Source: Eledone cirrhosa
Lineage: Eukaryota
Length of the DNA stretch: 64,000 nt
Direction: 5' to 3'
Assembly (NCBI GenBank): GCA_964016885.1
Contig: OZ024745.1
Coordinates: forward strand, 122,202,001-122,266,000
The notes below the pieces were generated by a model, which saw nothing but the letters and a program-made list of their open reading frames with translations, searched no databases and was not told where the DNA came from. Position numbers and translations under genes: made by a program. Positions 1 to 64,000 of this stretch are shown here, piece by piece. How positions within the stretch are numbered: position 1 is the stretch's first letter; each line of letters begins with the position of its first letter.

Positions 1-24170: not shown

Positions 24171-26897
24171 TGTTCTTTGTTGTGTCACCATAAAACCACT
24201 TTATCATGTGGGCTGGGGGAGGGGAAGTGCATGGGGATTGGAGGGGTAGATCTAGGGTGGGATGAGGGACTTATCTGGTGAAGGGTTGAGTGTTAGGATG
24301 TGGTGTGTGTGTGGAAGGAAGGAAGGAGAGGAATGTGGTGCATACTAGATGAATGCTTCAACCAATGCACATGAGAAGAGGGTGTCTTGTGTTTTATAGC
24401 ACTGGGATGACTGAAGAATCCACATACACATCAAAATAATTTTAAAACCCATGAGTTTTACTGATAAGATGGTGATATAATATGTAATAGGAAATACTAT
24501 AACGGTCAATGCAAATATTTAGATATTTTAAATCCCTATCCAAGCATTGTCAAAGAGTGCATTCACATCTTTTAAGCTGAATGTATATTACCTTCAGGCA
24601 GCGAATTAGCAGAGTTGTTAGAACATTGGATAGAATGCTTTACGATATTTGTCTCACCTCATTGTGTGCTCTGAGTTCAAATCTTGCCAAGGTCAACTTT
24701 GCCTTTCATCCTTTGGAAGTTGATAAAAAAAAGTACCAGTCTAGTACTGGAGTCAATTCTTCCTCTATATCTCTTTCTCATTTCCTCTCTCTTACTTTCT
24801 ACCCTTCTGGAAGAAATCTGCTGTACTCAGACCTGGAGAGGGAGGGGCTCTGCCAGGCCTAAAACGCTGAAGAAACAACATATGTCAATACGGCACCCCT
24901 ACAACTCCACCAGGAGTTACAGGACCACACCACATTACCTTCAACTGTTAACTATTGTGTATCTCATCACCTGCATCTAAGCATATGTATGGTATGGTCC
25001 CATAACTCCAGATGGAGTCATAGGGGCTTCTTAGTGGAGTACAGTGTTTCTTTACCATTTTAAGCCTGGTGGGCCCCATCCCTCGCCAGGTCTGAATACA
25101 CTAGATTTCTTCCAGTGAAAGATAGAAAGTGAGAGAAAGAGATATAGAGGAAGAATTGACCCCAGTAGTAGACTGGTACTTTTTTTTATTGACCTCAAAA
25201 AGATGAAAGGCAAAGTTGACCATGGCAGGATTTGAACTCAGAGAGCTGGAATGAATACCACAAGGCATTCTATCTGACATTCTAATGACTCTGCCAATTC
25301 ACCGTTTAAAGCATATATATATATACCATCTTCCATATGAGAATGAGATGTCTTGTCACGTTTGTGAGGACATTTATTTCTATACGATAATGTCCATCTA
25401 GCCATTAGCAGACTTTCTGGGAATGTTCTTTGCAGTAGATGGCTTTTCTCCAGAGATATTACACCTAGAACACTGAGTTACTGTGCAATTAGCAATTATG
25501 TGCTGGATTTATCTGATTCTTTGATTTCTTATTATAATTCAATATTTCATAAAAGAAACATTTTAACACTTTACAACCACATTTGTAAGAATGATAAATT
25601 GAAGGTTGTAACATCATCAGTATCATAGCTTTTACATCCATTTGTTCCATCTAGTATGGAAAAAAATAGACAAGACTTTTATGGGGCATTACTCTATGGC
25701 CAAATGCCCTTCCTGAAGTCAACTCCTATTTGTTTTTTAGGTAACTTATTGATCTTTGCATCAGTTGCTGGACTGCAAGACTTTTGTTTATATGGGTGGT
25801 AAACAAATGCCACTATTATCTGCATTGAATGCAAAATAATTTTTTCTACTTCTGTCACAAGGCCAGCAATTACCTCAGTGTATTACTGGTGCTTTATTTT
25901 ATCGACCCTGTAAGGATGAAAGGCAAAGTTAACCTCGGCAGGATTTGAACTCAGAACATAAAGGTCCATGACTCTATGCTGCAAAGCATGGCATCCGACC
26001 CTCTACTGCCAATACTGCCAATCCATGACGGAGAGAGTGAGTGATAGAACAGATTTTGTACAGTTTCCATCTACCAATTTCACTCACAAGACCTTAGTAG
26101 AAAACACTTTTCCAGTTTTCACACAGTGGGGAAGAATCTCAAACCGTATGGCTGTGAAATGAACTTCTAAAGTACAGCCATTCCTTGTAGTTAAATGTAT
26201 CAGGACAAATACTACTTTACAGCTAAGTAGAAAGAAGTTTGGTAAATCACATTCAAGTAAAATGTAATATATTTACTAGCTGCAAAGTTTTGAATCTGTG
26301 AGATTATGAGTCAGGAGTTGAGCATTTTAACTACCCACATGACATAAAATATCTTCGAACAGCAATGCCTTGTCATAATACATTACATTAGCTTTGAAAT
26401 AACTCAGGTAAATTGATTGATGAGACATTCCTGTAAGACCAGGTTGGAAATGTTTAGATAATGTATCTATATAAACACTAACTGAGAATGAAACAGTTGA
26501 ATAAGCTTGTGGTATGTATTACTGACAATAAGGCAGACACAACATACACTCTACAGGGGCAGTGTTTTATTAAACCATGTCCATTTGGATAATAACTCTG
26601 TCAAGATGGCTGCAAACTATACTCAAACAGTAAGACAGAGCATAGGTTGATCTGTAGCTCTTTGCTTCTCCTACCCCCCCCCCCCCCCCCCCTCTCTGTC
26701 TACCACATTAACAGCACACACTGTAAATTTGGTTGGCATTATGAAGGGCATCTAGCTATAGAAACCAGATCAAAATCAGTCCTGTGGGAGCAAATCATGG
26801 TCCCCCAACTTGATCCCTCACAAAGGGACAGCCTTTTTTTACCCATGCTAGCATGGAAGATGGACATTAAATGATGAAGATGATAATGATATATATA

Positions 26898-26938
<41 letters not shown>

Positions 26939-27039
26939 CAAGGAAAATGATGTTTGCATGTCTTCGTCTGTCTGTTTGTCTCTTACTCCCTCTGTCTTTC
27001 TGTCTGTTTTTCTTTTGTCTTTCTTTCTCTCTACTTGCA

Positions 27040-27230
27040 CAAATATAGGAGGAGGTGGCATTTAGATCCTTCGAGATGGAGTATTATCAATTCAGCAAAA
27101 TCCTATAGAGGCGGTAGGACTAAATGTACTTTGTTTGACCAAAGCATTAGAAATAGTAACTTCTGATATTAGTCTCCCATAACTCTAGTATTGAAATAGT
27201 ACTTTCTTGTCCACATAGAACCTTTCATTC
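27040..27230 (+). mobile_element. Penelope-like ORF C-terminal remnant
   Basis: With two frameshifts: RWSIINSAKSYRGGRTKCTLCLTKALEIV...NSSIEIVLSCPHR, resembling the W.I...Y...C.LC..EK..I...LN.R.E...C.H tail I recall from GIY-YIG PLE ORFs. Confidence 0.45.
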
Positions 27231-27888
27231 TTTCTTTTATAATACACTCGAACCTGATTAAGTTTAACATTTACTTTCACCTTTATATTCTAATTAAGTA
27301 TTCCCTTTGCTTTCATCTTACAGTGCTTCATTATTCGTCTTGTTGCTATTGTTTGCCCTGCCTATTGATTCTACTATCCTATAACCTTTATTATTAGTCC
27401 TAGTATAAATTTGGTATCCATGTGTGTTTGTAGTGATATATGTGTGTATATCCGTATAGGTATTTATGTATGTATATATATATATATGTATGTATATGTA
27501 TATAAATATGTACATATATATTTATGTATACATTTGTGTGTGTGTGTACATGTATGTATGTGTCTATATGTGTGTATGTGGAGAATGTGTGTGCAACCAC
27601 ACACACACAGAAAACCACTCAACTAGTACACATCTTTTTTACATATTACCATATTAATATATTATTATATATATGAGCACACCTATGTGTGTGTGTGTTT
27701 GTATTTATGTCTGTGTGTATGTAGAAGAGTATGTGCACATAAATAGCCATAAACTCTAGGTAAATAGTTCTTAAGAATTAAATCATCTTACAGACTGATA
27801 TACTATAGCGAATATGGGCTTCCATAATTCTTTTTTCCTTTACCTTTTTAAAATACTATATTAGAATTAAATTTGATTGTAACTTTAA

Positions 27889-28107
27889 CCCTTTAGCATT
27901 CACATTACTCTATATATACTATTGTATTTTCGTAGTAAACACTTTCTTACATAATTATCTCATATAATAACGAATCTATGAGATTTTGATATTATTTATT
28001 TTGAGAACAATACCTTAACATCAGTATAAGCCGCCAGTTTCAACTGGTTTGAACAGAATGAGGTGAGACATTTCTGGCCGGATATGGCTGGTTTGAATGC
28101 TAAAGGG
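27889..28107. mobile_element. ~200-220 bp piggyBac-type MITE with TTAA TSD (representative copy)
   Basis: TTAA|CCCTTTAGCATT...AATGCTAAAGGG|TTAA; other copies at 13991-14192, 17252-17451, ~22981-23179, ~29043-29226, 29499-29715, 34626-34837, 34920-35139, ~37989-38207, ~39900-40090, ~46790-46996, ~50524-50693, 58228-58436, 58456-58844. Confidence 0.85.
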
Positions 28108-28317
28108 TTAAGGAATAAATGTTATAAAATTGATAAGCCTTAATTTCACTCCTATAATGTGTACTCAAGTGAAAATACTAGTATATATATATATATATAT
28201 ATACATACTTAGGGTAAACATTGATGCAATTCAATTCAAGCACTCAACGTACTTTTTCCACATAGGAGTGACGGAGTATATAAGTAAAAGCGAAGTAGTT
28301 TCAGATGTTCAAAGGAC

Positions 28318-28361
<44 letters not shown>

Positions 28362-28389
28362 AAAACGAAGAATCAGTGATGCATTTATT

Positions 28390-28482
28390 ACGTATTACAA
28401 TTGTTTCTCCAGCAAACAGCTCAAGGTGCTATTTGTTTTTGGATCAAACCTGACTCTGGATTCGCAAGTTCCTCAGATTCAT
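28390..28482 (-). ncRNA. Hammerhead-like motif with long stem II insert
   Basis: Minus strand: CUGAGGA, ~62-nt stem II region (UCCAG/CUGGA), GAAA, palindrome CAAUUG, UA (GUA triplet), imperfect stem I, then AAUAAA. Confidence 0.45.
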
Positions 28483-30364
28483 CTAGTGATTTTGAAGCAA
28501 ATCCACTTTCATATTATTATACTCTGCTCCTAAGGAGCATAGAGTGCTCAACTGGCATACCGCCTATGGACGCATCCAAGCAACCTTACTACAAATATAA
28601 ATATACTAGTATTTTATACATATATATATATAACAACAGTTAATAAACAATTGTCCTAGATAATGGTTAATTAACTGTTGTGGAACTAACTTCTACTGAA
28701 CTCGTTCCATGGACTGAGTACTCTACTACTATATAATGTATATGTATATAGATACGTACCTGTCTGTTTCTGTTTGCAGTTTATTTATGTCTTGCAACTT
28801 AGCAGTGTGACACCAAATAAGTACCATACTTGAAAAAAAAAAATCCATTTAATTACATAAACCAGTAAAATAAAAGAATATATTTCCTTTGAGTTTTTTT
28901 TACATTAATGTTTGAGAAACTGTAAAGAACTGCTTCAAAAACTAATTAGAATTTAATCATTTGGTTCTTCTGCAAATAGGTTTCCAAGAGTAAATACAAT
29001 GTATTTCTTATCACATTTAAGATTTGACATATGCTTCATTAACCCTTTAGCATTTCCAGTCTTCTATATTTAATATTGTATTTTCACAGTAAAGGTTTTA
29101 TCCCATAATATCGAATCTATTAAGATTTTGATATTATGTATTTTGAGACCAACACTTTAGTGTCGGTATGAGGGGTCGGATGGGGCCAGATTCTGGCCAG
29201 ATACGACCAGTTTAAATGCTAAAGGATTAATTAGAAATTTATATGTCTAAGAAGGAAATTATATGTCTCTTTATAGTAATTTCCAGTAAGTTATAGTTAA
29301 ACTTAGTAAGTTACTATATCAATATAAACAGAGTAATAATTGTCTTCATTATATGATATAAGCCATTGATATATCATACATATCTACTTCTGCAGGCAGA
29401 AATATTAAAAGATATATACTTCTTAAGAGTAGAAATAACTTTAAGTGCGATATTATAGTGTGGAGAAGCTGTGAAAACAAGATGACATTTTTGTTTAACC
29501 CTTTAGCATTTAAACCAGCCATATCTGGCCAGAATTCTCTCACCTCTTTCTGTTTAAACTGGCCATAACTGGCTGCTCATACTGATGTTAAGGTATTGTT
29601 CTCAAAATAAATAACAACATAACCTCATAGAATATTATGCGAGATAATTATGTGAAGTAAAGCTTTTACCATGAAAATATAATAGTAAATATAGAGTAAT
29701 GTAAATGCTAAAGGGTTAAGTGGATAATATTTCAGCATGTGTTGATTTGATACGAGCATGATACGATTCTCTTCTTACTTTCATATGGTATCATAATAAT
29801 ATATTAACCCTTTCATGTGATGCAGTCATAGTGCTACTTTATACCTTTCATGAATGTCTTGTTGATGGAGTTTCATGTGCTGCAGGCTGTTAAGAGTTAA
29901 TTTATACAGGTGGGTTTGTTTCATAGACCCGGAGGTGTTTTGAGGGGGGGATTGGTATCAAAAGTGTTGACTATGAAAAAAGAAAAAATAAGGAAAGAAA
30001 ATACATATCTATGTCAGTTTTCCTTCCATCTTTATGTTACATCCTATTTTACATACATCATCATTATCATCATTATGTCCGTTTATGCATGCTGAGTGAG
30101 ATTTTAAACGTAAATTTCTATGGGTGGATATCCTTCTTACCCAACCCTTAATTGCGCTTTTAAGTAAGACAGGAATCTTTTCATATTTACCAGCTGGGTA
30201 GTGAGATCTTTGTTTACATGAAACATAAACATCACCACCTGTGATGTTGAATCCAAAGAAAAGGCAAACAAGTGTAATGTTTGGGTGTGTTTGTATGTTT
30301 ATGTATGCATCAGAACATTTCATTTTCTAATTATATATGTGTGTGTGTATTTGTTAGTTTCCAC

Positions 30365-31667
30365 ATGAGTTACACTCAAGAATTATGAGACTTTCTTTTC
30401 AGGCACTTTTAATTGACCTTTGTAACTGTCACTCTAATACATATACTTCCTTGATATGGTTATAATAAGCTAGCATGCTAATCCCCCCCCCCCCCCCCCG
30501 GCTGAAGGTTTGGGCTGCTACAACACTTTAAACACTACCTGTTGTACAGGTCTTGTCACAGCTGACTGGTTCCAAAATGCAGTCAGGACGTGAGGACAAC
30601 TTGGAGGCTAGATATACAATAAGGATTTGTGTCAAGCTCAACAAAATCACTGCAGAAACCTCTGAAGTGGTCAAAACTGTTTACAGACTAACTTTCCGCT
30701 GACACAAAAGGTTTCAGGAGGGCAGGGAGCAAGTGAGGGATGACGAGAGGTGTAGCAGGGCGAGGGCCATCAGGATGCCAAAGCCAGTCAACAAAATTTG
30801 CAAATTTCTGGACGCGGACCATCTTGCATCTCTTCTGATAATTGCTAAACAATTTGAAGTGGCTGAGGGTACTGTGTACAGTCATTCATGATGATCTGAA
30901 CATGCACAAAGTTTGTGTAAAGTTTCTTCTTAGAGTGCTCAATGAAGATCAGGCAGAGTTGCATTGATGACAGCAGGTAGATGGTTGAGTGGATAACTTC
31001 AAATCCAAGTGTCCTTGAGTCTCTGGTAACCTGTGACAAGAGCTGGGTCTACTGTTATGATCCAGAAACCAAGAGACAGAGTGCCCAGTAGAAACATTGA
31101 CTCCCCAAGACACAAAAAGGCCAGGTAAAGCAGGTCCACTGAGAAGCTCAGGATGATCCTTTTTTTCAACAGCAAAGGCACCATCTACATCCACTGAGTC
31201 ACCCACAGACAGACTGCCAACAAAGAGTACTATGTAGAGGTTTTGAGGCAGTTCACAAGGGACCAGAACTATTCAAGTCTGGTCAGTGACACCTGTACCA
31301 GGACAATGTCCCCTGTCACAAATCCATCTTGGTGACCAACTACTTGGCCAATATAGGGATCAAGGCTGTCTCCCATCCTCCCTACAGTCCAGACTTAACC
31401 TCATGTGACTTCTGGATGTTCCTGAAGCTGAAGACATTCAGGGGTATCTATTTTAAGGATTTGGAGGGGATGAAGGAGGCTGGGACAATTGCCCTGGACA
31501 CCTTCACTTTGGAGGACTACAAGGGGGCATTCTACAAGTGGCTGGAGTGTTACAAGTGCACTGAAGTTGGAGGATCCTACTTTAAGGGAGACTAGAGTTT
31601 TGTGTTGATCTGAGGTAAATAAATGTCTCTCTGATAAAAGTCTCAAAACCTCTTGAGTGTACCTCAT
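30365..31667 (+). mobile_element. Full-length decayed mariner (DD34D) element
   Basis: Imperfect TIRs ATGAGTTACACTCAAGA..TGAGACTTT / AAAGTCTCA..TCTTGAGTGTACCTCAT, 1.3 kb; VTCDKSWVYCYDPE, QDNVPCH, HPPYSPDLTSCDFW; stops and frameshifts. Confidence 0.9.
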
Positions 31668-32201
31668 TTGTCCATAATGACCGCATTTAAAGCAAATGGT
31701 CATGTTTGTTTATGTCCCTCATAAAGGAGTTGATTTATATATGCCATGCATCTTCCAATTGCCTGGTTAATAATGAGAAAGTTATCTATATATAAATTTC
31801 TGTGATTCTGTCACAACATATAAAGAGAGAGGTGTAGTTTGACGACCTCATACTACTCCTCTCTCTTTACGTCTGCTACTTGCATGAATGTATGTGTAAA
31901 ATGAAGGAAGGGGATGGTGAAAAAACTATGCTGTGTATGATTGTATGTTTGTGTATGTCTGTTTAGTAAGTGTGTCTGTATTTGCACATTTATATTTAGA
32001 TACTCGTACATATAAATGCACATATACCCATACACACACATATGCGTCAGCGTGTTGAAAAAATTGTAGTGTTTTAAAACTCTAAAATATATGAAATATT
32101 TTTATATGTTAAAGATGTGTAAAGTCATAAGATTATATTTGATTTTTCTGTTATATTGCTTGCGGTTATATAATTTCTGTTTTTTTTCTGTCTATTTCCA
32201 G

Positions 32202-32278
32202 CGGAGAGCATAGAGGCTGTTCGCAGTATCAGTCGTCACATCCAGAAGCTGCGAAATCATGGTCTAGGCCTGGGTCAA
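32202..32278 (+). CDS. Internal coding exon A of unidentified host gene (xESIEAVRSISRHIQKLRNHGLGLGQ)
   Basis: Polypyrimidine tract + TTCCAG acceptor (AG 32200-01), GTAAGA donor at 32279; 77 nt, phase 1 to 0, open frame; phase matches the next exon. Confidence 0.7.
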
Positions 32279-35200
32279 GTAAGATTAAAGTCTTTATCAT
32301 TTTATCATTGCTCTCCGCACAATGGATACACTCTTGATTATAACTTAATGCAATAGTAGTTATGTGATAGCAATGTTGTAAAACAACACACAGACACACA
32401 CATACACTCACACACAGACACACACTTGTTCTGGCTCTTTGTGGTCTGAGCTAAAATCAAATTGTGCCCTACTAGAGTCTTCTTCTTTTTCTTCACCCAT
32501 GTATTCCTGGGATGGTCATGGGGGGAAGAATTCTAAAGTACTCCTTCCAGCATGTCCTGTCAGAAGCAATCACTTCCAATTGATCTGGCTAGATCCCCAA
32601 GTGAAACCAGCTGACCACTGCCTACTTGGATGGTAGACTTAATTTGTTACCCAGTCTAATACCACTACCTGGCCCTTGGGCACCTTTTATGGATTCCACT
32701 TTACATTCAGGTCAGGTCTCCTCTTTCCTTCCCTATCACTAGCTTTGAAGACTTTGCAAAGGGTCATAGGCACTGTCCTTCCTACCCTTACTAAATAATG
32801 GTTTTTGACTTAGGCACACGGCCAACAATTTTGGAGGAGGTGAAAGTCGATTAAATTGAACCCCAGTTCATTACTGGTACTTTATTTTATCAATTCCGTA
32901 AGGATAAAAGACAAAGTGAACCTTGGCAGTATTTCAACTCAGAACGTAAAGGACCATAACTTAATGCTGCAAATCGTTTTGTCCGATGCTCTACCAATAC
33001 TGCCAATCCAATACCCTCTTCCCTGGGTAAAGGGTAAAGACCCCATTCGGTCACAAATGACCATGTGATTTGCACCTAGAAAGTTTTCCTCCAAGGCACA
33101 AGTCCAGGCAAGGTTGTTTGTGGAAGACCAGCAGTCTCCCATACATACCAGTCTCCCCTCTCCACGCCACCGATGACGTCCAAGGGAAAGGCTATGGCCG
33201 ATACAGCTTGGCACCAGTGACGTCGCAACTCATTTCTACAACTGAGTAAACTGAAGCAACGTGAAATAAAGTGTCTTGCTGTGGGACCGAACACAGAGCC
33301 CGGTCTGAGAATCGAAATCACAACCTCATAATTGTAAGCCCAACACTCTAACCACTAAACCTGACTAAATTATAAAAAGTAAAACAAAAGATGTAGATAT
33401 TTCTTACAGTTAATATTAAAATCTTAAATTAGGCTTCATCTGCTAGATCCATTTTCTAACTTTAAATAAGTTATTTTGTGTTTATTTTATATCAACACTT
33501 AAGTGCTATAACTTCTCATGTCCTATACTTCATGGAGCTACATTAGCAAGACATTCTTGAAATTTAGATCACATTTCAAAATTAAAATATTTACTCTAAT
33601 ACTGCATATGTTCACAATTATCTGTTCCCAAGTAAAGATACTATAAACATTTGAATTAACAAGTCTGACTTTAGATATTTTCTGCTGAAACAGTACATGT
33701 TGAGTAAAAATACAAACAAAAAAAGTAATATTACTTTCAGATATAGTCCACAATGCACTTTTAAGACAGACATCTTTTCTTATGTTTGTTTAATTTTATT
33801 TATAAATATTAATATTCATTGTTATGAGTATTATTATATTACACTGGTGGATTGGCAGTACCGGTAGAGCGTCAGACAACATGCTTTGCAGCATTTACGT
33901 TCTGTGTTCAAATCAGCTTGAGAGAATAGTTAGTAGGTTTTGTGGAAATGTTACCTGTAATAGATTGACATCCAGAGAGAAATTCATCATTAATGTTTCA
34001 GAATTTAGAACCAAACAATTGTATTTTGTATACAAGGGCATCCAGCTGTAGAAACCAACCAAAATCAGTACTGTATGTGCAAAACATGGTCACCTGGCCT
34101 AGCACTGCTCACAACAGGACAGCTTGTCTAACCCATTGGACATTAAACAGTGATGATGATGATGATGTATCTATGTAATTCTTGAAAACATTTGAAGTTT
34201 ACAAAGAAATCATTTTACAAAGCTTTGAGCAAATTTGAACTTTGAAAGTATGTGAGCTTCTTGTAAGCTGCTATAGTTCAGGTGTAAATCTCCTCTTTCT
34301 TCCACCTCTAACGGTTTATATGCCCAACCTTTTTGACTAACTTTCAAAATTCACATTTGAAATTCATTATTTGAATTCAAGGACTAGATTAAAAATAATT
34401 GTTTCTACTTTTGGCACAACGCCAGCAATTACCCCAGTGCATTACTGATGTTTTATTTTATCGACCCCGTAAGGATGAAAGTCAAAGCTAACCTCGGTGG
34501 GAATTGAACTCAGAACGTAAAGGGCCGTAACTCTACGCGCACGCACGCACGCACACACACACACACACGGGTTTCCCCACAGTTTCCATCTACTAAGTTC
34601 ACTCACAAAGTATTAGTTAACTTAACCCTTTAGCATTTACATTACTCTATATTTTCACAGTAAAGATTTTACCTCACATAATTATTTCGTATAATATTGA
34701 ATCTATGAGATTTTGATATTATTTATTTTGAGAACAATACCTTAACATCAGTATGAGTGGCCAGTTAAAGCTGGTTGGTTTGAACAGAAAGAGGTGAGAG
34801 AATCTGGCTGGATATGGCCATTTTAAATGCTAAAGGGTTAAAGACACTTGACCTAAAAGCATGTGGCTGTGAAGAAATAGTTTTAACCATATAGCTATTC
34901 TTCAAACTGCATGTGTTAACCCTTTAACATTTACATTACTCTATATATACTATTGTATTTTCATGGTGAAGGCTTTACATCGCATAATTATCTCACATAA
35001 TATCGAATCTATGAGATTTTGAAAGTATTTATTTAGAGAACAATACCTTAACATCAGCATGAACGACCAGTTACAGCCAGTTTTAACAGAAAGAGGTAAA
35101 GAATTCTGGTCGGTTTTGGCCGGTTTGAACATTAAAGGGTTAATATAGCAGCCATGACATATTCCTAAGTGGTTGATTGGTCGATGTTATTAATTCTGCT

Positions 35201-35909
35201 AATCCTCCTTTAGTCTACAATACTATTCTTAGAAATGAATCATCTATGTCATGTGTTTTCATTGTTTGATGTTTTATGGTGCTGTTCTTACCTGCCCTAA
35301 GTGTTTTCTAGATAAATAAAAGGGAACAAAGTACACTTCTGCTTTTGGGGTGTGTGGGGTGTTTTTTGTTTTAAGTAATTTACATACAGCTTGCTTTATC
35401 CATCTCATTCACATAAGGAGTCAAAAAAAGAAATGAAAGTTGAAGAGATTGAGATTTTAAAAAAATGGTGGAAATTCTGAACATATAAACATTATTTATA
35501 TAATATTCAATAAATTTTGATGAAATTATATAATGTTTGCAATAAAAAAAATAATAATAATGGTTTCTTATATAGGCACAAGGCCAGTAATTTGGGGGGA
35601 GGGGAAAGTCGATTAAATCAACCCCAGTGCATGACTGGTACTTTATTTTATCGACCCCGTAAGGATGAAAGGCAAAGTTAACCTCAGCGGGATTTGAACT
35701 CTGATCATAAAGGGCCGTAACTCTATGCTGCAAAGCATGGTGTCCGACCCTCACTGCCAAGGGAGCAGTAGACTCTACACCCATCTGGGCAGTGTGTCTC
35801 AGCTGTACCCTGCAGACAAAATGGGGGAAAGCATTGCCTCGGACAACAGCCAGTGATACTGCATCAGCTGTGTGAAGACTGAGGACATTAGAGGTCTCAA
35901 TAGTAACTG

Positions 35910-36685
35910 TCATCATCATCATCATTGTTTAACGTCTATCTTCCACGCTAGCATGGGTTTAGACGGGAATTGTCCCACTTGAGGCAAGATTGGCCGTCTC
36001 ACTCATATAGGACTGTCTGGCGGGTTTTCTACGGCTGGATGCCCTTCCTAACACCAACCACGTTTACAGTGTGGACTGGGAGGTTTTTACCGTGTTACCT
36101 ACACGGCCACATTACAGCGTGGACTGTGTGTTTTTTTGTCGTGACACCTACACGACCTCATTTATTTAGGACTGGATGTTGTGGTATCAACATAACTTTA
36201 CAGAGAGAGGGTGGTGTTGGTGGGAGTGGGGGTGGTGGAGTAGGGGTAGTGGATGGGGTGTATATTTGGTTAAGAAGTGCCTACTGACTGTAGGTTTCGC
36301 TATGTACTTAGGTAAGGCGGGTCTTCTGTATTACTGTGTGGCGCCAAAGATCTCGGTCCAGTGACATTGTCTTGGAGAGGTGTAAGTGTGTAAGGAATTT
36401 ATCAAATCGTCCCAGCTTTTTCTGGGTCTACCTTCTCTGTAACTTCCATCAATTTTGATCGCCCTGCACTTTTTTATACAGCTGTCGTCTTTCATGCGCA
36501 TCACGTGACCATACCAACGTAGTCTTCTCTCGAGTAAACAGCATCTGATCCCTCTTATTCCTAATTTCTCACTTAGTTCATTTATGCTTTGCTGTTCGCG
36601 TATATTACTATTACACATCCAAAGGAACATGCATGCTTCGTCCTCTGCACACAATGCCCATGTCTCACTGCCATGTAACATTGCT
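35910..36685 (-). mobile_element. RTE-derived composite (RT C-terminus plus SINE-like module)
   Basis: LHGSETW...ERRLRWYGHVMRMKDDSCIKKC...GRPRKSW; homologous inverse copy 52410-53010; related fragments 18410-18715 and 43620-43990. Confidence 0.75.
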
Positions 36686-37407
36686 GTATATATATATATA
36701 TATATAAAAACTTACAATTTATCAAAAAGTTTAGATGATTTGAAATTTGTCTAAACACAGAGTTGGTACAATGATCATAGTGGTATATAATTGGGGTAAC
36801 CTAATCTTAGGGACAGAAAATAAGTGCCCAGCAGCCATTACAGAGAATCAAACTCTATATCTCTTGAATTCCAGCTGAGCATGTTATCCACTACGCCAAA
36901 TAGCAAAATAAACTGGTAGCTTATTTAGAGATTGTTGAAAATTATATATTCATGGAGATGCTCATTTGTATATAGTACAGGCTTGATTTAACTAGCAATA
37001 TCACTAACAAAGTGATTCATAATAAAGTCCTATATGAAAGCACATACAATATGCTTTCTGATTTGGGCATAAGGCCAACATTTTGCGGGAAGAGAAAACT
37101 TGATTAAATTGACACCAGTGCATTACTGGTATTTTATTTTATTGACCTAATAAGTATGAAATGCAAAGCTAACCGCTGTGGGATTTGAATTCAGAATCTA
37201 AAGGTCTGTAACTTTATACTGATACTGCAATACATGTTGTCCAATGATCTACTGATACTGCCAAATCAAAATATACCTGAGTCTTGCTGTGGGCATTTTA
37301 AGCTGCAATCACGTTTTTCTCACCTCAGCAACCATGCAAGAACTCCAAATACTACTATTTCAAGATGTTTATCTATCTTTAGTGATGTCTACTCAACACG
37401 CACATCT

Positions 37408-37599
37408 TGTTATAATGGTGTAACACACCTGTTTAGTATATCTGTACGAAACACGGGTAAAACCAAGGTATTCACCAGGTGTAATTCCAAACTACCAGGA
37501 AGAGACTACTACACGAGACTATGTACAGTTCACTCAGTTCTCATTTATAGACATTTTGCCTAGTCCCCTTTTAGTTACGCTGGGTTTTTCCCTACAACA
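37408..37599. mobile_element. Second solo-LTR-like copy
   Basis: Same TGTTATAATGGTG start, AAGGTATTCACCAGGTGTAAT core and ACAACA end as 18778-18987. Confidence 0.55.
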
Positions 37600-37944
37600 C
37601 ATACATACAATGGAATTCTGCACAGCTTCTGAATATCAAATTTTGGTCATAAGTCATTGGTAATCCTGTGTTTACTGTAGAATACACTACCCCAAAGTGC
37701 AGCATGGTGTTAGCAAAACCTCAAAACATGTCGTTGCTAAGTGAACGCCTTAGCCACATGGCTCCGCAGTGTTTAACTGATAAAATCCAAATTTTTTCTG
37801 TTCCATACATTATGCATTCAAGCCATGCTTTGATTTAACATTTTCTTAATTAACTATTTCTCTCTCTCTCCCTCTCTCTCTCTCCCTCCTTTTTCTTACC
37901 GTATCTGTGCATGTGTGTAACTCTCTCTCTTTCTCTCTCTCTCT

Positions 37945-37988
<44 letters not shown>

Positions 37989-38974
37989 CCCTTTAGCATT
38001 TAAAGCGGCCATATTCGGCCAGAATTCACTCACCTCTTTCTGTTCAAACTCGCTGTAACTGGTTGCTCATACTTATGTTAAGGTATTGTTCTCAAAGTAA
38101 ATAATATCCAAACTTCATAGATTCGATATTATGTGAGATAATTATGTGAGGTAAAGACTTTACCATGAAAATATAATAGTAAATATAGAGTAAAGTAAAT
38201 GCTAAAGTGTATATACCATTAAAAAGGTTTGTCAAATACAATCTGAAACCACTTGGCATCGCAGTCTTGTTTATACCATTCTTTATATCCAGTCTACTTC
38301 TTCTCATGAATAGCTTACTGCTTTGATTTGTGGTTTCCCCGGTCACAGCACCACAGACTTTATGTATGTATATAAACACAGAGGGAAGGAGAAAGTGAAT
38401 GAATAAATATAATGATTTAGTATGTTGGTACAGATTTGTGTGATCACTAAGTACATTTATCCTTTTGTCAATACAATATTAATTTTCGATATCGTAAATC
38501 AATACCATTAGATTTCTCATATCTAATTCAATAAAAAGTTCACCAATGTCCAGTAGACTAATAATATTCTTCTGAGAGCAACCAGTAGTATATCATCATC
38601 ATCGTTTAACGTCCATCTTCCATGCTAGCATGGGTTAGATAGGTTTGTCCTATTTAGAAGCAAGTTGGGTTGGGTGACTGTGTCTCGCTCATATAGGACT
38701 GCTTCTGGCTGGTTTTCTACGGCTGGATGCCCTTCCTAATGCCAAGCATTTGATTATATGCTGTCCACAGCATATAATCTGTCCACAGCATATAAAGGAA
38801 CATAAAAGTTCAATATCTAGGTTAGATGTGAGAGTAGGTTGATAGGCAGTACATGTTGAAGACAAATCTCAGCTGTGGTGATGTTATGCAGGATGAGGTT
38901 TGTTATTGTTCAGAATCTTATGGTTCGGTAAGTCAACGAAGTAGGAGAGTTGATTTACTATAGGTTAGTACATA

Positions 38975-39690
38975 CAGTATGGTACAGTGTAGTTTAGTTT
39001 GGTGCAATGTAGTTTAGTGTGGTATGGTGCAGTGTAGTTTAGTATGGTTCAGTGTAGTGTAGTATGGTGCAGTGTAGTTTAGTATGGTACAGTGTAGTGT
39101 AGTATGGTACAGTGTAGTTTAGTATGGTATGGTACAGTGTAGTTTAGTATGGTACGGTGTAGTATGGTGCGGTGTAGTATGGTGCGGCGTAGTGTATATG
39201 GTGCGGTGTAGTGTAGTATGGTACAGTGTAGTGTAGTATGGTACAGTGTAGTGTAGTATAGTACAGTGTAGTGTGGCATGGTGTAGTTTAGTATGGTACG
39301 GTGTATTTTAGTATGGTACAGTGTAGTTTGGTATGATATGCTGTAGTTTAGTATGGTATGGTGTAGTATGGTATGGTGTAGTTTGGTATGGTATGGTGTA
39401 GTTTAGTATGGTACGGTGTAGTTTAGTATGGTATGGTGTAGTTTAGTATGGTATGGTGTAGTTTGGTATGGTACAGTGTAGTTTGGTATGGTACAGTGTA
39501 GTTTGGTATAGTATGGTGTAGTTTAGTATGGTATGGTGTAGTTTGGTATAGTACGGTGTAGTTTGGTATGGTACGGTGTAGTTTGGTATGGTACGGTGTA
39601 GTTTGGTATGGTACGGTGTAGTTTAGTATGGTATGGTGTAGTTTAGTATGGTATGGTGTAGTTTGGTATGGTATGGTGTAGTTTAGTATG
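38975..39690. repeat. Pentamer-based 20-bp minisatellite (TAGTT TAGTA TGGTA CAGTG variants)
   Basis: Direct reading. Confidence 0.9.
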
Positions 39691-40099
39691 TTGTGGTTTT
39701 GTTTTGACTTCATAGTCCTGTATTTAGTATAGTATATTCATTGTGGCATTCTATTTAACACAATGACAAATAATGATGAAACTGTCACATTGTCAGAAAT
39801 GCTTACAGGCCAAACTATTGTGTGAAGCAGATGCCATTTGAAAGAAGTCTTGCTATTGATCTTACATTATGAAGGAAGTTCTGTACTGGGTGTCACTTAA
39901 CTCTTTACCATTTACATTACTGTATTTTTGTGGTAAAGGCTTTCTTACATAATTATCTCACATAATATCGAATCTATGAGATTTTGATGTTATTCATTTT
40001 GAGAACAATACCTTAATATCTGTATGAGTGGCTGGTTACAGCCAGTTTTAACAGAAAAAGGTGAAAGAATTCTGGCTGGATATGGCTGGCTTATCAAAA

Positions 40100-40280
40100 C
40101 ACAGTACTAAGCTGAATGGTGAAAGAAACTTCTGGATCTCTTCCCAGCTTACCAAAACCCAGTGCTAAGCTGAAAGGTGAAAGAAACTTCTGGATCTCTT
40201 CCCAGCTTACCAAAATCCAGTGCTAAGCTGAAGAGTGAAAGAAACTTCTCGATCTCTTCCCAGCTTACCAAAATCCAGTG
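40100..40280. repeat. 58-bp tandem x3
   Basis: CAGTGCTAAGCTGAA.GGTGAAAGAAACTTCTGGATCTCTTCCCAGCTTACCAAAA repeated. Confidence 0.9.
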
Positions 40281-40479
40281 CTAAGCTGAAGGGTGAAAGC
40301 AAACATGTTTTTTTTTTTTAAATTGCATAAAACATAAATATAGAATAAAATAGAAAGCCCACCTAGATTAAAATGTGATCACAAGTGCTGTGTTTGATGA
40401 CTCCATTTGGCAGGAGACAGTATCAATAATGCTTTCATTATTCAAACAGATCATAAAACAACTATCAAAAGATCTTCCT

Positions 40480-41380
40480 CACACACACCCATACACTCAC
40501 ACCCATACACTCACACCCATACACTCACACCCATACATTCACACCTATACATTCACACCTATACACACACATCCACACACTCACACCCATATACTTACAC
40601 TCAACCCATACACTCAACCCATACACTCACACCCTCACACTCATACACTCAGACTCACACCCATACACTCGCACCCATACACTCACACCCATACACACAC
40701 CCACACCCATACACCCACACCCATACACACACCCACACCCATACACCCACACCCATACACTCACACTCTCTCACACTCACACCCTCACACTCACACCCTC
40801 ACACTCACACACGCACACCCATACACTCGCACCCATACACTCACACCCATACACACACCCATACACACACCCACACCCATACACCCATACACCCATACAC
40901 CCACACCCACACTCTCACACCCACACACTCAGACCCACACACTCACACTCATACACGCACACCCATACACTCGCACCCATACACTCACACCCATACACAC
41001 ACCCACACACCCACCCACACCCATACACCCACACCCATACACCCACACCCACACACTCACACCCACACACCCACACCCACACACCCACACCCACACACTC
41101 AGACCCACACACTCACACCCATACACTCACACAGACATGTACACTCTCTCACATACATGTGCACTCTCACACTCACTCACCTCACATACACTCACACATA
41201 CACTCACACACGTTCACTCACACCCCTCACACTCACACATACAAACACACCCCTCACATACACACACCCTCATACACACATACCCTCACACACACTCTCA
41301 CACACACTCACACACACTCTTACACACATACAGACTCACACACTCACTCACACACTCACACACTCACACACACACACACA

Positions 41381-41425
<45 letters not shown>
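40480..41425. repeat. CA-rich minisatellite (CACACCCATACACT)n grading into (CA)n
   Basis: Direct reading. Confidence 0.9.
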
Positions 41426-41426
<1 letters not shown>

Positions 41427-41781
41427 GATGAGTAACAACAATCATGAAACTACCAGCTCCATGAAACGTGTTTGTTTTCACAATTCACTGCTATTACAAA
41501 GAAGGTGGGCTATACTATTGCTGCAACATATCTGTTCACCGAGCAACAGGAAGAATCTCATCTACCGTTGCTATTTTTAGCTAATGCTGCTTTCTTAGTC
41601 GCTTTTAATAGAAATGAAGGATGTGAAAGTAAGTCTATGTTACCTCAAGGATTTCTCAATCCAGGTAGTGATAGGAAATACCATTCTTAGAGCAAAACAG
41701 TGAAAGCTGAGAGAAGGAAACGGCATAAGGAGAATAAATAAAGTAGACAGTCATACTTTTCTTTTCTGAATTATACATACA

Positions 41782-41810
<29 letters not shown>

Positions 41811-41812
<2 letters not shown>

Positions 41813-42193
41813 GGCTTAGTGGTTAGAGCATTGGGCTTGCAATTGAAAGGTTGTGAGTTCAATTCTCAGACCGGGTGATGTGTTGTTTCCTTGAGCAAGA
41901 CACTTTATTTCACATTGCTCCAGTTTACTCAGCTGTAGAAATGAGATGATAGGGACTGGGGTCCATATCATTCCACTGCAAAGTGGTCGTGGAGGTGCCA
42001 CGGCAAAAGAGCACCCATCACTCACTGGAAATGAGGTTGGTGTTAGGAAGGGCATCCAGCTGTAGAAATCAAGCCAGAATCAGTTCCCGTATAAGCAAGA
42101 CAAGGTCAGCCGACCGAACACTGCCCACAACAGGACAACCCGTCTAACCCATGCTAGCGTGGAAGAACGGACATAAAACGGTGATGATGATGA
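41811..42193 (+). mobile_element. Third copy of the composite CORE-like SINE
   Basis: Same head and body, (GAT)n tail. Confidence 0.85.
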
Positions 42194-42335
42194 TATATAT
42201 ATTTACACATACACACACACACACATGCAAGGTGTGTATATATATATCTATTTGTCTGCCTGAACACTCCCTGCTCTCTCTTTCCTTGCTAGCATGAAAA
42301 ACTCTTGTTAAATTTTGCTGATACACACACGCACG

Positions 42336-42394
<59 letters not shown>

Positions 42395-42590
42395 GGGAGG
42401 GGGTTGTGACGTCCAGTTCAAAGCCCTAAGGGGTTCATTTTGTCATTAACATAACAAGCCCGGCGAGCTTTTGATTTCTGAGTCCCGGCCAGATCGATGC
42501 AGATTGAACCTTGAGCTGATCAATCACGAAACGTGCGTCAGTACTCAATAAATGTAATGAAGACCTAACAAATCTTCCTTTATATTATTA

Positions 42591-42642
<52 letters not shown>

Positions 42643-42668
42643 TATTAGTATATATATATATATATATA

Positions 42669-43305
42669 CAGGGTGCGGACGATATTTGTTCGCAAGATTA
42701 CTGTCTAGGAAAAAATAACACAGTAGTTTTATTTTTTAAGATATATTTAACAAACTTGGGTCAGTTTGTCTTCATGGCTTGTTCTTTTGATTTCACTCGA
42801 TAAACCCGCCATTGGCTTTGATGACGGCCTCAAGGCGGCCTCGGAACAGGCTACAGGCCTTCGTCACTGTCCCCTGACTTAGGCCCCTAAAGGCACTTGT
42901 GATCCTGGCCTTCAGATCATCTTTTGTATTGCAGCTAGATCTGTTGGCGTCTCGTTCCACTGTGCCCCACACAAAGAAGTCGAGAGGGTTGCAGTCAGGC
43001 GTGCTGGGAGGCCAGATGTCAGGTGAAGTGTGGTCAACGAAGTTCTCTGACAGCCAGGCTTGGGTCTTTCGGCTGGTATGGCAGGGCGCTGAGTCTTGCT
43101 GCCACACGTACGGCCTACCTGCAGCTACCTGGTCGATCCAGGGCTTTATTACCTCGATCAGAACGTGGATGTAGCCATCGGTGTTCAGCTTGAGGCCCTC
43201 AGGGAAGAAGTGAGGTGGCATGACGTCACCTTGACTGCTGACGACACCTAAGACCAATGTAGTCACTGGATACTTTGTCTGCATGACTCTGGGCACGTCT
43301 TTGGA
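42669..43305 (-). mobile_element. maT (DD37D) Tc1/mariner element, 3-prime half
   Basis: ORF 42793-43296 WQQDSAPCH...WPPSTPDCNPLDFFVW with 37 residues between the two catalytic Ds; TA|CAGGGTG terminus; related fragment ~47700-47900. Confidence 0.85.
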
Positions 43306-43568
43306 TGAGACACCATTCTCCTGCTGACGCTGAGAAAGTCTGAAATTTCCTTATTTGTCCTCCCGGTGCGGATTCCAAGAAGAACTCTGTATCTCTTCCA
43401 CAAATTTGGAGGTTCAAAATTATTCATAATCAATTATTCTGAAAATAAATAATGGAAATATAGTCACTGTTTTTATGAAGACAAGAGTGACAACCGAAGT
43501 AAAAAAAATTTATATACGTTTCGCTTTGTTTTTGACCACAGCCGAAATATGATCTCGCTGAAATTATG

Positions 43569-43616
<48 letters not shown>

Positions 43617-44999
43617 AAAGACAAGCTGTACGATACCTGCATATGAACAGAAATGCTACATGGAAGCGAAACCTTGGCACTGTGTGCTGAGGATCTAAGT
43701 AGATTGGAAAGATATTGAAGCTGGCATGCTCTGATGGATGTGTAACAGTAGTGTACATGAACAGTGAAATATAAATGAATTGAGAACAAAACTGGGCATA
43801 GGAGTGACAAAATACTGTGTGCAGGAGAGAAGACTACACTGGTATGGACATGTAATGAAGGATGACAGCTGTATAAAAAGGTGCAAGGAGCTTGTGGCCA
43901 TAGGGTGCCTCGGAAGAGGAAGACCTAGGAAGACATGGGATGAAACGACAAAGGCTAACTTGGCACAGTTGAGCTTCTTCGTAAAAACCTAGCCAAGATA
44001 TGGTGTGGCCAACTGGTCAGACTTCCCAAATAAGTGTGACCACCCAGTCCTACTTTGTAAATGTGGTTGGTGTTAAGAAAGACATCCAGCAGCCATAAAA
44101 ATCCCAGCTAAACAGGCCCTGCTATAAGCAGGGTATGGTGTGGTCAACTGGCCAGACCTACCTCATAATGGGACCATCCAGTTCCACACTGTAAACGTGG
44201 TTGGCACTGGGAAGGACATCGAGCAGTTGTAAAAACCCACCTGAAACGTGGCCCGGTATGAGCAAAGTATGACACCGCCAACTGGCCTGACTTTGCTTAT
44301 AAGCATACCACCCAGTCCCATATTGTAAACGTGGTTGGTGGTATGATGGGTATTCTAGTAGCTGTAAAAACGGGGTCCCGTATATGCAAGGTCTGGCGCA
44401 ACCAACAGGCAAGATCTTCTCCATAACAGGAACACGTAGTTCCTCACTGTAAATATGGTAGCTGTTAGGAAGGACATCTAGCAACTGTAGCAATCGTAAG
44501 AACCCAGTCATGGCATGGTTCCTTATGAGCAAGGTAAGGTGCGGCCAATTACCCTGATTTGTCTCATAAGGGCGACCACGTAGTTCCACATTGAAAATCC
44601 TCAGCCAAAACACAGGCTAAGGGCAATGTTCGAAGCAAGCCAACTGGCCAGCTTCCAAATATGGATCTGCTTATGAGCAGGGTACAGTGTGGCCAATTGG
44701 CCTGACCTCTCTCATACTGGGACGACCCAGTTCCACACTGTCAATGTGGCTGGTGTTAGGAAGGGCATCCAGCTGTAGAAAATGGCCAAAATACAGTCCT
44801 GTTTGAGCAAGGTACAGTATGGCCAAATGGCCAGACTTGCCTCATAGGTGGACAACCCATCTGACACATGCAAGCATAGAAAAATAAGACAATAAATAGT
44901 GATGTTGATACACACACACATATACACACGCACACATAAACACACACATACTCATACACACACACATATATACATACTTACACACACACATACATATAT

Positions 45000-45380
45000 A
45001 TGAGGTGGTATCAAAAAGTTTCCAGGCTAGTTCTGTAGAATGTTAACAGAAGGCAACACGCAGTTGCGTGCACAGGGAAAGCTAGCAGTGACCTTCATGC
45101 ACTACTGTGCTGTGTGACATTGCTGTGTTCACTTCACAAATTGTAAAATTTGTGTTTTTGTGATTACGTGTATGCTGTAGCCTGCGATTGTGTCATGATC
45201 ACGAAGTTGGAACAAAGAACCAACGTGAAATTTTGTGTTCAATTTGGAAAGTCTGCTACAGAGATATTGTACATGTTTCAGCAATGAACTGTAAGCAATA
45301 TTTCGAGTGGCATGGGCACTTAGTGGAAGAATGTCCCTGGAAGATGATGAGCAATCTGGAAGACCTGCCAAGCATCATGG
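45000..45380 (+). mobile_element. Mariner 5-prime fragment
   Basis: TA|TGAGGTGGTATCAAAAAGTT TIR-like start; LEQRTNVKFCVQFGKSATE HTH remnant. Confidence 0.65.
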
Positions 45381-46104
45381 AAAAAAAAAAAATATATATA
45401 TATATATGGTGCCCCAGCATGGCCTCAGCCGGATGGCTGGAACATGTAAAAGGGTAAAAGATATATATATCATCATCATCATCATCATAATATATATGCT
45501 GTAAAGTGGTAGTTATTTGGAAGGACACTGAGCCATAGAAACCAACCCAAAAGCAAATGAGTAAGGTATGGTAACTTGACCAATGTAGTAGGGGGGTCAT
45601 GCTGCCAATAAAAACACGTGCATCTGTTGGTTTTCACTTCAATTTATTATAAATTTCCAGTTGGTTGGTTCAATAACTGGATGGTTGTTTGTATATTGTC
45701 AAAGCTCTTTCATCACACATTCTGTGACCTCTGCAATTTCGTAATATATTGAAGTTAAAACCAACAGGTGCATGTGTTTTTATTGGAAACATGACCCTCC
45801 CAAAGTATAACATCTGTTTCAACACGTTTTCAAATAAGAAATTTTGCAAAACAAATTCAAAAACAATTAACAAAGTATATCTATATATATATTCAAAATA
45901 GCTAATGCACGGGGCAAAAATAATGGAAAAAGAATAACAATAACAATATATATATATAGTTAAATGGGGTTATAGGAAAAATATTCACTATATTCTCGGT
46001 TGCACCCATTACTTACTCAATGAGACAAGATTTGAACATATAACTGTGTAATGCTGTCCAGGAGTGCTTAGAATACATTATTCGGAATAGGGGAAGTTGC
46101 ACAT

Positions 46105-46147
<43 letters not shown>

Positions 46148-47137
46148 CAAGTATTGCGCCAAGAAAAATATTAACATCGGCAAGAAAGGAAATTAGGAAT
46201 TAATTTGGTTTAACATATGTTTCTGTGTTTATTATAATTGTCTACATAAGCTGACTACAATATATACTGTTCAAACATATGCAATACTTAATTATATATA
46301 TATATATCATCATTTAATACTTTGTTTCCCTGCTAGTTTTGTACATGTTGTCTCAGACCAAGTCAGTACTTAATTGGAGCTTTACAACCAGCCACTTCAC
46401 AGATTATAATGGGTACATTTTCATCTCCAATACTAGAAATGTTGTTGTTCCCTAGACATATGTAAAGAGTTCTCTTGGCCCTTTTTGGCATGGCCTCTAC
46501 AACTATATGTCCTTCTTATCACTAACCATTTTATAGTCATATACTTTTCATCAGAGAAATTCTTAATATTCGAACAAGCTGTGTATCACATTTCCTAGCA
46601 TGTATGAATTATCTTTGGCCTGTCTGTTTATCACGTGGCTGGCTTTGTGGTTTTGTGAAATTACTGTTGCAAATCATTTGTGTTTTAAAACTCCAAGTGC
46701 CTTCATCCCTCTTCATACTTTGTACCTTGTTCATAGCTCCATGTACATCTGAATAACCAGCATGCTGTTTGTTACCTAAAATATCCATTACATTACTCTA
46801 TATATACTATTGTATTTCATGGTAAAGGCTTTACTTCACATAATTATCTCACATAATATTGAATCTATGAGATTTTGATATTATTTATTTTAAGAATAAT
46901 ACCTTAACATCAGTATGAGCGGCCAGTTACAGCCAGTTTGTACAGAAAGAGGTGAGAGAATTCTGGTCGGATATGGCCGGTTTAAATGCTAAAGGGTTAA
47001 AGTCACTAGCCATGATAATGTATTTTGTAATAGGACTTCATAGAAATAGTCCTTTTGTTCAATTGTCAGTGTTGTGGTGCATATACAGAGAATATTGTTG
47101 ATGGATTTTTAACTAAATTTTATTTCTTTCATTTTAG

Positions 47138-47231
47138 AATGTGAAGCCTGACAGCCTTCAGCGGTATCGTTCATGCCCAATCCTTGATTTACAAGATAGA
47201 TCTACTTCACCACCAGCTTCTGAAGAATCAG
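47138..47231 (+). CDS. Internal coding exon B (NVKPDSLQRYRSCPILDLQDRSTSPPASEES)
   Basis: TTTCTTTCATTTTAG acceptor, G|GTAATT donor; 94 nt, phase 0 to 1. Confidence 0.78.
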
Positions 47232-48927
47232 GTAATTTATGTATTTGTTTATACCAAATAAACCACCTCAAAAAGAAGATATATTCTGTATTTAATATGT
47301 GGCTAAACATTCATCACATGTTCATAACCATGGTTTACACAGGTTATGTTCTGAGACCAGACAGGTCAGATGGCCATATTCTACTCATACGTTTCTATTT
47401 GTCATGGGTCCTATGGCTGGATGCCCTTCCTAAAACTTGTTTGCCTAAAATTATAGCTATGTGCTTCTGACTTTTTGCTGAACATAGCTGTAAAACTGTT
47501 GATTAATATCTCTAAGCACAATAAATTCTATAAAGAAACATCCCCACTGCAAAACAACTGATTTGTTTCTTGCTTTGCAATCAGCTTTAACTCTTTCTAG
47601 ATTTTGTAATATTTCTGTTTCTTCCTTCCGATCAACTATTTCTCCATGTCTACAATTTACTTTGCTCTTTATGCATTAATAAAGTGACTGTCATATATCA
47701 CATCTCAGCACTACACTGTTCTCCTGGCAATCTTACAGTGTCCTCATGCTGTTCAACCTTTTTGTTACCTACCCATCTACCCTCCTTATAGTCAGCAGTA
47801 TTGACTCTTAAGCCCCGAGGAAAGAAGTAAAGAAGCATGACATCTCCCTTGTTGCTTATGGCTCCCAGAACTATGTGTGCACGTCTGTTGAAACCTCTGA
47901 CTCTCTGATAAAAAGTTTCTATTTTCATATTTAACCTCTTCAGTGCTGTAGATGAGATAACACTGTGGCACTGGAATACTGTATTCCAGTGCCACAGACG
48001 AGATAACTCATCCTAACATGTTTGAACTCTTTTCCAGCAGGTCATAACTTTAAACTTATGAAATCGTTTCCAACAGTTCATAACTACAAAGTTATGAAGT
48101 TGTTTCAAACAGTTCACAACTTCAAAACTAGATGGAGTTACTAGTTTATTGATGTGATATTTGTCAATCATTCAGATATGTGTTGTTAATAAATGTTTGT
48201 TTTAAAAAATAGTCATTTTACTGAAAAAAAAACCAGCACAGCAACTGTAGCTGTGTAAAATATACATGGCAGTCAACAGGTTAATGTATAACCTTCCATC
48301 ATAATTTCATACAAATGCCTTTTGTTAATATAGCTTGATTATTTTCTTAAGTCATTAAAATAAACAAGTTGTTTATTTCACTAGAAATATGGTACTGAAA
48401 GCTTTAATACAATAATTTTAAAACACCCTTAACAAAATTCATAAATATGCAGCATCTTCATGATGTACCACCGGCCATTTTGGTCTAACCTTAAAAATAT
48501 TTAATCTGTTACAAAGAATTAATTATCAAGAAGGGGTGATTCTTCTACACTAATTTGAATATCATTCTTTCAGAAATTAGCCCCAAATGCATTAGCTGTA
48601 TTTTGCCAATAATGTCTGTAATTGAGGAGTAGTTCTTAAAATCTCAATATTTTATTTTCACTCTTTTTCAATCAAAAGTTATTTAAAAAATAAAAACAAA
48701 ATATCCAATAATCTCATCAAAGTCGGCGACTTTGTCTTTCATCTTTCCAAGGTCAACTTTTTAAGTACCAGTCAAGTACTTGGATCAATATAATGAATCA
48801 CATACACATTCTCTCTCTCTGTATATATATATATATTTTATATAACCCATGCTAGTGTGGAAAATGAATGTAAAACTGTGATGATATATATATATATATA
48901 TATACATACACATATAAATATATACAT

Positions 48928-48982
<55 letters not shown>

Positions 48983-49093
48983 AATAATTATGGCTACAAC
49001 TTTGATATATATACCCTTCATGGTGGTAGTTGGTATGAATGGCTACTGTCCAACTAGTAAAAAGATAAAAGAAAAACTAATAATGAATATATG

Positions 49094-49126
<33 letters not shown>

Positions 49127-51382
49127 GTATTTATAGATGAAAAAAACATTTATTAATTATATTATATATCAGTATAAAAATATATTACTGTTATTTATGG
49201 CATTGTTCTGTCATTATTACCAACCAGCCTATAGACAAATCAGTGTAGGTCTTTTCCCTAGCCTTTTTCTGCCACTAGTAGCCATCACTATCAAAGTAAT
49301 ATTGTAAGGCTTGTTCTCTTGCCTTATTCTATTACTTATTTCTATCAAAATAGTAGTCTAGCCCTGTTCTATGGTATTCTTCTACAGTATTCTTCTATAA
49401 CCAAAACCCACTTTTCATCTGCCTTGTCATCGAAGCTGTCAATAGTAGCAACAGCAACAATATTTTCTTAATTCGTTTGTATGTAACTATATAAATCCAA
49501 CTAATTAAAAGAAATAGCATTGTTTTTTTTTTTTATTTTTATTTACCAATTAAGAAATTTAATCAAAGTGCTTACCAACATTATATCTTAACTATCCTCA
49601 AAATTCAGCTGTCACTGCGTCCACCTTCAATACCCCCTCCACCTCCAATACCCCCACCCTCACCCCCACCCCCCACCCCCAACATCAATAATACTAAAGT
49701 TGTTGTTACCACAAACACCACCAACTCTGTTATTAACATTATCTCAAATCTCGCCGAGGTTGACTTTGCCTTTCATCCTTACGCGGTCGATAAAATAAAG
49801 TACCAGTAATACACTGGGTAATTGCTGGCCTTGTGCCAAAAGTAGAAACAATTATCATCACTACCAAAATATCCATCACTATTACTTAAGTGTCACTCAC
49901 AAGATATGAACCAACACCTGTTAAATACTGTCAATCTGTCCACTATCTCCAGGGGCTCCAGGGGCTTATGTGCTCAACTTAGACTATTTTTCAGAGCAAA
50001 ATATGTGTATTGTAGCTGTTATTTCTATGTTAACTCAATTTTCTAAAATAAAAATATTATATTTTCTGTGTATAAAAATTCATGTTTGGGTTGTTCAACC
50101 AATCACAGACAGCATAATTATGTAAATTGACTAATCACAATTTGTAAATACAGAAATTTTTTTTCTTTTTCCAAAGATAAACTAATTTGAGCATTAAGTA
50201 GATTGAAATTCTTACAAAATGTAGATATTTCAAATGCAGAAAATAACTGTAACCACAATTAATTGCTATAAATAATAGCTAAGAAAATCAAATAGAATTC
50301 CCCCATAGATGGAAAGGAGGGGGTCAGCAACCACCACAAGTTCAACTTTATAGCAATCAACCATGGTTATAGATACTTTATGTATTTGAGATTTCTACAT
50401 TTACTTAAAGCTTTCTTCTTCTTTTTTTCTGTATTTTACACATTAACCCTTTTTTATTAACGCTTATAAAGGAAACTGTCCATAGTATAACACCAAATGT
50501 ATAACACCATGTACTATTCTTAAGCCTTTAGCATTTACATTACTCTATATTTACTATTGAATCTATGAGATTTTGATATTATTTATTTTGATAACATACC
50601 TTAACATCAGCATGAGTGGTCAGTTACAACCAGTTTGAACAGAAAGAGGTGAGAGAATTCTGGCCAGATATGGCTGGTTTAAATGCTAAAGGGTTAATGT
50701 GCAAGTTTTGAGATGTATATACTATTCTAAGAATTATTATGTATAGATTAAGATGTATTGCAGAGTTTGGTCTCATTATCTATTATGAAGTGATGGTCAT
50801 ATTATGCCCTCCTTTTCCATGGTGCCATTGGTCGGACAGGTCATTACAAGCCAAATCAGTACACAATCAGAGATATTGTCCTCCCAGACAATCAGTTTTC
50901 AGATCTATATAATGTTCTAAGAATTATCGTGTGTTGCATCTTCTTCTTTATCGTCCACCTATTCGTGAGAGGGCCATGGGGAGGAGGTTGGGCAGAGTCT
51001 TCAAACATATCTTCCAGTGGTTCCTATCAGAAGCAACCATCTCCAATTGATCCGGCTGGATCCCCAAGCAACACCAGCCGAGCTACTGGATGTTATCCAA
51101 CCATCTTGCTTGGAGTCTACTCTTGGGTCTCCTGCTAGTTGGTTTTGCCTGTAAAATCTGTCTAGTAATTTTATCCTGAAACATTCTAACCAGATGTCTG
51201 TAATATCAGAGCTGTGATCTCTCAATTTGTGTTGCATGGAAATTGAAATCTCAGTATATACTGTATATGCCTTATGCCTTGCCAGCTTCATCAACACCAT
51301 TGTTACTATTCTGAACACTAGTATTTATTTTAACCATTGTTATTTGTTATAGGAAGTATAGTTTCTTGTCTTTATTTTGCAG

Positions 51383-51884
51383 TTCACCACAGATCAATGC
51401 TGGACTTGGCTCCTGGGTTCGAACAGCAACCTGTCTACAGTGACGCTGTCTTCGCACAGGATCTCTCAACAAATTTATCAAATTCTGGTCTGTATCCAGT
51501 ACGCGACCCTACCTGTGGAGTGGATGGTAATGACTCCGGTGTCCGAATCTGTATCAATGGAGTCACTGTTGGTAACTCTTCCGACAACCTGGCTGCGTCC
51601 ACTGTGGCTACAACAGAAAACAAATTCTCATCTGTTTTAGGTGAATTAGTGAAGTCAACCACAGAAAATGTTTATGGCAAGGAAAGTCGTTTTGTTTCTG
51701 CTTCTGGCAGAGATAAAGACGATAATGATCCTGGCCCTGTAAGTTCGGGATACGGTGAGCATGCTGGCTCTGGAATTCACAAGGAAGTCCATGGCCATCA
51801 AAGAACTGTCTCAGAAATTCCTAGAACTCACAGGAACTTAAATTATATCAGGTCTACAATGGCTTCATCACTCAGTGGGAAAAG
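51383..51884 (+). CDS. Internal coding exon C (VHHRSMLDLAPGFEQ...GHQRTVSEIPRTHRNLNYIRSTMASSLSGK)
   Basis: TTTATTTTGCAG acceptor, AG|GTAAGT donor; 502 nt stop-free, non-repetitive, higher GC than flanks; phase 1 to 2. Confidence 0.88.
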
Positions 51885-52409
51885 GTAAGTCAATATCTGA
51901 ATCATCTAATATATATCTGTATGTACATATAAATCAGTGTGTGTGTATATATATATATATATATCATCATCATCATCATCATCATCATCACCGTTTTACG
52001 TCCGTTCTTCCTTGCTAGCATGGGTTAGACGGGTTGTCCTGTTGTGGGCAGTGTCTGGTCGGCTGACCATGCCTTGCTCATACAGGAACTGATTTGGCTT
52101 GATTTCTACAGCTGGATGCCCTTCCTAACACCAACCTCATTTACAGTGAGTGCTGGGTGCTTTTTCGTGGCGCCTACACGTCCACTTTACAGTGTGGGCT
52201 GGGTGCTTTTTTGCCGTGGCACCTCCACGACCACCTTGCGGTGGGGGGTGTGGGGGCATATTGTTTATATGCTTCAGCTTGTACCCATGGGAGGTCGGGT
52301 ACTCTGTATTACTGCGTGACGCCAGATATATATATATATACACACACACATATATATATATGTATGTACATACACACACACATATATATGTATGTATATA
52401 CACACACAC

Positions 52410-53010
52410 GCATGCTCCGCTGGATGTGTAATAGCAATATATGTGAATGGCAAAGCATAAACGAACTAAGGGAGAAATTAGGAATAAGAGGAATCAGATG
52501 CTGTTTACTCGAGAGAAGACTACGTTGGTACGGTCACGTGATGCGCATGAAAGACGACAGCTGTATAAAAAAGTGCAGGGCGATAAAAATAGACGGTAGC
52601 CACGGAGTAGGCAGACCCAGAAAAACCTGGGACGACTTGATAAATTCCGACCTCACACACTTACACCTCTCCAAGACAATGTCATTGGACCGCGATCTTT
52701 GGTGCTACACAGTAATACAGAAGACCCGCCTTACCTAAGTACAAAGCGAAACCTACAGTCAGTAGGCACCTCTAACAAAAATACACCCCTGTCCCACTAC
52801 CCCCACCCCCATCCACACCACCCCCTTCAATGTAATGTTATGTTGCTACCACAACATCCAGTCCGAAACAAATGAGGTCGTGTAGGTGTCACAACAAAAA
52901 AACACACAGTCCACGCTGTAATGTGGCTATGTAGGTAACACGGTACAAACCTCCCAGTCCACACTGTAAATGTGGTTGGTGTTAGGAAGGGCATCCAGCC
53001 GTAGAAAACC
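52410..53010 (+). mobile_element. RTE-derived composite
   Basis: MLRWMC...RRLRWYGHVMRM...GRPRKTW; highly similar to the reverse complement of 36020-36635. Confidence 0.75.
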
Positions 53011-53364
53011 CTTTTACAGCACCTTTTCTACTTAGCCATAATAAATGAATATTTAAACTCTACTTCAGTATTGAGTACTCTTTTCTCCTGTCCGTCAACT
53101 GCATACAGATATATATAGGAAAAGTATATATATATATCATCATCATCATTTTACGTCCGTTCTTCCCTGCTTGCAAGGGTGGGACGGGTCTTATTCAGCA
53201 CAGCATCTCTCCACTTGTCACGGTCCTTTATATATATATATGTGAATGTATGTATAGTATATTTGGCAATATACCGTATATTTAATTAAAAACATTTTGA
53301 AGACCTTGCGCTATCATTTTTAAAGTAGTGACTATGTCACTTACTTCTTTTTTCAGCAAAGGAA

Positions 53365-53424
53365 GGGAGAGAAGCTGACAGATCTGTTTCACACTGTTGG
53401 TGTTCCTCAGAGCAACGTACTCCC
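53365..53424 (-). ncRNA. Type I hammerhead ribozyme motif, intact core
   Basis: Minus strand reads GGGAG-UACGUU-GCU / CUGAGGA / ACAC-CAACA-GUGU / GAAA / CAGAUCUG / UC / AGC-UUCU-CUCCC: all core nucleotides, three stems, GUC cleavage triplet. Confidence 0.85.
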
Positions 53425-53613
53425 CGACCTCTGCCGAAAATTATAGAGGCTGGATTCTTATAGAATTCCAGTAATAATCAGGAACTGATTATACAGAGCG
53501 ATTACCGGTCCAGCAAAAATAAAAAAATTAGGATTGGTGCCCTGAAATAGCGATGTATACATGAATGTATGTATAGTTAGGTAGAAGTGGTTACACAACA
53601 GTTGTGTAACCAC

Positions 53614-53673
<60 letters not shown>

Positions 53674-54635
53674 CTTTCCTAGCAAACTGATGCATAGAAA
53701 GCCAAACACACTAGCACCATGAAAAGAAGCACCCAGTCCATCCTGTAAGGGTTGTATTGGTGCCCACAACAAAAGCACTGTCTATACTGTAATGTTGTCA
53801 TACTGGTACCATGACAAAAAAAAATAATGCAATTAGTCCACTCTGTTAGGTAGCCATACTAGTTCCACAATGTAAAGCTCCCTATAAAAGGGGTAGTAGT
53901 GGTACCAGAAAAAGAAAATTTCTCAGTACACACTGTAATGTGGGTAATGTTATTTGGGGGTATCCAGCTGTAGAACCCAAGCCAGAAGCAGATCTATATG
54001 AGCAGGATGTGATCACCTGACCTGGCTAGCCTCAAAACGTGACAACCCATGCAAGTGTGGAAATTAGACATTAAGCTGTGATAAAGATGAGGATGATGAT
54101 GATGATACGCACACACACACTTCTACAGATCCCTTCTACCAAATTTCACTTGCCTGACATTGGCCAACCTGATGCTATAAAAATAAACACTTACTCTGGA
54201 CACCATGCAGTGAGAGAGAACCCAAAACTATGGGGTTAGGAAGCAAACTCCTTCAATGCACAATCATTCCTGCACCTACATAACTACCTGCGTCAGTTGT
54301 TACCTGACGGGACACTGCATCCTTCAAAACTTCCATGCTTCCCGAAATTCGCCAACACTACACCTGATATTCCTCCTCCATACACACACACACATGTATC
54401 TGTGTGTATATCGTGATGCAGACACTGTCCTCTTTCCTGATAGTTGTACATTATTCTATGTACTATATATGCACCTTTGATGAGTTTTAGTGCACCTGAG
54501 CACTGTACACAATAATTTTCATTATATTATAAACTATGTAAATTTCAAATTTGTTAATGTATTTGATTTGTAGAATATATTTTGTGCTTGAAAAAGCCTA
54601 TAGCCCATCATAATCAATTTGTTATTGTTTTTTAG

Positions 54636-54808
54636 CCACAGTTTAAATAGCCTAACAGGAGCGGAGGAATCAGATGAAGACTCCTTTCATGATGCCAGAG
54701 AGAACCCAACGCCAAGTCAATCTATGATGAACTTAAGTACAATGCCACCAGACACCATTCAGGGACATCAGAGGTCTATCAGCTCTGGAGATGCTTATTC
54801 TTCTATTG
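54636..54808 (+). CDS. Internal coding exon D (SHSLNSLTGAEESDEDSFHDARENPTPSQSMMNLSTMPPDTIQGHQRSISSGDAYSSI)
   Basis: TTGTTTTTTAG acceptor, G|GTAAAC donor; 173 nt, phase 2 to 1; contains FFAT-like EESDEDSFHDARE. Confidence 0.82.
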
Positions 54809-56149
54809 GTAAACAAAAGCACAATATGTCATACATTCTGCATTATAATTGTGTGTTTTTATTGTATTGGATTGGCAGTATAGGTAGAGCTTCAGACACC
54901 ATGCTTCGCAGCATGGAGTTGTGGCCCTTTATGTTCTGAGTTCAAATCCCACCGAGTTTAACTTTGCCTTTCATCCTTATGGGGGTCAATAAAATAAAGC
55001 ACCAGTAATGCACTGGGGTAATTGCTGGCCTTGTGCCAAACGTAGAAACAGTTATTATAGATTAGTCCCAGGCCAGCCCTGATTGGACAGACTTATGATC
55101 AAAGTCGTTCCAGTCATATTTTCAGACATAGTTTATCTAACACTCTCTTATCTATTATCTATCCTCCATTTTTATTTTAAGATGGTAGGATGTTACATGA
55201 GGGAAATTTGGTTGTTGTTTCTAGCAAATGGAGTAACAATGTGGAGGAGTTATATGTGTATTGGTGGTGGATGAGTATTGAAGTTAAATATTTGTGTGTA
55301 GTTAATAAGAACACTTAGAATTATATATCTGTACCTGATTATATAGAGCTGTCAATCTGTGATGCACTAATAATCGGTATTAGGTATCATTTCTTCCTCT
55401 CATTTTTCTTTTGTGGCTATCTTTTAGATTATACATAGGGTTGTCTGCAACATTTCTGTGGCATTGCTTTATATTAACCCTTTCTTTACTATATTTTCTT
55501 ATTCAAATGCACCCTCATATATTTCAATTGAATTCTCAGCAAGATCAAAACTATAGGTTTTTTTTTTTTGTTCATTCATATATGAATGTGCTCTTTGGAA
55601 AATAATTTAACAAAAGGTTTTATATAGATTTAGGATGGAATTTTTGTTTCAAAACCCTTGTTATTAGATGTAACTACAGGAAAATCAAGTGGAATGTAAC
55701 CTTATTAAAACTTTGTTTAAATATTATCATATAAAATGAATTATCAACTAGCATCCATATACAGGGTGTCCCCCAAAGATGTATACACACATTGATTACC
55801 TGTACAAGCAATATTTATTAGAATGCACAGGTTTCCCCCATACAATAGTACTCCATAAATACTGGAAAGACTAATCAGATCTGGTTTATTCCAAGAAATT
55901 TCAAAGAGATATTTTTAAAATGTCCATTCTATTGTGTTCCTGGAATAGTTTCATTCCCCACTGTCAGAATTGCTTTCCCTATTGGAAATTGAAATATCTG
56001 ATTCCTGTATCCAACAGGTTATATTTTTGTTGCATTTTTTATTTGCTGGTGTCACTGCTTCTATTGGAATTCTTCAAATTCAAATTCTCTAATACTGAAT
56101 GTGAAGCTGATATCCAGTTGTTACAAGTGTATGAAGCTGTAGAAAAGAT

Positions 56150-56333
56150 AATTGTTTCTACTTGTGGCACAAGGCTAGCAATTATCCCAGTGCATTACTG
56201 GTACTTTATTTTATCAACCCCGTAAGGATGAAAGGCAAAGTTAACCTCGGCGGGATTTGAACTCAGAATAGCAAGGGCCGTAACTGTATGCGTCAAAGCA
56301 TGGCGTCCGACCCTCTACCGATACTGCCAATCC
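56150..56333 (-). mobile_element. Abundant tRNA-derived SINE (representative copy)
   Basis: Consensus TTCTGAGTTCAAATCCCGCCGAGGTTAACTTTGCCTTTCATCC...GATAAAATAAAGTACCAGT...GCCTTGTGCC...GAAACAATT; about 20 further copies, e.g. near 4300, 12595, 13320, 16460, 18030, 20650, 22830, 24597, 25150, 25850, 32800, 34400, 35560, 37050, 49745, 54870, 58642, 60300, 60810, 61510, 62150, 62355. Confidence 0.85.
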
Positions 56334-59300
56334 AGAAAAGATAATAAAGAAAAAATACCCCCAAACAATTTGGAGAACACAATCTTGATGTCTTAAAATA
56401 TTACATGAGTCATATTTTCACTAATATAGTCAGAAGATTTATCTCACTATTTTCATTTATATATCAACAAATAATCGTGTTGAGTATGAGGAGTGTTGTA
56501 ATAAAGGATGATGGAAGGTTTGGAGCAGATTGATAAGGAAAGAGCTTAAGCATTTCTAAACTGGATGTTTTTTTTATATATAAGATGCCTTTTTTTTTTT
56601 TTTTACCAAAGAAATAGTATTTCACAGTTATTTTTAGGTATCAAACTACAAATCTAACATTATAATAATATTTCAGTGTAATTTTACTACAGAAATGAAG
56701 ATTTGTTACTTTAGTACAACACCAAATTAAATCTGTGGTTCATTAACTCTATTTTTAAAATGTTATTGTTTCTTATGCCCAAGTTAGCCCCTATCTAACT
56801 GACCTGTGATCAAAAGCATTCTAGCAGTAGCCATCATATGTCTATGACTACATTATCCAATGTATTCTTTCATTTTTAAGATGATACAGCTCACACCTGC
56901 ATCGGTTTAACCAGCCCCCTTTGAGGTTGTATCTCATAGAAGGTCTATTGGGTATTTTAATAAGAGTTCCAGTACTTTTATTTATATGAATTGAAAAAAT
57001 TCAGTTCATATTTCTAGCAGGTCAAGTAATTACATAGAAGTTCTCACCTTGACTTAATTGAAAGATTTCACAATTAGGTATCCATTTATGTACTTTTTCC
57101 TACTTTTTATGTTATTTAATCTTTAACACGTTATTGGCGACAATGAACAATAGAGTAATTTCCCCTTAATACATAAAAATTAATAGCGTGCTAAAGATTA
57201 AGTTGTTAATCTGAGGTCAAACATTAACCCTTTCGATGTCAAACCACCTGACACCGCTCTTGCTTCTATGATATAGAATTGCTTTTTTTAAGCTGTTTAT
57301 ATTTATCTAAACACTTCCAATCATAATGTAAGAACCTTTGTTATATTATGTTCCAAACACCAGCTTAATAATGAGAAAATCAGTTATTTAAATTGTTGAT
57401 TATTTAAAAAAATTATTGAAAATCATAAAGCAGTGTCTTTCATAAGAAATAGGAGAGGGTTAATATCTACATAGACTTTATTCACTTATTATGGTATTTC
57501 TCTGAGAATAGCTATTCAAGATTATGCTGAATCACAATGAATAGAAAAATACTGTATTTTAATGCATTTCAGTTCATTCTTGCATAAAGAAATGCCTGGT
57601 TATGATAATGATGATGACGAGAGAGTTGGATTAGGGCAGGATGGATAAATAGACATTTTTAGTATTTAGTATTGCAAATATCACCATTGTCTTGTCATCA
57701 TATAAAAATGATCACTGAAGTAGTTAATGAAAGCAAAGTTTCCAGTTAAGATTTGCCTGCTATTTTCCATGGGACTCAAGAAGTATCACACAATCAAAAA
57801 ATTGATAATTTTTTAATTATAGATAATAAATTCAGACTATAAGTTTACTAATTGTAAAGCCTATGTGCATCTTTGAGAATTTCTGTATTATTTTGTATTG
57901 AAATATCGTCTGCATGATTTTGTTTATTTATTATTATTATTTTTTTTTTGCTTATTTATTCATTAGCAAATCATTTTTGACATAAGCAAATTTGTTTCAT
58001 CTCATTTAGGATACAGTTTCTTTGCATAATATTTCTTTTCTGTCTTGTGCAGTAATATTTGTTTAATTTTTAACATCTTGTACCACATAAAATGACATCC
58101 CTGAAAAGTATAAACAGCAATGTCATGACTCTATCAAATTAAAATTTCATGTCTTTACTCTGATACTGCAAATTTTCAAAACGATCTATACACTAACTAG
58201 TAAAGACACTATAAACATGTGAATTAACTCTTTAACATTTACATTACTCTATATGTACTATTATATTTTCATGGTAAAGGTTTTACCTCACATAATATTG
58301 AATCTATGAGATTTGATATTATTCATTTTTAGAACACCATACCTTAACATCAGTATGAGTAGCTGGTTACAGCTGGTTTGAACAGAAAGAGGTGAGAGAA
58401 TTCTGGCCGGATATGGCCGGTTTAAATGCTAAAGAATTAACAAAGCTATTTTTAACCCTTTAGCATTTGAACCAGCTATATCTGGCCAGAACTGTCTCAC
58501 CTCTTTCTATTCAAACTGATTGTAACTGGTCACTCATACTGATGTTAAGGTATTGTTCTCAAAATAAATAATATCAAAATTTCATAGATTCAATATTATG
58601 TGAAATAATTATGTGAGATAAAGCCTTCACCATGAAAATATAATTGTTTCTACTTTAGGCACAAGGCCAGCAATTACCCAGTACTGGTACTTTATTTTAT
58701 CGACTCCGTAAGGATGAAAGGCAAAGTCAACCTCAGCGGGATTTGAACTCAGATCGTAAAGGGACGTAACTATGCTGGAAAGCATGGCGCCCGACCCTTT
58801 ACCGATACTGCCAATAAATATAGAGTAATGTAAATGCTAAAGGATTAAACATTTTTTGTTAGATCATTACAGGATGTTAAGAGTTAATGTGTGAGCTGTT
58901 TAGATTATTTTCCTTGATCACATTTGTTTAGTTTAGTGTTGCACTTCTATGCTTGATCCTACTTGCTGTTTGAATGACTGTTTGTTCCCATTGATCATTT
59001 TTTTTTGTGTGTGTGTGTTATTATTATTTAATGTTCATTTATTTTCCTATCATATCAACATTGTCTCTTCTATTATACACTACAACCAATACTACTACCA
59101 CAATATTATTTACATATTTACTACTTGAGGTTTGAAATTTAAATCAAACATTAACATTTGCCAAGTTTAACTTTTTTTCAGTCATTTCAACTTTTACATT
59201 ATTCACTGCCGTTTTACTCTTGTTGAAAATTAAATAGGAAGTAGTTGATTATTTTTTTAACCCTATAATATTCATTTCACTACTTTTTCATTTTCATTAC

Positions 59301-59673
59301 TTTTCATTTTCTCTGTATGTATGTGTTCTTCTTCCTTTATTAACAATGCTTTTACTTTTCTCTTGCTAATGAACTTATGTGTTTTTCATTTTAATGCTTG
59401 ATTTTTCTCATCCTCCTTGTCAGTCCCAAAGAACTACAGAATATTGCCCATGTTCTGATGTTTGGCCATAATGGATGTTAAATATATAGAAATTAATAAA
59501 ATATTATAAAAAACACCATAATCCAGATGAGTAGGAATAGCTTTTATTGCATAACACTTACACATGTTTCATTGTATCTATTACATATGTCTTGGACCGC
59601 TAATTTTTGATTATTTCATTATTTTAATGAAAATTAATTCGCATCCAACTACTTAGATATGTAGTTATATATA

Positions 59674-59745
59674 CTAGCAGAAAAACCACCCTTCGGATGG
59701 TTTTCTGCTAGCATGTGTAGTGTGTATATTGATATTATACGCAAG

Positions 59746-59779
<34 letters not shown>

Positions 59780-60172
59780 GATATGATACATCAAATAAAA
59801 TCGTAATTGACAATATACACAGAAATTGAACGAAGACTGTTACACTGTCTTATGTAATCAGTAACGTAATCCATGATACATTAAAAAAAGACAATATTAT
59901 ATATAAGCTGCATTAGGAGAAAATTAGTGACAGAAACTTAATATGTTTATTTAAGCGATCGCCACCGGAAGTGTTGACATTTGAAAATTTTAAAGAAGTG
60001 AATCTTTAAATAAATAATAAAATATATTCAATGAACAGCCACGAAATTTAGTGGATAAATTATGTAATATTCATTCATTATTTATTCAAAGTAATCCAAC
60101 TTATTTTACTAAGGGGATAAAAAATTATAAACTGAACACAGTCCCGCGCGTCTTACTTTATTATAGTTTAGA
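59674..60172 (-). mobile_element. Non-autonomous Helitron-like element
   Basis: Minus strand A|TC start at 60172, CTAG|T end at 59674, subterminal hairpin CCATCC-GAA-GGGTGG ~11 nt from the end, no TSD. Confidence 0.6.
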
Positions 60173-62699
60173 TATATATATACATATACATGCACACGGA
60201 TATTTACAAATATGCATTCCTAAGCAGTGCTTACCTGAGCTCAGGGGGATAAGTGGGAATATCATGTTTACAGAGATTATTATTCATAAATTTAGGGTCA
60301 TAGATTAGCAGTAGGGTTAGAGCATTGGAAAACACGTTCTGAGTTCAAATCCTGTTGAGGTTCATTTTGCTTTTCATCCTTACAGGGTCGATAAAATAAA
60401 GTACCGGTAATGCACTGGAGTTAATTTAATTGACAATCCCTCACCCAAAGATTGTTGAACATGTGTCTAAACCAGAAACCATTATTCATAAATTTAGATC
60501 CATTTTTCCATGCTTCCTTGGGCAGGACATCCTCATTTTATGTCCATTTTTTCCATGTTGGCATAGGAAGAACATAATTTTACATCTATTTTTCCATGCT
60601 TGCATAGTGTTGGATATCATCAGAGATAATCTGCAAAATTATTGCATGCACTCGTCAAACTTCAATTATGAAATATGATCTTAGTTTGGGGTTATTCATT
60701 CCACTGAATTTGCTACAAATATTTTTCCACACTCAACATACAAAAGTGTTTATTACTCTGTTATAAAGTCATCATTATATTTTTAGCTCGGTATGTTCAG
60801 ATAAAAGGTAGTGAATTGACAGAGTCGTTAGGAAGTCAGATAGAAGTTTGAAGTATTTGTTCTGCCTTTCTGCGTTCTGGGTTCAAATCCAGCTGAGGTC
60901 AGCTTTACCTTTGATCTTTTTGAGGTTGATAAAAGCAGTACCAGTCCAGTATTGGGGTTAACTTTTCCTCTATATCTCTCTCCTTCTTTTTGATTCTCTC
61001 CTTCTCTAGCAAAAAATGAGTATGTTCAGATGTAGAGAGGGATGGGCTCCACCAGGTTTAAATATACCTAAGATGGCACCCCTACAGTTATGGAGTTATG
61101 TCCCCCCACACACGCACATCTGACTGCTTCATTTGATCAACAAGAATCAGGACAATTTCATTTTTGCCTTGGTTTGTTTCTCTAAGATTTAGTTCCTAAA
61201 CTTAAACTCTGAGTTGTTGGTTTATCTTATGGGAGCGTTAACCAATAGTGTGTGTGTAAAGCAGGGGGCTGGGGTCTGTGAAAATTGTGATGCATTAGGG
61301 ATGGAGAGCAGTGAAATATGTTAGTTGGTTCAGTTAATAATTGTAAAAAAACATTTAACCATCTGAGCCCTGATCCCACCCCTACCATGTCTACAGTCTC
61401 CAGCTCTGGGTATCAGCACAAAAATCATCACAGGTAGGGGGTAGTGGTGATATTTTTCAAATAAATCCTAAAGGGAGAGAAAAAAAAAAAAATGTATGAT
61501 ACATGAAATGAGTGTTCTGAGTTCAAATCCTGCCATGGTCAACTTTGCCTTTCATCCATTTGAGGTCAATCAAAAAAAAAAATGCCAGTACAGTACTGGG
61601 GTTGATTCTTCCTTTATTGAAAAAAAATCGGCTGTGTTCAGACCTGGAGAGGGTTGGGCTCTGCCTGGTTTAAAAGTGCCCGAGACAGGCTGTATAATGG
61701 TGCCTCTATGACTCCACAAGGAGTTATGGGATCTTTAAACAGGAAATGTATAATAAATGAAAGCTGTTTTCCTGAAAAACTCAGCCTGAAAGAAAGATAT
61801 AAAATGATTGCTGATTCATGGACAAAGTGATGGAAATAATTGTAGTAAACAGGTGTGTAGTATGAAATACCAGGCTGGCAGGTTGAAAGTGTTAAGCTTG
61901 AACAGTTAGGTAAATTTACAAAGTAAACCTGTCAAACAAAAAGTCAGTAGGAACCTTCAGCTGTGTCAAAGACATAACAATCTTCCCAGTGCTAGTATCA
62001 TAATAAAATGCCCTTAGCAGAGCACAGAAATGTAGGTAAGCAAGCTACATGCCCCCAGCCCATCTGAAAAGTCAGTAGCCATGCTTCAGTATTGGCTCAA
62101 TCTTTGAAGTGCTATCCAACCATTGTTTGTAGGAAAAATGGATGTTAAATAATTGTTTCTATTTTAGGCACAAAGCCAGCAATTACCCAGTACATTACTG
62201 GTACTTTACTTTATCGACCCCGTAAGGATGAAAGGCAAAGTTAACCTCAGCGGGATTTGAACTCAGATCATAAAGGGACGTAACTCTATGCGTCAAAGCA
62301 TGGCGTCCGACCCTCTACCGATACTGCCAATCCACTAAATAATGATGATAATTGTGTGTTTCTACTTTTGGCACAAGGCCAGCAATCACCCAGTACATTA
62401 CTGGTACTTTATTTTATCGACCCCATCAGGATGAAAGGCAAAGTTGACCTCAGTGGGATTTGAACTCAAAATGGAAAGTGCCGTAACTCTATGCGTCAAA
62501 GCATGACCTTCTACTGATACTGCCAATCCACCGCCCTTTAATAATGATGATAATGATGATGAATATGTTTATTCCAAAGTTGATTCTTTTTCTTATGACT
62601 TCCTGAAGGGATCCAAACTATCACGGTTGTGATTTTTATAGTGAATTTGATGATTTCTATCTGTTTTCATATAGTATGTTACTTAATTGGTATAATCTC

Positions 62700-63000
62700 T
62701 TTGAAGGCTCTTCAGGCTAAAGTTTGTGGAATTGAAAAAGGTACTCAGGGTTGTTGTTGGCAAGAGGGTTAATAATGTTGTGGGTGTCTACCAAGTTAGT
62801 TGCCAGATATTGGAGCTTCAATGTATCCGTGCCCAGGGAAGCAAGGCATTCAGAGTATGGTAGATGCCTGATGGAGGGTATTTGCTTGGTTGCACGTCTC
62901 CAGACTGGCAATGCAAATTCTAAGTGTGGATGCACCATAGCTATATACAGCTTTAAATAGATAGCTGTGTAGGGGCTGACAAAGGTCTGAAGTTATTTGT
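62700..63000 (-). mobile_element. CR1/L2-type LINE RT C-terminal fragment
   Basis: VHPHLEFALPVW...RRATKQIPSIRHLPYSECLASLG..TLKL. Confidence 0.65.
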
Positions 63001-63265
63001 CCTGACACATTATCATGCATCATGCTTTTTCTAATATTGTACACTATTGCATACTCAGATAAATAGTAGGTAAAAGTAGTTTAATTATTTATAATTAGTC
63101 ACTTGTTTCTGCTAATGAAAATGAATCTAACCTATTTCCCTTTCCAGGTAACTCATTAACAGGTGGCAGGCACTAAATCATTGATTAACACAATCACATT
63201 TTGCTAATGAATTGTCTCCCAGTTTTGGGAATCAATTAGTTTTTATTTGTTTAATTTGATTACAG

Positions 63266-63333
63266 GCATATCTTCAGTTACTGATTATAAACATCCAAGT
63301 TGGCCTTTAACCGGCATGTTTGACTTTGAAAAG
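63266..63333 (+). CDS. Internal coding exon E (GISSVTDYKHPSWPLTGMFDFEK)
   Basis: TTACAG acceptor, AAG|GTAATT donor; 68 nt, phase 1 to 0, compatible with exon D. Confidence 0.72.
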
Positions 63334-63687
63334 GTAATTCCTTTCAGACATTGATCTAATCTGCAATATTATTTGTCTCTGTCTATTTCTTTATTATTAT
63401 TATTATTTTTTTTTTTTTTTTCCATTTACTATATATATTCAGACTTACCTGTAAGCTAAATAAGCTATAGTTTAGGGCCACACAAATCAGGGGCCTTGTT
63501 TTTAACACTAAATAATAAAAATTATATATATATATACACAGTTCAAGAGTAACCAATCTTAAAGAGAGAGATGGAGATAGTAGGGGAGAGATTGTTAGTT
63601 AGAAGCCAAAGCGTAAAGGCATGTGCTCAATGTGCAATATGCAGTAGAAAGCAGCTAGGTGGCTGGGTTCATGCAGAAGTTAGGTGC

Positions 63688-63721
<34 letters not shown>

Positions 63722-64000
63722 GCATCTACTGAGTTACATACACACACACATCTACTGAGTTACAAACACACACACACACACACATCTACTGATGAATTTT
63801 AGCAGTGTGAAATATTTTTGAAATTAAGAATTTTAGTAGAAAGTTACGACCTGGGTTAAAGATAGGAGTCACTACCTGGGTTCTAAGACTATTTATTATG
63901 TAGAGGTAAAATAAGCTTCCGGGACCCCTGCTAGAGTTGCGTCCCTTCAGGGTTTACTACGACTAAAATAAGCTTTAAAAGCATGTTTGTCTATTTTTCC

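What the first reader, a model, noticed from the sequence alone, without database searches (positions are those of the whole stretch)
53365..53424. Textbook intact hammerhead ribozyme antisense within the intron between exons C and D
Seen: perfect core CUGAGGA/GAAA/GUC, 4-bp stem II with a 5-nt loop and palindromic stem III CAGAUCUG. Stem I has 3 bp plus 5 bp separated by an internal loop (UACGUU/UUCU). Established: in type I hammerheads that loop position contacts loop II to give fast cleavage. Predicted cut is between 53377 and 53376 on the minus strand. It is antisense to the host gene, so it would spare the pre-mRNA but could process an antisense or element transcript (inference).
Basis: partly seen in the sequence, partly recalled or inferred. 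Interest (0 to 1): 0.8.

Follow-up and report, generated by a model that had tools for sequence, protein, structure and literature searches.

The report
Hammerhead inside a Penelope-mobilised retrozyme repeat
The hammerhead ribozyme motif is really there, but it is one of more than a thousand copies carried by a small 319-base repeat that likely spreads as a self-cut circular RNA using Penelope-type transposon enzymes, and this copy sits backwards in an intron, so it is probably not a switch for the host gene.

Summary
The type I hammerhead at 53365-53424 (minus strand) is real, and the predicted cut lies at 53377/53376. It is not specific to this locus. It is the core of a 319-nt, protein-free repeat; this copy spans 53243-53577. 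The family has at least 1,283 hammerhead-bearing and 3,604 tail-motif matches genome-wide, and its stems covary between subfamilies. It fits the animal non-LTR retrozymes.

The insertions carry the Penelope-like-element signature:
- Outer 3' ends fall at two fixed sites 34 nt apart (134 of 158), mostly followed by (TA)n; none falls near the ribozyme cut.
- 36 of 37 classifiable inverted composites pair one short end with one long end.

No examined Penelope family shares sequence with the unit, so the helper is unresolved. This copy has one ribozyme, lacks the 3' tail and lies antisense in an intron, so it is likely a dead end. Its monomer is predicted to misfold and to work better as a dimer. 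"Textbook" and "fast" are overstated. Cleavage and expression were not testable. The scan has noted Penelope-patterned tandem repeats in other genomes. Verdict: new member of a known kind; the tail signature on a retrozyme is the modest novelty.

The parts
53243..53577 (-). The insertion: one full 319-nt unit (53577-53259) plus 16 nt of the next unit (53258-53243); 36.7% G+C, no protein gene; ends at the short, tail-less 3' site
53365..53424 (-). Type I hammerhead ribozyme motif; predicted cut between 53377 and 53376
53371..53416 (-). Six-position helix I (53416-53411 with 53376-53371; two U.U mismatches in this copy) enclosing the core, stem II (53403-53391) and helix III
   Evidence: helices 3 and 4
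53417..53419 (-). Loop 1 (UAC here, UGC in most other rows of the alignment), the likely partner of loop 2 (53399-53395)
   Evidence: the tertiary contact is inferred from canonical type I hammerheads (PMC4209133)
53378..53387 (-). 10-nt palindrome of helix III; predicted 10-bp intermolecular duplex in a dimeric hammerhead
   Evidence: duplex -13.6 kcal/mol; cofold -79.8 against 2 x -38.1
53350..53440 (-). 13-bp outer extension of stem I (53440-53428 with 53362-53350), strongly covarying between subfamilies
   Evidence: helix 1: 7 of 13 pairs change on both sides, 94.8% of cells paired
53527..53560 (-). 34-nt 'tail' between the two recurrent 3' ends of the family (unit positions 17 and 51); present here only in the 5' part of the unit
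53553..53575 (-). AC-rich stem-loop holding the short 3' end site, the predicted reverse-transcription start
   Evidence: z -2.1, weak; analogy with PMC11167929
53230..53241 (.). (TA)n run at the 3' junction
53575..53618 (.). Palindromic filler at the 5' junction: two inverted copies of the extreme 3' end of a separate Hydra-type Penelope-like family, joined to the unit through a 3-nt microhomology and followed by a long (TA)n
51885..54635 (+). Host intron (GT-AG) between putative exons 51383-51884 and 54636-54809, which join in frame; host gene not identified
   Evidence: no Pfam, Atlas or homologue hit

Best explanation
This is one solo, antisense intronic copy of a 319-nt protein-free repeat family that carries a type I hammerhead and likely spreads as an animal non-LTR retrozyme, using the enzymes of Penelope-like elements (PLEs). 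Shown in DNA: a closed 319-nt unit, thousands of dispersed copies, covarying ribozyme stems, two fixed 3' ends 34 nt apart, (TA)n targets, and inverted 5'-truncated partner arms. Inferred cycle: multi-unit loci are transcribed; successive hammerheads cut out unit-length RNA, for this variant probably as a dimer through the helix III palindrome; a host ligase closes it into a circle; a PLE reverse transcriptase/GIY-YIG endonuclease nicks (TA)n, starts at the two internal sites 135 and 169 nt downstream of the cut, and copies past one full unit. This copy has one ribozyme and no 3' tail, so it would be cut at most once, could not release a circle, and is likely a dead end with no role for the host gene.
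For: Copy number: 2,329 candidates, 40 scored, all 40 full length at 96-100% identity, this locus included; 1,283 and 3,604 exact pattern matches, controls 0. Of the first 30 pattern hits, 30 lie in this unit family. Closed unit: 33 of 75 loci have a block over 400 nt, up to 954 nt; 9 of 168 blocks read through two cut sites. Covariation: 12 of 31 pairs, including 3 of 4 in stem II. The circularised unit folds at -86.4 kcal/mol, z -6.9, 0 of 60 shuffles as low. PLE signature: of 158 outer 3' ends, 73 are at the short site, 61 at the long site, 24 elsewhere and 0 within 10 nt of the cut; 100 of the 134 are followed by (TA)3. Of 53 divergent pairs, 36 are short+long, 1 short+short and 16 have an unclassified end. 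Positive control: an autonomous PLE of this genome shows short+long in 6 of 7 inverted pairs (read). PMC11167929 shows in vitro that a PLE enzyme starts at two internal sites that bound the 30-40-nt tail, cuts AT-rich DNA, and calls the tail unique to PLEs. PLE families with long open frames are abundant here.
Against: No cleavage, transcript or circle was observed. A circular template is not distinguishable in DNA from an uncut linear multimer, and in PMC11167929 ribozyme-dead RNA inserted normally. No examined PLE family shares sequence with the unit. The two helper candidates whose tails could be measured have about 60 and 66 nt, not 34. Most copies are about one unit long rather than long tandem arrays. 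In the Xenopus preprint only 1 of 9 predicted retrozymes cleaved in vitro. Related subfamilies can pass the shuffle control without structure, and 3 of the 6 rows dropped from the alignment break stem I.
Confidence: 0.72

Rival explanations
1. Same PLE-mobilised non-autonomous repeat, but the template is an uncut linear read-through RNA from tandem loci. The hammerhead only trims transcripts or is protein-gated, and no circle is needed.
For: PMC11167929: ribozyme mutants insert normally, unprocessed RNA is the main substrate, and no RNA-seq reads end at the cut. Blocks read through the cut (116 of 168), and 5' ends do not pile up at it (13 of 168 in the bin after the cut, mean about 10). One locus holds a hammerhead-free 163-nt tandem with the normal long end.
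Against: Ribozyme stems covary while the rest of the unit is conserved, so folding is under selection. Copies longer than one unit are common although multi-unit source loci are a minority. Mussel, coral and axolotl retrozymes were shown to accumulate as circles (PMC7229834).
Confidence: 0.15
2. The copies are 5'-truncated terminal repeats (pLTRs) of an autonomous Penelope-like element, each made afresh from the parent, and not a self-propagating unit.
For: The tail, inverted arms and (TA)n targets are all PLE features (PMC8557442). Only about 95 of several thousand loci were inspected.
Against: Upstream of the unit lies the unit's own 3' end, repeatedly. No inspected locus runs from the unit into a coding frame as a pLTR would. 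PLE pLTRs in this genome and most metazoan PLEs carry minimal hammerheads, whereas this one is canonical.
Confidence: 0.07
3. The copy has been co-opted by the host: it cleaves an antisense transcript of this gene and so tunes its expression or splicing, like the conserved intronic hammerheads of amniotes.
For: The core is intact and it lies antisense in an intron.
Against: It is 96-99% identical to dozens of unrelated loci, with 19 identical cores. Intactness is explained by youth. Similarity stops at the element's ends. The monomer is predicted to misfold.
Confidence: 0.04

Closest known systems
Non-LTR retrozymes of animals (Cervera and de la Pena 2020, PMC7229834; Li, Clavereau and Pollet 2026, bioRxiv 10.64898/2026.07.22.740005)
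   Same: Unit of 150-450 nt, low G+C, canonical type I hammerhead, no protein, no LTR, thousands of copies as monomers and short tandems, self-paired predicted circle, PLEs in the same genome. Helix-III-dependent dimer behaviour is predicted, as shown for axolotl.
   Different: Mostly dispersed ~1-unit copies with inverted arms; a two-site 34-nt tail and (TA)n targeting, which I did not find described for retrozymes in the parts read (the preprint has 0 occurrences of 'tail'); no pLTR homology to a resident PLE found, unlike 24 of 57 Xenopus families; RNA not examined here.
Insertion units of endonuclease-positive Penelope-like elements (Craig et al. 2021, PMC8557442; Frangieh et al. 2024, PMC11167929)
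   Same: 5' truncation, partial tandems, inverted upstream arm, 30-40-nt tail on one end only, AT-rich or (TA)n targets, hammerhead upstream of the two start sites, AC-rich stem-loop at a start site.
   Different: No RT or GIY-YIG frame; the unit closes on itself after 319 nt; the hammerhead is canonical with loop 1, not the minimal PLE type.
Canonical metazoan type I hammerhead (described in PMC4209133)
   Same: 6-position helix I, 4-bp helix II, short palindromic helix III, full core.
   Different: A-U at the base of stem II, two U.U pairs in helix I of this copy, a 13-bp covarying outer stem; missed by all Rfam 15 models.

Membership tests
Type I hammerhead ribozyme | Conserved core CUGANGA / GAAA / NUH with three helices and an open helix I | tested here: met
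Type I hammerhead ribozyme | Helices supported by compensatory changes | tested here: met
   stem II 3 of 4 pairs, helix I 1 of 6, outer stem 7 of 13. The core, inner helix I and most of helix III were fixed by the search pattern and give no evidence.
Type I hammerhead ribozyme | Match to an Rfam hammerhead model | tested here: not met
   no hammerhead family at gathering score or at E<=10. This is a library feature, not a defining one.
Type I hammerhead ribozyme | Site-specific self-cleavage | not testable with these tools
   predicts a weak monomer and a competent dimer
Non-LTR retrozyme | 150-450-nt protein-free unit, G+C under 50%, with a type I hammerhead | tested here: met
   319 nt, 36.7% G+C; no coding-like frame in the unit
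Non-LTR retrozyme | Head-to-tail tandem copies with a ribozyme in each unit | tested here: met
   Family level: dimer at L008, trimer at L108, 9 of 168 blocks through two cut sites. This copy itself is a monomer.
Non-LTR retrozyme | High copy number, dispersed | tested here: met
Non-LTR retrozyme | Expressed as linear and circular unit-length RNA | not testable with these tools
   no RNA holder listed
Non-LTR retrozyme | pLTR homology to a resident PLE (seen for part of the Xenopus families) | tested here: inconclusive
   None in the 4 or 5 PLE families sampled; other families seen in flanks were not examined.
Autonomous Penelope-like element | RT plus GIY-YIG frame between pLTRs | tested here: not met
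PLE-mobilised sequence | Two 3' ends 30-40 nt apart, tail on one arm only, inverted 5' arm, AT-rich target | tested here: met
Conserved intronic hammerheads of amniotes | Single-copy motif conserved at an orthologous locus | tested here: not met
   Multi-copy; orthology in relatives not testable because no relatives are held.

The most novel reading that the evidence does not exclude
An undescribed retrozyme family, in what looks like an octopus genome (organism recalled, not verified), that bears the diagnostic Penelope tail. It would be direct genomic evidence that a PLE enzyme reverse-transcribes a ribozyme-made circular RNA from two internal start sites. It does so without detectable sequence homology to the resident PLEs, so it may hijack one or several PLE families by RNA shape alone. 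Chimeric junctions with three different PLE families, including at this very locus, would then be template switches within single integration events.
Probability: 0.35. Interest if true: 0.5.

Novelty: new member of a known kind. Interest (0 to 1): 0.27.

Why it matters
As a single locus it matters little: it is a young repeat insertion. As a family it offers a clean test of an open question, namely which enzymes move animal retrozymes. The 2020 paper names PLEs as a candidate, and the 2026 preprint supports this by co-occurrence and pLTR homology but leaves the mechanism open. Here the two-start-site tail, which an in vitro study ties to PLE enzymes, is stamped on a closed 319-nt unit. That predicts exact start sites for an in vitro assay. 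The subfamilies also form a natural series of hammerheads predicted to range from near monomer-competent (0.7 kcal/mol gap) to dimer-dependent (6-11 kcal/mol), and Rfam misses the copy tested.

Tried and rejected
Rfam: no hammerhead hit.

Expression: no RNA holder listed. The three runs are contigs of one sample that behave as genomic DNA, so they say nothing on expression. Their depth dip over the ribozyme is explained by subfamily divergence there.

Parent search: a Hydra-type PLE next to locus L028 looked like a parent, but 0 of 19 other copies and none of 5 longer loci share sequence with the unit beyond simple repeats. A PLE family joined to the unit at L129 and L072 (which I call Neptune-like from its Zn-finger linker, not from a tree) has a minimal hammerhead, a 60-nt tail and no shared sequence. 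Its sister family also shares none. A second Hydra-type family at this locus has a tail of about 66 nt and no shared unit sequence (1 of 25 loci holds a separate retrozyme copy).

Hammerhead-free derivative as its own family: rejected, all 4 of 4 junction matches are at one locus.

Opposite-strand ribozyme in the unit: none with the core pattern.

Barrier at the cut among 5' ends: not seen.

Scripts: regex counting of ends was confounded by internal AT runs and is used only for the 34-nt spacing. The first unit-length pick (285 nt) was a script error, corrected.

Host gene and PLE protein: identity of the host gene not found. The PLE protein has no Pfam hit, so its assignment rests on motifs described in PMC8557442.

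Earlier findings: the look-up by sequence returned nothing.

Full report
Observation. The minus strand at 53424-53365 holds a complete type I hammerhead layout with the cut after C53377. Rfam 15 finds no hammerhead in the window at gathering score, or locally at E<=10. The 81-nt region folds better than shuffles (z -2.8, 2 of 200 as low), but its best fold pairs the start of the core with helix III. The putative host exons 51383-51884 and 54636-54809 join in frame over a GT-AG intron. The host gene could not be named.

It is a repeat. A 141-nt query gave 2,329 candidates in the 3.0-Gb genome; the 40 scored were all full length at 96-100% identity, this locus included. Similarity spans window 53577 to about 53234 and stops there. 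The ends overlap with a 319-nt period (22 of 27 bases match). A hammerhead pattern has 1,283 exact matches and a tail motif 3,604, both with 0 in reversed controls. The exact 47-nt core of this copy occurs 19 times. All 30 of the first 30 pattern loci are the same unit family, with subfamilies that differ mainly in the ribozyme. From recall, the repeat landscape looks like an octopus; no call verified this.

The fold is under selection. I aligned the window copy with 24 of those 30 loci. I dropped L090, L092 and L093 (junction arms or a duplicate), L098 and L099 (deletion in stem I) and L102 (truncated); three kept pairs of rows are two arms of one insertion. On the named structure, 92.2% of cells pair, 12 of 31 pairs change on both sides, and 0 of 500 shuffles reach these values, although 'further pair types' was not above shuffles (295 of 500). 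Slid controls pair 43-50%. Stem II varies at 3 of 4 pairs, and the outer stem at 7 of 13. The core and inner pairs were fixed by the pattern and carry no weight. Covariation redraws stem I as a 6-position helix followed by a UAC/UGC loop, the canonical metazoan layout of PMC4209133 (part 1 of 4 read).

Predicted activity. For this copy the active monomer fold is -31.8 kcal/mol against -38.1 for the inactive best fold. The cofold of two copies gives the double hammerhead with a 10-bp shared helix III at -79.8. Across the 30 loci the gap runs from 0.7 to 11.4. The circularised unit folds at -86.4 (z -6.9, 0 of 60 shuffles). These models ignore tertiary contacts and proteins. Axolotl retrozymes cleave poorly as monomers and well as dimers (PMC7229834: Results parts 1-2 of 3 and Discussion read; the supplement was unreadable, and may list further species). 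Only 1 of 9 predicted Xenopus elements cleaved (bioRxiv 10.64898/2026.07.22.740005, parts 1-3 of 5 read; supplements closed).

How it moves. I mapped 95 loci (110 fetched, 15 overlapping duplicates removed; chosen by similarity to this copy, by the ribozyme pattern or by the tail motif, so not a random sample) to the unit and obtained 168 blocks. Of 158 outer 3' ends, 73 fall at a short site, 61 at a long site, 24 elsewhere and 0 within 10 nt of the cut; 100 of the 134 are followed by (TA)3. Of 53 divergent pairs, 36 are short+long, 1 short+short and 16 include an unclassified end. 116 blocks read through the cut, 9 through two cuts. Without the 20 tail-selected loci the picture is the same: 53 and 44 of 125 ends in the two main bins, and 42 of 75 loci with an inverted block. 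The two sites are 34 nt apart in 8 of 9 arms where both were matched. By eye they are unit positions 17 and 51, because BLAST overruns into the TA run.

This is the anatomy described for PLE insertions (PMC8557442: passages and section 11 read). It is explained in vitro by two internal reverse-transcription starts that bound the tail, in an AC-rich stem-loop, on AT-rich DNA (PMC11167929, parts 1-2 of 4 read). An autonomous PLE in this genome obeys the same short+long rule in 6 of 7 inverted pairs (read). Unlike a truncated PLE, the sequence upstream of the unit is the unit's own 3' end: 33 of 75 loci exceed 400 nt, up to three units.

Helper. PLEs abound: 36,956 and 35,464 first-look candidates for two protein queries, 150 scored each, with long frames of about 710 aa bearing the Hydra-clade DKT and CxCx5C motifs, and of 750-1,250 aa in a second family. 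None examined shares sequence with the unit. Direct junctions occur with three different families: at L129 and L072, at L028, and in the window itself, where 53575-53618 is the inverted extreme end of a second Hydra-type family (2,762 exact matches). These may be template switches, or microhomology joins between neighbours that share the (TA)n target. L129 pairs two long ends, which breaks the short+long rule. The helper stays unresolved.

This copy. It is one unit plus 16 nt, ends at the short site, lacks the 3' tail, has one ribozyme and lies antisense in an intron. It would spare the pre-mRNA, could be cut once if the minus strand is transcribed, and could not release a unit by two cuts (inference).

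What is known. It meets the testable features of an animal non-LTR retrozyme; expression and cleavage are untested. Five literature searches (listings only, apart from the five papers named) showed no report of a cephalopod retrozyme or of the tail on a retrozyme. The library lacks most subscription papers and Repbase, so the family may already be catalogued as a repeat. Earlier notes of this scan describe similar Penelope-patterned repeats in other genomes; I did not check them. Verdict: observation confirmed, interpretation partly supported, new member of a known kind, interest 0.27.

Noticed in passing
L116:2384-3018 (G000:C1 about 56.078 Mb): A hammerhead-free deletion derivative of the unit, 163 nt, in 3.7 tandem copies ending at the normal long site before (TA)n. 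One junction base alternates between units, as if copied from a two-unit template. Unique locus (4 of 4 matches).
   Followed up: partly
window 53575-53618; L174-L198: A second Hydra-type PLE family with its own short hammerhead in the pLTR (same CUGAGGA core, palindromic helix III), a tail of about 66 nt and many tiny inverted insertions in (TA)n.
   Followed up: partly
L129:1190-2700 and L072:1-1800: Chimeric divergent inserts: one arm is the retrozyme, the other a 5'-truncated PLE with a minimal hammerhead and 60-nt tail, with no TA run between them.
   Followed up: partly
L113, L114, L115: An abundant Hydra-type PLE with near-intact frames of about 710 aa, whose pLTR shows no canonical hammerhead in my scan but internal repeats of about 135 nt, although PMC8557442 says Hydra elements carry canonical hammerheads.
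   Followed up: no
window 53344 and 53542 (minus strand): The unit carries a splice-donor-like site just downstream of the ribozyme and an acceptor-like site in the tail, framing a 197-nt pseudo-exon around the hammerhead. The donor is lost in many copies by a 4-nt deletion.
   Followed up: no
window 54636-54809: The putative exon encodes an acidic tract with an FFAT-like motif (motif name recalled), and both exons carry an HQRxxS motif; the gene was not identified.
   Followed up: partly
L038 near one end: Another, unrelated canonical-looking type I hammerhead with a 7-bp stem I, so further ribozyme families exist in this genome.
   Followed up: no
window 9628-12076: A long tandem repeat with open frames in several phases and extreme GC skew.
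   Followed up: no
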